Notes under the pieces: generated by a model
What the model was told of the DNA's origin: nothing
Database searches by the model: none
The model's input: the letters and a program-made list of their open reading frames with translations, nothing else
Part shown: piece by piece, positions 1-64,000 of the stretch
Position numbering within the stretch: the first letter of the stretch is position 1
Layout: every line of letters starts with the position of its first letter
Position numbers and translations under genes: made by a program
NCBI GenBank assembly: GCA_965223705.1
Contig: OZ245015.1
Location: 1,120,001-1,184,000 of the forward strand
Direction: 5' to 3'
DNA from: Myxococcota bacterium
Lineage (GTDB): Bacteria > Myxococcota_A > UBA9160 > UBA6930
DNA length: 64,000 nt

Positions 1-43
1 CGGCGCTGCGCGACAAGTTGGCAGAGAGAAAAGGGGACCGATC

Positions 44-226
44 GTGATTGCACCGAAACGACGCACGTCTCGTTCGAAGCGCGACAAGCGTCGCAGCCAC
101 GATGCGCTGAAGGCGCCTGCGCGCGCCGTGTGTCCGAGTTGCGGCAGCCCGAAAATGCCCCACCGCGTGTGCGGAAACTGCGGCGTCTATCGGGAGCGCA
201 CCGTGATCGAGACCGACGAGGACTAG
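44..226 (+). CDS. rpmF: 50S ribosomal protein L32 (bL32)
   Basis: 60 aa and basic; APKRRTSRSKRDKRRSH followed by CPSCG...PHRVCGNCGVY zinc motif; sits upstream of fab genes. Confidence 0.97.
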   Translation: MIAPKRRTSRSKRDKRRSHDALKAPARAVCPSCGSPKMPHRVCGNCGVYRERTVIETDED

Positions 227-229
227 AGT

Positions 230-1177
230 TTGCTCGCGCTGCTATTCCCGGGCCAAGGCTCGCAAGAAGTCGGAATGGGTCGCGACATCGCCGACCATTC
301 TGCCGGCGCGCGCGAAATTTTTGAACGAGCCGACCAAGCGCTCGGGATGGGCCTTTCGAAGGTCTGTTTCGAAGGGCCCGAAGAAGCGCTTACGCCCACC
401 GAGGTCCAGCAGCCGGCGATCCTCACGACGAGCATCGCGATGCTCCGCGCGTTGCAGGAACGTTGCGAAGTCCGACCCGACTATCTGATGGGTCACAGTC
501 TCGGCGAGTACACCGCATTGGTCGCCGGCGGCGCGATCGATTTCGAGGACGCGGTTCGGCTCGTGCACGCACGCGGTCGGTTCATGCAGGAAGCCGTGCC
601 CGCAGGCCGCGGGGCCATGGCTGCTGTGATGGGTAGCAAGGCCTCGGTAGTCGAACAGGCGTGCGCCCAGACAGAGTCCGCAGGCGGCGGCGTGGTTCGG
701 CCCGCGAACTACAACGGTCCCGCACAAACGGTGATCGCGGGAGAGGCCTCTGCCGTCGAAGCGGCATGCGAGGAAGCGAAGCGTCTCGGGGCCAAACGCG
801 CGGTCTTGCTGCCCGTCTCTGCGCCTTTTCACTGCCCGCTGATGCAACCCGCCGCGGACGCGCTGGCTACGGAACTCGGCGGCCTCGGCTGGCGCAACCT
901 CGAGACGCCCGTGATGGGCAACGTCGAGGCGCAGCCGTACCGCGAGGCGGCGCGGATCCCGGATCTCCTACAGGCGCAAGTGACCGCACCGGTCCGCTTT
1001 ACCGAGAGCGTTGCCGCCTTGGTGGCCGCCGGGGTGGATCGGGTCCTCGAAGTCGGCCCGGGAAGTATTTTGTCGGGCTTGGTGGCACGGATCGAGCGTC
1101 GCCTCCCCCGGGCGTCAGTCAGCGATGTCGAAGGGCTTCAAGCCGCGGAAGATTTCTTGGCGGAGGGAGCGCGTTAA
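230..1177 (+). CDS. fabD: Malonyl-CoA:ACP transacylase
   Basis: LFPGQGSQ, GHSLGEY catalytic Ser, VSAPFHCPLM and LEVGPG motifs. Confidence 0.97.
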   Translation: MLALLFPGQGSQEVGMGRDIADHSAGAREIFERADQALGMGLSKVCFEGPEEALTPTEVQQPAILTTSIAMLRALQERCEVRPDYLMGHSLGEYTALVAGGAIDFEDAVRLVHARGRFMQEAVPAGRGAMAAVMGSKASVVEQACAQTESAGGGVVRPANYNGPAQTVIAGEASAVEAACEEAKRLGAKRAVLLPVSAPFHCPLMQPAADALATELGGLGWRNLETPVMGNVEAQPYREAARIPDLLQAQVTAPVRFTESVAALVAAGVDRVLEVGPGSILSGLVARIERRLPRASVSDVEGLQAAEDFLAEGAR

Positions 1178-1225
1178 TATGCGCCCGAGAGCCGAGGGAG
1201 CACTCGATTCACAGGAGGATTGGGG

Positions 1226-1462
1226 ATGGCCTTAGCGGAACGCGTGAATGAAATCATCGTCGAGCAGCTGGGGGTGTCACGCGAAGAGGTGGTTCCCGAA
1301 GCCTCCTTCGTCGATGACCTGGGCGCCGATTCACTCGACATCGTCGAGCTGGTCATGGCGATGGAAGAGGAGTTCGACGTCGAAATCCCCGACGAGGACG
1401 CCGAGAAGATTCAAACCATCGGGAACGCCATCTCCTATATCCAGGAGAAGCTCAAAGCCTAG
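1226..1462 (+). CDS. acpP: Acyl carrier protein
   Basis: [20 protein letters not shown] phosphopantetheine motif; AGGAGG at 1213-1218 precedes ATG 1226. Confidence 0.97.
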
Positions 1463-1470
1463 GAGCCGCC

Positions 1471-2712
1471 ATGGCCTCCCCCGCAAAACACGGCGTCGTC
1501 GTGACCGGAATGGGCGCCGTGACTCCCCTGGGCCGATCGGCCGAGACGAGCTGGGAAGCGGTCGTCGCCGGCAAATCCGGCGTGGACCGCATGCCCGCGT
1601 TCGTCGAGGCCGAGCTGCCGGTAGCGATCGGAGCCCCGGTCCGCGGCGACCTCGGGGCGAACGATCTCGACCCGAAAGAGCGGCGACGCCTCGACCGGGC
1701 GATCCTGCTCGCCCTGACCGCGGCGGAAGAAGCCGTGGCCGACGCGGGCATCGACTTTTCGACCGTCGAGTCGGGCCGCGCTGGCGTCGTGATCGGCTCG
1801 GGAATCGGCGGCATCTCGACCATTGTCGAAAATCACAAATCGTTCCTGTCCCGCGGTCATCGCCGGGTTTCTCCGTTCATGATTCCGATGAGCTTGACGA
1901 ATCTCCCGGGCGGCTACGTCGCGATCCGCTACGGCCTGACCGGGCCCATCCAGTGCCCCGTATCCGCGTGTGCAAGCGGGGCGCAGGCGCTGGGCGAGGC
2001 GGCGAGGATCATCGAGCGCGGCGACGCGGACGTCGTGATCGCCGGTGGGACGGAAGCTTCCCTCATTCCCTTCGTCGCGGCGGGCTTTCAAAGCATGCAG
2101 GCGCTGTCCAACCGAAACGACGCGCCGGAGCAGGCGAGTCGTCCCTTCGACCGCGACCGGGACGGGTTCGTGATGGGCGAAGGAGCCGGGCTTTTCATTC
2201 TCGAGCGCGCCGAGCACGCGCGGGCGCGCGGCGCCAAGATTCGCGGCCACCTGCTCGGCTACGGGGTCACGGCCGACGCGTCGCACGTCGCCGCACCCGA
2301 GCCGAACGGTCGCGGCGCCGAAGCCTGCATGCGTCGCGCCCTCGAAGATGCCGAGCGGGACGCCACCGACGTCGGCTACGTGAACGCCCACGCGACGAGC
2401 ACCCCGCTCGGCGACCGCATCGAGGCGGGCGTCATTCGGCGCGTTGTCGGCGAGGCGGTCGCGGTGTCTTCGACGAAGGGAGCGACCGGCCATCTCTTCG
2501 GCGCCGCGGGAGCGGTCGAAGCCCTCTTTTGTGTCCGTGCCCTCGAGACCGGTATCCTCCCCCCGACGCTCAACCTCGAGCAGCCCGACGAAGAGTGCGA
2601 GCTCGCGCACGTCGCCATGACCGCGCGTTCGTCCTCGCCAAGGGTCGCTCTTTCCAACTCTTTCGGATTTGGCGGCACCAACACCTGCTTGGTGCTCGGA
2701 CGCGAGGAATAA
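1471..2712 (+). CDS. fabF: 3-oxoacyl-ACP synthase II
   Basis: VVVTGMG start; Cys-His-His triad in SACASG, NAHATST and TGHLFGAAG; SNSFGFGGTN near the C-terminus. Confidence 0.95.
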   Translation: MASPAKHGVVVTGMGAVTPLGRSAETSWEAVVAGKSGVDRMPAFVEAELPVAIGAPVRGDLGANDLDPKERRRLDRAILLALTAAEEAVADAGIDFSTVESGRAGVVIGSGIGGISTIVENHKSFLSRGHRRVSPFMIPMSLTNLPGGYVAIRYGLTGPIQCPVSACASGAQALGEAARIIERGDADVVIAGGTEASLIPFVAAGFQSMQALSNRNDAPEQASRPFDRDRDGFVMGEGAGLFILERAEHARARGAKIRGHLLGYGVTADASHVAAPEPNGRGAEACMRRALEDAERDATDVGYVNAHATSTPLGDRIEAGVIRRVVGEAVAVSSTKGATGHLFGAAGAVEALFCVRALETGILPPTLNLEQPDEECELAHVAMTARSSSPRVALSNSFGFGGTNTCLVLGREE

Positions 2713-4422
2713 ATGGCGGACCGAATCGCACTGGCGAGTGACCATCGCGGGGTGGCGCTGAAGGAAGGGCTTTCGAAGCGACTCCTCGAAGAGGGGTTCG
2801 AAGTGCGCGATTGCGGAACGAACAGCGCGGACTCGGTCGACTACCCGGACTTCGCCGTTCAGGCGGCACGTGCCGTATCCACGGGCGAAACGCCTCGCGC
2901 GATCGTGATCTGCGGTTCCGGCCTCGGGGTGAGCTACGCCGCGAACCGGTTTCCCGGGGTGCGCGCCGCGCTCGCGCACGACGGCGAAGCGGCCGCCGCG
3001 TCCCGCGCCCACAACGACTCGAACGTACTGGCCTTGTCCGCCGACCGGACGTCGGTCGAGGACGCCTGGCGCATCGTTCGAACCTGGCTCGACACGCCCT
3101 TCGAAGGGGGACGTCACGAACGCCGCGTCGCCAAGCTCGATTCCCTGACGCCCGTCGCCGGCGCCGCCGCTCTCGCGGAAGAAGATCCCGAGATCGCGGC
3201 GTTGATCCGCCGGGAGGCCAAGCGGCAGGCGCTGAACCTCGAACTCATCGCTTCCGAGAACTTCGTCTCCGAAGCGGTGATGGAAGCCACGGGCTCGGTC
3301 CTGACGAACAAGTACGCCGAAGGCTACCCGGGGCGACGTTACTACGGCGGTTGCGACGTGGTCGACGAAGTCGAGCGCATCGCGATCGACCGCGCCAAGG
3401 AGCTCTTCGGAGCGGGGTATGCGAACGTGCAGCCGCACTCGGGCTCACAGGCGAACGAAGCCGTGTACCGCGCGACGGTTTCACCCGGCGACACGGTCCT
3501 CGCGATGAACCTCGACCACGGCGGACACCTGACGCACGGCAGCCCCGTGAATTTCTCAGGCATGCTCTACAACATCGTCGCGTACGGGGTACGCGAAGAC
3601 ACCGAGCAGATCGACTACGACCAGGTTCGCGAGCTCGCCCGCGAACATCGGCCGAAGCTCATCCAGTGCGGGACCACGGCGTATTCGCGCACTCTCGACT
3701 TTGCGGCGTTTCGAGAAATCGCCGACGAGGTCGGCGCGATCCTCTTTGCGGATATCGCGCACATCGCCGGGCTCGTCGCGACGGGCGTCCACGACAGCCC
3801 GGTCGGTCGTGCGCACATCGTGACGACCACCACCCACAAGACACTCCGCGGTCCACGGGGCGGGTTGATTCTCACGAACGAGGAGGAGCTCGCGAAAGCG
3901 ATCAACCGCGCGGTCTTTCCGGGCGGGCAGGGCGGCCCGCTCATGCACGTCATCGCCGGTAAGGCCGTCGCCTTCAAGGAAGCGCTCCAGCCGAGCTTCC
4001 GCACGTACTGCGAACGTGTCGTCGCGAATGCCCGAGCGTTGGCGGCGAGTCTCGCGCAGCGCGATGTCCGCATCGTGGCCGGTGGAACGGACACGCATCT
4101 CTTCATGATCTCTCTGGTCGGGCGCGACGTGACCGGGAAGCTCGCGCAGAGCGCTTTCGAGGACGCCGGTATCACGGCGAACAAGAACATGGTGCCCTTC
4201 GATCCGAGGAAGCCCATGGTGACTTCCGGCGTGCGCTTTGGCACACCCGCGGTGACGACCCGCGGGATGGGCGAGGCGGAGATGGAACAGATCGCATCGC
4301 TGATCGTTCGCGTCCTCGATCGTCCGACCGATCCGGCTTCGCTCGCCGAGGTGCGCGCGGATGTCGAAGCGCTGTGCCGACGCTTTCCGCTCTATCTCGC
4401 CCACTGGTCCGAAAGCGACTAG
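2713..4422 (+). CDS. rpiB-glyA: Fusion of ribose-5-phosphate isomerase B (aa ~1-145) and serine hydroxymethyltransferase (aa ~155-569)
   Basis: RpiB motifs SDHRG, DYPD, ICGSGLG, HNDSNVL, FEGGRH; SHMT motifs [38 protein letters not shown] (PLP Lys); single open frame. Confidence 0.93.
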
Positions 4423-4425
4423 AGC

Positions 4426-4887
4426 TTGCGCTGCCCCTACTGCGCAGAAGTCGTCAACCGGGTCATCGACTCGCGGCTGACGCGAGACGGTCGCGAGATC
4501 CGTCGACGGCGGGAATGCCTCGAGTGCTCGAAGCGGTTCACGACGCGCGAGCGCCTCGAAGAGGTGCTGCCGAAAATGGTGAAGCGTGACCAGCGGCGCG
4601 AGGAATACGATCGCAACAAACTCGAACACAGCCTGCAAATGGCCTGTGCGAAACGACCCGTCAGCGAGAACGAGTTGCAACTACTCGTCGATCGCGTCGA
4701 GCGGCAGCTCCAGGAAGTCGGTGACGCGGAAGTCGCCACGGCGCTGGTCGGTGACTGCGTCCTCGACGGATTGATCGAGCTCGATCGGTTGGCCGCCGCG
4801 CGCTTTGCCTCGGTGTTTCGCGGGTTCGACAGCGCGGATGACTACGCCGCATTCTTTGCATCGATTGAACGCAAGCCGACGCCCTAA
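4426..4887 (+). CDS. nrdR: Transcriptional repressor NrdR
   Basis: RCPYC...VIDSR...IRRRRECLECSKRFTT zinc ribbon plus ATP cone; glyA-nrdR-ribD order; TTG start. Confidence 0.96.
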   Translation: MRCPYCAEVVNRVIDSRLTRDGREIRRRRECLECSKRFTTRERLEEVLPKMVKRDQRREEYDRNKLEHSLQMACAKRPVSENELQLLVDRVERQLQEVGDAEVATALVGDCVLDGLIELDRLAAARFASVFRGFDSADDYAAFFASIERKPTP

Positions 4888-6015
4888 TGGCACGAGCGCT
4901 ACAGCCTGAACAGGCGATGCGCCTGGCGCTACGCGCGGCGCGGCGCGGCAGTGGTCGGGTTTTCCCAAACCCGCCTGTCGGCGCCGTGGTGTACCGGGGC
5001 GATCGCGTTCTCGGGCGCGGCTCGACCGAGCCGCCCCCCGGACGCCACGCGGAAATCGTCGCGCTCGATCGCGCGCGTCGACGTCACGGCGCGGGTGCCG
5101 TCAAGGGCGCCTCCCTCGCGGTCACCCTCGAGCCCTGCTGTCACCGCGGCCGTACCGGGCCATGCACCGACGCGATTCGCGAAGCGGGGATCCGACGCGT
5201 TGTGATCGGGCACCGCGATCCCCATCCCCGCGTCTCCGGCGGCGGCGTGCGGGACGTTGCGTCGCGCGGGCCTCACGGTCGTCGAGGACATCCTGGCGAG
5301 TGACTGCCGGGAACAGCATCGGGGTTTTCTGTCTTTGCAGCTGCGCGGCCGACCGTTCGTCGCGCTGAAGCTCGCCGCGACCCTCGACGGGAGGATCGCG
5401 ACCCGCACCGGCGAATCCCGCTGGATCACCGCCTCCCCAGCGCGCGCTCGGGTTCAAACCCTTCGAGATCGCGCCGATGCCGTGGCCGTCGGGTCGGCCA
5501 CGGCGCGCGCGGACGATCCAGAACTGGCGGTTCGGCGCGGGGACCGGGTGGTGCGCCGCCCAGTCCGCGTCGTCTTCGATTCCGGTCTCACGTTGCCACG
5601 CCAGAGCCGGATGGTGCGCGAGCACCCCGAGCTCACCTGGGTTCTCGCGACGCGGAGCGCCAGCGCGGCGCGTCGTCAGGCCCTCCGGGCCTGCGGGGTT
5701 CGCGTGCTCACCGCGCGCGCGCGCGCCGGCCACCTCGACCTCGTCGCGGCCCTCGAAACGCTTGGCCGTGAGGGGCTTTCGGACCTCCTCGTCGAAGGCG
5801 GCGGGGGTCTCGCCGGGGCGCTACTGCGCGCGAACTTGGTGGACGAACTCCACTGGTTCGTGGCTCCGACAGTGCTCGGCGGAGACGGCGTGCCCGTTCT
5901 GTCGCCGCTCGGCATCACCGCCCTCCGTGATCGCATCGATCTCCGCGGCCCGACCCTCGCGCGGGTCGGCGGAGACTTCTACGTTCGCGGTAGGCTTACC
6001 CCCGAGATCTCGTAG
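4887..6015 (+). CDS. ribD: Riboflavin biosynthesis deaminase/reductase RibD, split by one extra base near 5250-5253
   Basis: Deaminase half (PNPPVG, HAE, TLEPCCHRGRTGPC) is in ORF 4887-5303; reductase half (KLAATLDGRIA, WIT, VEGGG) is in ORF 5257-6015. Removing one G from GTGCGGGACG joins them. Confidence 0.9.
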
Positions 6016-6495
6016 ATGGTGAACATTTATCCCGCCGACTTCGACGCCAGTGCGCTGCGCATCGCTATCGTGGTGGCGCGCTTCAACCACCTCGTCTCGT
6101 CTCGCCTCCTCGCGGGGAGCCTCCGCGAGCTCGAGCGTCGGGGTTGCGAGAACGTCGACGTCGCGTGGGTCCCCGGGGCGTACGAAATCCCGCAGGCCGC
6201 CCGCCGGCTCGCCGCATCGGGTCGCTACCAAGCCGTCATCACGCTCGGCGCGGTCATCCGGGGAGGCACACCCCATTTCGACTACGTGTGCCGCGCGGTG
6301 ACCGACGGCGTCCGCGACGTGATTCGCGATACGGGCGTTCCCGTGACCTTCGGTGTTCTCACGACGGACGACGCCGATCAGGCTCTCGAGCGGACCGGCG
6401 GAACCGCAGGGGACAAGGGCAGCGAAGTGGCGCTCGCGGCCATCGAGATGGCGCGCCTGACGCCGCTCCTCGAACAGCCGCCGAGGTCGGCGTGA
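6016..6495 (+). CDS. ribH: 6,7-dimethyl-8-ribityllumazine synthase
   Basis: IVVARFN, VPGAYEIP, GAVIRGGTPHFDYV and FGVLTT motifs. Confidence 0.97.
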   Translation: MVNIYPADFDASALRIAIVVARFNHLVSSRLLAGSLRELERRGCENVDVAWVPGAYEIPQAARRLAASGRYQAVITLGAVIRGGTPHFDYVCRAVTDGVRDVIRDTGVPVTFGVLTTDDADQALERTGGTAGDKGSEVALAAIEMARLTPLLEQPPRSA

Positions 6496-6935
6496 GCTCT
6501 CCGCGCCACGCGTCGCGGCAACGAGCACGGGTGGCCGCGTTACAAGTGCTCTACGCCATCGACGTCCGGTCCGACGCGGGCAACTTCCGCGAAGTGGCTG
6601 AGGAGACGTTCGCGAACGCGCTCGGCCACATCGAAATCCCGACCGGTGCGGAGGCCTTTGCGAAAGAGCTGGTGCTGGGGGTCGCCGACGAGCGCGAGTC
6701 GATCGACGCCGCAATCGTTCGTCACGCGAGAAACTGGCGCCTCGAGCGCATGCCCGCTGTCGACCGGAACGTGCTGCGTTTGGGAGTCTTCGAGTTGCGG
6801 CGCGGTCTCGCGGCGCCCGTGGCCATCGACGAATGTCTCGAGCTCGTCCGTCGCTTCGGCGGCGAGAGCAGCGTCTCTTTCGTGAACGGCGTGCTCGACG
6901 CCTTCGCTCGCGACCTCCCGGAGGGCGCGTCGTGA
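6492..6935 (+). CDS. nusB: Transcription antitermination factor NusB
   Basis: RQRARVAALQVLY, NWRLERMPAVDRNVLRLG and FVNGVLD motifs; GTG overlaps the ribH stop. Confidence 0.94.
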   Translation: MSSPRHASRQRARVAALQVLYAIDVRSDAGNFREVAEETFANALGHIEIPTGAEAFAKELVLGVADERESIDAAIVRHARNWRLERMPAVDRNVLRLGVFELRRGLAAPVAIDECLELVRRFGGESSVSFVNGVLDAFARDLPEGAS

Positions 6936-7549
6936 GCGCCGGGCTCATTCTCGGCGTGTCTTCGGATGCCGCGGAAATCGCCGGTGCCGAGCTGTTGATC
7001 GCTCCGTGGTGCGCGTCCGACCGTCCACCCCGGGGCGCGGCCGGTCGGGTCGATTGGCGGATGTGCGGGCTGGTTTCTCAACTCATCCGCGACGAACGAC
7101 TGACTGGCGAGCGCGACGAGAAGCTCCTCATCGCCACCCATGGACGATTGCGGGCGCCGCGGGTGCTCCTTCTCGGCATGGGCGACCGCACCGCGATCGA
7201 CCCGGAGCGGGCGACCGACGCCGGCATCTTGGGCCTGCGCAGCGCTATGGAGCTCGGTGTCTCCCAGATCGCCCTGTCGTCCGACGTTTTTGGCGGGCTG
7301 CCCGCGGATCGGATGCTTCCCAACCTCGTCCGCGCCTTGGCGCCCGTGGCGGCCGAAGCGTCGGATCCGCTCCATCTGGAATTTCTCGTGGCTCCAACCG
7401 AACGCAGCGCAGCGCGTGAGCGGATTGAGCGCGTCGTCACACGGGGGCTGCGGGAGTTGCCGATGCGTCTCGCCTCAGGGCAGACCGGTGGACGAACCGG
7501 AGACGTCCGACCCCGTGAAAAAGGGGACAAATCCCCCCGGGTCTCTTAA
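6932..7549 (+). CDS. Stand-alone leucyl-aminopeptidase (M17) N-terminal-domain protein with no catalytic domain
   Basis: DRPPRGAAGRVDWRMCG...GERDEKLLI...RLRAPRVLLLGMG pattern; GTG overlaps the nusB stop. Confidence 0.7.
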   Translation: MSAGLILGVSSDAAEIAGAELLIAPWCASDRPPRGAAGRVDWRMCGLVSQLIRDERLTGERDEKLLIATHGRLRAPRVLLLGMGDRTAIDPERATDAGILGLRSAMELGVSQIALSSDVFGGLPADRMLPNLVRALAPVAAEASDPLHLEFLVAPTERSAARERIERVVTRGLRELPMRLASGQTGGRTGDVRPREKGDKSPRVS

Positions 7550-7573
7550 GTCGTCGACCCACTGTCCCGATCT
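7547..7573 (+). promoter_or_regulatory. Putative sigma28/FliA-type promoter
   Basis: TAAG-N15-CCCGATCT against consensus TAAA-N15-GCCGATAA, about 75 nt upstream of ORF 7649. Confidence 0.4.
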
Positions 7574-7648
7574 GGAGGAGATCGCAAAGCCTGGGGAGGG
7601 GTTGCGCAGCCCGGATGCGTCCTCGACCCAACCGCTCGGAGAGTCGCC

Positions 7649-9292
7649 ATGATCGCCGCGTGTCCGCGCTGCAGCGCCCGCTATCGCGTCCAACGTGAAC
7701 GCCTGACCGGTGACGGGGTTCGTCTCCGCTGCGCCCGATGTGAGGCCGTCTTCCGGGTTCGCGCGCCGCGCGGGGCCCCGCCCGAAGCCGCCGCTCCGCA
7801 ACGGCCGGCGCTCGCCCGTCATCGCCCGGCCGGGCCCGCAGCCGAGCGCGTCGCTCCCCGAGATGCGCCGACGCCCCAACCCGGAGCGGCCGGAAAGCCG
7901 CTGGTGCTTTTGGGCTTCGGTGCGAAGGACGGGCTCCACAACTGCATGCGGATGCTCGAGACGCGCTACCAGCCCGAACTGCTGCGCGACGGGGTGCAGC
8001 TTCTCCTCGAGATCTTTCGCCGCTCCCCCGCCTGGGTGGTGCTCGGCGACGGCCTCGCGCGGATGCACGCAGCCGAAGTCACCGAACTTCTGAAGCGAAG
8101 CGGCAAGACGGATGCTCCGCGTACGATTTGGGTCGGCCACCCGAGCGATGCGTTCGTCCCGGGATTCGCGCCCGACCACCAGGTCGACGACATCGATCTG
8201 CTGGACGGGTTGGGCTTGCTCCTCGGTGTGTCGCCCGCCGCTGCCGCGCCACCGGAGGTCGACCGCGCCACGTTCGGCGACCGCACTCCCGATTACTCGG
8301 AGGCCCCGGAGCCCCACGCGAAGGTTCCGCGACACGCCGTTCCCAGCCGGGATTGGAGATCCGAACCGGAACCGGCGGCTCGGGCAGCCGCGCCGCAGAG
8401 GGCGCCCGAAGACGATCCCCAAGACGCCCCGAGCTGGAAACCCGACGCGCGATCCCTCGAATCTTTCGAGGCAGAGCTCGGCGAACCCGCGCCCGCCCGC
8501 GCTCACGCTGAGCACAAGGTCCCGCCGGTGGTTCGCCCGCCGGCGCCGGCGCTCGAAGACTCCTTCTCGGCCGCGATCGGCGGCGGCGACCCGTCTCTCT
8601 CCGACGACGCTGCCGACAGCTTTTCCTTCGACGACCCGGACGGCGGCTTTGCGGGTTCGTTCGGTGCGGAGGATCGGGACCGCACGCCGGAGTTCTCGGG
8701 AACGTTCGGGCGACCCGAGGAAGATGATCCGTTCAATGCCACGCTTCCGGACGACGACGATTTCGCGCCGCTCCGGCCCTCGGACACGGGAACCGGCAGG
8801 GATCCCTTCGCCGCACCGTCGACGGACGCGGCGAACCCGTTCGCGGCGCCGCGAGCCGATGAAACGAATCCCTTCGCCGCGCCGTCCGCCCGCGGTGCGG
8901 AACCCGCCGATCCGTTCGGAGCGCCCGCGGCGCCATCCGCACCCGAGCCGGGCGGAAGTGACTTCTTCTCGCTGACGCCCGACGAGGCGCAAAAACCCCC
9001 GCCGCCGCCGGCGCCCGGAGCGGGTCCAGTGCCCGGTCTCGATCCGGTTCTCGCCGATATGCGCTCCGAGGCCGAGCGCTTCGCGCGCATCGTGGTCTCC
9101 GACATCGTCCTCTACAACGAGGCCAAGTTCGCAGCGGCGGTCGAGGGCGGAAAGGTGCTCGAGGTGATGCGCGCGGAACTCGAGGAAGGGCGCGATCTGT
9201 TTCGGGTCCGGGTCGATCCGCGGATCCGCGACGAGCGGGACTTCCTCGCCGATGAGATACTTCGCGTCGCCGCGACTCGGGCTGGCCGCTAA
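7649..9292 (+). CDS. Zinc-ribbon (MJ0042-type) / pseudo-receiver / Pro-Asp-rich linker / RomX-like domain protein
   Basis: N-terminal CPRC...VRLRCARCEAVF; receiver-like stretch at ~7895-8226; low-complexity linker with DPF/NPF repeats; C-terminal AERFARIVVSDIVLYN...ELEEGRDLFRVRV. Confidence 0.8.
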   Translation: MIAACPRCSARYRVQRERLTGDGVRLRCARCEAVFRVRAPRGAPPEAAAPQRPALARHRPAGPAAERVAPRDAPTPQPGAAGKPLVLLGFGAKDGLHNCMRMLETRYQPELLRDGVQLLLEIFRRSPAWVVLGDGLARMHAAEVTELLKRSGKTDAPRTIWVGHPSDAFVPGFAPDHQVDDIDLLDGLGLLLGVSPAAAAPPEVDRATFGDRTPDYSEAPEPHAKVPRHAVPSRDWRSEPEPAARAAAPQRAPEDDPQDAPSWKPDARSLESFEAELGEPAPARAHAEHKVPPVVRPPAPALEDSFSAAIGGGDPSLSDDAADSFSFDDPDGGFAGSFGAEDRDRTPEFSGTFGRPEEDDPFNATLPDDDDFAPLRPSDTGTGRDPFAAPSTDAANPFAAPRADETNPFAAPSARGAEPADPFGAPAAPSAPEPGGSDFFSLTPDEAQKPPPPPAPGAGPVPGLDPVLADMRSEAERFARIVVSDIVLYNEAKFAAAVEGGKVLEVMRAELEEGRDLFRVRVDPRIRDERDFLADEILRVAATRAGR

Positions 9293-9401
9293 CGCTGGCG
9301 TAGCCTGGGTCGTAGGCGAGCGGACGTCGTGCTGCGTCGCTTGGGTGCTCGCCCAGCTCACGACGGCCTTGCACTGGCGGCGCTGTGGTATACCTCGCCC
9401 G

Positions 9402-9959
9402 ATGAACGGGGTTTACCGCAGGAAGACGCCGCTCGCGTGCCGAGCTGTTCGCGCGGCCGCGCTCACCGTCGCCGCGACGCTCCTCGCGGGCTGTGGCTAC
9501 CAGTTTGTCCGCTACCAAGATGCCTTGGGCGACACCCGACGTGTCGCGATCGTCGGATTGGGAAACGAGACCTTCGAGCCCGGCGTCAATGCGCTCGTGA
9601 CCGAGGCCCTGACCCGCGAGTTTCACCGCCGAAAAGCACTGATCGTCGTCTCGGATCCGGAGAGTGCCGACCTCGTGATCGGCGGGGAAGTCGACCGGTT
9701 GCACACGGAGAGCTTGAGTTTCTCTTCGATCCAGTTCGCTCTCGAATACCAGCTGACCCTGCGCGTCGCGCTCGATATCACGCGGCGCGACGGCACGACG
9801 GTCCGGCTCGATCCCAATGCACTCCAGGAATCGGAACTCTATCTAGCGAGCTCCGATGTCGAAGTCGCACGACAAAACCGACAGGAAGCGCTCCGCCGGG
9901 TGGCGACGATGCTGGCAAGCCGCGTACACGACGCGTTGTTCGAGCGCATGACCCCCTGA
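9402..9959 (+). CDS. lptE: LPS assembly lipoprotein LptE
   Basis: Lipobox LLAGC-GY, NETFEP motif, position immediately upstream of holA. Confidence 0.85.
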   Translation: MNGVYRRKTPLACRAVRAAALTVAATLLAGCGYQFVRYQDALGDTRRVAIVGLGNETFEPGVNALVTEALTREFHRRKALIVVSDPESADLVIGGEVDRLHTESLSFSSIQFALEYQLTLRVALDITRRDGTTVRLDPNALQESELYLASSDVEVARQNRQEALRRVATMLASRVHDALFERMTP

Positions 9960-9962
9960 CGG

Positions 9963-10949
9963 ATGGCGCTCACTCCGGAAGAACTCGCCGCTGAGCTCGA
10001 CGCGGGGAATCTCCGTCCGGCTTACCTCATCGCAGGGCCGCAGGCGCTCTTCCGAGACGACGCACGCGCCGCCCTCCGCGAGCACGTGCTCGGCCCGTCG
10101 CCCGACGCCTTCCGCCTCGACGTGCTCGAAGGCGCGAACACTGCACCCGGCGAACTTCTCGACGCCGTTCGTGCGCTTCCGGTCCTGGGTGGTCGCCGGC
10201 TCGTCGAATTGCGCGATCCCGACGCGCGGCGCGGAGACAAGCTCGGCGCGGCGATCGCCGAGGCGGTCGTCGAGCAGTGCGAGCTCGACGCCGAAGCGGG
10301 CTGCGTCTTTGTCGTCACCGGGGAGAAGATCGATCGGCGGTCCGCCTGGGCGCGCGAGTTCAAGGAGCCGGCGGGGACGGTCGCGTGCGAAACACCCAAA
10401 GGAAAACGCGGTCTCTCGGCGTTTGTCGGAGCCGAGGCGAAGCGCCGCGGGATTCGCCTCGGTTCGGGCGCGGCTTCGGCCCTCGTCGATCGCATCGGCC
10501 CGGATCTCCTCGCGCTGCGGTCCGAGCTCGAGAAGCTGGCGCTCTTCGTGTCCGAAGGTGAGAGCGTCACGGCGCGACTTGTCGTGGACGCCTCCGCTGA
10601 AGTCGCGGAGGAGCCCATCTGGGAGCTCACCGACGCCATCGGCAATGGACAGACGGGGGAGGCGTTGCGCCTGCTCGGGCGGATGCGGGGCGCCGGTGCG
10701 CCTGCGCCGGTCATCCTGGGATCCCTTGCGAGCCATTGGCGGAAACTGCTGCGGATCGAATCCGGTGCTCCGGTGTCCGGACACCCCTACGCCGTGAAGA
10801 AGCTTCGCGCCCAGGCCGAACGGTACCGGCCCGGGGAGCTTCAAGTGGGCTTGCGCGGTATCTGGGAGCTCGACGCGATTCTGAAAGGCGAGGGTGTGCT
10901 CGACCCCGAGGTGGCGCTCGAGCGGCTCGTTCTCAATCTGTCGCGATGA
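9963..10949 (+). CDS. holA: DNA polymerase III delta subunit
   Basis: LRPAYLIAG, LPVLGGRRLV, ELEKL and IWELTDAI motifs; lptE-holA-rpsT order. Confidence 0.92.
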   Translation: MALTPEELAAELDAGNLRPAYLIAGPQALFRDDARAALREHVLGPSPDAFRLDVLEGANTAPGELLDAVRALPVLGGRRLVELRDPDARRGDKLGAAIAEAVVEQCELDAEAGCVFVVTGEKIDRRSAWAREFKEPAGTVACETPKGKRGLSAFVGAEAKRRGIRLGSGAASALVDRIGPDLLALRSELEKLALFVSEGESVTARLVVDASAEVAEEPIWELTDAIGNGQTGEALRLLGRMRGAGAPAPVILGSLASHWRKLLRIESGAPVSGHPYAVKKLRAQAERYRPGELQVGLRGIWELDAILKGEGVLDPEVALERLVLNLSR

Positions 10950-10958
10950 GCGAGTGAG

Positions 10959-11225
10959 CTAGCTCGAAAGCTGGCGCACGGCTTTCGAGAGCCGAGAGAC
11001 ACTGCGGCTGGCGCGGGTCCGGGGAATGACGCCCTTGCTCGCAGCTTTTCGAAGCACGCGCTCGGCTTGCCGGAGGGCCGTCTGAGCTGCGGCGCTATCC
11101 CCGTCGGAAATCGCACTCCGAAGGGTTTTTACCGCGCTCCGCATGCGTGTTCGGACCTGTCGGTTTCGAAGTCGCCGCTTCTCGTCCTGGCGTGCGCGTT
11201 TCTCGGCGGATTTGTGGTTGGCCAC
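10959..11225 (-). CDS. rpsT: 30S ribosomal protein S20
   Basis: ANHKSAEKRARQ...KAASKGVIP...ASRSVSRL; GTG start at 11225 (the listed ORF is over-extended). Confidence 0.96.
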   Translation of the reverse strand: MANHKSAEKRARQDEKRRLRNRQVRTRMRSAVKTLRSAISDGDSAAAQTALRQAERVLRKAASKGVIPRTRASRSVSRLSKAVRQLSS

Positions 11226-11275
11226 GGGCTTTCCTCTGCCGCCGCCGAGGCGCTCGGCACCCGACGGGATTGCGC

Positions 11276-11304
11276 AGGGTAGAGGGCAAGTGCCCTGGGG
11301 TAAA
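11276..11304 (-). promoter_or_regulatory. Putative sigma70 promoter of rpsT
   Basis: Minus strand TTTACC-N17-TACCCT. Confidence 0.45.
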
Positions 11305-11319
11305 CCCCTTCTCAATATT

Positions 11320-11346
11320 TCAGCGGATGCGCGAAGCGGCCGATAG
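11320..11346 (+). promoter_or_regulatory. Putative sigma28/FliA-type promoter
   Basis: TCAG-N15-GCCGATAG just upstream of the TPR gene start. Confidence 0.45.
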
Positions 11347-11354
11347 ACCCGACA

Positions 11355-13295
11355 GTGATGGGCAACTTGAGCGCAACGGACACTCGATATCGCCGGATCC
11401 CGACGTGGGCGGAGACCCGATGCCACTGGATCCAAACCTGGGCCGCGATCGCCCTGCTGGCGCTGGCCGCCCCGGTGGCGGCGCAGGACACGAGCGGCAA
11501 ACCCGCCGGGCCTGCGGTCGTTTCCGAAGCGGCCGAGCCCGCCGGGCCTGCGGTCGTTTCCGAAGCGGCCGAGCCGGAAGAGGGTGAAGTCACCGTCCCC
11601 GAAGCCCAGGTGGAGACCGTCTCACCGAGCGTGCCCTCCGCCCGCGAAATTCTCACGGCCGAGTGGAACCGAACCGGCCGCTCGCTCTCGGGGCGCGTCG
11701 GTGCAACCCGGGAGCGGCTGGTCGAGCTCGGCATGGTGGGCTTCCCGCCGGCCGCGCGCGCGTTGATCCTCGACGAGACCCTGGGCGACGAGCTCACACG
11801 TGCCGAAGGCGCGGTGGCGCTGGCGCCGGGTCTCCCCGACTCCCACGCCTTCCACGCGCTGGCCCTCCTCGCCGACGGTTCGCCTTTGGCGTCGTTGCGC
11901 GCATGGGCTCGCAGCGCCGCCGCAGCCCGGGGTCACTTCGAGGGACGCGTTTGGTTGCAAGGGCACGGCTGGGCCTGGCTCGCGCTGGTCCTCGTATTGG
12001 GAGGAGCGCTCTACCTGCTCGTTGCCGGGTGTATCGCGTTGCCTCGGCTCGCCGTGCGCTTCGCGGGGCCCGAACGGAGTATTCCGCTCGCCGCCGGAGT
12101 CGCACTGCTCCTCATCCCGGTAGCCGTCCCAGGCGTTCTGGGCGTCGGAATCCTCGGGATGCTGCTGGTGCTGGGAGCCCTCGCGCTCGCAGCGGGATCC
12201 GGACTTACGCGTTTGTGTGTCGGCGCTGCGGGCGCCGCGTGCATCCTCGGCACGTACCCGGCGCTCGACGGCGCCGTTCGAAGTTTCGGGATGGTCGGCT
12301 CCGATCCGGTTGCGGAGGCGGCGTACAACATCGATTGGGAAACGGCGTCGGCGATCGATCTCGCCCGGGTGCGAACCGAGGATGTCGATCCGATGGCGCG
12401 CCGCGCGCTGGCGACATGGGATCGCAGGCGAGGGCGCCTGCAGAGTGCCCTCGACCGCTACGAAGGTCTGCTGGGCGCCCAAGCGGCCACCGAGATGTTG
12501 AACAACGCGGCGAACCTGCGGCTGTCTCTAGGAGACGCCGAGGCGGCCATCGGACTCTACGAGCGGGCTGCGAAGCAATCCCGCGACCCGGCGATCTTGA
12601 TCAACCTGGCGGAAGCGTACGGGCGCACGATTCGACTCGACGAACAGAATTTGGCGCTCGCCGAGGCGCAATTGATCGATGCGGCCGCCGTCGATGAGCT
12701 AACCCACGGCGACGAGGCCACGCGGCTTCGCGACATGGGGATCAGCGTCGAGGAGATGGGCCGTCGACTCGAACTCCGTCCGCGGGTCACCCACGCAGCA
12801 GCGCTGCGCGCGGGGATTGCGCCCGCAATCGCGGAAGAGCGTTGGGTGTTTGTCCTCGCGTTGTTCGGCGGTTTCGCGCTCGCGTCGATTGCGCTCGGTC
12901 AGTGGCTGCCCGACGGTCGCTCGGTCTCCGCATACCTCGACGGTAGAGCGGAGCAGACCCACGGACGGGGAGCCACAACGGACCCGTTTGAACGCCTGCG
13001 CCGCGCCGGCGAGAACCGGACGCGAAAGAAGCGTCTCCGCTGGGTCTCTCTCGGCCTCGGAAGCATCGTGCCCGGTGCGGCGGCACTCCTCGGCGCGAAA
13101 CCCCTGACCGGTTTCTTCGCGTTGTTCGGCTTCGCGGCCGCCGGCGCGTCGTGGCTTTTGCGCAATGGAATCTTTCCCGATCCGCTTGCGGCGGGCCTCC
13201 TGCTCCACGGACTCGCTGTGATGGCCGCGACTCTCGCGATGTGTGTCTTCGCCTGGTGCTCTCTTTCGTCGCTCTACGCGCTCTGGAGGGATTGA
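11355..13295 (+). CDS. Multi-pass membrane protein with tetratricopeptide repeats
   Basis: Signal-like N-terminus and several hydrophobic segments; TPR-like LNNAANLRLSLGDAEAAIGLYERA...LINLAEAY. Exact start uncertain. Confidence 0.7.
   Translation: MMGNLSATDTRYRRIPTWAETRCHWIQTWAAIALLALAAPVAAQDTSGKPAGPAVVSEAAEPAGPAVVSEAAEPEEGEVTVPEAQVETVSPSVPSAREILTAEWNRTGRSLSGRVGATRERLVELGMVGFPPAARALILDETLGDELTRAEGAVALAPGLPDSHAFHALALLADGSPLASLRAWARSAAAARGHFEGRVWLQGHGWAWLALVLVLGGALYLLVAGCIALPRLAVRFAGPERSIPLAAGVALLLIPVAVPGVLGVGILGMLLVLGALALAAGSGLTRLCVGAAGAACILGTYPALDGAVRSFGMVGSDPVAEAAYNIDWETASAIDLARVRTEDVDPMARRALATWDRRRGRLQSALDRYEGLLGAQAATEMLNNAANLRLSLGDAEAAIGLYERAAKQSRDPAILINLAEAYGRTIRLDEQNLALAEAQLIDAAAVDELTHGDEATRLRDMGISVEEMGRRLELRPRVTHAAALRAGIAPAIAEERWVFVLALFGGFALASIALGQWLPDGRSVSAYLDGRAEQTHGRGATTDPFERLRRAGENRTRKKRLRWVSLGLGSIVPGAAALLGAKPLTGFFALFGFAAAGASWLLRNGIFPDPLAAGLLLHGLAVMAATLAMCVFAWCSLSSLYALWRD
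11502..11575 (+). repeat. Perfect 36-bp in-frame tandem duplication (PAGPAVVSEAAE x2)
   Basis: cccgccgggcctgcggtcgtttccgaagcggccgag at 11502-11537 and 11538-11573. Confidence 0.95.
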
Positions 13296-13300
13296 GGCTC

Positions 13301-14410
13301 GTGTCAGCACTTCTCGGAAATCTGCGCGACTTCGGCATGGGCGAAGTCTTTCAGCTGATCGGTCAGCAGCGAAAGACCGGCGTGCTCCGGGCGGAAGGCC
13401 CCGACGGTCGCATCGACGTGATGTTCGACGGCGGTCACGTGGTCTCCGCGACCTACGCGGGCCTGCACCCGGGGGCGGCGCTCGGCGACATGTTGGTGCG
13501 CCTCGGGATGATGACTCCTGAACGCCTGACCGACGTCGAGCGGGCGCGGGCTTCGTCGACGTCTGAGAGCTTCGAGCGCTTGCTGTCGCGGATGGCAGAA
13601 ATTCCGATGGACGCCATCGAAGAAGTGAAGGATGTCGTCACACAGGAGGCGCTGTTCGATCTCCTCCGCTGGAGCTACGGATCGTTCGAGTTCAGCGCTC
13701 ACCCCGTCACCCATACGAAGCGTCAACAAGATTTGCTCCCTGCAGAGCAGATCTTGATGGACGGACTGCGCATGGTGGATGAGTGGCAGAGCTTCCCGCC
13801 GGAGGTGCGCGACGAGCAGACGGTGTTCGCGAAAGCGGAGTCCTTCGACGCGTACCGCGCCGCGTTCCCCAGCGAGTCGATCGACTGGGTGACCGCGGCC
13901 GAGCGGCTCTACTTGTTGATCGATGGACGTCTGCCGGTCCGTCGCGTCGTGGATCTGTCCCGACTCGGAACCTTCGAGGGCTGCCGCATCTTGGCGGGTC
14001 TCGTCACGTGCGGCGCGGTCGAACCCCAGGATGAAAGTCGCGGCGGCCTCGCGCTCCGCGGGCTCGACGCGGTTCACTCCGGAGCCTTTCGCTGGCTCGG
14101 CGTCGGCGCCATGGCCCTGCTCCTGGTGATGGCGTTTTGGGTGACTTCGCCGCGACTTCCGGACCCGCCCGACGGCGTCATTCCGTTGCGGACCCACCTC
14201 ATGACGTCGCTTGCGGCTCGCTTCGACACGTTGCGGGCGCGCCGACTCGCCGACGCCGCGGCCCTACTCGAGCCCGGGCGAAGCCTTCACGCGAGCGACA
14301 TCAGCCGACTCGCGCCCGCCGACCGAGAGCCCTTGTGGGGCGCCCCAGGTGCTCCCTACTATCATTCGGGGGACGATGGCGTCATCGTCGTCCTGGCACC
14401 GGAGCACTGA
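13301..14410 (+). CDS. DUF4388 domain-containing membrane protein
   Basis: ALLGNLRDFGMGEVFQLIGQQRKTGVL and ILMDGLRMVDEW motifs; C-terminal TM helix; GTG at 13301. Confidence 0.85.
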   Translation: MSALLGNLRDFGMGEVFQLIGQQRKTGVLRAEGPDGRIDVMFDGGHVVSATYAGLHPGAALGDMLVRLGMMTPERLTDVERARASSTSESFERLLSRMAEIPMDAIEEVKDVVTQEALFDLLRWSYGSFEFSAHPVTHTKRQQDLLPAEQILMDGLRMVDEWQSFPPEVRDEQTVFAKAESFDAYRAAFPSESIDWVTAAERLYLLIDGRLPVRRVVDLSRLGTFEGCRILAGLVTCGAVEPQDESRGGLALRGLDAVHSGAFRWLGVGAMALLLVMAFWVTSPRLPDPPDGVIPLRTHLMTSLAARFDTLRARRLADAAALLEPGRSLHASDISRLAPADREPLWGAPGAPYYHSGDDGVIVVLAPEH

Positions 14411-14451
14411 CGCTCCGCTAAGCCGCGGCACCGGAGCACTGACGCTCCGCT
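14395..14451 (+). repeat. 25-bp direct repeat x2 (period 32) spanning the DUF4388 stop codon, each copy a hairpin
   Basis: ggcaccggagcactgacgctccgct at 14395-14419 and 14427-14451; internal stem cggagc/gctccg. Confidence 0.92.
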
Positions 14452-14460
14452 CGGAGGCCC

Positions 14461-15483
14461 GTGAGCGCCCAGCAAGCCCGCACCAGGCAGACGCTCGTTT
14501 TCGACGACAACCAAACCGCGGTGCTTCTGTACGGCGAACGCGAGGAGACCCTCCGTCTCATCGAAAATGAGTTGGGCATCCGCGCGCGCGCGCGAGGCAA
14601 CGAGGTCCGCCTGATCGGCGACGAGGCACCGGTTCGCGCCGGAAAGAAAGTCTTGGAGGGGCTCTACGGCGTGCTCCGCTCCGGCGGAGAAGTCGGCCCG
14701 CGCGAAGTGCGCGACGCCATTCGCATGGTCGCGAAGGAGCCCGACGTCCCGCTGGAAGAAGCTTACGAAGATGTCCTGGCCGGTTTCGGGGGGCGGCGAA
14801 AGATCGCCGCGAAGAATCACTCGCAGCGGCGCTATGTCGAGGTCATTCGCGAACGCGACGTGGTGTTCAGCATCGGGCCCGCGGGCACGGGCAAGACCTA
14901 CCTCGCGATGGCGATGGCGCTCGCCGCGTTCGGACGCCGCGAGGTCGCGCGGGTGATTCTCACCCGGCCGGCCGTCGAAGCGGGGGAGCGCCTGGGATTT
15001 CTCCCCGGTTCGATGGCGGAGAAAGTCAATCCGTACCTGCGGCCGCTCTACGACGCGCTCCACGACATGATGGATTTCGAGAAGGCCGCGAGATTGATCG
15101 AGCGGGGCGTCATCGAAGTGGCGCCCCTGGCCTTTATGCGCGGGCGTACCCTGAACGACTCTTTCGTCATCCTCGATGAAGCGCAGAACACGACGCCCGA
15201 GCAGATGAAGATGTTCCTCACTCGCCTCGGCTATCACTCGAAGGCGGTGATCACCGGGGACGTTACCCAGATCGATTTGCCGGCGGACCAACCGAGCGGC
15301 TTGATCGACGCCCGACGAAAACTCGAAGGCGTGGAGGGGATCGGTTTCATGTACTTCACCGAGGCCGATGTCGTCCGTCACCCGCTCGTTCAATCGATCA
15401 TCCGAGCGTACGATCGCTTCGAGAGCCCGCCCCGAAAATCCGGGGCGACGGATCCGAGTCAGGACGAACGCGAAGCCTCATGA
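14461..15483 (+). CDS. phoH: PhoH family ATPase (YbeZ-like)
   Basis: [33 protein letters not shown] and DEAQN motifs. Confidence 0.95.
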
Positions 15484-15911
15484 GCGTCGTGATCGCGGCG
15501 CCAGGGGTCGACGCACAGCTCGTCTCCGACCTGACGACCTTCGCCACATCGCTGCTTCGAGCCGCCGGCTACCCGCAAGCCGAACTGTCGCTGGCCATCG
15601 TCAGCGACGCCGAAATCGCCGCGCTGAACGCCCGCCACCGGAACCGCAGCGGGCCGACGGACGTGTTGTCCTTTTCGCTCGTCGAGGGCGAGCACGCGGA
15701 CTTTCGCGGTGTCATGCTCGGAGATGTCGTGGTGGCGCTCGGAGTCGCGGAACGCCAAGCCGCGGAGCAGGGGGTTTCGGTGACGGATGAGCTGCGACGC
15801 CTGGTGATCCACGGGCTCCTCCATCTCGTGGGGTTCGACCACGAGCTCCCCGAGGAAGCCCGCGCGATGCGCGCCGAGGAGGAACGGCTCTGGCGAGAAG
15901 TGTCGGACTAG
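15480..15911 (+). CDS. ybeY: rRNA maturation RNase YbeY
   Basis: PTDVLSF and HGLLHLVGFDH metal motif. Confidence 0.96.
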   Translation: MSVVIAAPGVDAQLVSDLTTFATSLLRAAGYPQAELSLAIVSDAEIAALNARHRNRSGPTDVLSFSLVEGEHADFRGVMLGDVVVALGVAERQAAEQGVSVTDELRRLVIHGLLHLVGFDHELPEEARAMRAEEERLWREVSD

Positions 15912-15985
15912 ACGAGTCGGAGACGGCTCACGCAGGCCGGCACGGCGTTTGGCTCGCGCCGACGCTTGTCGCCCTGCACGTTGTC

Positions 15986-17533
15986 GTGTTCTGGCTCGCG
16001 TTCCCCCAGCGAATCGGCGGGCTCGTGTTCGATTTCGGGTGGGTCTTCGCGTGGTGGGTGCCTGCGACCCTGATGCTTGTGTGCGACCGGATGCCCACCC
16101 GCCGCGCGGCCCTCGTCGGCGGCGTCGCCGGCTGGCTGGCCCACGCGGCGCTCCTCTACTGGGTCTACATCGCCGCTGTCCGCTATGGCCGGGCCAGTCC
16201 CGCATTCGGCGCAAGTGCCGTTCTCCTGCTCGGCGTGTACGGCGGATTCTTCACGGCGGTCTTCGGCGCGGTCGCGGCTTGGCTCCCGGGGCGCCGTGCG
16301 TCGACACCCCTGGTGCTGGCGTCGCTCTGGGTTGTGCTCGACTGGTTGCGAACGGTCTTCCTCACCGGGTTTCCTTGGGGAACGCTGGGCTACGCCCTTC
16401 ACGGCGACCCGTTCGCACGGGCCTGGGCGCCTTTCGCCGGGGTGTACGGCCTCTCCTTCATCGCCGCTCTCGGCGGCGTGGCGCTCCGCGATTTGCTGGC
16501 GCGCCGCCACGTCGGGCGGAGCCTCGCTTGGCTCGCCGCCGTCGCCCTGCTTCACGTCGGGGGCGCCCTCCTCGTTCGAGAGGCGCCCGACGAGGAGGCT
16601 ACGGCGCTCCGGGTCGGCATCGTGCAGGGAAACATCGAGCAGGGGGAGAAGTGGAACCCCGAGCGCCTGGCCGAGACGCTGTCGATCTACCTGTCCGGGA
16701 CTCGGGAAGCCGTGCGCCAGGGCGCGGAGATCGTCATTTGGCCCGAGACCGCGGTTCCCGGACTCATCGAGTATGACGACGGGCTGCGCGAGCGCGTCGC
16801 AACGCTGGCCGCCGAACTCGCCACGCCGCTGATCGTTGGCGGCGTCGGGGCGGAAGGGCTCGAAGAAGCTCGAGGCGGCGACCCGTCCGCCCTCCGCTAC
16901 TTCGACAGCGCGTTCGCGGTCCACGCCGACGGAGCGATGGGCGATCGCTACGACAAGGCTCATCTCGTTCCGTTCGGCGAGTACGTTCCGCTTCGCGCCT
17001 TCATCGGTCGCTTTGTCTCCGCAGTAGCGAGCGGCGCGACGAGCGGCGACGTCACCCCGGGACCGGGACCGCGGTCACTTCGTGTCGGGCGCGTCGGCGG
17101 CAATGAGCTCTCGATCGGGGTGCCGATTTGCTATGAACTTCTCTTCCCGGATTTGGTGCGCCGCTTTGCGCTCGACGAAGCTGCGTGGCTGGCCGGGATC
17201 ACGAACGACGCTTGGTACGGCGCGACGGGAGCTCCGTACCAGTTCCTCGCGATCACGGCGTTGCGCGCGGCCGAGAGTGGTCTCTGGCTCGCAAGGGCAG
17301 CGAACACCGGCGTGTCGGCGCTGATCGATCCCACGGGACGCGTCGTCGAGCGAACAGAAATCTTCGAGCGCGGGACGATCGTCGGATCGGTGGTGCCGCG
17401 CCCGGCGGCATGGCCGGCCACGTTCTACTCCCGGGTCGGCGATGTCTTCGTACTCGGGTGCGCGTTGGTGTTGGCGGTCCCAGCCCTGCACACGGTGCGA
17501 AAGAAGTTGCGAGCGGAGCGGCGCGTTGAGTGA
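15986..17533 (+). CDS. lnt: Apolipoprotein N-acyltransferase
   Basis: TGFPW, VQGNI, and catalytic WPETA / YDKAHLVPFGEYVP / ICYE; true start may lie upstream. Confidence 0.95.
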   Translation: MFWLAFPQRIGGLVFDFGWVFAWWVPATLMLVCDRMPTRRAALVGGVAGWLAHAALLYWVYIAAVRYGRASPAFGASAVLLLGVYGGFFTAVFGAVAAWLPGRRASTPLVLASLWVVLDWLRTVFLTGFPWGTLGYALHGDPFARAWAPFAGVYGLSFIAALGGVALRDLLARRHVGRSLAWLAAVALLHVGGALLVREAPDEEATALRVGIVQGNIEQGEKWNPERLAETLSIYLSGTREAVRQGAEIVIWPETAVPGLIEYDDGLRERVATLAAELATPLIVGGVGAEGLEEARGGDPSALRYFDSAFAVHADGAMGDRYDKAHLVPFGEYVPLRAFIGRFVSAVASGATSGDVTPGPGPRSLRVGRVGGNELSIGVPICYELLFPDLVRRFALDEAAWLAGITNDAWYGATGAPYQFLAITALRAAESGLWLARAANTGVSALIDPTGRVVERTEIFERGTIVGSVVPRPAAWPATFYSRVGDVFVLGCALVLAVPALHTVRKKLRAERRVE

Positions 17534-17557
17534 TAGGTCATCGAGCGGAGTGGCGTC

Positions 17558-18692
17558 GTGAGTGAGAAGCAAGTGATAGATGGGGCGATCCTCACCGAGC
17601 GCCTTCGCGATGTCGAGCGGCGGTTCATCGAATTTCGGGGGCGGCTTTGACGAGGCGGCGCTCACAGCGCGCCGCGACGCCCTCGAGACGGAGAGCGCCG
17701 CTCCCGATCTGTGGGAGGACCGCGAACGCGCCGAAGCCCTGCTGCGAGAAAAGCGCGGCGTCGAGCGCGAACTCGAGTTTCTGACCCGCCTGGCGGAGCT
17801 CGTCGAGGAAGCGGAAGTTCTTCTCGAGCTCGCCGAAGAAGCGGAAGACGACGACGCGCGAGCCGAGGCTGCGGACAGGCTGCAGGCTGCGGACGAGACC
17901 CTGGCCGATGCTGAGCTCCAACAACTCTTGGGCGGCGAGCACGACGCGAACAACGCCATCGTTTCGATCAATTCAGGCGCCGGTGGCACCGACGCGGCGG
18001 ACTGGGCCGACATGCTCTTGCGGATGTACCTCCGCTGGGCCGAGCGCCGCGGTTTCAAGAGCGAGATTCTCGATATACAGGCCGGCGAAGAAGCGGGCCT
18101 CCGCTCGGTGACCGTGACGATTTCCGGCGACTACGCGTTCGGCTATTTGAAAACCGAGGAGGGCGTGCACCGATTGGTTCGTATCTCGCCCTTCGACGCC
18201 CAGCATCGACGCCACACCGCCTTCGCGAGTGTCGCGGTATTCCCCGAAATCGATGATTCCATCGAAGTCGAGATCGAGGAAAAGGATTTGCGAATCGACA
18301 CGTACCGCGCCAGCGGTGCGGGCGGACAGCACGTGAACAAGACCGACTCCGCTGTTCGCATGACGCACTTGCCGACCGGGATCGTCGTCCAGTGCCAGAG
18401 CGAGCGATCCCAGCACAAGAATCGCTCCCAGGCGATGCGCGTCTTGCGCGCCCGTCTCTACGAGCACGCCCGCCTCGAACAAGAGGAAAAGCTCGCCGCG
18501 ATGCGTGGGGACAAACAAGAGATCGGCTTCGGAAGCCAGATCCGTTCCTATACCCTCCATCCCGCGCAGCGTGTGAAAGACCACCGAACGTCCGTCGAAA
18601 TGGGGAACACCGAGGGCGTGCTCGACGGCGACCTCGATCGCTTTATCCGAGCGGCCTTGTTGCAGAAGAAGCCCGCCGAGGCGGAGGCATGA
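17558..18692 (+). CDS. prfB: Peptide chain release factor 2 with programmed +1 frameshift at CTT-TGA-C (17645-17651)
   Basis: 30-codon first frame from GTG 17558 ends CGG GGG CGG CTT TGA C; the +1 frame carries SPF and GGQ motifs. Confidence 0.96.
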
Positions 18693-18714
18693 CGGAAACT
18701 CGAGAGGAGGCTCC

Positions 18715-20193
18715 GTGAGCGAGCAAGAACAAGAGGTACGTCGCGGCAGGCTCCATGCCCTGCGCAAAGCCGGAATCGATCCGTTTCCCGCGCGCGTCGA
18801 GCCCTTCGATGCGGTCTCGGCGGTGCGGGCGGCTCACGACGCCAAGGACGAGGAGACCCTCGACAAGGAGGCACCGGCAGCGGCGGTCGCGGGAAGGATC
18901 CGCGCCAAGCGGTCCTTCGGCAAGTTGCTCTTCCTCGAAATCGAAGAAGCCGGCGTGCGCATCCAGCTCTCCGCGCGCAAAGGCGAAACACCGGACGACG
19001 TGTTCTCGGGGCTCAAAGAACAAGACATCGGCGATTTCATCCGGGTGGCGGGCACGGTGTGGCGCACGAAGAAGGGCGAGCTCACGATCGCCGCGAACGA
19101 CTCGACGCTGCTCGCGAAGAGCCTGCGCCCGCTGCCGGAAAAATGGCACGGACTCTCCGACGTCGAAGCTCGTTTTCGGCAGCGCTACCTCGACCTCATG
19201 GCCAACCCACGGGCGCGCGAAATCTCGATCCTGCGCAGCCGGGCGGTGAGTGCGATGCGAAGTTTTCTCGACGAGCGCGAGTTTCTGGAAGTGGAGACGC
19301 CGGTTCTTCAGCCCTTGTACGGAGGGGCCGCCGCGAGGCCCTTCGTGACACACCACAACACGCTCGACCAGCAGCTCTACCTGCGGATTTCCGACGAGCT
19401 GTATTTGAAGCGTCTCATTGTCGGCGGGCTCGACCGCGTCTATGAGATCGGCCACAACTTTCGCAACGAGGGCATGTCGCGAAAGCACAATCCAGAGTTC
19501 ACCATGATGGAGTGCTACCAGGCGTACGCGGACTACCGCGACATGATGGATCTGACGGAAGCTCTGGTACAGCACGTCGCGACGAAAGCGCTCGGCCGGC
19601 TCGACCTCGAGTACCAGGGGGCTTCGATCGATCTGTCCGGCACCTGGCCCCGCGTCTCGATGCGCGACGCGATCGCGGAAGCCACGGGAGTCGACATCTA
19701 TCCGGTCGACGATCTCGGTGCGTTGCGCGACGCGATCGCCGCCGCGAACGAGCCCCCCGTCGAAGCGCCGACCTGGGCCAAGGCGGTGGATGAGCTGTTC
19801 AGTCGCGCGGTCGAGCCCAATCTGATCCAGCCGACGTTCATCACGGATTACCCCGCGGCGCTCTCGCCCCTGGCGAAGCGCAATGCGGCGGATCCCGAGC
19901 TCGTCGAGCGCTTCGAACTCTTCCTCGGCGGTTTCGAACTCGCGAACGCGTTCAGCGAACTCAACGACCCCGACGACCAGCGCCAGCGGTTTGAGGACCA
20001 GCGTCGCGCGGCGGCGACCGGGGACGACGAGGCACATCCCATGGATGAAGACTATCTGGCGGCGCTCGAATACGGCATGCCTCCCACCGGCGGCCTCGGC
20101 ATCGGCGTCGATCGGCTGGTGATGGTGCTCGCCGACGCGGCCAATCTCCGCGAGGTGATCTTGTTCCCGCACCTCCGCCCCGAAGCGTCCTAG
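18715..20193 (+). CDS. lysS: Lysine--tRNA ligase (class II)
   Basis: [30 protein letters not shown] and [16 protein letters not shown] motifs. Confidence 0.97.
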
Positions 20194-20214
20194 TCGGCGA
20201 GCGAAGGAGGGCTC

Positions 20215-22170
20215 GTGGAGCAGCTTCTCGAGGTTTTGTCCGGCGCGGGTGGCGGTCTCGCACTGGCGTTCATCGTCGGGATCATCGTCGGCATCGCGAC
20301 GCTCGTACTACTCTTCATCGGCTCCGCGGTCGTCGTGTTGGAGCACTTCGCGCGCGCGACGCGCAGCGTTCCGCGCTTGCTGCTCGTGACCTTGGTGTGG
20401 GCACTCCTCCTCACTCCGCTTCTCTTCGATTTGTTGTTTCAATCGATGGCCGGGGCGCCGCTCGCCGAGCGGCTACCCGTGCTCGCGCGGGCCGCGCTGA
20501 TGATGCTCCTCCTCGTTCTCCTCGCCGAGTGCTGCGTCGGACTCCTTCTGCGGTTTATCCGGGGCGAGCTTCTCGGGCGGATCGTTTTGTGGAGCCTGGC
20601 GGTGGGCTACGCGCTCGTTGTCGGCGGCATCGGTCGCCCTTGGCTCTCAGCGGTCCCGGCCGCGGTGATGCTGCTCGCGCTTCTCTGGTTGCGCCGCCGC
20701 CGCGGCATGTCGCGCTTTCTGGCCGCGTGTTGGATCGCGGCCGTTGTCCTTTCGCTGGGCATTCCCTTGGCGGCGACCGGCGGCTCACCGGTCGCTGCCG
20801 AAACGGGCTTGCTCGTGATCGGGTTGGTCGCCGCCGCGATCGGGCTCGGCCTGGTCCCGCTGGCCGCGGCGGGTTTTCTCGAGTCTCGGGGCGGTTACGA
20901 GTGGTTCATCGCAACGCGTTACTTGTTCGCGAAGAGGCGTCAGACGTTTATCTCCGTGATCACCGCGATCTGCGTCGCCGGAGTTGCGGCCGGCGTCTGG
21001 CTCATCGTCACCGTGTTGTCGGTGATGAACGGTTTTGAGCGGACCTGGCGGGAAGAAATCATCGGGAACCGAGCGCACTTCACGGTGCACAGTCCGTTGG
21101 GATCGATCAATGACTACTCCCAGGCGCTCAGCACCCTCGACGCCGTCGAAGGCGTGATTGGCGCGTCGCCGTACGTCGACGCCGAAGGCATGGTGCGCGG
21201 CAGCGCCGGCGAGATCATTGGCGTGCGCGTTCGGGGCATCGACCCCGAACGCATCGCGACCGTGACCGATCTCGCGTCGGATCTCGTCGAGGGCTCCGAG
21301 GGCGCGCTCGATCAGCTAGCGCCCTCGCTCGGCGACTTCGACGAGGGCCTCGACCCGCCACTGCTCGTGGGCAGTCAGCTGGCTTCCTCCCTGGGGCTTC
21401 TCGTCGGCGATCCGATTCTGATCGTCGTCCCGTTCGGTGGCCCCGCGACGCCCTTCGGGCCAGGTCCGCGATTGAAGCGCTTTCGACTGGCCGGGATTTT
21501 TCAGTCGAGCTTCTTTCAGTACGACGAGATCTACACGTATACGAGTTTGGCGGCGGCTCAGGATTTCCGAAGGCTCGGCGATGTCGCGAGTGGCATCGAA
21601 GTGCGCACGACGGATTTCTACCGTTCGAGACAAGTCGCCGAAGAAGCCGAAGCGGCGCTCGACTTCCGCTACTACACCCGGGACTGGAAGGAGTTCTTTC
21701 CCGCTTTCTTCCAGGCCTTGAAGACCGAACGCGTCATGATGTTCGTGTTGCTCACGATGATCATGGTGGTGGCGGCCTTCGCGATCGTCGTCACGCTCAT
21801 CATGATGATCATGGAGAAGTCGAGCGACATCGCGATTCTCAAGACCATGGGCGCGACCGACGATTCCGTCGAGCGGATCTTCGCGATCGAAGGAACCTTG
21901 ATCGGGTTGCTGGGCACGGTTCTCGGGGTCATCGCCGGGATCGCCGTGACGACGCAGCTCGGCTGGGTCCAACAGCAAATCGAAGGGCTCACGGGTATCG
22001 ATACGCTTCCCGCGTCGATCTACCAGTTCTCGACGCTGCCGTGGGAACTCGATGCCGGACAAATCGCCATCGTGGCAACCATCGCGATGGTGCTTTCGCT
22101 CGGAGCGACGCTGCTCCCCAGCCGCCACGGTGCACGCCTCGCACCCGCGGAAGCGCTTCGGTACGAGTAG
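20215..22170 (+). CDS. lolE: Lipoprotein-releasing ABC permease LolC/E with a ~227-aa hydrophobic N-terminal extension
   Basis: YEWFIATRYL...FISVIT...VLSVMNGF begins at aa ~228; EKSSDIAILKTMGA; ends PAEALRYE; upstream of lolD. Confidence 0.88.
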   Translation: MEQLLEVLSGAGGGLALAFIVGIIVGIATLVLLFIGSAVVVLEHFARATRSVPRLLLVTLVWALLLTPLLFDLLFQSMAGAPLAERLPVLARAALMMLLLVLLAECCVGLLLRFIRGELLGRIVLWSLAVGYALVVGGIGRPWLSAVPAAVMLLALLWLRRRRGMSRFLAACWIAAVVLSLGIPLAATGGSPVAAETGLLVIGLVAAAIGLGLVPLAAAGFLESRGGYEWFIATRYLFAKRRQTFISVITAICVAGVAAGVWLIVTVLSVMNGFERTWREEIIGNRAHFTVHSPLGSINDYSQALSTLDAVEGVIGASPYVDAEGMVRGSAGEIIGVRVRGIDPERIATVTDLASDLVEGSEGALDQLAPSLGDFDEGLDPPLLVGSQLASSLGLLVGDPILIVVPFGGPATPFGPGPRLKRFRLAGIFQSSFFQYDEIYTYTSLAAAQDFRRLGDVASGIEVRTTDFYRSRQVAEEAEAALDFRYYTRDWKEFFPAFFQALKTERVMMFVLLTMIMVVAAFAIVVTLIMMIMEKSSDIAILKTMGATDDSVERIFAIEGTLIGLLGTVLGVIAGIAVTTQLGWVQQQIEGLTGIDTLPASIYQFSTLPWELDAGQIAIVATIAMVLSLGATLLPSRHGARLAPAEALRYE

Positions 22171-22175
22171 CGGTC

Positions 22176-22901
22176 GTGGGAAACGAGCCGATCCTCGAGG
22201 CGCGGAGCCTCCACAAGTCGTTTCGAACCGAAACGGCGGAGATTCACGTCTTGCGGGAGGTCGACTTGGCGCTCGAGCCGGGAGAGCGGCTCGCGATTCT
22301 CGGCCAGTCCGGGGTCGGCAAGTCGACCCTGCTCCACGTCCTCGGAGGACTCGATCTGCCGACGAGCGGCGAAGTCCGTTTTCGTGGTCGCGATCTGTCG
22401 ACGTTCGACCCCGTGGAACTCGCGGCGTTTCGCAATCGGTCCCTGGGGTTCGTGTTCCAGTTTCACCATCTGTTGCCCGAATTTTCGGCGCAGGAGAATG
22501 TGATGCTTCCGGGGCTCATCGCCGGTGAAACCCGTCGTGCCATGGCCCCGCGCGCGGCGGCGGTGCTCGACGAAGTCGGCCTTTCGGACCGAGCGAATCA
22601 CCGCGTCGGGAAGCTCTCGGGTGGCGAACGCCAACGCGTGGCCGTGGCGCGGGCACTCGTGCTCGGGCCCGAAATTGTGTTGGCCGACGAGCCGACCGGG
22701 AACCTCGATCCCGAGACCGGTGAGCGCGTGGCCGAGCTGCTTCTCGACTTGAATCGCAAGCGGGGAGCGGCGCTCGTCGTGGTCACACACAGCGAGCGAC
22801 TGGCCGAGCGGCTCGGCCGGCGGATCGTCCTGACAGACGGAGGCGCATTCGATTCCGTCGACCCCACGGGGGCGCCGCCGGTTTCGCAGCTGAGTCGATA
22901 A
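22176..22901 (+). CDS. lolD: Lipoprotein-releasing ABC ATPase LolD
   Basis: GQSGVGKSTLL, FVFQFHHLLPEFSA, LSGGERQR and ADEPTGNLD motifs. Confidence 0.93.
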   Translation: MGNEPILEARSLHKSFRTETAEIHVLREVDLALEPGERLAILGQSGVGKSTLLHVLGGLDLPTSGEVRFRGRDLSTFDPVELAAFRNRSLGFVFQFHHLLPEFSAQENVMLPGLIAGETRRAMAPRAAAVLDEVGLSDRANHRVGKLSGGERQRVAVARALVLGPEIVLADEPTGNLDPETGERVAELLLDLNRKRGAALVVVTHSERLAERLGRRIVLTDGGAFDSVDPTGAPPVSQLSR

Positions 22902-22940
22902 CTCGCCGTTTTTTAAGCCTTTTCGTTGTTCGCGGGGAGC

Positions 22941-22969
22941 TTGCCTGGAATCCACCCCGCAATTACAAT
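22941..22969 (+). promoter_or_regulatory. Putative sigma70 promoter of bamA
   Basis: TTGCCT-N17-TACAAT in an AT-richer intergenic region. Confidence 0.65.
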
Positions 22970-23041
22970 CCGAAGCTCGGCTCGCGCGCGGTACCCCAAC
23001 CGTTCAAAAGCCCAACGCCCACGCGTGCCGCCGAGGGATTC

Positions 23042-26000
23042 ATGCATCTCCGTCCCAACCCCGCCCACGTCCTTCGACGCCTCGTTTGTTGCGTTGTACT
23101 GGCCCTGTCGCTGGCCGGATCAGCGGCCCACGGGCAGGTTTCCGCAGCGGCGGGAGGCGGCGCATCGGACGGCGAAGCGGAACCCATTCGCGTGCTCGTC
23201 GCCGTGTTGCCGTTCCGAGTCTACGCGTCCGAGCCCCGCGCCGATCTGGAGACTTCGCTGACGGAGCTCCTCGTATCGCGTCTCGAGGCGACGGGCGGCG
23301 TCGACGTCGTTCAGTCCGTGACACTGCGCGAGTACTCCGTCGGAGACGGCGCGCTGGCATCCGATGCATCGCTCCGCACCTTGGCGCGCGACGTGGGCGC
23401 CGACTATGTCGTCGCCGGGAGCCTCACCGAGCTCGCGGGGCGATTCAGTATCGACGTGCGCATCACGCCGGTCGGAGAAGCCGTTCCGAGCGATACCGTG
23501 GCCCTCACCGCTGAGGGCGAAGATCAACTGCTCGACCGGGTCGGCGAACTTTCGGACCTGGTCCTCGACCGGATGGGCGTCGCGCCGCCGGAAGAGCGGA
23601 TTGCCGCGGTTCGATTTGAGGGCGTACCGGAGCAGCCGGGCATGCGCGCGCTGATCGAACTCGGGCGCGACGACGTGTACGACCGCGATCTGGCGCGCGC
23701 CGACGCGGATCGGCTGGCCGAGATCCCCGGAGTAGCCAGCACGAGCTTCCGCACGGAGCGAAGTGACGCGGGGCTCGTGTTGGTCTATCGCATCATTCCC
23801 GAGACCGAGCTCCCGCCGGACACGACCCTGCGCGCAGGTGACGAGACGGATCGCGTGGGTCGCGTCGAAGTGACCGGAAATCGTCGTATCGAATCGAGCG
23901 CGATCCTCGCGCGTCTCGACACGCAGCCGGGTGCTGTGTACGACAGTCGCAACATCGCGGCGGACGTCCGGTCGATCTTCGAGCTCGGTTTCTTCCGGGA
24001 CGTGAAAGTGAGTTCCGAAGAAAGCCTCGACGGGCGAGTGATCACCTTCGCCGTCGAAGAGCTCCCAGTGGTGCGCCAGGTGTCGGTGACCGGCAACGAC
24101 TCGATCGACGGCGACGAGATCCGCGATGCCCTGACGCTCACGACGGGCTCGAGCCTCGATCACCCGGTCTTGATCGAGAACCGCGACCGCATCTCCTCGC
24201 TCTACCGTTCGGGCGGCTACTACCTGGCGACCGTCGACTACCAAATCGAAGAGCTCGCCCAGGACGCCGTCGGTATCAATTTCGAGATCGTCGAAGGGAA
24301 GAAGCTCAAGCTGCGCGAAATCCGCTTCGAAGGGAATGAGCACTTCGACTCGGACGAGCTCCAGCTCGGTTTGAAGACGCGACCCTGGCGTTGGCACTCA
24401 CTCGCGACCCAATACCTGGACCACGCCGGCACTTACGCCGAGCCGGTATTTATCCAGGATCTGCAGAACGTCACCGATCGCTATCAGAACGCGGGCTTCC
24501 TCAAGGTGGAAGTCGGCGAGCCCGAGGTGGAGCCCACCGAAGAAGGCCTCACGGCGGTCGTCAAGATCACGGAAGGCAGCCGCTACTCCGTCGGCGAAGT
24601 CGACGTTCAAGGCGATGAGACGATGGATCTCGACGCCCTGCGCGAGATCATCGGACTGGAAGAAGGCGAGTTCTTCAATCGCGGCATGCTGACCGGCGAC
24701 GTCGAGCGGCTCGAGCGCCACTACACCGACCGCGGCTTCTACTTCGCGAAGGTCGAGCCCGAGACCGAGCTGTCCGAGGATGATCTCACGGTCAACGTGA
24801 ACTTCTCCGTCGAAAAAGGACCGCTTTACTTTATTCGGCGCGTCGATATCGCGGGTAACACCATTACGCACGACCCGATCATCCGCCGCGAAATCGCCGT
24901 CGTTGAAGGCCAGCTCTACTCGGCGCGCTCCGTCGCGATCAGTCGGGCTCGCGTTCGCCGCCTCGGGTACTTCGAGGAAGTGAACTTCGAACCGCGCCAA
25001 ACGGACGAGGCCGACCAGCTCGACCTGGGCGTCCGCGTCGTGGAGCGCCCGACGGGTTCGCTCTCCTTCGGCGCCGGGTTCTCGTCACAGGACAGTTTCG
25101 TCTTGAACGGGAGCGTCGCTCAGTCGAATCTATTCGGAAAAGGCTACGGAGCCTCCCTGTCCGCAGATCTCGGAAGTCGGACGGACCGCTTCTTCCTCTC
25201 GTTCACGGATCCCTACTTCCTCGGATCGACGTTCAGCCTGACGTCCCGCATCTTCAGCACTGATATCGAGTTCTCCGACTTCAAGCAGGAATCAAAGGGT
25301 CTCGAATTTACCTTCGGCCACGCACTGAACGACGCGAAGAACGCGCGGGGCTTCTTGCGTTACTCGTATACGAGCCGCGATGTCGACATCGACAACAACT
25401 TCGCGAGCGCAGCCGTGCTCCTTCGAGAGATCTTCACCGACGATCAGGACACGAGCATGGTCGGGCTGATCTACAGCTCCGATACGCGGAACGACCGTAT
25501 CTCGCCGACACGCGGGCGGATCTTGCGGGGTTCGCTCGAGTTCGCCGGGCTCGGCGGCTTTTCGAAGTTTCTGCGCACCGAGGCGACCGCCGTCTACTTC
25601 CGCCGTCTCCCCGGTTGGGTGCCGGCCTGGTTCCCGCTCCGCGATCGCTCATCGATCAGCTTCGGCGCGAGTTTCGGTTGGGTGAACCCGTTCAATGACA
25701 TCTCGGACTTCGATTTCGAGGTGACCGATATCGACACGAACCCCGACGTGGAAGTGCAGCCGTTGGGTCAAATCGATACGGACGCCGAAGTTCCGCTCTC
25801 GGAACGCTATTTCCTCGGCGGTATCGGTCGGCGGGGATTGCGCGGTTTCAAAAATCGATCGGTCGGTCCGCGACGGGCAATCGTCGTCCCGGACGTGTTG
25901 GGAGGCTCGGGCCTGTACGCACCCATTGGCTATGACACGGGGACCCAAGCATGCGCTACTCCCGACGTCCCCTTCTTCGGCGGTAACGGCAACGGCGCGT

Positions 26001-26338
26001 GCAACAGCTTGAGCGATAAAGACATCGACGATTTCGACGATATCGACGAGACGGAAGTTATTGGCGGGAACAAGTTCGTTTCGGTCAAAACGGAATATCG
26101 GTTCCCGATCTCCGAGGCGCTCGGGCTCGTCGGAATTTTCTTTTTCGACGCTGGTAACGCGTTCGACGAGGACCAGAACATCTGGGACTTCGACGAGTGG
26201 CGGTTCGGGACCGGTTTCGGTGGCTTGTGGTTTTCTCCGTTCGGTCCGATCGAGGCGTATCTGGGGTTTCCCCTGGACGCCCTCGAAGACGAGGACGGAA
26301 GCGTATTCGAGTTTTCAGTGGGAGGGGCGCAATTTTGA
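23042..26338 (+). CDS. bamA: Outer membrane protein assembly factor BamA, N-terminally extended (1098 aa)
   Basis: POTRA repeats (VEVTGNRRIE, IAGNTITHDPIIRRE, RLGYFEEV); barrel start ERPTGSLSFGAGFS; LRGF loop-6 motif; C-terminal FEFSVGGAQF. Confidence 0.95.
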   Translation: MHLRPNPAHVLRRLVCCVVLALSLAGSAAHGQVSAAAGGGASDGEAEPIRVLVAVLPFRVYASEPRADLETSLTELLVSRLEATGGVDVVQSVTLREYSVGDGALASDASLRTLARDVGADYVVAGSLTELAGRFSIDVRITPVGEAVPSDTVALTAEGEDQLLDRVGELSDLVLDRMGVAPPEERIAAVRFEGVPEQPGMRALIELGRDDVYDRDLARADADRLAEIPGVASTSFRTERSDAGLVLVYRIIPETELPPDTTLRAGDETDRVGRVEVTGNRRIESSAILARLDTQPGAVYDSRNIAADVRSIFELGFFRDVKVSSEESLDGRVITFAVEELPVVRQVSVTGNDSIDGDEIRDALTLTTGSSLDHPVLIENRDRISSLYRSGGYYLATVDYQIEELAQDAVGINFEIVEGKKLKLREIRFEGNEHFDSDELQLGLKTRPWRWHSLATQYLDHAGTYAEPVFIQDLQNVTDRYQNAGFLKVEVGEPEVEPTEEGLTAVVKITEGSRYSVGEVDVQGDETMDLDALREIIGLEEGEFFNRGMLTGDVERLERHYTDRGFYFAKVEPETELSEDDLTVNVNFSVEKGPLYFIRRVDIAGNTITHDPIIRREIAVVEGQLYSARSVAISRARVRRLGYFEEVNFEPRQTDEADQLDLGVRVVERPTGSLSFGAGFSSQDSFVLNGSVAQSNLFGKGYGASLSADLGSRTDRFFLSFTDPYFLGSTFSLTSRIFSTDIEFSDFKQESKGLEFTFGHALNDAKNARGFLRYSYTSRDVDIDNNFASAAVLLREIFTDDQDTSMVGLIYSSDTRNDRISPTRGRILRGSLEFAGLGGFSKFLRTEATAVYFRRLPGWVPAWFPLRDRSSISFGASFGWVNPFNDISDFDFEVTDIDTNPDVEVQPLGQIDTDAEVPLSERYFLGGIGRRGLRGFKNRSVGPRRAIVVPDVLGGSGLYAPIGYDTGTQACATPDVPFFGGNGNGACNSLSDKDIDDFDDIDETEVIGGNKFVSVKTEYRFPISEALGLVGIFFFDAGNAFDEDQNIWDFDEWRFGTGFGGLWFSPFGPIEAYLGFPLDALEDEDGSVFEFSVGGAQF

Positions 26339-26367
26339 CGCACGGAAGTGCAGAGAGGACAGCAGCA

Positions 26368-26892
26368 ATGCAGCGAAGCGCTCGCATGATTTTCGTGGCC
26401 TGCCTGGTCGGTTTGGTCTCTTGGTCGATTGCCGCGCAGGACAGCGCGGTCAAGATCGGCGTCGTCGACGTCGAGCAGGCGATCTTGTCGACGCAGGAGG
26501 GCAAAGCCGCGCGCGAGGAGTTCAAGCGCAAGGAACAGAAGGCCCAGCAAGAAGTGAAGCCGATGGTCGAGCGGTTCAAGTCGCTTCAGTCGGAGATGGA
26601 AGGCAAGAAGTACGTGCTTTCCGACGAGGCGCTGTTCCAGAAGCAGACCGATCTCCTGGAGCTGAAAAACAAGATCGACAACCGCGTGAAAGAGCTGCAA
26701 GGCCAGCTGAAGATCGACCAGGGACGACTCGAGGCGCCGCTCAAAGCGAAGCTTGTCGGCGTCGTTGAAAAGGTCGGTCGCGATCGCGGCTTTACCTTGA
26801 TCCTGGCGCGCGACACACCCGGCGTCATTTATTCCCGAGAAGCCCTCGACATCACCGATGATGTCGTTTCAAGATTCAACGCGGGAGGGTAG
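26368..26892 (+). CDS. skp: Periplasmic chaperone Skp/OmpH
   Basis: Signal peptide, KIGVVDVEQAIL, coiled coil and DITDDVV end; follows bamA. Confidence 0.93.
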   Translation: MQRSARMIFVACLVGLVSWSIAAQDSAVKIGVVDVEQAILSTQEGKAAREEFKRKEQKAQQEVKPMVERFKSLQSEMEGKKYVLSDEALFQKQTDLLELKNKIDNRVKELQGQLKIDQGRLEAPLKAKLVGVVEKVGRDRGFTLILARDTPGVIYSREALDITDDVVSRFNAGG

Positions 26893-26896
26893 GCAC

Positions 26897-27673
26897 CTGG
26901 CTCGCATCCATCCGTCGGCTGTGGTCGACCCCGCAGCCAAAATCGCGGACGACGTCGATATCGGCCCCTTTGTCGTGATCGGCCCCGACGTAGAACTGGC
27001 GGCGGGCGTCGAGATTCGGTCTCACGCCTTGATCACCGGCTGCACGCGTATCGGCGAGCGGACGAAGGTCTTCTCGAACGCGATCCTCGGTGAAGAACCC
27101 CAGGACAAGAGTTTCTCGGGCGAAGCGACGCGCCTCGAGATCGGCGCCGACAACGTGATCCGAGAAAACGTGTCGATCCATGTGGGTACGCCGAACGGAG
27201 GGGGTTGTACCCAGCTCGGCGACGACAACTTCGTGATGAACGGCGCACACATCGGCCATGACACGAAGCTCGGCTCGCACATCATCATCGCAAGCCAGTG
27301 CGCGATCGCGGGCCACGTGCACATCGAAGACTTCGCGGTGCTGGGTGCCTTCTGTGGTGTGCACCAGTTCGCGCGCGTGGGCGAGTCCTCGATGGTGGCG
27401 GCGATGGCGGGTCTCACCAAGGACGCGCCCCCGTACTCCCTCGTTTCGGGACACCGAGCGCATCTGTCAGGGATCAATAACGTGGGGATCCGCCGCCGCG
27501 GTTTCTCCGATGAAGTGCGCAGTGCGATCAAACACGCGTATCACCTGCTCTTCAACTCGAACCTCCGGCTGAAGCCCGCGGTGGCGCGGGTCCGCGAAGA
27601 ACTGTCCGGAGTCGCCGAGGTCGACCGGCTTCTCGCGTTTATCGAGAGCTCCGACCGCGGAATCAGTCGCTGA
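26897..27673 (+). CDS. lpxA: UDP-N-acetylglucosamine acyltransferase
   Basis: IHPSAVVDP start, hexapeptide repeats, PQD, HIGHD and VHQF; probable CTG start at 26897. Confidence 0.95.
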   Translation: MARIHPSAVVDPAAKIADDVDIGPFVVIGPDVELAAGVEIRSHALITGCTRIGERTKVFSNAILGEEPQDKSFSGEATRLEIGADNVIRENVSIHVGTPNGGGCTQLGDDNFVMNGAHIGHDTKLGSHIIIASQCAIAGHVHIEDFAVLGAFCGVHQFARVGESSMVAAMAGLTKDAPPYSLVSGHRAHLSGINNVGIRRRGFSDEVRSAIKHAYHLLFNSNLRLKPAVARVREELSGVAEVDRLLAFIESSDRGISR

Positions 27674-27681
27674 CCCGAGCT

Positions 27682-28503
27682 GTGACGCTAGGACTCATCG
27701 CCGGCCAGGGACGCTTTCCGATCGAGGCCGCGCAATCCGCCAGGCGCAACGGGAAGTCCGTCGTCGCCGTGGCCTTCCACGACCTCTTCGATCCCGATCT
27801 CGAGAAAGAGGTCGACGACTTTCATCTCATTTACTTGGGAGAGCTCGGGAAGCTGCTCGGTATTCTCCACGAGGGCGGTTGCGAGAGTGTCTTGCTCGCC
27901 GGGAAAATTCCGAAGACCGTGTTGTTTCAAAACCTGGCCTCCCTGAAGCTCGACGCCCGGGCGCTCGCGTTGGCGGCACAGCTCAAGGACCAACTCGACG
28001 ACTCCGTGTTGGGCCTTTTCGCCGGTGCGCTCGCGGAAGAGGGGTTCTCCGTGCTCGAACAAGCGGATGCGTGTCCGGAGCTGATCGCGGAGCCCGGCAC
28101 GATCGGCAGCCACACGCCGGACGACGAGCAACGTGCGGACATCGCCTTCGCTTGGCCGATTGCGAAAGCGCTCGGCGGACTCGACGTCGGCCAGACCGTC
28201 GTGGTCCACAAGAAAGCCGTGCTCGCTCTCGAAGCGATCGAGGGCACCGACGAAGCGATCCGCCGAGGTGGCGCGCTGGGCGGTCGGGGCGCATGTGTCG
28301 TAAAAGTCGCGAAGCCGTCCCAGGATCCGCGGTTCGATGTTCCCGCGGTCGGCCCCCAAACGCTGCAGGTCGCGCAGGAGGCGGGCATTTCCGTCATCGC
28401 GGTCGAGGCCGGCAAGACCCTCCTCCTCGATCGTGAAGCGCTGATCGCCGAAGCCGATCGAAGCGGCATTGCGATGGTCGGCGTGCACGAGGGCGAGGTC
28501 TAG
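27682..28503 (+). CDS. lpxI: UDP-2,3-diacylglucosamine hydrolase LpxI
   Basis: LGLIAGQGRFP, DVGQTVVV, EAIEGTDEAI and KPSQDPRFDVPAVG motifs. Confidence 0.93.
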   Translation: MTLGLIAGQGRFPIEAAQSARRNGKSVVAVAFHDLFDPDLEKEVDDFHLIYLGELGKLLGILHEGGCESVLLAGKIPKTVLFQNLASLKLDARALALAAQLKDQLDDSVLGLFAGALAEEGFSVLEQADACPELIAEPGTIGSHTPDDEQRADIAFAWPIAKALGGLDVGQTVVVHKKAVLALEAIEGTDEAIRRGGALGGRGACVVKVAKPSQDPRFDVPAVGPQTLQVAQEAGISVIAVEAGKTLLLDREALIAEADRSGIAMVGVHEGEV

Positions 28504-28506
28504 GCT

Positions 28507-29463
28507 TTGGACCCGCTGCGCATCACCGTGATCGGCGCGGGGCACATGGGTTCGTTTCACGCCCAGAAGATCATGGAGCTCGCGCAGGAAAAAGCGCTGC
28601 GCCTGGTGGGAATCGCCGACCCCGAAACCGATCGCGCCGAGGCGCTCGCCGCTGAATGCGGGTGCCCCCACGGTCCGGATTTTCGCGCTTTCCTCGGCGA
28701 CGCCGACGCGGCGATCGTCGCCGTTCCGACGCTCGCTCACTTCGAAACGGTCGAGGTGTGCCTCGCGGAAGGCCTCGACGTTCTCGTCGAAAAGCCTATC
28801 GCGGCCACTCTCGCCGAGGGCGAGAAGCTCCTTGCGCTGGCCAAGGAGCGCGGTCGTCTGTTGCAGGTCGGACATCTCGAATGGTTCAACGCCGCGATGC
28901 AGCGCGTCGCGGAACGGATTACGCGACCCCGTTTCGTCGAATGCCACCGATTGGGTCCATTCACGGCTCGGGCGACGGATGTCGACATCGTGCGCGACCT
29001 GATGATCCACGACATCGATATCATTCAGCGGCTGGTCGGTGAAGAGCCCGAACGGATCGAATCGATCGGCGTTCCGCTGCTCACCGAGCAAATCGACTTG
29101 GCGAACGCTCGACTGAACTTTCCCGGCGGCTGTATCGGCAACTTCACTGCCAGCCGAGTCTCCCCGACTCCGATGCGCAAGATCCGCTTCTTTCAACGCG
29201 ACGGGTACTTCTCGATCGATTTCCTCGAACAATCGGTGGTCATCGCCCGGCGGATCCACGATGAGGGCACCGACGAGAAACGCATCGACGTCGAGACGCT
29301 CGACATCGACCGAGGTGACGCGCTCCGCGGCCAGCTCGCCGCGTTTGTCGACGGCGTGCGCACGAGAAAGCTCGCCGCTGGTTCGGGAGAGGACGCGCTC
29401 GCCGCGCTCCGAACGGCCCTGCGTGTCATCGATGCGATGCCGAGTGTCGAAGAGCTCGCATGA
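28507..29463 (+). CDS. Gfo/Idh/MocA oxidoreductase, GnnA-like
   Basis: VIGAGHMG, VEKPIA, VGHLEWFN, DLMIHDID and ASRVS motifs; lies between lpxI and lpxB. Confidence 0.85.
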   Translation: MDPLRITVIGAGHMGSFHAQKIMELAQEKALRLVGIADPETDRAEALAAECGCPHGPDFRAFLGDADAAIVAVPTLAHFETVEVCLAEGLDVLVEKPIAATLAEGEKLLALAKERGRLLQVGHLEWFNAAMQRVAERITRPRFVECHRLGPFTARATDVDIVRDLMIHDIDIIQRLVGEEPERIESIGVPLLTEQIDLANARLNFPGGCIGNFTASRVSPTPMRKIRFFQRDGYFSIDFLEQSVVIARRIHDEGTDEKRIDVETLDIDRGDALRGQLAAFVDGVRTRKLAAGSGEDALAALRTALRVIDAMPSVEELA

Positions 29464-30638
29464 AGACCGTCCTGGTCTCTGCGGGCGATGCCTCGGGAGA
29501 AGCACACGCTGCGAGGCTCGTAGACGCGCTGCGATCGGAAATACCGGACGTCGCACTTCGCGGAATCGGCGGCGGCGAGATGCAGCAGGCCGGTGTCGAA
29601 CTCATCGCGCATCAGCGCGAGCTCGCCATCGGCGGCCTGGTCGAAGTCGCGCGCGATCTGCGTCGCGTCCTCGGTACGTACGGACGCATGCGTCGCGCTG
29701 TACGAGACCCGTCGGTCGACTTGTTGATCCTCGTCGATTCACCGGATTTCAACTTGCCGCTCGCCGGCGTTGCCAAGCGCGCCGGCGTCCCTGTGCTCTA
29801 CTACATCAGCCCGCAGATCTGGGCGTGGCGCGCCTACCGAATTCGAAAGATCGCCCGCTGCGTCGACCGCATGTGCGTGATCTTTCCCTTCGAGAAAGCC
29901 TACTACCGCGAGCGCGGAGTCGACGTCGAGTACGTCGGCCACCCGCTGGTCGACCGCTTTGCCGACGACCTTCGCGACCGGGACAGAACCGATCGGGCGC
30001 GCCGGGAGACGCGGGCTGAGCTCGGCGCGTCCGAGGGTGACCCCCTGGTGGTGCTCCTCCCCGGAAGCCGTCGCAATGAGATCGCCCAGCACTTGGACAT
30101 CTACCTAGAGACCGCTCGGCTGTTGGCGCGGAAGCGACCGAGTGCGCGCTTCGTGTTGGGTGTCGCCCCGTCCCTCGAGGGCGACGCGATCGCCGACGCT
30201 ATCCGGGTCGCGGAAGGGCAGGGCGGACCGAAGATCGAGGTTCTGCGAGGACGCACGATCGACCTCGCGCGGGCCGCCGACGTGGCTCTCTGCAAACCGG
30301 GAACCGTGACCCTCGAGCTCGCGCTTCTCGGCACGCCCACGATCGTCGCGGGTCGCATCCATCCCTTCTCTGCGCTGCTCCTTCGCTACGGAACCGACAT
30401 TTCGGATTTCGCGTTGCCGAACATCGTCGCCTGCGAATCGGTGATTCCCGAGTTCTTGCAGGAGGACATGCGTCCGGACCGCATCGCAATGGCTCTCGAC
30501 GCATTCCTCGACGGCCCGCTTGCTGAACGCCAGAAAAAGCAACTCGCCGCGGTCGTCCGCCAGTTGGGAGAAGGTGGGGGGATCGCGCGCGCCGCGGCCG
30601 TCGCCGCAGAAATGGTCCATGGGCCCGCTCGGGCATAG
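29460..30638 (+). CDS. lpxB: Lipid-A-disaccharide synthase
   Basis: SAGDASG, DSPDFN, SPQIWAWR, YVGHPL, LPGSRRNE and GTVTLE motifs. Confidence 0.96.
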   Translation: MKTVLVSAGDASGEAHAARLVDALRSEIPDVALRGIGGGEMQQAGVELIAHQRELAIGGLVEVARDLRRVLGTYGRMRRAVRDPSVDLLILVDSPDFNLPLAGVAKRAGVPVLYYISPQIWAWRAYRIRKIARCVDRMCVIFPFEKAYYRERGVDVEYVGHPLVDRFADDLRDRDRTDRARRETRAELGASEGDPLVVLLPGSRRNEIAQHLDIYLETARLLARKRPSARFVLGVAPSLEGDAIADAIRVAEGQGGPKIEVLRGRTIDLARAADVALCKPGTVTLELALLGTPTIVAGRIHPFSALLLRYGTDISDFALPNIVACESVIPEFLQEDMRPDRIAMALDAFLDGPLAERQKKQLAAVVRQLGEGGGIARAAAVAAEMVHGPARA

Positions 30639-31866
30639 CCTTGCCGCACTTGCGGGTCTGTGCGCTCTTCCGGTGGCGGCGGGCGCATGGTTGACCTCGT
30701 CGCGATGGCGCGAGGGATTCGGCGAACGCTTGGGTGCCCGCCGAGAAGTGCCCCGAGATGCGATCTGGATCCACGCGGCGAGTGTCGGCGAGATTCGCGC
30801 AGCGCTTCCGCTGGTCGATGCGCTCCGCAACCGAAACGTTCCCGTCACGACATCGACGATGACGGTCACGGGCCGGGACCTCGCACGCAGGGAGCGTCCG
30901 GACGTCGCCTGCTACCTGGCTCCCATCGATCACCCGTGGATCATCGCGCGGGCGCTTCGAGCGACACGTCCGCGGGCTTTGGTGTTCGTCGAGACGGAAC
31001 TGTGGCCGTGTTGGATCCGCGGCGCGTCGGAGCGCGGCATTCCAGTGCTGTCCGTTTCCGCGCGCCTCTCCTCCCGAAGTGCCGGGCGCTACAAGGTGGT
31101 CGGCCCCTGGGTCGGTTCTTTGCTGCGACGCTTCACGGCCATCGGGACGCGTAGCGCCGACGATGCGGAACGTTTCGCGTCACTTGGCGCGTCACCCGAC
31201 CGGGTGACGGTGACCGGCGATCTGAAGGAAGCCGCGGGAGCGAGCCCGCAACCACTCGACGACGCGCTGCTCTCGGTCCTGGGGGAGGTCCCGCTCGTCG
31301 TCGCCGGAAGCACCCACGAAGGGGAGGAACGCGCCGCGCTCGAAGCGTTCTCAGCACAGCAGTCCCGCGCGGCGCTGCTCCTCGCGCCGCGACACGTCGA
31401 GCGCTTTAGCGCGGTCGTCGATCTCGTCCGGGATCGGGGATTCCCCGTCCGCCGACGGAGCGCGCTCGCGCAGGGGGCCCCGCCGCTACGCGAAGGCGAA
31501 GTCCTCGTCCTCGATAGCCTGGGGGAGCTCGCGGCGGTTTATTCCCACGCGGCCGCGGTGTTTCTCGGCGGGTCGCTGGTGCCGCGCGGCGGACACAATC
31601 CGTGGGAGGTCGCCCGGGCCGGGGCGCCGATCGTCGTCGGCCCTCACACCGAAAACATCCGCGCCATGCTCGAGCCGCTTCGTTCCGCCGGTGCGGCGAC
31701 GGAAGTGGCCGATGCGGCGGCGCTCGGTCGAGAGCTCGAGCTTCTTCTCGGCAATCTCGAAGACGCGCGCTCGCGCGGCGAACGGGGACGCCGTGAAGCT
31801 CAGCGGCGATCGGGAGACGTCGCCGAAGCCACCGCTTCTTGGGTGATGGCGGAGCTCGCTCGGTGA
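30619..31866 (+). CDS. waaA: Kdo transferase
   Basis: IWIHAASVGE, ETELWP, TGDLK, AGSTHEGEE and GGSLVPRGGHN motifs. Confidence 0.95.
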   Translation: MGPLGHSLAALAGLCALPVAAGAWLTSSRWREGFGERLGARREVPRDAIWIHAASVGEIRAALPLVDALRNRNVPVTTSTMTVTGRDLARRERPDVACYLAPIDHPWIIARALRATRPRALVFVETELWPCWIRGASERGIPVLSVSARLSSRSAGRYKVVGPWVGSLLRRFTAIGTRSADDAERFASLGASPDRVTVTGDLKEAAGASPQPLDDALLSVLGEVPLVVAGSTHEGEERAALEAFSAQQSRAALLLAPRHVERFSAVVDLVRDRGFPVRRRSALAQGAPPLREGEVLVLDSLGELAAVYSHAAAVFLGGSLVPRGGHNPWEVARAGAPIVVGPHTENIRAMLEPLRSAGAATEVADAAALGRELELLLGNLEDARSRGERGRREAQRRSGDVAEATASWVMAELAR

Positions 31867-32996
31867 GCGCATCGCGGCTTTCCGCGCGTTGGTGGATTCC
31901 GCCCGACGAAGCGACACCGGGCAGTGTTCTCGAGCGCTTGCGCGACGCGCTCCTTCATATCGCATCGATTCCCTACGGATGGGGTGCGCACCTTCACCGC
32001 CAGTTGTATCGGCGCGGTCTGCGACGCGCCGGCCGCTTACCTTGCGTGGTTGTCAGCATCGGCAACGTCGTTGTCGGAGGTTCGGCCAAAACTCCGCTCG
32101 CCGCTTTCGTAGCGAAGTCGCTCCGCGGCGCGGGCGAACGAGTCGCTCTCGCGAGTCGAGGCTACGGTCGCGAGGAAGGTGCTGCGGTGGACGTCGTCTC
32201 CGACGGAAGGCACGTATGCAGCCCGGCCGCCCGGTCCGGTGATGAACCGTGGCTTCTCGCCGGGCTCGTGCCGGGCGTCCCGGTGTTGGTGGGTCGCGAT
32301 CGCCGCCGCGTCGGATTGCGAGCGGTGTCTTTGTACTCGACCGACGTGCTGGTCCTCGACGACGGCTTTCAGCACCACCGTCTAGCGCGCGACGTGTCCA
32401 TCGTGTGCGTGGACGCCCATGCGGGCTTCGGAAATCGACGCATTCTCCCGGCGGGTCCGCTCCGGGAACCGCTCGCAGCTCTCTCGGCCGCCGACGCGGT
32501 GGTCGTGGTCGACGGCGCGCTCTCCCCCGGCGACGACGTCTTGCTCGCGCGCTACAGCGAAGGAGCGCCGCGTTTCACGGCTCGTCGACAGCCCACCAGG
32601 CTTTGGAATCTCGCGGACCGCGCGCCGATGGATCTGGCGACGATGCGCGGCCGGCGAGTCGGTCTCTTGTCGGCGATCGCGCGTCCAGCCGGGCTGCGAC
32701 ACACGGTTGCGTCTCTGGGCGCTACAGTCGTCGCGGAGCGCCATTTCCGGGATCACCATCGCTACCGGGCGCGCGATGTCGCGCGCTTGGGCGACGACGC
32801 GTCCGTTTGGATCACCACCGAAAAAGACGCGATGAAGATTCGTCCCGAATGGTTGCCGGGGCTTTCCGTTTTCGTGCTCGGTATCGATCTGCATTTCGAG
32901 GACCCCGCGAGTTTCGACGCGTTTCTCAAAGACGCGGTCGCCACGGGGCGCGAAGAGAAGAGGATCCGCCGGGGTAGAGGAGTGCATGTCGCTTGA
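31863..32996 (+). CDS. lpxK: Tetraacyldisaccharide 4'-kinase
   Basis: SIGNVVVGGSAKTP, SRGYG, GDEP, LDDGFQH, PAGPLREP and TTEKD motifs. Confidence 0.95.
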   Translation: MSASRLSARWWIPPDEATPGSVLERLRDALLHIASIPYGWGAHLHRQLYRRGLRRAGRLPCVVVSIGNVVVGGSAKTPLAAFVAKSLRGAGERVALASRGYGREEGAAVDVVSDGRHVCSPAARSGDEPWLLAGLVPGVPVLVGRDRRRVGLRAVSLYSTDVLVLDDGFQHHRLARDVSIVCVDAHAGFGNRRILPAGPLREPLAALSAADAVVVVDGALSPGDDVLLARYSEGAPRFTARRQPTRLWNLADRAPMDLATMRGRRVGLLSAIARPAGLRHTVASLGATVVAERHFRDHHRYRARDVARLGDDASVWITTEKDAMKIRPEWLPGLSVFVLGIDLHFEDPASFDAFLKDAVATGREEKRIRRGRGVHVA

Positions 32997-33789
32997 CCCG
33001 TGCGTACTCGCGCGGCAGCGCCCGCCACAACGCGCGCCGTAGCGTTCGGTCGCCTGCGACGTACGCGCTGAAGAAGGTCGCGAGACCGACCTTCCCGACC
33101 CGCGCAAGACAACCGCGCTTGGCGCCCGAACGAAACAGGCGCATGAGCTCGCGCATGCGCCGCGCAGGCGTGAGGTCCGCGGGCTGCGGCGCACCGGAGA
33201 GGTCGATCACGGTTCCCTCCGGTTCGGCACCGGAAGCTCCCGAAACGAGCAAGTTCTTGATCTGAAGGTCCGGGTGCGAACCGCCGGCGTCGTGAAAGCG
33301 ACGGACCGCTTCGCCCAGCGCCCGCAGGCCCGTGAGGAGTTCCTCGATCGAACGGCATGCGGAGAGCCATGCCAGTGCATCTCGGCTGTCGCGGACGAAG
33401 ACGGTGCCGACGGCGCAGCGGTTTCCGTCCCTCCAGACCAGGGCGGGCTCCGGCACGGGTGCGGAGCGGTTTCGCAAGCTCGCGGTCACACCCAGTTCGC
33501 GAGTCGCGCGTTTCCACGCGTCGCGCGGACTCGCGACGAGCGCGCCGAACGCGCCGCCGCGGCGCAATTCCCGGACGAGGACGCGCTCCCCCAGCGCGGG
33601 TAGCGACAACACGGCGGTTGCGGCGCGTCCCCGGGGTCCCGGGTGCTCCCGAAACGTTCGGGCCAACGCGCCGACGCAACACAGTTCCAGGTCACGTTCC
33701 GACCGAAGCGCGGCTTCGATGCGCGGAGTCGCGGCGAGATCGACGTCACCCCGACAAATCGGAATCAGCTCGAAGCTAGAGCTCTGCAA
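32926..33789 (-). CDS. LPS kinase, Kdo kinase (KdkA/InaA) family
   Basis: GRAAT, RELRRGG, HPDLQIKNLLV catalytic loop, VIDL and RLFRS; lies in the LPS cluster. Confidence 0.78.
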   Translation of the reverse strand: MQSSSFELIPICRGDVDLAATPRIEAALRSERDLELCCVGALARTFREHPGPRGRAATAVLSLPALGERVLVRELRRGGAFGALVASPRDAWKRATRELGVTASLRNRSAPVPEPALVWRDGNRCAVGTVFVRDSRDALAWLSACRSIEELLTGLRALGEAVRRFHDAGGSHPDLQIKNLLVSGASGAEPEGTVIDLSGAPQPADLTPARRMRELMRLFRSGAKRGCLARVGKVGLATFFSAYVAGDRTLRRALWRALPREYARVKRHALLYPGGSSSLRAPWRPRL

Positions 33790-34915
33790 GTCGGGCGCGC
33801 CGCACCAACAGGAACGCGAGTCCCGCCGTCAGGACGTTCGGAATCCAAAGCGATACCGCGGCGGGGAGGGTGCCACTCTCCGCGAGATAGATGCCGACGG
33901 AAAGCGCGGCGTAGTAGCCGAACACGATCGCGACACACAGGAAGACGCCCCAGGAGCGCGCGCCTCGCGAACGGCGAAGTCCCAGCGGGACCCCCATGAT
34001 GCCAAACAGCAGCGGAGCGACGGGAAGGGCGAAGCGTCGATGCAGCTGAATCTCGTACGACTCCGGCGTCAACACGCGCGCCCACGAAGGCGCACGGCCC
34101 TCGTTCTCGAAGTTCTCGAGCGCGTCGAAGAGGACCTCGGTGTCGAGCTCGGGCGGGCGCAATCGGTGGAGCTTCGCTCCGAGTACTTCACTCAAATCGA
34201 AGGTGTAGCGCGCTTCGCCGAACGCGATGCGGCGGTAGCTGTTCGATTCGGGATGGGGTGTTTCGAAATGGATGTCGCCGTTGGCGAGAGTCAGTGTCAC
34301 GATCGCTGTCTCGCGATCGAAGTTGAAGTCGCCCCCTTCGGAAAAAACCGTAAACGGGCGCTCCTGATTCGTGCGGTCGGAGATCACGACGCCTGTCAGG
34401 CGCAGGTTCTCGTCCCGGTCTTCGACAAACAGCAGCCGCTTTCCGCTGCTGTCGAGACGGATGAACTCTCCGGGCTGGATCATCGACCCGCTCGCCGCGA
34501 TTTCCGCGGCCATTGCGCGGATATGACGCCGCGCACGCGGTTCGACCGAATGAAGCAGGTAAGCCGTCGTCGCGGCGACGAGCAACCCGCACAAGACGAC
34601 CGGCGCAGAGAACTGCGCGAGGCTGACCCCAAGCGCTTTCATCGCGGTCCATTCCGAGTCCGAGGAAAGCCGGCCGACCGCAGCGAGCACCCCGAAGAGA
34701 AACGCCACGGGAACCGCGTAGGACGCCAACATGGCGCACAGGCTGCCTGCGATTCCCAACACTTCGCTGGGCGAGACCGTGGCGCCGCCCAGATCGCCGA
34801 GACGGCGCAAGAGGTTCTGTAGGACCAAGACCGAGCTCACACCGAGCAAACCCACGCCGGCGTACACGCCGACTTCGCGAAGGACGTAGCGGGACAAGGT
34901 GCCTGAGAGCTTCAT
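33776..34915 (-). CDS. lptF: LPS export permease LptF
   Basis: TLSRYVLRE, GRLSSDSEWTAMKALGVS, HRRFALP and WIPN motifs; ATG at 34915. Confidence 0.88.
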   Translation of the reverse strand: MKLSGTLSRYVLREVGVYAGVGLLGVSSVLVLQNLLRRLGDLGGATVSPSEVLGIAGSLCAMLASYAVPVAFLFGVLAAVGRLSSDSEWTAMKALGVSLAQFSAPVVLCGLLVAATTAYLLHSVEPRARRHIRAMAAEIAASGSMIQPGEFIRLDSSGKRLLFVEDRDENLRLTGVVISDRTNQERPFTVFSEGGDFNFDRETAIVTLTLANGDIHFETPHPESNSYRRIAFGEARYTFDLSEVLGAKLHRLRPPELDTEVLFDALENFENEGRAPSWARVLTPESYEIQLHRRFALPVAPLLFGIMGVPLGLRRSRGARSWGVFLCVAIVFGYYAALSVGIYLAESGTLPAAVSLWIPNVLTAGLAFLLVRRARLAEL

Positions 34916-35086
34916 CGGTGAGTATGCTAACGCCCCGGTGCGCATCGGCGAGGCGCGGATCGCTCCGGCGAGACCACCGGCGCGAAAGAAGCGAGGCCCA
35001 TCATCACGTCCAGCGAGAACCCCGCTGCGGAGACCCGGTGGGCCTGCGAAAACCCGCTCGCTGAGGCGCCCCCGGCAGAACGCCTC

Positions 35087-36139
35087 TTGGTGTTGCGTTT
35101 GGGCGCGGTCGGTGACGTGGTTCGCACACTGCCGGCGGCGAGCGCGCTGCGCGACCACTATGCCGACGCGCACCTCGCGTGGTTGGTCGAGCCCGGCGCG
35201 CAAAGCCTCCTCGAAGCGGTTCCTTGGATCGACGAAGTCCTGGTGTTCCCGCGTGCAGAGCTGCGGGAACGCGCAGAGCGGGGGGATCTCCGGGGCGTCG
35301 CGGCGCTGTTTCGCCGCTTCCTCCAGGCCCTTCGGGGCGGGCGCTTCGACACCGTGGTGGACTTCCATGCGATCTTGAAGAGCGGCGTGTTGGCGAAGCT
35401 CTCCGGAGCGCCCCGCCGGGTGTCCTACGCGCCGCCTTTTTCGCGGGAGGGGGCCTACTGGTTTGCGACGCATCGCGCGCGGCTCGGCAGCGGGAAACGC
35501 TCGCGATTCGAACGAAATCTGGGCCTGGTCCGCTATTTGGGCATCGGAGACGAGCCGCGCCCGCGACCTTTCGAGGTCGACGCGATCGCGAAGCGAGAGG
35601 CCTGGCGGAGCCTCGGGCTCACGAGCGGAGAACGCCCACCGATTGTGCTCCACCCCGGGACGAGCCCCGGAGCGTCCCACAAGCGCTACACCGTACCCGG
35701 CTACGCGGAGGTTGCGCGGCGCCTCGCCGATCGTGACGTGGCGTCGATCGTCACCTGGGGGCCGGCTCCCGGAGAGCGCGAATTCGCCGAGGCGATCGTC
35801 GCTTCCGCCGACGGTGCTGCGACGCTGGCCCCGGCGACGCCATCGCTGGTTTCGCTCGCTGCGCTTCTCGCATGTTCCCGAGCTTACGTCGGGAGTGACA
35901 CCGGGCCGATGCACCTGGCCTCTCTCGTCGGGACGCCTGTGGTGCAGCTGATGGGGCCGACAGACCCCGTGGAAAACGAGCCCTTCGCCGGCACGCCATG
36001 GCGGCGCGTCCGCGTTCAGATCGCCTGCAACCCGTGCCGCAGAGGATGCAGCGCCGCTCCGTGTATGGGGCTGATTCAACCCATTGATGTGGTGCGAGAA
36101 ACCCTCGCTCTGTTGACGGTGGCAGACCGGCGCTGTTAG
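35087..36139 (+). CDS. GT9 LPS heptosyltransferase
   Basis: LRLGAVGDVV, DTGPMHLA, GPTDP and a C-terminal Cys cluster; start uncertain. Confidence 0.9.
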   Translation: MVLRLGAVGDVVRTLPAASALRDHYADAHLAWLVEPGAQSLLEAVPWIDEVLVFPRAELRERAERGDLRGVAALFRRFLQALRGGRFDTVVDFHAILKSGVLAKLSGAPRRVSYAPPFSREGAYWFATHRARLGSGKRSRFERNLGLVRYLGIGDEPRPRPFEVDAIAKREAWRSLGLTSGERPPIVLHPGTSPGASHKRYTVPGYAEVARRLADRDVASIVTWGPAPGEREFAEAIVASADGAATLAPATPSLVSLAALLACSRAYVGSDTGPMHLASLVGTPVVQLMGPTDPVENEPFAGTPWRRVRVQIACNPCRRGCSAAPCMGLIQPIDVVRETLALLTVADRRC

Positions 36140-36201
36140 CGTCTACCCTCTCACCACCCTCCTTGGTTCTCCTAACTGTCCGATTTTGCGAGGAAAGTCA
36201 C

Positions 36202-37179
36202 CTGGCCGATCTCTCGATCGTGATCGTCACCTGGAATGCCCGGGACGTTCTGATGGACGCGCTGGCGTCGATCGAATCGGTCGTGCGCGGTCGCACCGAC
36301 GATGGCCGCATCGAGACCGAGACGCTCGTCGTCGACAACGGTTCCGCCGACGGGTCGGCGGAGGCCGTTCGCGAACGCTTCCCATGGGTGGAACTGATCG
36401 CGCTCGATGAGAACTTGGGTTTCGCTCGCGGCAACAATGTGGGGCTGCGACGGGCGAAAGGTCGCCACGCGCTGCTCCTGAACAGCGATACGGTCGTACT
36501 CCCCGACGCCCTCGAGTCCTGCGTCCGCTATCTCGACGCACACCCCGATGTCGGCGTCGTCGGTCCCCAGCTGCTGAACCCCGATCGCAGCAAGCAGAAT
36601 TGCATCCACAACTTCCCGGGCCTCGTCTCCGAAATCGTGCCCAAGGGTGTGCTCGAAACCCTCTTCCCGCGCCGCTACCCGTCGAAGCGGTACGTTCACC
36701 CCGAGCCCATCGAAGTCGAAGCAGTGCTCGGAGCGTGCTTGTTCGTCCGGGGCTCGGTGCTCGACGACGTCGGCCTGATGCCGGAGGACTACTTCTTTTT
36801 CCTCGAAGAGACGGACTGGTGTTTTCAGATTCGCCGCGCCGGGTGGAAGATTGTCCAGGTGCCAACGGCGCACGTGATCCACATCTTTGGAGCGAGTACG
36901 AAGAAAAAACTGCCCGCCCCGACCCGGATTGAATATCACCGCTCGCTCTACCACTTCTTCCGAAAGAACCGAGGGCCGGGTATGTGGTTTGCCGCGGTCG
37001 CGCTTCGGCTCGCAAAGCAGTTTCTGTACGCGGTGGCGCGCGCCCCGGTCGCCCTGTTCTCGGCCCGCGCGCGCGGCCGCTGGCAAGGTGACCTGCGGCT
37101 CCTGGCCTGGCACCTCGTGGGGCAGCCGGCCTCCTGGGGGCTCTCGGGACAGAGGAAGGTCGAAGGGGGAAAAGCGTGA
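36202..37179 (+). CDS. GT2 glycosyltransferase (WbbL/rhamnosyltransferase-like)
   Basis: LSIVIVTWN, VVDNGSADGS, NLGFARGNN, LLNSD and FFLEETDWC motifs; probable CTG start. Confidence 0.9.
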   Translation: MADLSIVIVTWNARDVLMDALASIESVVRGRTDDGRIETETLVVDNGSADGSAEAVRERFPWVELIALDENLGFARGNNVGLRRAKGRHALLLNSDTVVLPDALESCVRYLDAHPDVGVVGPQLLNPDRSKQNCIHNFPGLVSEIVPKGVLETLFPRRYPSKRYVHPEPIEVEAVLGACLFVRGSVLDDVGLMPEDYFFFLEETDWCFQIRRAGWKIVQVPTAHVIHIFGASTKKKLPAPTRIEYHRSLYHFFRKNRGPGMWFAAVALRLAKQFLYAVARAPVALFSARARGRWQGDLRLLAWHLVGQPASWGLSGQRKVEGGKA

Positions 37180-38291
37180 AAGCCCTGGTGACCGGAGGCG
37201 CCGGTTTCGTCGGCTCCCATTTGGTGGACGCTCTCATTCGCGAGGGCCACGACGTGCGGGTGCTCGATAATCTCGATCCCCAGGTTCATGGGGAAGCGCG
37301 TCGCCCGCCGGACTACCTCCACCCGCAAGCGGAGCTCCAAGTCGGAGACGTGCGCGATCGAGACGCCGTGTCGCGCGCCATGGCGGACGTCGATGCGGTT
37401 TTTCACCAGGCGGCCGCCGTCGGCGTCGGTCAGTCGATGTACGAAATCGAGCGCTACGTCTCGGTGAACAGTGTCGGCGCCGCCGTTGTTCTCGAAGAGG
37501 CGGTGGCACGCCGCGACCAGCTCCGCCGCCTGGTCGTCGCTTCATCGATGTCGATCTACGGCGAAGGGGCCTATCGCGACGCGAGCGGGCGAGATGCTTT
37601 TCCCGGTCTGCGCAGTGAGGCGGACCTCGCCCGTCGCGAGTTCGAGTGCCGTGGGGAGGATGGTCGGAACCTGATCCCGGTTCCCACCAAGGAAACCAAG
37701 CCGCTCAAGCCGACCTCCATTTACGCGGTGACGAAGCGAGATCACGAGGAGATGTTCCTCTCCGTGGGCGCCGCGTACGGGATTCCGACCGTCGCGCTTC
37801 GCTACTTCAACATCTACGGGACGCGCCAGTCCCTCTCGAATCCCTACACCGGCGTGATGGCGATCTTTTCGTCGCGACTTCTCAACGGGAATCCTCCGAT
37901 CATTTTCGAAGATGGCCGCCAGACGCGAGATTTCGTCCACGTTTCGGACATTGTTCGCGCGAACGTGTTGGCGCTCACAAGCGAACGCGCCGTGGGGGGC
38001 GTGTACAACATCGGAACGGGGAAGCCGACTTCGGTATCGCAGATTGCCTCGGTGCTCGCAGAGAAGCTCGGCGTCGCTGCGCCCGCGGACGTCACCGCGC
38101 AATTTCGCGCCGGAGACATCCGGCACTGCTACGCGGATATCGATCGCGCCCGCGCCGATTTGGGCTACGCGCCGGAGGTGAGTCTCGAAGCCGGCATGGA
38201 GGAGCTTCTCGATTGGCTGCGCGGCCAGCAGCCCGATGACCGCGTCGCGGAAGCCGCGGACGAGTTGCAGAAGAGGGGGCTCACGCGGTGA
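37176..38291 (+). CDS. NAD-dependent nucleotide-sugar epimerase/dehydratase
   Basis: TGGAGFVGSH, YAVTK (YxxxK), RYFNIYG and RDFVHV motifs. Confidence 0.92.
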   Translation: MKALVTGGAGFVGSHLVDALIREGHDVRVLDNLDPQVHGEARRPPDYLHPQAELQVGDVRDRDAVSRAMADVDAVFHQAAAVGVGQSMYEIERYVSVNSVGAAVVLEEAVARRDQLRRLVVASSMSIYGEGAYRDASGRDAFPGLRSEADLARREFECRGEDGRNLIPVPTKETKPLKPTSIYAVTKRDHEEMFLSVGAAYGIPTVALRYFNIYGTRQSLSNPYTGVMAIFSSRLLNGNPPIIFEDGRQTRDFVHVSDIVRANVLALTSERAVGGVYNIGTGKPTSVSQIASVLAEKLGVAAPADVTAQFRAGDIRHCYADIDRARADLGYAPEVSLEAGMEELLDWLRGQQPDDRVAEAADELQKRGLTR

Positions 38292-38325
38292 AGCCGCGCC
38301 GTGTCGAACGAGGGTCTACCCGCTG

Positions 38326-39342
38326 ATGCCGCGACTCGACTCGCGCCGGTTGGAGCGCCTGGTCCGTCGTTTTGAGGGATTGCGACTCCTGGTCGTCGGC
38401 GACGTGATGGTCGACGAATATCTCTGGGGCGACGTCGACCGCGTCAATCCCGAAGCGCCGGTGCCCGTGGTCCTCGTGACCCGAGAATCGACGGCGCTCG
38501 GCGGTGCGGGCAACGTCCTTCGCAACGCCGCCGCCTTGGGTGTCACGTGTTCGCTCTGTTCGGTCGTCGGTGAAGACGCCGCGGGAGACCGGGTCATCGA
38601 TCTACTGAAGGACCTGGGAGTCGATCCCAGCGCGGTGGTACGCGTGCCGGGCCGACCGACGACGCAGAAGACCCGCGTCGAGGCGCGCTCGCAACAGATG
38701 CTTCGCTTCGACCGCGAGACGGAAGATCCGATTCCGCGCGCGGTCGCCGCGCGACTCACCGATGCGATCGAAGCGCTGCTCCCGAAGACCGACGGCGTCA
38801 TCTTGGAGGACTACGGGAAGGGGCTCCTCACACAGGGTTTCGTCAAGGGTCTCCTGCGGCGCGCCATCGATTCCGACGTTCCGGTGACCGTCGATCCGAA
38901 GTTCGAGATCGCGATGTACCGGGGCGCGAGCCTCGTGAAACCAAACGTTCGAGAGATCGAGGCGTTTCTCGGGACGAAGATTCGCTCCCGAGACGATCTG
39001 GTGTCCGCGGGCAACCGGGTGCGGAAGAAGCTCGGCGGAAGTCCTCTGGTGGTGACGCGCGGTGCCGATGGCATGAGTGTGTTCGACGAGGGTGACGACG
39101 CTGTCGACGTGCCCGTCGCGCGCCGGAAGGTGTTCGACGTGCAGGGCGCCGGCGACACGTCGATCGTCGCTCTGACCCTCGCGAGACTCGCCGGAGCGAG
39201 TCTCGTCGAGGCTGCGATCATCGCGAACGCCGCTGCCGCCGTGGTCGTCGCCAAGGTGGGAACGGCGACGGCGACGGCCGACGAAATCGCGGCGCTGCTC
39301 CCGGATGCGGTGGCCGCGGCCAGGCGAGCGGGGCGCGCGTGA
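38326..39342 (+). CDS. rfaE1: D-glycero-beta-D-manno-heptose-7-phosphate kinase (RfaE domain I only)
   Basis: VGDVMVDEY, PEAPVPV, GGAGNV, DYGKG and DVQGAGDT PfkB motif. Confidence 0.9.
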   Translation: MPRLDSRRLERLVRRFEGLRLLVVGDVMVDEYLWGDVDRVNPEAPVPVVLVTRESTALGGAGNVLRNAAALGVTCSLCSVVGEDAAGDRVIDLLKDLGVDPSAVVRVPGRPTTQKTRVEARSQQMLRFDRETEDPIPRAVAARLTDAIEALLPKTDGVILEDYGKGLLTQGFVKGLLRRAIDSDVPVTVDPKFEIAMYRGASLVKPNVREIEAFLGTKIRSRDDLVSAGNRVRKKLGGSPLVVTRGADGMSVFDEGDDAVDVPVARRKVFDVQGAGDTSIVALTLARLAGASLVEAAIIANAAAAVVVAKVGTATATADEIAALLPDAVAAARRAGRA

Positions 39343-40223
39343 TCCGGAGCATGACCGGTTTCGGGCGCGCCACGGTTTCCGTCGGGGAGCAAGCCCTCCA
39401 AATCGAGATTCGGACGCTGAACCACCGCCACGCCGACGTGGGGGTCAGGCTCCCTCGAATTCTCCAGTCGCTCGATCACGAGCTGCGCGCAGAAGCGAAA
39501 CGCACGTTCGGTCGCGGCAAGATCGACATCAGCGCGAACCTCGTTTCCGAAGCGGCGCCGGGCGCCGTCCTGTCCATCGACACCGCCGCGGTTGCGCAGT
39601 ACGTCGAGGCAGCCGCGTCGTTCGCGGCGGACCACGGCGCCGACGGCGAGCTTCGGTCCGCCGAGCTCTTGGCGTTGCCGGGCGTGGCGAGACTCGTCGA
39701 AGGTGCGTTGCCCGAAACCGAAGCCGAGGAAGCGCTGAGGGCCGGTTTTCGCGAGGCGGCCGCGGCTGTGCAGGCGATGCGCGAGCGGGAGGGCGCGGGT
39801 CTCTACGAAGAGCTCACGTCACAGCTCGTCCGCGTTCGCGAACTGTGCGCCGCACTCGAGGCGCGTGCGGGTGACGTGGCACAGCTTGTCCGTGAAAGGC
39901 TTCGCAAGCGCGCCGAAGGGCTGCGCGACGAAACCGGCATTCTCGACGAAGCGAGACTTCATCAGGAAGTCGTGTTGGCCGCGGATCGCATGGACATCCG
40001 CGAAGAGCTCGTACGTCTCGGCAGCCATATCGATCAGTTTCGGTCGACCATCGACGGCGAGGGAGAACCGGTGGGTCGGCGGCTCGATTTTCTACTGCAA
40101 GAAATGGGACGTGAAGCGAACACGATCGGATCCAAAGCGGGCGACGCACCGCTCGCGCATCTGGTCGTCGACCTGAAGACCGAGCTCGAACGGATCCGCG
40201 AGCAGGTCCAGAACGTGGAGTAG
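39339..40223 (+). CDS. yicC: YicC/YloC family endoribonuclease
   Basis: IRSMTGFG, GRRLDFLLQEMGREANTIGSK and REQVQNVE motifs. Confidence 0.95.
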   Translation: MIRSMTGFGRATVSVGEQALQIEIRTLNHRHADVGVRLPRILQSLDHELRAEAKRTFGRGKIDISANLVSEAAPGAVLSIDTAAVAQYVEAAASFAADHGADGELRSAELLALPGVARLVEGALPETEAEEALRAGFREAAAAVQAMREREGAGLYEELTSQLVRVRELCAALEARAGDVAQLVRERLRKRAEGLRDETGILDEARLHQEVVLAADRMDIREELVRLGSHIDQFRSTIDGEGEPVGRRLDFLLQEMGREANTIGSKAGDAPLAHLVVDLKTELERIREQVQNVE

Positions 40224-40226
40224 CGC

Positions 40227-40517
40227 GTGGCCGCTTCCGAAACTCCGCGTGCGCCGGCCGTCCTCCGCATGCTCAACATCGGTTACGGAAACCTGGTCGC
40301 TGCAGAGCGGGTGGTGGCTATTGTCTCCCCGAACTCTTCGCCGATGAAACGCCTCCGCGAAGAGGCGGCCAACGCGGGGCGCTTGCTCGATGCGACCCAA
40401 GGCCGCCGTACGCGTTCGATCTTGGTGACCGACAGCCACCACATCATCCTTTCGGCGATCAACCCCGAGACCATTCAAGCGCGTCTCTCGAGTGATGCTG
40501 AGGAGGCGGGCCGGTGA
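40227..40517 (+). CDS. remA: RemA/DUF370 family protein
   Basis: [26 protein letters not shown] and ILSAINPET motifs; between yicC and gmk. Confidence 0.92.
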
Positions 40518-41131
40518 CCGGGCGCACCGGGATTCCGTTTGTGGTGTCAGCACCGTCCGGGACCGGGAAGACCACCGTATGCCGCGCCGTGGTCCGCGGG
40601 GATCCCCAGCTCGAGTTCTCCGTTTCTCACACCACGCGAGCTCCCCGGGCAGGTGAGACCGACGGTGTCGACTACCACTTCGTTTCGACCCGAAAATTTC
40701 GCCAGTTGATCGAAGCCGACGCCTTCGTCGAATGGGCGGAGTACGCGGCGCAGCTCTACGGAACGAGCTGGAAGTCGATCGATGGTCCGTTGCAAGAAGG
40801 GCGCGACCTCCTCCTCGAAATCGAGGTGCAGGGTGCGGCGCAGATTCGAGCCCGGCGAGACGATGCCCGCCTGATCTTTCTCCTGCCGCCGTCGGCGGAA
40901 GAGCTCGAACGACGACTTCGCGGGCGGGGAACCGACGCACCCGACGTGATCGAACGTCGTCTGGCGCTCATCCAGCGCGAGTTCGAGGCGCGTCACGGAT
41001 TCGACTACGCGGTGATCAACGACGACCTCGACGAGTGCGTTCGCTCCGTCGAATCGATTGTCGCCGCCGAGCGCGCCGGGGACGTGTCCGCGGTCCGTGA
41101 GCGCTTTGCGGTGCCGAGAAATCTCGCATAA
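40514..41131 (+). CDS. gmk: Guanylate kinase
   Basis: [10 protein letters not shown] and [22 protein letters not shown] motifs. Confidence 0.97.
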
Positions 41132-41197
41132 TCGCATTTCGACTTCCCACGGGCCCTCAGCTATTTTTAGAGGGACGAAAAGTCGATAAGAATCAAG

Positions 41198-43375
41198 ATG
41201 TTGCGCTTCAACGACATCGCTGACCGCGTGCTCGAGCACGACCCGGAAGCAGATCTCCACCTGCTTCAGCGCGCGTACGTCTACACGGCGAAGGTGCACG
41301 AAGGGCAGGAGCGTCTCTCGGGCGAGCCCTATTTAGTCCATCCCCTTGAAGTCGCCGGCATCCTTGCGGACATGCGGATGGACGCCGTGACCATCGCCGC
41401 CGGTCTGCTGCACGACACGGTGGAAGACACCCACAGCACCGTCGAGGAGATCACGTCGCTCTTCGGAGACGAAGTGGGGTTTGTGGTCGAAGGGCTCACC
41501 AAGATCGCCAAGATCGAGTTCAAGTCGGCGCGCGAACGGCAAGCCGAGAATTTCCGCAAGATGTTGATCGCGATGTCGAAGGACATCCGCATCCTCCTCA
41601 TCAAACTCGCGGACCGCCTTCACAACATGCGGACCCTCGATTACATGGAGGAAGATTCCCGTCGGCGGATCGCCCAAGAAACGCTCGATATCTACGTGCC
41701 CCTCGCGCACCGTTTGGGGATCTATTGGATGCGGCAAGAGCTCGAGGAGCTCGCGTTCCGCGCGCTCAAGCCCGATGCCGCGGCGGCGATCGAGCAGCGG
41801 TTGCGCGGCAGTCACAGCCAACGCGAGCGATACATCGAGGAAGTGATCGGCATTCTCACCGAGAAACTCGAAAAGGCGAACTTGCGCGCCGACATCACGG
41901 GCCGGCTCAAAGACCTCGCGTCGATCCACAACAAGATGGAAACCCAGGGAGTCACGCTCGACGAGATCTACGACGTGATCGCGTTCCGAATGGTGCTCGA
42001 AGCCGGGCCGGACGCGGTGTACGCAGCGCTCGGAATCGTCCACGCGACCTGGTCGCCTGTGCCCGGGCGCTTCAAAGACTACGTCGCGCTGCCACGGCAA
42101 AACGGTTACCAGTCGCTCCACACGACGGTCATCGGGCCCTACGGCGAGCGGATGGAGGTGCAGATTCGCACCCGCGAAATGCACCAGAACGCGGAGTTCG
42201 GAATCGCCGCGCATTGGCGTTACAAGCAGCGCGGAGTTCCCGTAAACCCCGAAGACCACGCGAAGTTCGCTTGGCTCCGCCAGCTCGTCGAGCGGCAGGG
42301 CGAGCTCTCCGATCCACACGAGTTTTTCGACACGCTGAAAGTCGACCTCTTCCCCGACGAGGTCTTCGTCTTCACACCCAAAGGCGACGTGATCAATCTG
42401 CCCCGCGGCGCGACAGCGCTCGATTTCGCGTACGGCATTCACTCCGAAGTGGGCGATCGGTGCACCGGGGCGCGTGTCAACGGGAAGATGGTGCCTCTCC
42501 GCCACCCGCTGCAAGACGGGGATACCGTCGAAGTCGATACCCGGAACAACCAGACGCCTCGAAAAGACTGGCTCGAGTTCGTCGTGTCTGGCAAGGCGCG
42601 GAGCCGGATTCGCCACGCGATCCGAGCGGAGGAGAACGAGCGCAGCCGAGAGCTGGGACGCGCCATTCTCGAACGTGAACTGCGGCGCGTCGGGTTGTCT
42701 CTCGCGCGTGTCGAAGAACGCGGAGAGCTCGCCGACTTCGCGAAGAAGCACGCCAGCGGTTCGGTCGACGATTTGTTCGCCGCAGTTGGCTACGGGCGCG
42801 TGCCGGCCGTCAAGATCGCCCGGGCGTTGCGACCCGATTTGGAAGAGGAAGCGCCGCGGCAAGAGCCCAAGCCCGAGCCTGAGCGCCCGCGACGGCTCCC
42901 GCAGTTGTTCCGCCGCCGCGAACGCCGCACCGCGGGCACCGGCATCCGGGTCCAGGGCCAAGAAGGCGTGCTCGTGCGGTACGGCCGTTGCTGCACGCCG
43001 CTTCCCGGGGACGACATCGTCGGGTTCGTGACGCGGGGACGCGGTGTGACGATCCACCAAAAAGATTGTCGCGTGGTGTTCGAACTCGACCCCGAGAGAA
43101 GAATCGACGCGGAATGGGACACGGAGACGGCCGCCCCGAGGAAGATCCGCGTCCGAGTCACGTCCCGCGATGAGCCGGGACTCCTCGCGAAGGTGACGAA
43201 GACGATCTCTTCCGCCGGCATCAACATCGGCGCCGCCCGCATCGCAACCCACGCCGATCGCACGGCGACGCAGAACTTCGAGCTCTGGGTGACGGACCTC
43301 ACTTCTCTCACGTCGGTGATGAAGCAAATCGAGCGCATCAAGGGCATCGTTTCGGTGGAACGGGTGCGGACGTGA
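41198..43375 (+). CDS. relA: Bifunctional (p)ppGpp synthetase/hydrolase Rel
   Basis: Intact HD motif LHDTVED; synthetase NGYQSLHT and EVQIRT; TGS (VFTPKG...DFAY); CCTPLPGD; C-terminal ACT domain. Confidence 0.96.
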   Translation: MLRFNDIADRVLEHDPEADLHLLQRAYVYTAKVHEGQERLSGEPYLVHPLEVAGILADMRMDAVTIAAGLLHDTVEDTHSTVEEITSLFGDEVGFVVEGLTKIAKIEFKSARERQAENFRKMLIAMSKDIRILLIKLADRLHNMRTLDYMEEDSRRRIAQETLDIYVPLAHRLGIYWMRQELEELAFRALKPDAAAAIEQRLRGSHSQRERYIEEVIGILTEKLEKANLRADITGRLKDLASIHNKMETQGVTLDEIYDVIAFRMVLEAGPDAVYAALGIVHATWSPVPGRFKDYVALPRQNGYQSLHTTVIGPYGERMEVQIRTREMHQNAEFGIAAHWRYKQRGVPVNPEDHAKFAWLRQLVERQGELSDPHEFFDTLKVDLFPDEVFVFTPKGDVINLPRGATALDFAYGIHSEVGDRCTGARVNGKMVPLRHPLQDGDTVEVDTRNNQTPRKDWLEFVVSGKARSRIRHAIRAEENERSRELGRAILERELRRVGLSLARVEERGELADFAKKHASGSVDDLFAAVGYGRVPAVKIARALRPDLEEEAPRQEPKPEPERPRRLPQLFRRRERRTAGTGIRVQGQEGVLVRYGRCCTPLPGDDIVGFVTRGRGVTIHQKDCRVVFELDPERRIDAEWDTETAAPRKIRVRVTSRDEPGLLAKVTKTISSAGINIGAARIATHADRTATQNFELWVTDLTSLTSVMKQIERIKGIVSVERVRT

Positions 43376-43382
43376 GCCGCAG

Positions 43383-44162
43383 ATGAGCGTACCCATCACG
43401 GCCTGCACGATGGCGCATCGCGAGAAGAGGCTCTTGCAGCGCGCGTTAGCTTCCCTCGAATGGGCAGACGAAGTGGTGGCGGTGATCGATCCGACCGGTG
43501 ATCCCGAAACCGAAGCCATCGCGCGGGCGAGCGGCGCGCGCGTCGTGATGCACGCGTACCCGGGCGATATCGAGCAGAAGCGCTTTACCGTAGGCCAAGC
43601 GACCAACGATTGGGTGCTCTACATCGACGCGGACGAAGAAGTGACGGAAGAATTGGCCGAGGAGATCCGCGAGTTTCTGAAGGGGGTCGACGACGACGTC
43701 GCGGGTTGTGAGATCTCACGCCTGACATGGCATCTCGGGCGCTGGATACTTCACGGCGATTTCAATCCCGATCGCTTGGTTCGCTGTTTTCGCAAGAGCC
43801 GCACGCGGGTCGAAGGCACGAATCCACACGGCCGTTTCGTCGTCGATGGACGCGTCGAGTCGTTCGCCGAGGTGATCGCGCACTACAGCTACCGCGACCT
43901 CGCGGATCAGGTCGAGCGGATCCAGTCTTTTAGCGAGATCTCCCATCGCGCGTTGCTCGCCGAGGGAAGGTCGGCGCGGCTGTCGGACATCGTGGTGCGC
44001 CCGTTCGCGCGTTTCTTGCGCGGTTACGTCTTGAAACAGGGTTTTCGCGACGGGTTGCCCGGATTCATGATCGCTGCGTCGAGCGCGTTCCACGTGTTTC
44101 TCAAGTACGCAAAGCTTTGGGAAGCGCGCCTGCCGGAGATTCACCGAGCGCCCCCTCTGTGA
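43383..44162 (+). CDS. GT2 glycosyltransferase (WaaE/KdtX-like)
   Basis: WADEVV, WVLYIDADE, HYSY and GFRDGLPG...KYAKLWE motifs. Confidence 0.88.
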   Translation: MSVPITACTMAHREKRLLQRALASLEWADEVVAVIDPTGDPETEAIARASGARVVMHAYPGDIEQKRFTVGQATNDWVLYIDADEEVTEELAEEIREFLKGVDDDVAGCEISRLTWHLGRWILHGDFNPDRLVRCFRKSRTRVEGTNPHGRFVVDGRVESFAEVIAHYSYRDLADQVERIQSFSEISHRALLAEGRSARLSDIVVRPFARFLRGYVLKQGFRDGLPGFMIAASSAFHVFLKYAKLWEARLPEIHRAPPL

Positions 44163-44169
44163 ATCCCCG

Positions 44170-45309
44170 ATGAACATCCTCCAGCTGACCAGCGATTGGA
44201 AGTGGACCGGGCCGGCGGAGCCGATGGTGCGTCTCGCGCGCGGGCTCAAGGAAGCGGGACACCGCGTGTGGGTCGCCGCCCCCGAACCACCGGAGCCCGT
44301 CAAGCGATCCCTCGCGGAAGAGACGGCGCGCGCGGGTTTCCCTCTCTCCTTGACGATCGACTACGCGCACGGCACCCGACCGCTTCGCGACCGACGCGAC
44401 ATCGGACGCTTGCGGGAGTTCGTCGCCCGGCGCGATATCGAGCTCGTCCAGACCTGGCACACGCGGGACCACATGCTCGCCTGGCGCGCGCTCGGATTGC
44501 GCGCGACGCGGCGAAGGGCCGCCTTGGTGCGTTGGTACAAAACCGCCGAGGCGATCTCTCACCGCCTGCACAATCGTGTGTTGTACGGAGCCGGGTGCGA
44601 TGGGTTGCTGTGCGTCTCTCCGAAAATCGCGGAGCGCAACCGCGGTTTGTGTCACGGGCCGGTCGCGGGCGTTTTCGGCGCGGTCGACACTGAGGTGTTT
44701 GCCCCCGCGCCGAAAAATCCGCAAGTCTTGAGCTCGCTCGGTTTGTCTCCGGAGCACCGCGTCGTCGGCATCGTCGCGCGCGGGCAACGCAAGCGGCGTT
44801 TCCCTTTGCTCCTCGAGGCGGCGAAGCGATTGTTCGAGCGTGACCCCGACGCACGTCTGCTGATCATCGGACGCGGCACGCACCGTCGAGAAGTCGCGGA
44901 GGAGCCCGCGCGCGAGCTCGGGATCGCGGATCGTGTGGTGTTTGCCGGCTATCGCGTCGACGACTACCTCGACGTCGTGCGGTGCATCGACGTCTTCACG
45001 TTTTTGGTCCCGGGAAGCGACGGGACGTGTCGCGCGCTGCTCGAAGCCCTCTCGCTGGGTATGCCCGCGGTGACGACGCGCCGTGGAGCGCTCCCCGAGA
45101 TTGTTCGACATGGCGTGACAGGCTACGCGGTCGGGGAAGATCCCGACGCGCTGGCCGGCCACTGGCAGGAGCTCCTCGCGGATCCGGCGCGGCGTGCGCG
45201 GTTTGGAGAGGCGGCGCGGGACGATGCCCTGCGGCGCTTTGGCATCCCCCGATTTGCCGAGGAGGTCGGAGCGTTCTACGGCCGCGTTCTTGCGAGCCGC
45301 CGCTCCTAG
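44170..45309 (+). CDS. GT4 glycosyltransferase
   Basis: GT-B fold pattern, DGTCRALLEAL...GALPEIV. Confidence 0.85.
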   Translation: MNILQLTSDWKWTGPAEPMVRLARGLKEAGHRVWVAAPEPPEPVKRSLAEETARAGFPLSLTIDYAHGTRPLRDRRDIGRLREFVARRDIELVQTWHTRDHMLAWRALGLRATRRRAALVRWYKTAEAISHRLHNRVLYGAGCDGLLCVSPKIAERNRGLCHGPVAGVFGAVDTEVFAPAPKNPQVLSSLGLSPEHRVVGIVARGQRKRRFPLLLEAAKRLFERDPDARLLIIGRGTHRREVAEEPARELGIADRVVFAGYRVDDYLDVVRCIDVFTFLVPGSDGTCRALLEALSLGMPAVTTRRGALPEIVRHGVTGYAVGEDPDALAGHWQELLADPARRARFGEAARDDALRRFGIPRFAEEVGAFYGRVLASRRS

Positions 45310-47180
45310 CGATCCCCCTGCAGCGCGACCAGTTCGCGGTAGAGCCCTTCGCGTGCGACGAGCTCTTCGTGCTTGCCCATCGCCAGGACGCGACCGTGAT
45401 CGAGGACGAGAATCTTGTCGGCGTTCCGGATCGTCGACAGCCGATGCGCGATCACGAACACCGTGCGCCCCGACAACATGCCCTCGATCGCTTCCTGGAC
45501 GAGGCGTTCGCTCTTCGCGTCGAGAGCGCTCGTCGCCTCGTCAAAAATGAGGAGCGCCGGGTTCTTCACGATGGCACGCGCGATCGTGACGCGCTGCCGC
45601 TGTCCCCCCGACAGTGCGCCACCGGCCTCACCCACCGGCGTATCGAGCCCTTCGGGCAAACGATCCGCGAACTCCATGACGTGGGCCGCCTCGGCCGCGC
45701 GTTCGATCTCCGCGGGAGACGCGTCGGGACGGCCGTAGCGGATATTGTCGCGGATGGTCCCCTCGAGGAGCAGTGGTTCTTGGGTGACGACGGCGATGTG
45801 CTCCATGAGCGAGCGCCGTGCCATGCCGCGAAGGTCGCGTCCGTCGAATTCGATCGAGCCGCCGTCGGGGTCGTAGAATCGGACCAAGAGGTCGGCGAGG
45901 GTGGTCTTTCCCGACCCTGTCCGGCCGACGATGGCGACGACTTCTCCGGCCCGGACTTCGAACGAGACGTCTTCGAGGACCGGCTCTCGGCCGTACCCGA
46001 AGTGAAGATTCTGGACGCGGATCCGGTCGTTGAGAGAAAAGGGTGTCGCATCGGCGGTGTCAGCGGTTTCGGCGGGTTTATCGAGAAGCTCGAAGAAACG
46101 GTCGGCGGCCGGCAAGGCATCCATGAAGCCGTTCCACCCACGGGTCAGGTCCTTCACCGGCCGATAGACGCTCGCCATCACGCCGACAAATGCGATCAAG
46201 GAGCCCGGTGTGAGACCCCACGCGCCGCGATAGACGAGCCAACCGCCGAGCAGCAGGACCCCGACGCCGACGACATTGTTGACGCCTTCGACGACCGTGC
46301 GCGAGAGAGCGCGGTTGAGGACGACTTTCATGCTGCGGCGAAACAGTCGCCGATTGTGCTTCGCAAAGGAGTCCGATTCGATCCGTTCCGCACCGAACGC
46401 CTTGATGACCTTCATGCTCGACAGGATCTCGACGAGTCGCTGGGTGACGTCGCCGAAACTCTCTTGGCGCTTCATGGCGTCGCGCCGAATGCGACGCCCG
46501 AAAAACGCGATCGCGCCGGCGATGACCGGCGCGGTCAAAAGAACGAGCAGTGTGAGCTGCCACGAGATCGCAAAAAGGAGAACGCCGCCGGTCAGCAGGG
46601 ACAACGCGCCGAGCAGGACATCCCCGAACAGCATTTCGAGGGCCAAGTGCGCCCGCGTCGCGTCGTTCGTCGCCCGGGACAGGAGCTCGCCGCGCGTGGT
46701 GCTCTTGTGTGAGCGCAGGGGCAGGCACAAGAGCTTCTCGCAGAGGCCCTGCTGCATGTCGACGAGAACGCGTCCCAGGACGTAACGGATGAGATAGCTC
46801 TGGCCGAAGTGCGCCAGCGGGACGAGCATGACCACAAAGAGGAGCGCGCCCGCCGCGTGCTGGAAATTCTCGGCGACCCGAGCGTCGAAAGCCTCCGGCG
46901 TCGCAGGACCTTCGGGCTCGGCAACGTCCGCCTCGGTCTCTATTCCGGGAACCCAGTCGAGCCAGCCCAACCGAGCGGGGATCTCACGTTCACCGCTACC
47001 CAGCTGGATGCCGATGCCGTCCATGATGGGTTTCATCAGATAGGCACGGCCGGCGCGCGCGCCGGCGTACGCAACCGCACAGAGCACGGTGATGAGGAGC
47101 AGCCCGACGTAGGGCCGAACGTACCGTGACAACCGGAGGCCTGTGGCGAGCTTTTCGTTCGTCGGCTGCGAAGATCCCAT
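45306..47180 (-). CDS. msbA: MsbA-like lipid A flippase ABC transporter
   Basis: TM domain plus NBD (GRTGSGKTT, LSGGQRQR, DEATSALD, IAHRLSTI); lies in the LPS cluster. Confidence 0.82.
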   Translation of the reverse strand: MGSSQPTNEKLATGLRLSRYVRPYVGLLLITVLCAVAYAGARAGRAYLMKPIMDGIGIQLGSGEREIPARLGWLDWVPGIETEADVAEPEGPATPEAFDARVAENFQHAAGALLFVVMLVPLAHFGQSYLIRYVLGRVLVDMQQGLCEKLLCLPLRSHKSTTRGELLSRATNDATRAHLALEMLFGDVLLGALSLLTGGVLLFAISWQLTLLVLLTAPVIAGAIAFFGRRIRRDAMKRQESFGDVTQRLVEILSSMKVIKAFGAERIESDSFAKHNRRLFRRSMKVVLNRALSRTVVEGVNNVVGVGVLLLGGWLVYRGAWGLTPGSLIAFVGVMASVYRPVKDLTRGWNGFMDALPAADRFFELLDKPAETADTADATPFSLNDRIRVQNLHFGYGREPVLEDVSFEVRAGEVVAIVGRTGSGKTTLADLLVRFYDPDGGSIEFDGRDLRGMARRSLMEHIAVVTQEPLLLEGTIRDNIRYGRPDASPAEIERAAEAAHVMEFADRLPEGLDTPVGEAGGALSGGQRQRVTIARAIVKNPALLIFDEATSALDAKSERLVQEAIEGMLSGRTVFVIAHRLSTIRNADKILVLDHGRVLAMGKHEELVAREGLYRELVALQGDR

Positions 47181-47216
47181 CCGGTTTGAGCTTAGCCGCC
47201 GGTCGAGGGAGAGCGA

Positions 47217-48593
47217 CTAGGGCGTCGGCGCTACGGCGTCCGCGCCGCGCCAGCCGAGAAGGGCGTCGCCTTCGACCCCGAGCCCACCCAGTCGTCCGCG
47301 ACGCAGCGCGAACACGGGAAGCTTGCCGGGAATGCGGAGTTCGGTCGCGGCCGGGAGTCGAGGCGTGTCGGGCGTTTGCTCGATCGCGCCGGGCGTATCC
47401 CAGACGGACGGGCGGCTGTACGCCACGCGCTCGAGGCGGTCCTCGCAAAACGGGAAGAAGTCGCGAATTGCACCCTCGATTTCGTCCGCGATCGGCCCGG
47501 TCTCGGCATCGGCGGGGAAAAGACCGCGCGCGTGAAGCAACGTCGCTCCCGGCGCTCGCTCGGAAGGGAAGAGGGAAAGGGCGAGCGGGACCGGCGCGCG
47601 TCGCGTCGCGAGAATCGATCGCGCGGCCAGCGCCTCGGGGAACAGCTCGGCGTCACCTTGGAAAATCACGGCGACTTGTTGCGGTCCGAGAGGGCCGTCC
47701 TCGAATCCGCGGGGCAAGGTGCTTCCCCAATCTTCGAGGGCGCGCATCACGTTCGGAACGGGCGTGTTGATTACGAGCGCTCGTCCGAGCCACGCTTCGC
47801 CGCTCGCGCGCAGGGCAATCCCGGGATGGCCGCCGACTTCGACGAGCTCGAAGGAGCCCGAAAGTCGCCGCACTTCGCCGTGCACGCGTTCGACGCGCTT
47901 CTGAAGGAGTCCGAGGAGAGACGTTCCCGGTCGTCCGAAGTAGACGCCACCGCCCAAGCCGGCGCAGAGGTGGCGCGCATCGCTCTCCTGTCCCGCCAGC
48001 TGAATCAGGGACTGGGCGTCGATTTGGGCGGACACAAACGCCGCGAGATCGGGCGAGAGGGTCCGCAGCGCACCGGGCGCCGGAGGGAGCTGCGGCGAGG
48101 CGGAGCTGCGACCCGCGCCGCGTCGCGAGCTCGCCCGCACCCAGTTCCCGGTGAGCAGCGCCCGGGATTGGCCCTTCACGGCATCGTCGAGTTCGCGCAT
48201 CAGCGCCCGCGCTTCGTCGGGTTTCGCGACGCCGTAGGCGACGAGATCATCGACGGTCGCGTTCGGATGCCCGATGTCGATCCGGGCCTCGTCGAGCAGC
48301 ACTTGATAGGTCACCGGGCTCGACTCGAGGCCCCGCCGGTCTACCGGAGTCACGCCGCAGGCTTTCAAGGCTTCGTCGAGGGGACCCCCAGACGGACAGG
48401 AAGAAAAGAACGGCTCGTTGAGCAGAGGAAACTCTCGGTTCGGGGCATCTTCCTCGACGATCAGAACGCGAAGTCCCAAGGATCCCAGCCGGGCGGCGGC
48501 GAACCACCCCGGAAGCGCACTGCCCAAGATGAGGACGTCCCATCGGCGCGCCCGCCAGCTCCCGGCGGTTCCCCGCAGAGAGAGCCGCCTCAC
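47217..48593 (-). CDS. Degenerate FAD/NAD(P)-binding fold protein (phytoene-dehydrogenase-like)
   Basis: WDVLILGSALPGWFAAARLGSLGLRVLIVEE; C-terminal LGVEGDALLG; GTG overlaps the purM stop. Confidence 0.6.
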   Translation of the reverse strand: MRRLSLRGTAGSWRARRWDVLILGSALPGWFAAARLGSLGLRVLIVEEDAPNREFPLLNEPFFSSCPSGGPLDEALKACGVTPVDRRGLESSPVTYQVLLDEARIDIGHPNATVDDLVAYGVAKPDEARALMRELDDAVKGQSRALLTGNWVRASSRRGAGRSSASPQLPPAPGALRTLSPDLAAFVSAQIDAQSLIQLAGQESDARHLCAGLGGGVYFGRPGTSLLGLLQKRVERVHGEVRRLSGSFELVEVGGHPGIALRASGEAWLGRALVINTPVPNVMRALEDWGSTLPRGFEDGPLGPQQVAVIFQGDAELFPEALAARSILATRRAPVPLALSLFPSERAPGATLLHARGLFPADAETGPIADEIEGAIRDFFPFCEDRLERVAYSRPSVWDTPGAIEQTPDTPRLPAATELRIPGKLPVFALRRGRLGGLGVEGDALLGWRGADAVAPTP

Positions 48594-49672
48594 GGTTCCT
48601 CGAACACGATCGCGGGTTCGTCTTCTTCCTTGCGCTCGACGACGCCGATCGTATGCGGGCGTTCGCCCATACCGCGGAGGCGCTGCGTGATGTCTTCGGC
48701 GTCTTCCGCTGCGACGACGAGGACCATTCCGATGCCGCAATTGAAGACCCGCAGCATTTCGGTTTCGCTGACGTCGCCTTCCCGAGCCAAGAAATCGAAG
48801 ATCGGCGGGCGCGGCCACGCCGTGCGATCGATGCGCGCGCGCACACCGGAGGGGAGGACGCGCGGTACGTTGCCCGAGAAACCGCCGCCGGTGATGTGGA
48901 CCAGCCCGTGGATGTCGAAATCGCGCATCAAGTTGAGGATGGGCTTCACGTAGATCCGCGTCGGCGAAAGCAACGCACTCGCCAAGCTCGAGTTGAGCTC
49001 CGGCGGGGTGGTTCGCAGATCGAAGCGGCCCGCGGCCATGCCTTCGTCGAGAATCCGCCGCACCAGGGAAAACCCGTTGCTGTGGACGCCGTTGGACGCG
49101 AGCCCGACCAGCGCGTCGCCCTCCCGGATCGCCGTGCCGTCGATCACACGGCTGCGTTCCACGACACCGACGCCGAAGCCGACGAGCTCGAGCTCTCCTT
49201 TCGGATAAAAGCCCGGCATCGTTGCCGTTTCACCGCCCAAGAGGGCGCAGCCGGCACGCCGACAACCCTCGGCGACGCCGCGCAGCGCCTGCTCTGCCAG
49301 CTCGTCGTCTTGCTCTCCCAACGCCAGGTAGTCGAGAAAGATCAGCGGTTCGGCACCTTGCACGACGAGATCGTTGACGACCATCCCGACCACGTCGATC
49401 CCCGCGACGTCGAAGCGGGAAAGCAGCGCCGCGAGCTTGAGCTTAGTTCCGACGCCGTCGGTCGAAGCGACGAAAATCGGCTCCTTGTAGCGGTCCGGGG
49501 CCTTGAACAGCCCGGCGAAGCCCCCGATGGAGGAAAGGACTTCCGCACGGAACGTACCCCGCGCGATGTCCTTCACGCGGTCGACAAAGCCTTCGTCGTG
49601 GTCGAGGTCGACGCCCGCGCTGCGGTAGGCCGGGGCGCTGGCGTCGGTATCCTTGGGAGGCGGGGACGACAT
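48590..49672 (-). CDS. purM: Phosphoribosylformylglycinamidine cyclo-ligase
   Basis: YRSAGVD, GGFAGLF, STDGVGTK, GGETA, HSNGFSL, HITGGG and FNCGIG motifs. Confidence 0.97.
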   Translation of the reverse strand: MSSPPPKDTDASAPAYRSAGVDLDHDEGFVDRVKDIARGTFRAEVLSSIGGFAGLFKAPDRYKEPIFVASTDGVGTKLKLAALLSRFDVAGIDVVGMVVNDLVVQGAEPLIFLDYLALGEQDDELAEQALRGVAEGCRRAGCALLGGETATMPGFYPKGELELVGFGVGVVERSRVIDGTAIREGDALVGLASNGVHSNGFSLVRRILDEGMAAGRFDLRTTPPELNSSLASALLSPTRIYVKPILNLMRDFDIHGLVHITGGGFSGNVPRVLPSGVRARIDRTAWPRPPIFDFLAREGDVSETEMLRVFNCGIGMVLVVAAEDAEDITQRLRGMGERPHTIGVVERKEEDEPAIVFEEP

Positions 49673-49681
49673 GGTTGACCC

Positions 49682-49711
49682 GTGATACTCGAGGTCCCCG
49701 AGGGCTGTCAA
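49682..49711 (-). promoter_or_regulatory. Putative sigma70 promoter of purM (very short leader)
   Basis: Minus strand TTGACA-N18-TATCAC ending 9 nt before the ATG. Confidence 0.55.
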
Positions 49712-49756
49712 ACGCGATCTCCGAGGCCCCGCATGGCGCGCGCTACACTGCACCGG

Positions 49757-50455
49757 GTGAGCGTTGCGGTCGTGATCCCCGCGCTTCGCGAGGCGGAACG
49801 GATCGAGGCCGCTATCGCGAGTGCGTTCGAGTATTCCTCCGAAGACCGATCCCCCGAGCAAGGCCCCGTCACCGTGATCGTCGTCGACGGCGGAAGCGAT
49901 GACGGTACCCCCCAGCGGGCGGCGCGGGCCGGCGCCAGGGTCGTCCGAAGCGAGCCCGGGAGAGCGCACCAGCTCCGGGTCGGCTTCGCGCAGTCGGAAG
50001 CGCCCGTGGTGCTTTTTCTGCACGCCGACACGCGCCTACCGAAGGGGTGGTTGCGTTTGGTAGAAGGAGCCATGGCCGACGCGGACGTCGCGGGAGGCGC
50101 CTTTGGTTTTCGCTTCGATCGGCGGTCGGCGCGGCTCGCCTGGATCGAGTGGGGCGTCGCGTTGCGTAATCTGCTGTTTCGTCTGCCGTATGGCGATCAA
50201 GCGATCTTCGCGCGTCGGCAGGCTATCGAAGCCATGGGCGGGATCCCGAGCGCTCCGATCATGGAAGACCTCGATTTGGTGCGCGAGTTGAAACGGCAGG
50301 GACGCTTCGTCTTGTTTCGCGACGCGGTGTTGACGTCGCCTCGGCGCTACGACGGCGCGGGGCCGGTGCGGACGTTCCTGCGCAACGCCGGTGCGTTGTT
50401 GGCGTGGCGCGTCGGGATCGACCGACACCGGGTCGCTCGGTGGTATCGGGCATGA
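49757..50455 (+). CDS. GT2 glycosyltransferase, TIGR04283-like
   Basis: VVIPALRE, VDGGSDD, GRAHQ, FLHADT, YGDQAIF, PIMED and TSPRRY motifs. Confidence 0.85.
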   Translation: MSVAVVIPALREAERIEAAIASAFEYSSEDRSPEQGPVTVIVVDGGSDDGTPQRAARAGARVVRSEPGRAHQLRVGFAQSEAPVVLFLHADTRLPKGWLRLVEGAMADADVAGGAFGFRFDRRSARLAWIEWGVALRNLLFRLPYGDQAIFARRQAIEAMGGIPSAPIMEDLDLVRELKRQGRFVLFRDAVLTSPRRYDGAGPVRTFLRNAGALLAWRVGIDRHRVARWYRA

Positions 50456-52233
50456 GCGCGCGGGGCGCGATCGCTTCGCTGGCCCACCTGCGCCCTTATT
50501 TGCGCGGTCATCGGGCCGACTACGCCTGGGGCGCCCTCTCTGTCGTTTCCTATGTCGCGTTGTTCGCCGCGGGGCCGCCGCTCTTCGGTTGGACCCTCCG
50601 CGCCTTGACGGAAGGGCTCGGCCGGGAAGAGGTCCTGAAGCGCGCGGCCGTCTTTGCAGGCGTGGCTCTGGTTTCGACGGCGGTTCGGTTCTTCTCGCGC
50701 ACGTTGTTATTCAATACAGCGCGGCGGATCGAGTACGAGCTCCGCAACGATTTGTTCGCCCACCTGCAGCGCCTTCCGCAATCGTTCTACGCGAAGTGGC
50801 GGACCGGCGACCTCATGAGCCGCTGCGTCAACGATCTCAATTCGATCCGGCTCATGCTCGGCGTGGGAGGCGTCAACATTCTGCAGGCGCCCATCCTGTA
50901 TGCGGCGTCGATCGCGGTCATGCTGACGCTCAACCCGACGCTGACGCTGTTGGCGCTGTGTCCTTATCCGCTCTTCATCGCCATCGCGCGCACGTTCGGC
51001 CGCGCGAACCACGCGGCGAATCTCGCCGTACAGCGCGGCCTGGGCCTCCTCTCGAATCAGGTACAGGAATCCGTTTCGGGCATCGCGGTGGTCAAGGCGT
51101 ACGCCATGGAAGCGGCGACGCAAGAAAGGTTCGACCGAGCCGCGGAGAGTCTGTTCCGCCGTCACCTTCGCCTGGTTCGCGTGAGCAGCGCGATACCGAC
51201 GATGGCGCGACTGCTCCCCGGCCTCGCGATGTGGGTCGTACTCTGGTTCGGCGGACGCGCCATTCAGGGCGGCCGTATGGACATCCCGGAGTTTTTCGTC
51301 TTCGCCCTGTACATCCACCAGCTGACGTTTCCCACGGTGATCACCGGTTGGGTCTTCGCGATCGTTCAACGGGGCGCGGCTTCGATGCAACGCGTGCAGG
51401 AAATTCTCGCGACGAAACCCACGATCGACGATGTCGAAGGCGCACGTGCACCCGAACCCGTCCGCGGCGAAATCGAGTTTCGCGGGCTCTCGTTCCGGTA
51501 CGCCGGCTCGCCCGACCCGGTTCTTCGCGACATCGACCTGCGCGTTCCGGCGGGCTCTGTGCTCGGCGTCGTCGGTCCCATCGGTTCCGGGAAGACGTCG
51601 CTCATTTCGCTGATCCCGCGCCTTTACGAAGTGCCGCCGGGTTGCCTCTTCGTCGACGGTGTGGACGTCAACGACTGGCCGCTCGAAGCCCTGCGCAGCA
51701 GCATCGCTGTCGTACCCCAGGATTCGTTTCTCTTCTCGCTGTCGCTCGCCGACAACATCGCCTTCGGCTTGCCGTCGACCGATCTCGAGACCGCGGCCGC
51801 CGCCGCCCGGTCGGCCCAGCTCGCGGAAGACCTCGAGGAACTCCCCCACGGCCTTTCGACGGTGGTGGGTGAGCGTGGCGTCATGTTGTCGGGGGGACAG
51901 CGGCAGCGGACCGCCTTGGCGCGCGCGTTGATCCTCGATCGACCCATCTTGTTACTCGACGACACGCTCTCGGCCGTCGACGCCGAGACCGAAGCCGCGA
52001 TTCAGGCCGAGTTGCGGAGTCGCTTCGACGGGCGAACGGTCGTCGTCGTGAGCCACCGCGTGTCTTCCGTTCGCGAAGCTGATCAGATCGCCGTGCTCGA
52101 CGGCGGCCGCATCACGGAACTCGGCACCCACGACGAGCTCGTCGCTCTCGGCGGCTGGTACGCACGACTCGCCCGTGCGCAGGCGCTCGAAGCCGAGTTG
52201 TCGACCCTCGACCGCGACGCCGAGGTCGCCTGA
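50452..52233 (+). CDS. Heterodimeric ABC exporter subunit A (MdlA-like)
   Basis: RTGDLMSR, GPIGSGKT, LSGGQRQR and degenerate Walker B LLDD. Confidence 0.9.
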   Translation: MSARGAIASLAHLRPYLRGHRADYAWGALSVVSYVALFAAGPPLFGWTLRALTEGLGREEVLKRAAVFAGVALVSTAVRFFSRTLLFNTARRIEYELRNDLFAHLQRLPQSFYAKWRTGDLMSRCVNDLNSIRLMLGVGGVNILQAPILYAASIAVMLTLNPTLTLLALCPYPLFIAIARTFGRANHAANLAVQRGLGLLSNQVQESVSGIAVVKAYAMEAATQERFDRAAESLFRRHLRLVRVSSAIPTMARLLPGLAMWVVLWFGGRAIQGGRMDIPEFFVFALYIHQLTFPTVITGWVFAIVQRGAASMQRVQEILATKPTIDDVEGARAPEPVRGEIEFRGLSFRYAGSPDPVLRDIDLRVPAGSVLGVVGPIGSGKTSLISLIPRLYEVPPGCLFVDGVDVNDWPLEALRSSIAVVPQDSFLFSLSLADNIAFGLPSTDLETAAAAARSAQLAEDLEELPHGLSTVVGERGVMLSGGQRQRTALARALILDRPILLLDDTLSAVDAETEAAIQAELRSRFDGRTVVVVSHRVSSVREADQIAVLDGGRITELGTHDELVALGGWYARLARAQALEAELSTLDRDAEVA

Positions 52234-54119
52234 TGTCGGGGAAAGAGAAGCCGAGCGGCGCGCAGCGAGAAGTTCTCCAAGAAGAAGAGGCCCTGGGGAA
52301 GGCGGTCGACGGACATCTCATCGCGCGCTTGTGGCCCTACGTCACACCGTACCGTTGGCAAGTCCTCGTGACGCTGTTGCTCGTGGCCCCGCTCTTCGTG
52401 CTGATGTTCGCTCCGGTCTACATCGTGAAGACCGGCCTCGACCGCGTGTTCGGCTCCGGTGAGCGCGAGCCCAGTTGGATCGAAACGCTTCTCGACGCGC
52501 CGGCCGGGTTTGATGCGCTCCTCTGGCTCGCGGGGCTCTACCTGCTTTCGGTCGTCGCACACTCCGCGCTCGACTTCATCCGTCTCGTCCTGATGGCTCA
52601 AACCGGTCAATCGGCCATGCGGGATCTGCGGCGGGACGTCTTCGCGCACGTACAGCGACTCCACTTGGGTTTCTTCGATCGCTATCCGGTGGGTCGACTG
52701 GTGACGAGGACGACGAACGACGTCGAGAACGTCGCGGAGATGTTCAGCCAGGGAATCATCGCCTTCATCACCGATCTGCTCATCATGATCGGGATCGCGG
52801 TGGTGCTGCTCCTCCAGGACGCCAAGCTCGCGCTGCTGACGTTCTGCGTCGTGCCGGTTCTCGCTGCCGCGGCGGTCATCTTCCGACTCAAGGTGCGAGA
52901 GGCGTACCGGTTGGTGCGCGTTCGCATCGCTCGAATCAACACCTTCATTCAAGAATCCATCACCGGTATGAAGGTCGTTCAGCTGTTTGCGCGGGAGCGT
53001 CGCAACCAACGGGAATTCGAAGCGCTGAACGCCGAGCATCGCGACGCTTGGTTTCAATCGATTCGCTACGACGCGGCACTGTTCTCGGTTGTCGAGCTCG
53101 CGGGCCAAATCACGATGGCCGTGGTGATTGCGAACGCGACCCATATCGCCGAAGCCGGGACGATCTACTTTTTCATCGAAGGGATGCGGCTGTTCTTCAT
53201 GCCGCTTCGGGATCTGTCCGCGAAGTACGCGGTGATGCAGTCGTCGATGGCGAGTTGCGAGCGGATCTTTCAACTGCTCGACACGGAGCCCGCCATCGTT
53301 GACCCGCCCGAACCGAAACGGCTCGATGACGCACGCGGAGAAGTCGTCTTCGAGAATGTGTGGTTCCGCTACAACGACGACGACCCCGACTGGGTCCTGC
53401 GGGACGTTTCCTTCCGCGTCGCCCCCGGCGAGAAAGTGGCGTTCGTCGGGTCGACCGGTGCGGGCAAGACGACAGTCATCAAGCTGCTCACCCGGCTGTA
53501 CGAAGCGACGCGCGGACGGATCACCTTGGACGGCGTCGACATCCGGGACCTGTCCCAAGAGACCCTCCGGCGCCGGGTCGTGACCGTGCTTCAGGACGTC
53601 TTCCTCTTTAGCGGCACGATCGCCGAAAACCTGCAGCTCGGTCGCGACGACATTTCCGAGGCGGCGCTAAAGGACGCCCTCGAAGCGGTCGGGGCCAGTC
53701 GCTTCGTCGACCGGTTGGCCGACGGAATCGATTCCGAGGTTCGCGAACGCGCGACGAACTTCTCGGCGGGCCAACGCCAGCTGTTGTCCTTCGCCCGGGC
53801 GTTGGCGTACGGCGCCCGCGTCTTGGTCCTGGACGAAGCGACCAGCGCCGTCGATGGCGAGACGGAGGAGCTCCTTCAACGCGGTGTCCAGGTGCTGCTC
53901 GAGGACAAGACGGCGCTGGTCATCGCGCACCGCCTGTCGACGATCGAGGACGTCGACCGAATCCACGTTCTGCACCGCGGTCGCATTCGCGAGTCCGGGA
54001 GCCATGAGGAGCTCCTCGCGGCGGGAGGCATCTACGAGCGCCTCTACAGGCTGCAATATGCCGGCTCCGACTCTCCCCTGAGGGAGACGGCTTGCACGTC
54101 CGCCTCCGGCGGTGTTTAA
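52233..54119 (+). CDS. Heterodimeric ABC exporter subunit B (MdlB-like)
   Basis: PVGRLVTR, GSTGAGKT, degenerate signature FSAGQRQL and LDEATS. Confidence 0.9.
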   Translation: MSGKEKPSGAQREVLQEEEALGKAVDGHLIARLWPYVTPYRWQVLVTLLLVAPLFVLMFAPVYIVKTGLDRVFGSGEREPSWIETLLDAPAGFDALLWLAGLYLLSVVAHSALDFIRLVLMAQTGQSAMRDLRRDVFAHVQRLHLGFFDRYPVGRLVTRTTNDVENVAEMFSQGIIAFITDLLIMIGIAVVLLLQDAKLALLTFCVVPVLAAAAVIFRLKVREAYRLVRVRIARINTFIQESITGMKVVQLFARERRNQREFEALNAEHRDAWFQSIRYDAALFSVVELAGQITMAVVIANATHIAEAGTIYFFIEGMRLFFMPLRDLSAKYAVMQSSMASCERIFQLLDTEPAIVDPPEPKRLDDARGEVVFENVWFRYNDDDPDWVLRDVSFRVAPGEKVAFVGSTGAGKTTVIKLLTRLYEATRGRITLDGVDIRDLSQETLRRRVVTVLQDVFLFSGTIAENLQLGRDDISEAALKDALEAVGASRFVDRLADGIDSEVRERATNFSAGQRQLLSFARALAYGARVLVLDEATSAVDGETEELLQRGVQVLLEDKTALVIAHRLSTIEDVDRIHVLHRGRIRESGSHEELLAAGGIYERLYRLQYAGSDSPLRETACTSASGGV

Positions 54120-54215
54120 TCACCTCGACCCCCCGTGAGGACGATCGCCGTTTGGGCTCCGGACGCCCGGGCGGGCGGATGACCTCGCCCGTCGGCGAAC
54201 GCCAGGGGGGTGCTC

Positions 54216-57200
54216 TTGCACGTCAAGTCCCTAGAAATTCACGGCTTTAAGAGCTTTGTCGATCGTGTCGTCTTCGGCTTTGAAGAAGGCATCACCGCGA
54301 TCGTCGGCCCGAACGGCTGCGGCAAGTCGAACGTGGTGGACGCCTTTCGCTGGGGCATGGGCGAGCAATCGCCGCGCCGATTGCGAGGCAAAGGGATGGA
54401 AGACGTCATCTTCGCGGGGTCCGAGCAGCGCTCCCCCGTCGGAATGGCGGAAGTGGTGATCACCTTCGACACCAGCGACGGCCAAGCGCCGCCGGCTTAC
54501 GCAGCGTTCCAAGAGGTCCAGGTATCCCGGCGCCTCTATCGGTCGGGCGAATCGGAATACCTGATCAACAAGGTGCCGAGCCGTCTGAAAGACGTCCTCG
54601 ATTTCTTCCGCGACACCGGTATCGGCACTCGCGGCTACGCGATCGTCGAACAGGGTCGGATCGCGGAAATCGTTTCCGCTCGCCCCGAAGAGCGCCGGGG
54701 GTTGATCGAAGAAGCTGCCGGCATCAGCAAATACAAGGCCCGGCGTCGCGAAGCCGAGCGGAAGCTCGAGGGCACCGAACAAAACCTGCTCCGCGTGTCG
54801 GATGTCCTCGGCGAGATCAAGCGCCAGATCAACTCCCTCGAGCGCCAGGCGCGCAAGGCGGCCCGCTTCAAGCGCCTGCGCGAGACCCAGCGGCTGCTCG
54901 AGCTCTCCTTGGCGTACGACGAGCGCGCGACGCTTCTCGAGGAGATCGAACGCTCGCGGAAGCGCGCGGCGGAACGATCCGATGCACTGACAGCGAGCGA
55001 AGCGAAGCTCTCCGAAAAAGAAGCGGCCCTCGAGCAGCACCGGGTCGAACTCGCCGAGCGCGAGCGCGTGGTGATGAGCGAATCGGAGCGGTTGTTCCAC
55101 CTGCGCAGTCAGATCAAAGATCTGGAAGGCCGCATCAGCTACGGCCGGAGGGAGCGGGGATCGCTCCTCGAGGCTTCGGAATCCCGGACCCGCGAGCGCG
55201 AGCAGCTCGAAAAGCAACTGCGCGAATCCGAGGAGAGCTTGGCGCGCCAGCAGGATGAGCTGCGCGCGGTCGCGGCCGCGCTCGAGGCCGACGGGCAGGC
55301 GATGGCGGTGGCGGAAGCAGAAGCGCGCGGTGCGGAAGAGGCCCTGCGCGAGGTCGAAGCGCAGCGCGACGCGGCAAACCACACGCTTGTCGAGCACCTG
55401 ACCCTGATCGCTCGGCTGGAAGACCGATTGTCTGCACTGGGGGATCGGCGCGACGAGGTCGATCGCCGGCTCCGCACGACCGACGAGCAGGTCGAGGTGC
55501 ACCAGAACGAGGCCGCGAGGGTGAATTCCGATCAGCAGGCGCTGGAAGAAGGGCTTCGGAACCTTCTCCACGACCGCGACGCGCTGATGGGAAGGCTGCG
55601 CGAAGCCACGAACCAGAAGGCGACTGCCGACGGCGAACTCGACCGGGTGCGCGGTGAGCTGCGCGAGGCTCGGGAACTTCGCGAAACGCGCAAGGCGCGC
55701 CTCCTGTCGCTGGAAGAACTCATCGAACGTCGGGAAGATCTCGGAAGCGCCGCGCGCCACTTGCTCTCGGGAGACGCCGCGGGGCAGCGGTTGGGTCTAC
55801 TCCGGGACACCTTGACGATCGAGCCGGGGTTCGAGCGCGCTCTCGAGGCCGTCTTGGCCGGGGTCGCGGAAGCCCTCGTCGCCGAAGGTCCCGACGCCGC
55901 ACTGTCCGCCATCGATCGACTGCGATCCGAAGGAGCCGGGCGCGGCGCGTTCGTCGTCGCTTCGGGAGATGCGGAGCCGTCCGCCGGCATCGTTCCTCTG
56001 GGCACACCACTGCGTTCTCACGTAACGCCGCGCTCGGGTTACGCGGGGCTGTTCGACCGGTTGTTGCGCGACATCAACTGTGTCGATTCGCTCGGCGAAG
56101 TCGTCCGCCTCTACGGGACGAAGCCTCCCTGCACGTTCGTCACGCGGGAAGGCGACGTGCTCACGCCGTCGGGGGTCCTACAGGGCGGTGGCGGAACGAG
56201 CGAGCCCGGTGTGCTCGGTCGCGTCGCGGAGGTTCAGCAACTCCATGCCGAAGTCGCCGAACTCGATCGTCGCGTCCAAACGCTCGAGGAGCGCGAACGG
56301 TCTGCGGCGAGCGCCGCGTCGGTTGCGAGCGACGAACTCGACAATCTGCGCAATCGCCACCATACGGCGGCCCTCGCCGTCGCGAGCCACGAGAAAGATC
56401 TCGAACGCTCTCGCGACCGGTTGAAAGCGATCGGTGAAGCTCAGGAAGACCGCGTCGCGGCGCGCTCGTCACTGCTCGAGGAAGCGGGACGTTTCGATGA
56501 GGAGCGTGCGCGCGCCGAAGAGCAACTGGCCGAGGCTCGCGGCGAACGGACCCGCCGGCAGGGTCTTCTCGACGGCCTGGGTATGCGGATCGGGAGCGCT
56601 TCGCGAGAGGTAGCCCGTCTGGCCGCGGTGGTCACCGAGCGTCGCGTGCAGCAGGCGAGTCGCGCGGAGACCCGCGATCGGGTGTCCGAATCCGTGACCG
56701 CGACCCAGGCGAGCGTGGAGGAGCTTCGCGGTTGGATCGGCCAGCGGGAAGAAGAGATAGCGAGTGCGACGCAGCGCCGCGGGCAGCTCGCCGAAGAAAT
56801 CGAATCGTGTGAGCGGGAATTGGCCGAACGGCTTCGGGACGAGGAGACGGCTCGGGTCGACGCTGAGGCCAAGCGCGAAGCGTTCGAGCGATCCGCGGCC
56901 GAGGTTCGCACGCTCGAGGAAGGCGCACGCGGCGACCGACAGGAAGTGAACCAGGCGCGAGAATCCGCGCAGGCGGCGGAGCTCGCGGTGAAAGAAGGCG
57001 AGCTTCGGTTGACCCATCTGGCGGAAACCATCCGCGACCGGTGGCACGTCGATCTCGTCGATTGGAAGCCGCCGGTTCCCGCCCAGGACGTCGCGATCGC
57101 TACGGAGACCGAACGCGCGGCCACCCAAGGGCCGCCGTCGGACGGCGAATCTCTCGAAGACGACGCCGATGTGCGGCGAGAAGCCGCTCGGAACGCCGAG

Positions 57201-57860
57201 CTCATGGCGGCCGACACGCCCGAGCGCAAGCGCGTCCTCGAGGAGACCCGACGCAAGATCGAATCGATGGGCGAAGTGAATCTCGGAGCGATCGAAGAGC
57301 ACGAGGAGCTCAGGGAGCGGGACCGCTTCTTGACCGAGCAAAAGGCCGACCTCGAGCACAGTGTCACACAGCTGCGCGACGCGATCTCGCGAATCAATCG
57401 CACGAGCCGAAAACGGTTCCGCGAGACCTTCGACGCGGTGAACGAGCAGTTCGAAAAGAACTTTCCGAGGCTCTTCCGGGGCGGCAAAGCGTCTCTCAGC
57501 CTGTCGGAATCGGAAGACGTGCTCGACGCCGGCATCGAGATCATGGCGCAGCCCCCGGGCAAGAAGAACCAGAGCGTGAACTTGCTGTCCGGAGGCGAAA
57601 AGACCATGACGGCCCTGGCTTTGTTGGTCTCCGTATTCCAAGTGCGACCATCGCCGTTCTTCCTTCTCGATGAGGTCGACGCCGCGCTCGACGATGCGAA
57701 TATCGGTCGCTTCAACGAGATGTTGGCCGAACTGTCCGATGACTCGCAGTTCCTTCTCATCACCCACAACAAGCGCACGATCGAGGTCGCGAAGACGTTG
57801 TACGGCGTGACGATGGAAGAGAAGGGCGTGTCGAAACTCGTCGGCGTCGAGCTCGGCTGA
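54216..57860 (+). CDS. smc: Chromosome segregation protein SMC
   Basis: GFKSF, GPNGCGKSN, coiled coils, hinge, LSGGEK and LDEVDAALD; start is TTG 54216 or GTG 54210. Confidence 0.97.
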   Translation: MHVKSLEIHGFKSFVDRVVFGFEEGITAIVGPNGCGKSNVVDAFRWGMGEQSPRRLRGKGMEDVIFAGSEQRSPVGMAEVVITFDTSDGQAPPAYAAFQEVQVSRRLYRSGESEYLINKVPSRLKDVLDFFRDTGIGTRGYAIVEQGRIAEIVSARPEERRGLIEEAAGISKYKARRREAERKLEGTEQNLLRVSDVLGEIKRQINSLERQARKAARFKRLRETQRLLELSLAYDERATLLEEIERSRKRAAERSDALTASEAKLSEKEAALEQHRVELAERERVVMSESERLFHLRSQIKDLEGRISYGRRERGSLLEASESRTREREQLEKQLRESEESLARQQDELRAVAAALEADGQAMAVAEAEARGAEEALREVEAQRDAANHTLVEHLTLIARLEDRLSALGDRRDEVDRRLRTTDEQVEVHQNEAARVNSDQQALEEGLRNLLHDRDALMGRLREATNQKATADGELDRVRGELREARELRETRKARLLSLEELIERREDLGSAARHLLSGDAAGQRLGLLRDTLTIEPGFERALEAVLAGVAEALVAEGPDAALSAIDRLRSEGAGRGAFVVASGDAEPSAGIVPLGTPLRSHVTPRSGYAGLFDRLLRDINCVDSLGEVVRLYGTKPPCTFVTREGDVLTPSGVLQGGGGTSEPGVLGRVAEVQQLHAEVAELDRRVQTLEERERSAASAASVASDELDNLRNRHHTAALAVASHEKDLERSRDRLKAIGEAQEDRVAARSSLLEEAGRFDEERARAEEQLAEARGERTRRQGLLDGLGMRIGSASREVARLAAVVTERRVQQASRAETRDRVSESVTATQASVEELRGWIGQREEEIASATQRRGQLAEEIESCERELAERLRDEETARVDAEAKREAFERSAAEVRTLEEGARGDRQEVNQARESAQAAELAVKEGELRLTHLAETIRDRWHVDLVDWKPPVPAQDVAIATETERAATQGPPSDGESLEDDADVRREAARNAELMAADTPERKRVLEETRRKIESMGEVNLGAIEEHEELRERDRFLTEQKADLEHSVTQLRDAISRINRTSRKRFRETFDAVNEQFEKNFPRLFRGGKASLSLSESEDVLDAGIEIMAQPPGKKNQSVNLLSGGEKTMTALALLVSVFQVRPSPFFLLDEVDAALDDANIGRFNEMLAELSDDSQFLLITHNKRTIEVAKTLYGVTMEEKGVSKLVGVELG

Positions 57861-57907
57861 CCGGCTCGGCGCGAGGCGCCGCCAGCCCAAGCTGTTAAGT
57901 TCCGGCC

Positions 57908-59133
57908 ATGGAACCTTCGGCCGGATTCGCAACCGAGTTCATACAGTGGGCGCGCGACAACGCTTCGTTGTTGGTCGGCCTCGCGGCGGTGTTGCCCTCT
58001 GCGTTCACCGCTCTCGCGATGCTCCTCGGGCGATCACCCGAGGTTGCGCCGGAAGCGCCGGAACCGGCGCCGCTGCCCGCGCCCGAGGCACCTTCACCCG
58101 CGCCGGAACCCGTAGAGGCGGACGAAGCCGAGCCGCTAGAGGCGGAGGAAGCCGAGCCGCTAGAGGCGGAGGAAGCCGAGCCGCCGCGAGCCGCTAGAGC
58201 CGGAGGAAGCCTCCCGCGATTCCCGAGGCGGTCCCACTGCGCGAACGGCTCGCGCGGACCCGCGAAGCGCTCGTCGGTCGGATCGGCTCGTTGCTGTCGG
58301 GAAAGACACTCGATGGCGACGTTCTCGAGGAGCTCGAAGCCACCTTGTTCGGAGCCGATCTCGGCGTTCGGACCGCAGACGATCTGTTGCAAACGGTTCG
58401 ACGAGAAGCCGCGGGCGGCGACGCCGAGGCCGTGCGGAACGCGCTTCGCGCGACGCTCCTCGATCGGCTCTCGCGCGTGGAGCCTTCGACCGATCCCCTG
58501 GCGCTTCAAGGCAAGCCCCACGTCGTTCTGGTGCTCGGAGTCAACGGGTCGGGCAAGACGACGACGATCGGAAAGCTCGCCGCGCGTTACCGAAGCGCCG
58601 GCCGCAGCGTCATCCTCGGAGCGGGCGACACGTTCCGCGCGGCCGCGGCGCAGCAGCTCGAAGTTTGGGGAGAGCGCGCCGGCTGCGAGGTCGTCGTGGG
58701 GCCCGAAGGCGGTGACCCTGCGGCGGTCGCTTTCGACACGGTGAAAGCGGCGAACGCGCGCGGGATCGACGTGGCCTTGATCGACACAGCCGGCCGGCTC
58801 CAGACCAAGGCGCCGCTCATGGAAGAGCTCGGCAAGATCGCGCGCATCCTCGGTCGCGACGTCGAAGGCGCGCCGCACGAAACCCTGCTGGTGCTCGATT
58901 CGAACACCGGGCAGAACGCTCTGCAGCAGGCGGAACTGTTCACGGAAGTCACTCCGGTCACCGGCATCGTTCTCACGAAACTCGACGGCACGGCGAAGGG
59001 CGGCGTGATCGTCGGTCTGGCCGACGCGTTCGGTATCCCCGTGAAACACGTCGGGGTTGGAGAAGGCGTCGAGGATCTTCGAGACTTTCGCGCGGAAGAG
59101 TTCGTCGACGCGCTTTTCGACTCCGGGGCTTGA
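57908..59133 (+). CDS. ftsY: SRP receptor FtsY (N-terminal TM helix, acidic repeat linker, NG domain), with a frame break in the repeat at ~58178-58212
   Basis: NG motifs GVNGSGKTTT, DTFRAAA, DTAGR and TKLDGTAKGG are in ORF 58291-59133; the TM and Pro/Glu linker are in the frame starting 57908. Confidence 0.92.
58109..58211 (+). repeat. 24-bp tandem repeat (EPLEAEEA), ~4 copies with a 10-nt interruption
   Basis: gagccgctagaggcggaggaagcc at 58130 and 58154, a variant at 58188 and a degenerate copy upstream. Confidence 0.9.
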
Positions 59134-59135
59134 CC

Positions 59136-60626
59136 GTGTCGCGCTTTGTTCTCGCTCTCGACCAGGGCACCACTTCATCCCGCGCGATTCTTTTCGACCG
59201 GGACGGTCAACCCGCTGCCGTGGCGCAAGCGGAGTTCCGCCAGTACTTCCCCAAACCGGGTTGGGTCGAGCACGATCCCGAGGAGATCTACGCGACACAG
59301 GTCGACGCCGCGAAGCAGGTGCTCGCGAAGGCCGGCGTCACGACGCGCGACGTGCGCGCCATCGGGATCACGAATCAGCGCGAGACCACCGTGGTGTGGG
59401 AGCGCGCGAGCGGACGTCCGATCTATCCGGCGATCGTCTGGCAATCCCGGCAGACCGCACCGCTCTGTCAAGAGCTTCGCGATCGCGGGCTCGCCGAGGA
59501 CGTGCGAAACCGCACCGGGCTCGTGATCGACGCGTACTTCTCCGCGACGAAGATCCGCTTCATTCTCGATCGCGTGGAGGGGGCGGCGGAACGCGCACGG
59601 CGCGGAGAACTCGCTTTTGGAACGATCGACAGTTGGCTCATCTACCGGCTGACCGAAGGCGCGGTGCACGCCACCGAAGGGTCGAACGCCTCGCGCACGA
59701 TGATCTACAACATCCGCGAAAACGATTGGGACCCGGTCCTGCTCGACGCGATCGACGTCCCGCGCGAAATCCTGCCCGAGGTGCGGGACTCGAGCGGCGA
59801 TTTCGGCGAGACCGGCGTGCTGGGAGGTCCGCTGCCCATCGCCGGCGTCGCGGGGGACCAGCAAGCCGCGCTCTTCGGTCAGGGATGTTTTGCGCCCGGA
59901 AGCGCGAAGAACACCTACGGCACGGGTTGCTTCTTCCTTTCGCAAACCGGCGAGCGCGCGCCGCACTCGGAGAACGGCCTGGTCACGACCATCGCCTGGT
60001 GTTTGGAGGGTCGCGTCTCGTACGCTCTCGAAGGCAGCGTGTTTGTCGCTGGGGCTGCGATCCAGTGGTTGCGCGATGAGCTCGGGATCCTCGAGAGCGC
60101 GGCGGAGAGCGAGACCCTCGCCCGCTCCGTGCCCGACACCGGGGGCGTCGTGCTCGTACCGGCGTTCGCGGGGCTCGGTGCGCCCCATTGGGATGAGACC
60201 GCCCGGGGCCTTCTGATCGGATTGACCCGCGGGACAAGCCGAGCGCACATCGTCCGCGCGGCACTCGAGTCCCTGGCCTACCAGTCGCGTGACATGATTC
60301 GTTGCGCGGAGTCCGATTCCGGAGAATCGGTTGCGAGCCTGCGCGTGGACGGTGGCGCGTGCGAGAATGACTTCTTGATGCAGTTTCAGGCGGATATCTT
60401 GGGTGTGCCCGTCGAGCGACCGAGGAACCTCGAGGTGACTGCGTTCGGCGCCGCCGCCCTCGCCGGGCTGGCGACGGGTTTCTATTCGGACCGGAATGCA
60501 CTCACGGAGACGGCGCGGGCCGGGGCTCGGACCTTCGACCCGTCGCTTCCCGAGAGCGAGCGTTCTGCACTCGTCGAACGCTGGGGCCGGGCCGTCGAGC
60601 GTGCGCGGGGCTGGGAAACGCTGTGA
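59136..60626 (+). CDS. glpK: Glycerol kinase
   Basis: DQGTTSSR, GITNQRETT, GDQQAALFGQ, KNTYGTG and LRVDGG motifs. Confidence 0.97.
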   Translation: MSRFVLALDQGTTSSRAILFDRDGQPAAVAQAEFRQYFPKPGWVEHDPEEIYATQVDAAKQVLAKAGVTTRDVRAIGITNQRETTVVWERASGRPIYPAIVWQSRQTAPLCQELRDRGLAEDVRNRTGLVIDAYFSATKIRFILDRVEGAAERARRGELAFGTIDSWLIYRLTEGAVHATEGSNASRTMIYNIRENDWDPVLLDAIDVPREILPEVRDSSGDFGETGVLGGPLPIAGVAGDQQAALFGQGCFAPGSAKNTYGTGCFFLSQTGERAPHSENGLVTTIAWCLEGRVSYALEGSVFVAGAAIQWLRDELGILESAAESETLARSVPDTGGVVLVPAFAGLGAPHWDETARGLLIGLTRGTSRAHIVRAALESLAYQSRDMIRCAESDSGESVASLRVDGGACENDFLMQFQADILGVPVERPRNLEVTAFGAAALAGLATGFYSDRNALTETARAGARTFDPSLPESERSALVERWGRAVERARGWETL

Positions 60627-60739
60627 TCGTCATTCCCGCAAGCGGTAGGACCAGCCTGTGATCGTCATTCCCGCAAGCGGTAGGGCCAGCCTGTGATCGT
60701 CATTCCCGCAAGCGGTAGGACCAGCCTGTGATCGTCATT
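60621..60739 (+). repeat. 35-bp tandem repeat x3.4 at the glpK/glpQ junction
   Basis: ctgtgatcgtcattcccgcaagcggtagg(a/g)ccagc at 60621, 60656 and 60691; partial copy at 60726-60739. Confidence 0.97.
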
Positions 60740-61426
60740 GCGCACCGGGGTTCTTCCGCCGATTACCCGGAAAACTCCATGGCGGCGTTCGAAGCCGCGA
60801 TCGGCGATGGCGCGGACATGATCGAGACCGATCTGCACCTGACCCGAGACGGGGAGATCGTGCTGGTTCACGATCCCGAGCTCGCGGGGCACGGGGACGT
60901 CGGACAGCGGAGCCTCGCGGAACTGCGACAGCTCGACATGGGCGACGGCGAGAGCATGCCCACTCTGGGAGAAGCGCTCGATCGCTTCGGCGGCCGCATC
61001 TCGTGGAACCTGGAGATCAAGCGAGGCGTGCGTGGGCGCTATCCCGGGCTCCCGTCCGGAGCGCTCCGGGAAGTCCGCGATCGAGGCCTCCTCGATCAGA
61101 CGCTCTTCTCGTCGTTCGATCCCGAGACCCTGGCCGAGCTGCGCTCGCTCGCGGTCCGTGCGCGGATCGGCGTCCTCCAGGGGAAGCTGCCGATCGATCC
61201 GGTTTCGAAGGCGATGTCGCTACAGGCCGAGGCCGTACATCCCGAGCGGGCCCTGGTGACTCCGGAGCTCATTGAGGTCTGTCACGCGCGCAAGCTGCAG
61301 GTCTACCCCTACACCGTGGACGAGCCGGCGGACATGGAGCGTTTTCGCGCCTGGGGAGTCGACGGGCTGTTCACGAACGTCCCGGCCCAGCTGCGTGCGC
61401 TCCTCGCCGGGGCGGCGAGCGGCTAA
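60728..61426 (+). CDS. Glycerophosphodiester phosphodiesterase (cytoplasmic, UgpQ/GlpQ family)
   Basis: IAHRG, PENSMAAF, IETDLHLTRDG, HD, NLEIK, SSFD and VDGLFTN motifs. Confidence 0.93.
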   Translation: MIVIAHRGSSADYPENSMAAFEAAIGDGADMIETDLHLTRDGEIVLVHDPELAGHGDVGQRSLAELRQLDMGDGESMPTLGEALDRFGGRISWNLEIKRGVRGRYPGLPSGALREVRDRGLLDQTLFSSFDPETLAELRSLAVRARIGVLQGKLPIDPVSKAMSLQAEAVHPERALVTPELIEVCHARKLQVYPYTVDEPADMERFRAWGVDGLFTNVPAQLRALLAGAASG

Positions 61427-61446
61427 CGGCCGCAGCCTGCTTCTGC

Positions 61447-61475
61447 TTGACACGAAATTGCGGATCGTTTAGCCT
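61447..61475 (+). promoter_or_regulatory. Putative sigma70 promoter of gltB
   Basis: TTGACA-N17-TAGCCT. Confidence 0.7.
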
Positions 61476-61605
61476 CGATTTTCCGAAAACGCTAAGACTC
61501 TCGCATAGTTGCGTGTTTGTGGCGCACGGATAGGAGAGCCCTCGCGTTCGCCTCAGCCACCGCCATCGCGCCGGCTAGGCGTCTCAGACAGTTTGAGGTC
61601 ATTGC

Positions 61606-64000
61606 ATGCCGCTCCCCCAGCGACACCATCTGCCCCAAAAGCAGGGTTTATACGATCCCTGTGCCGAGCACGATGCATGCGGGGTGGGGTTCGTCGCGCA
61701 CCTCCACGGCGAAAAATCGCACACAGTCATCCGCAAGGGCGTCGAGGTTCTGCTGAACCTCGAACACCGGGGCGCGTGCGGCTGCGATCCCGAGACGGGT
61801 GACGGCGCGGGCGTGTTGATCCAGATCCCCGACGCGTTCATGCGCGAATGGGCAGCGGGCGAAGGCACGGAGCTTCCCGAAGAGGGTCGCTACGCCATGG
61901 GGATGGTCTTTCTGGATCCCGATGCCGAGATCGGCCAACGCCAACGCGAGCTCTTCGAAGAAACGGTCGCCAACGAGGGCCAGCGCGTGATCGGTTGGCG
62001 CGAGGTTCCGCACGATCCGGAAGCGATCGGTCGCGTTGCGCGCGAAGGGCTCCCCGACATTCGCCAGATCTTCATTGCGGCGGAGGGGCCCGCTGCCACG
62101 GATCGCGATCACTTTGAACGCAAGCTCTACGTGATCCGGCGCCGGATTGAACGCGCGGTCGCCGACGATTCGTTCTTCTACGTACCGAGTCTCTCGAGTC
62201 GCACGCTCGCTTACGTCGGGATGCTGATCTCGCGCCAGATCGACGCGTTCTTCCCCGATCTGCTCGATCCTCGGATGGCGTCCGCGCTGGCGATCGTCCA
62301 TTCGCGCTACAGCACCAACACGATGCCCACCTGGTCGTTGGCGCACCCGTTCCGCTACTTGGCGCACAACGGCGAGATCAACACGATGCGGGGCAATCGC
62401 AACTGGATGCAGGCCCGTGAGGGCGTGATGCAGTCGGAGCTCTTTGGCGACGATCTCGCGAAGCTCTACCCGATCATGCGCGAGGGCGCGTCGGACTCGG
62501 CGCAACTCGACAACGCACTCGAGTTCTTGGTGCTGGCCGGTCGAGATCTCTCCGAGGCCGCCCTCATGATGATTCCCGAAGCTTGGGAAAATCAGCCGGA
62601 TATGGATCCGGATCTCCGGGCTTTCTACGAGTATCACTCGTTCATGATGGAACCCTGGGACGGCCCGGCGTCGATCGCGTTCACCGACGGCCGAAAAGTC
62701 GGCGCGGTACTCGACCGCAACGGTTTGCGGCCCTCGCGCTACGTCGTGACGAAAGACGGCTTGGTCGTGATGGCCTCCGAGGTCGGCGTGGTCGATGAGC
62801 CGGCTTCGAACATCGAGACGAAAGAGCGGCTACATCCCGGCAAGATCTTTTTGGTCGATCTCGAAGAAGGTCGAATCATCGAGGACGAGGAGATCAAGCG
62901 AGGCTACGTCGCTCGCCACCCCTACCGGCGTTGGGTGGAGGAGGGGCGGGTTCGCCTGGCGGAGCTCCCGGAGGCGCACGCGCCGGAGCCGATCGGCGAA
63001 GAAGCGCGTTTTCAGTTGCAGCAGGCCTTCGGGTATACGCTCGAAGATCGAAAGTTCCTGGTCGCTCCGATGGCGGCGAAGGGCAAGTGGCCGATCGGAT
63101 CCATGGGCGAGGACGCCGCTCTCGCGTGCCTCTCCGATCGTCCGCAGATGCTCTACCGCTATTTCAAACAGCTCTTTGCGCAGGTCACGAATCCCGCGAT
63201 GGACTCGATCAACGAGCGACCGGTCATGGCGCTCTTTTCACCGCTCACCACGGGGGCGAACCTTCTCGAGGAAGGCGCCGATCACGCGCGTGCGATTCGT
63301 ATCGAACACCCGGTGTTGACGGACGGTGAGCTCGCGAAGCTCGCGGCGATCGACCGTCCGGGGTTCCGCACTGAGGTGCTTCCGTGTCTGTTCAAGGTGG
63401 CCGACGCCGGAGACGGTTTGCGCGGCGCGCTGCGAGCACTGTGCGAGACCGCTGAGGCCGCGGTCGAAAGCGGCGCGAACATCCTCATTCTCTCCGACCG
63501 CGGCGTCGACCCCGATCACGCGCCGATTCCCATGCTTCTCGCGACGGGCGCCGTCCACCATCACCTCGTTCGGAAGGCGCTCCGCACGCGCTGCAATCTC
63601 GTCGTCGAAACGGGAGAGGCGCGCGAAGTCGCGCATATGGCGCTGCTGATCGGCTATGGCGCCGCGGCGATCAATCCATATCTCGCGTTCGCGACGATCG
63701 ACGAAATTCTCGAAGAGGGCGCGTTCGTTCCGAGCGACCTCGATCGCGAAACGGCGCACCAAAACTTCGTCCAAGCCTGTGACAAGGGGCTCCTCAAAAC
63801 CTTTGCGAAGATGGGGATTTCGACGCTTCAGAGCTACCTCGGCGCGCAGATCTTCGAGGCCGTCGGGATCGCTCCCGAGGTGATCGACGCGTGTTTTACC
63901 GGGACGGCCTCACGCGTGTCGGGCGTGGGCTACGACGTCATCGCCCGCGAGTCCGCTATGCGACACGAGCGCGCCTTCGAAGCGGAAGGCGCTTACCCCG
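61606..64000 (+). CDS. gltB: Glutamate synthase large subunit (partial, runs off the window)
   Basis: ATG 61606, frame open to the end; QGLYDP..EHDACGVGF, HRGA, GDGAG, HSRYSTNT, HNGEINT, MEPWDGPA, DRNGLRP, FAQVTNP and KMGIST. Absent from the ORF track because it has no stop. Confidence 0.97.
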   Translation, partial: MPLPQRHHLPQKQGLYDPCAEHDACGVGFVAHLHGEKSHTVIRKGVEVLLNLEHRGACGCDPETGDGAGVLIQIPDAFMREWAAGEGTELPEEGRYAMGMVFLDPDAEIGQRQRELFEETVANEGQRVIGWREVPHDPEAIGRVAREGLPDIRQIFIAAEGPAATDRDHFERKLYVIRRRIERAVADDSFFYVPSLSSRTLAYVGMLISRQIDAFFPDLLDPRMASALAIVHSRYSTNTMPTWSLAHPFRYLAHNGEINTMRGNRNWMQAREGVMQSELFGDDLAKLYPIMREGASDSAQLDNALEFLVLAGRDLSEAALMMIPEAWENQPDMDPDLRAFYEYHSFMMEPWDGPASIAFTDGRKVGAVLDRNGLRPSRYVVTKDGLVVMASEVGVVDEPASNIETKERLHPGKIFLVDLEEGRIIEDEEIKRGYVARHPYRRWVEEGRVRLAELPEAHAPEPIGEEARFQLQQAFGYTLEDRKFLVAPMAAKGKWPIGSMGEDAALACLSDRPQMLYRYFKQLFAQVTNPAMDSINERPVMALFSPLTTGANLLEEGADHARAIRIEHPVLTDGELAKLAAIDRPGFRTEVLPCLFKVADAGDGLRGALRALCETAEAAVESGANILILSDRGVDPDHAPIPMLLATGAVHHHLVRKALRTRCNLVVETGEAREVAHMALLIGYGAAAINPYLAFATIDEILEEGAFVPSDLDRETAHQNFVQACDKGLLKTFAKMGISTLQSYLGAQIFEAVGIAPEVIDACFTGTASRVSGVGYDVIARESAMRHERAFEAEGAYP

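Follow-up and report, generated by a model that had tools for sequence, protein, structure and literature searches.

The window analyzed here, a stretch of 64,000 nucleotides from a Myxococcota bacterium, encodes a protein in which a zinc ribbon, a receiver-shaped domain, a long linker with repeats, and a C-terminal RomX-type domain follow one another in a single chain (Table 1). All of these parts had been named in the original prediction, and all are confirmed. An AF2 model built on a 56-row alignment is confident over residues ~1-40, 81-200, and 466-547 and of low confidence elsewhere; the relative placement of the domains is not resolved (pTM 0.39). GC3 is 0.83-0.84 in the folded domains and 0.78 over the whole gene. 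The stretch from 6400 to 10200 is unbroken in public contigs, with one or two differences (two runs of one sample, possibly the source sample).

Table 1. Features of the locus, with positions in the window.
Feature	Position	Strand	Basis or remark
nusB, left flank	6492..6935	+	PF01029 E 8.5e-31; flank in relatives
Peptidase-M17-N-like gene (M17N), directly 5' of the deleted cluster genes	6866..7549	+	PF02789 E 4.2e-10; start codon uncertain
Fusion gene (protein P0001, 547 aa: zinc ribbon, pseudo-receiver, linker, RomX domain)	7649..9292	+	ORF intact
Zinc ribbon, MJ0042/GltJ-ZnR type, C5/C8/C28/C31	7649..7759	+	PF13717 E 1e-11; TIGR02098 E 1.4e-9
Degenerate receiver, aa ~84-192	7895..8227	+	G133 at the acceptor site; acidic pair absent; D181 at the Lys position
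Linker, Pro/Ala/Asp/Phe-rich, ~270 aa	8228..9043	+	pLDDT mostly <55; composition
Acidic-hydrophobic linker motif, aa 263-282	8435..8494	+	19/20 residues identical in P0008
Four [DN]PF[AG]AP repeats, starting at aa 385, 396, 407, 421	8801..8926	+	spacing 11, 11, 14 aa
RomX-type helical bundle	9044..9292	+	starts at ~aa 466; stops short of the W87 position; R477/R480/D485 = RomX R11/R14/D19
lptE-like gene, right flank	9401..9959	+	47-62% identical to the relatives' gene (PF04390); no Pfam match of its own
holA (DNA polymerase III delta), right flank	9963..10949	+	PF21694 E 5.3e-10

The protein is long for its family: its 547 residues compare with a median of 346 and a maximum of 465 among 119 homologues. 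A homologue search returned 156 proteins of 300-958 aa, with the zinc ribbon in nearly all among the 120 matches listed. The closest relative is P0008, and a plasmid search gave no match. Some larger proteins (P0130-P0136 and others, 600-990 aa) carry a receiver followed by three to five RomX-like stretches, and at least one of them also has a zinc ribbon (Pfam-scanned); these are possibly multivalent MglA binders.

The zinc ribbon belongs to the GltJ/MJ0042 type. The CxxC...CxxC ribbon predicted for the N-terminus is borne out over residues 1-36 by the PF13717 and TIGR02098 matches. Its four cysteines are invariant across 56 rows, and it matches PDB 7ZOK weakly (E 0.035). The available text of PMC11135422 describes the ZnR of GltJ as binding the C-terminal helix of MglB and competing with MglA-GTP for a linker motif, and adds that ZnR ligands probably vary outside Myxococcales. 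As in GltJ/AgmX, an N-terminal ribbon of this family is followed by a disordered acidic linker. However, the protein here has no GYF or membrane part and scores 26.8 bits against NF033761 (cut-off 450), and the MglA site lies in the linker in GltJ, as far as that source covers it, but would lie in the folded RomX domain here. No GltJ above the family cut-off was found in the source genome. The only other zinc-ribbon protein of similar type found there (C1 3839375-3840712, minus strand; L250) combines a ribbon and an acidic linker with a single hydrophobic segment and another domain.

The linker carries repeats that are lineage-specific. The four predicted [DN]PF[AG]AP repeats are present, although they end at nucleotide 8926 and not near 8945, and an extra, fifth DPF lies at residue 360. 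The repeats go beyond chance: two or more copies arose in 0 of 20000 linker shuffles, and two [DN]PF[AG] occur in none of the other 60326 six-frame ORFs. Among the 119 homologues, one has a full copy of [DN]PF[AG]AP and three have a single [DN]PF. An 11-residue repeat at the C-terminus of P0008 could be the same motif read out of frame. The motif at residues 263-282 is a candidate ligand of the zinc ribbon or of MglA.

The receiver has lost every feature of a phosphorylatable regulator. It has no Pfam match, but its AF2 model is a five-strand alpha/beta fold (pLDDT 84-97) whose top Foldseek matches are the DivK and FrzS receivers (E ~1e-5), in support of the predicted receiver-shaped domain with Gly at the acceptor position (Gly133). 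The acidic pocket, acceptor Asp, and conserved Lys are all lost. Across the 119 homologues, the acceptor Asp is present in just 57, and Lys is not one of the four residues seen most often at its position. The family instead conserves an R[YF]RR loop (R168 in 115/119, Y169 in 113/119), which the query lacks.

The C-terminal domain is related to RomX. Residues 472-535 match RomX (PDB 8ZNA) at E 2.6e-9 and the domain alone at 5.9e-11 (phmmer), and a Foldseek comparison with 8ZNA gives E 2.3e-5, an rmsd of 2.0 A, 36% identity, and a TM-score of 0.68 by target length. The predicted relationship to RomX thus stands in both sequence and fold, with the domain, put at ~75 residues from nucleotide 9068, beginning slightly earlier, at a helical start at 9044. 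It shares with M. xanthus RomX a homologous three-helix bundle, the R11/R14/D19 residues, and the same modeled MglA face, but it is fused behind three other parts and lacks the W87 tail. R477, R480, and D485 are invariant in all 119 homologues. According to the accessible part of 10.1101/2024.02.20.581209, RomX mutants at R11/R14/D19 lose exchange activity, and MglA-GTP binding is gone when both Arg are mutated; W87 and the helix-3 Arg face RomR, and W87 is buried upon RomR binding. The chain here stops at RomX position 81, and a W87-type Trp is absent from every aligned fused domain, whereas the Trp tail is invariant in 17/17 stand-alone RomX of relatives. The helix-3 Arg (R544) is kept in 114/119 homologues. 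The original prediction had described RomX as the MglA-binding part of a RomR/RomX GEF. The GEF label is disputed in 10.1101/2024.10.31.621274 (published as PMC13408092), the available text of which argues that RomX binds only MglA-GTP and is an MglA-GTP effector rather than a GEF.

Modeling of this domain with the cognate MglA, a check that the original prediction had proposed, supports a likeness to the RomX-MglA pair. ESMFold2, given the genome's MglA with GTP and Mg and residues 462-547, returned a score of 0.74 (best of three controls 0.00); the mark for this score is reached by 116/157 solved and 2/215 mismatched pairs, and the alignment and GTP ligand used here lie outside that calibration. 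Contact agreement among the complex runs was 100%, and the partner's pLDDT was 90. The modeled contacts join residues 477/480/481/485 to MglA 108-115 and 82-84, and the interface is that of the model presented in the available text of 10.1101/2024.02.20.581209. The score may, however, come from this resemblance and not from binding by this particular copy.

The gene occupies the site of a former chemosensory cluster. Its position between nusB-M17N and lptE-holA, the synteny singled out earlier, is orthologous in relatives. There the order runs nusB, M17N, DUF4388 protein, cheY, cheA, cheW, cheW, MCP, and fusion gene, followed by HEAT, cheR, cheB, coiled-coil-GAF, cheY, lptE, and holA. In the source genome the fusion gene stands alone between M17N and lptE; neither a cheR orthologue (at E 1e-45) nor a HEAT homologue was found in that genome. 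Judged from gene order, the nusB-M17N synteny marks where a chemosensory cluster was deleted. In a genome of the same genus (G001), M17N directly adjoins lptE and the fusion gene is lost as well. The relatives' cluster shares the order cheY-cheA-cheW-cheW...cheR-cheB...cheY with M. xanthus che8 (MXAN_4751-4759, as given in the available text of PMC3945109), a likeness of gene order only; it differs in adding the MCP and the coiled-coil-GAF gene, and in the source genome the cluster is gone.

Other remnants and look-alikes of the cluster were also seen. A half-deleted cluster in another genome (L110, G013 C15) keeps DUF4388, cheY, and cheA and has lost cheW through the last cheY, including the fusion gene. 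In the source genome, DUF4388-type and coiled-coil-GAF genes lie side by side at L068 6330-8766 (G000 C1 2816328-2818819, minus strand); they are distantly homologous to the genes that stood first and second-last in the deleted cluster. The pair may be relocated cluster genes or paralogues: their only matches in relatives are the cluster genes, yet identity is 33-40%, a paralogue level. Another DUF4388-like gene lies in the window at 13151-14410, 3' of rpsT and a TPR/membrane gene, in a position conserved in relatives.

Cluster loss is accompanied by decay of the receiver. The R[YF]RR loop is present in 34/36 cluster-bearing copies vs 2/22 cluster-less copies, and median scores are lower in the latter (119 vs 190 bits for the receiver, 104 vs 121 for the RomX domain); the profiles were built from family homologues and lean to the cluster-bearing type, and related copies are not independent. 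The query's RomX domain scores 114 bits, while its receiver, at 41.7 bits, is the lowest among 56 sequences from these loci in which the domain is retained. The helix-1 Arg pair is kept in 22/22 cluster-less copies and the Asp in 20/22, with Glu in the other two. Two cluster-less copies (L078 and L086, 157 and 172 aa) have no receiver at all and consist of ribbon, short linker, and RomX domain. One frameshifted copy (L052) and two cut by contig ends (L075, L079) were left out of the comparison. Read at the level of these alignments, the pattern after cluster loss is one in which the receiver decays and the MglA face persists.

The loop exceptions point to a partner for the receiver. Both cluster-bearing copies without R[YF]RR come from loci in which the coiled-coil-GAF gene is absent, and one cluster-less copy with the loop retains that gene. 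Because the exceptions match the presence or absence of this gene, the coiled-coil-GAF protein is the best candidate partner. Across wider loci, the strict R[YF]RR is found in 52/57 with the gene, the remaining five having RYRR or RYHR with small variants, and in 3/9 without it; these 66 informative loci (14/80 were uninformative) include some from genomes already counted, and the scan patterns favor intact receivers. A strict rule by which the loop tracks the gene was rejected as imperfect over these loci.

The source genome (G000; 4.56 Mb, two contigs, 95% complete) contains the MglA polarity module. The mglA, mglB, and romR genes for which the original prediction proposed a search are all present. 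PF03029 misses MglA in this genome, which we located through a roadblock search; the genes stand in the order recR-mglB-mglA, and MglB has an acidic C-terminal tail. A roadblock protein is one that we take to be MglC-like by position and fold. Pilus-type ATPases and flagellins are also encoded. The suggestion that the protein is a variant of the MglA polarity module therefore keeps its footing in the module and the RomX-type domain, but not in the form of a RomR-RomX fusion.

The module has no detectable stand-alone romX. Protein searches, profiles of the fused and stand-alone domains, and tblastn found none in the source genome, where the only RomX-type domain found is the fused one; a candidate at E 0.07 was rejected as a match inside a gyrase B-like ORF. 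In relatives, stand-alone RomX is a Trp-ending protein of 88-91 aa encoded beside rluD, between it and a DnaJ/HTH-like gene (names read from sequence), whereas the locus of the fused type is the che cluster. The gap at the rluD site measures 273-406 nt in 16 genomes with romX, 52 nt in the source genome, and 6-107 nt in 14/17 other romX-less genomes where it was measurable. The first codons of rluD (L061 5598-5640; G000 C1 ~278597) resemble the start of stand-alone RomX, a likeness reached by 0.002 of random 11-mers per position (~0.02 over eight offsets) and missing in two genomes of the same genus; that this start is a scar of romX deletion is suggestive only.

The fused type is the dominant form of the RomX domain in the order. 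We surveyed 111 genomes of the order, drawn evenly and at least 88% complete; they are related and incomplete, so the counts are non-independent. Bit scores exceeded 100 for stand-alone RomX and were 30-58 for the fused type, and the fused ORF itself was read in ~60 genomes. The fused type occurs in 103/111 genomes and stand-alone RomX in 27/111, from three families only; both types occur in 26/111, the fused type alone in 77/111, and neither in 7/111. MglA matches were found in 107/111, and the four genomes without MglA are also without a RomX-type domain. Five genomes of 2.1-2.8 Mb from three genera of the family (G001, G002, G016, G004, and G007, two of them of the same genus as the source) have neither MglA nor a RomX domain. 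This suggests repeated loss of the whole polarity module in small genomes. In a sample of 61 genomes across the phylum, long-frame copies are confined to the class, and one short copy was found in 24/50 genomes outside it.

The fusion has outlived its cluster in six families. The cluster cheR was not found in 31/111 genomes (11 of them identified by subtraction), and the fusion is kept in 24 of these, from six families, next to lptE or holA. Of the other seven, four are without MglA, two have a broken or unassembled locus, and one (G013), its locus otherwise contiguous, has lost the fusion and kept a stand-alone RomX. We consider it probable that the protein is an MglA-GTP-binding adaptor that was once the output of the chemosensory cluster; perhaps it now stands in for RomX.

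A stronger claim, compatible with an adaptor, is that the protein took over the job of RomX, with the fused domain binding the RomR receiver in trans as well as MglA-GTP. The 77 genomes with the fused type alone argue for it, as do the 0/24 cluster-less fusion keepers with a stand-alone RomX and the fact that G013, the sole cluster-less genome with a stand-alone RomX, is one that lost the fusion, although that is a single case. RomR itself offers further support: its E108 is kept in the source genome, in all 27 relatives read, and in 15/15 readable genomes without stand-alone RomX (position 17 being V in 8/15 and L in 7/15; G028 and G047 were not parsed, and G073 has no RomR match), and R544 persists in most fused domains. 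E108, however, directly follows the KPF motif of the receiver and may be retained for other reasons. The absence of the RomR-facing Trp from all aligned fused domains and the coexistence of both forms in 26 genomes also speak against a takeover, which we regard as plausible but doubtful.

It is unlikely that the partner is another GTPase or a non-GTPase, such as an MglA paralogue or a displaced cluster protein. The source genome does encode two further MglA-like proteins (46% and 36% identical), and the DUF4388-type and coiled-coil-GAF genes distantly related to those of the cluster remain side by side at C1 2.817 Mb. Four genomes (G094, G096, G097, and G098) have the fused type with MglA matches at paralogue level only, which also counts against an MglA-binding adaptor. 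However, among the three MglA-like proteins of the source genome, only the canonical MglA has E108, E111, and E115 together: one paralogue has none of these acidic helix residues, and E115 and the switch-II Gln are missing from the other. The fusion is also kept in seven genomes with a single MglA (G028, G047, G069, G073, G082, G093, and G105). Three MglA-like genes are found in most genomes of the order; in the source genome, where the paralogues lie at L007 ~14040-15001 (G000 C1 2669042-2670316) and L114 5062-5796, the paralogue near romR has an altered P-loop and switch II and lies ~0.5 kb past a fusA-like gene, and the other has a longer C-terminal tail.

The original idea of RomR-like and RomX-like parts in one chain does not hold. 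A self-contained RomR-RomX fusion acting as a single-chain GEF for MglA would account for the joining of a receiver, a long Pro-rich acidic linker, and a RomX domain; DPF motifs are also found in 11/29 RomR linkers read, and the available text of 10.1101/2024.02.20.581209 suggests that a receiver-RomX contact is built into such proteins. A long, disordered Pro-rich region after the receiver, as in M. xanthus RomR, is however not a specific trait, and the source genome has a separate, full romR of 642 aa elsewhere, with D53, K105, E108, the C-terminal Trp helix, and V17. This helix, which binds MglC according to the available text of PMC12719032, has its sole motif match in the source genome in that romR and is missing from the fusion, as are the acceptor Asp and Lys and the RomR-docking Trp tail. 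The receiver is not RomR-like: with the family receiver profile, RomR ranks 15th of 15 source-genome matches. In a tree, 29 fused domains and 55 stand-alone domains (17 from the order and 38 Trp-ending representatives) split at 100/100, with the query among the fused rows, grouped weakly with fusions of the same family; the tree has 89 columns, a midpoint root, and fused rows from one order, L026 was omitted, and the missing Trp tail adds to the split. The fused type is therefore an old paralogue and did not arise by recent fusion of the romX of this genome. The separate romR and this split largely refute a RomR-RomX fusion, and the GEF activity of RomRX is itself disputed in what is available of 10.1101/2024.10.31.621274; we hold this reading to be very improbable. 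Least probable of all is a decaying, functionless relic of the deleted cluster: no receiver scored is more eroded than that of the query, the linker is expanded, and the gene is lost in a same-genus genome, but the frame is intact, all Cys and helix-1 residues are kept, the RomX-domain score lies near the cluster-bearing median, the domain is 82% identical to that of one relative, and the gene was retained after cluster loss in six families.

An adaptor that binds MglA-GTP could have arisen as follows. A paralogous RomX subfamily would ancestrally have sat inside a Che8-like chemosensory cluster, with the pseudo-receiver probably docking to one of the cluster proteins, tying the array to MglA, and helix 1 of the RomX-type domain, as modeled, gripping GTP-loaded MglA. 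The lineage would then have lost the cluster genes on either side, along with stand-alone romX, while keeping the fusion gene. The receiver would have decayed with the MglA face intact, and a new anchor may come from the lengthened linker with its new motifs. If the ribbon works as in GltJ, it may bind the C-terminal helix of MglB, or a linker motif may keep it closed; a single chain could then hold MglA-GTP and pass MglA to its GAP. MglA binding here comes from a model, and MglB binding, a linker switch, localization, and any role in motility would follow by inference. We propose the full scheme only tentatively: a Che-cluster paralogue displaced canonical RomX, its Trp-less RomX domain clamps MglA-GTP and its ribbon recruits the GAP MglB under control of its own linker, and the protein links the Che array to MglA, probably via coiled-coil-GAF, or acts as a cluster-free adaptor where the cluster is lost.

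The architecture itself is known. The original prediction had allowed that it might already be characterized with another function; it has been pictured, but as uncharacterized, in Desulfuromonas A0A2N6E6P0 (zinc finger, receiver, and RomX fold; Fig. 1E in the accessible part of 10.1101/2024.02.20.581209). Deltaproteobacterial regulators of this type share the three-domain architecture, a likeness drawn by architecture and not by sequence comparison. Set against what that source gives of them, the protein here has a badly eroded receiver, a much longer linker with its own repeats, and a gene orphaned from its cluster. We found no paper on the function of the fusion, its dominance over stand-alone RomX in the order, or its survival after cluster loss, although the 2019 genome survey of Szadkowski may bear on these points. 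Literature on MXAN_4754/4755/4760, GSU2217/2219, and Geobacter chemotaxis-cluster surveys held nothing relevant that we found, and we found no mention of the fusion protein or MglA in the available text of PMC5585712 (Esn genes). The distribution, orphaning, and back-up pattern were not found in the literature searched.

Two questions that are open in Myxococcus bear on this subfamily: the chemosensory route to the MglA switch, and the nature of RomX as GEF or effector. The subfamily may offer a natural dissection, with the MglA face of RomX, free of the RomR tail, tethered to a ribbon that, by analogy, likely binds MglB and to a receiver that would dock on the cluster. A soluble domain of 86 residues, MglA, and MglB, all from one genome, are amenable to existing assays. 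The repeated cluster losses separate the parts linked to MglA (helix 1 and the zinc ribbon) from the part linked to the cluster (the R[YF]RR loop).
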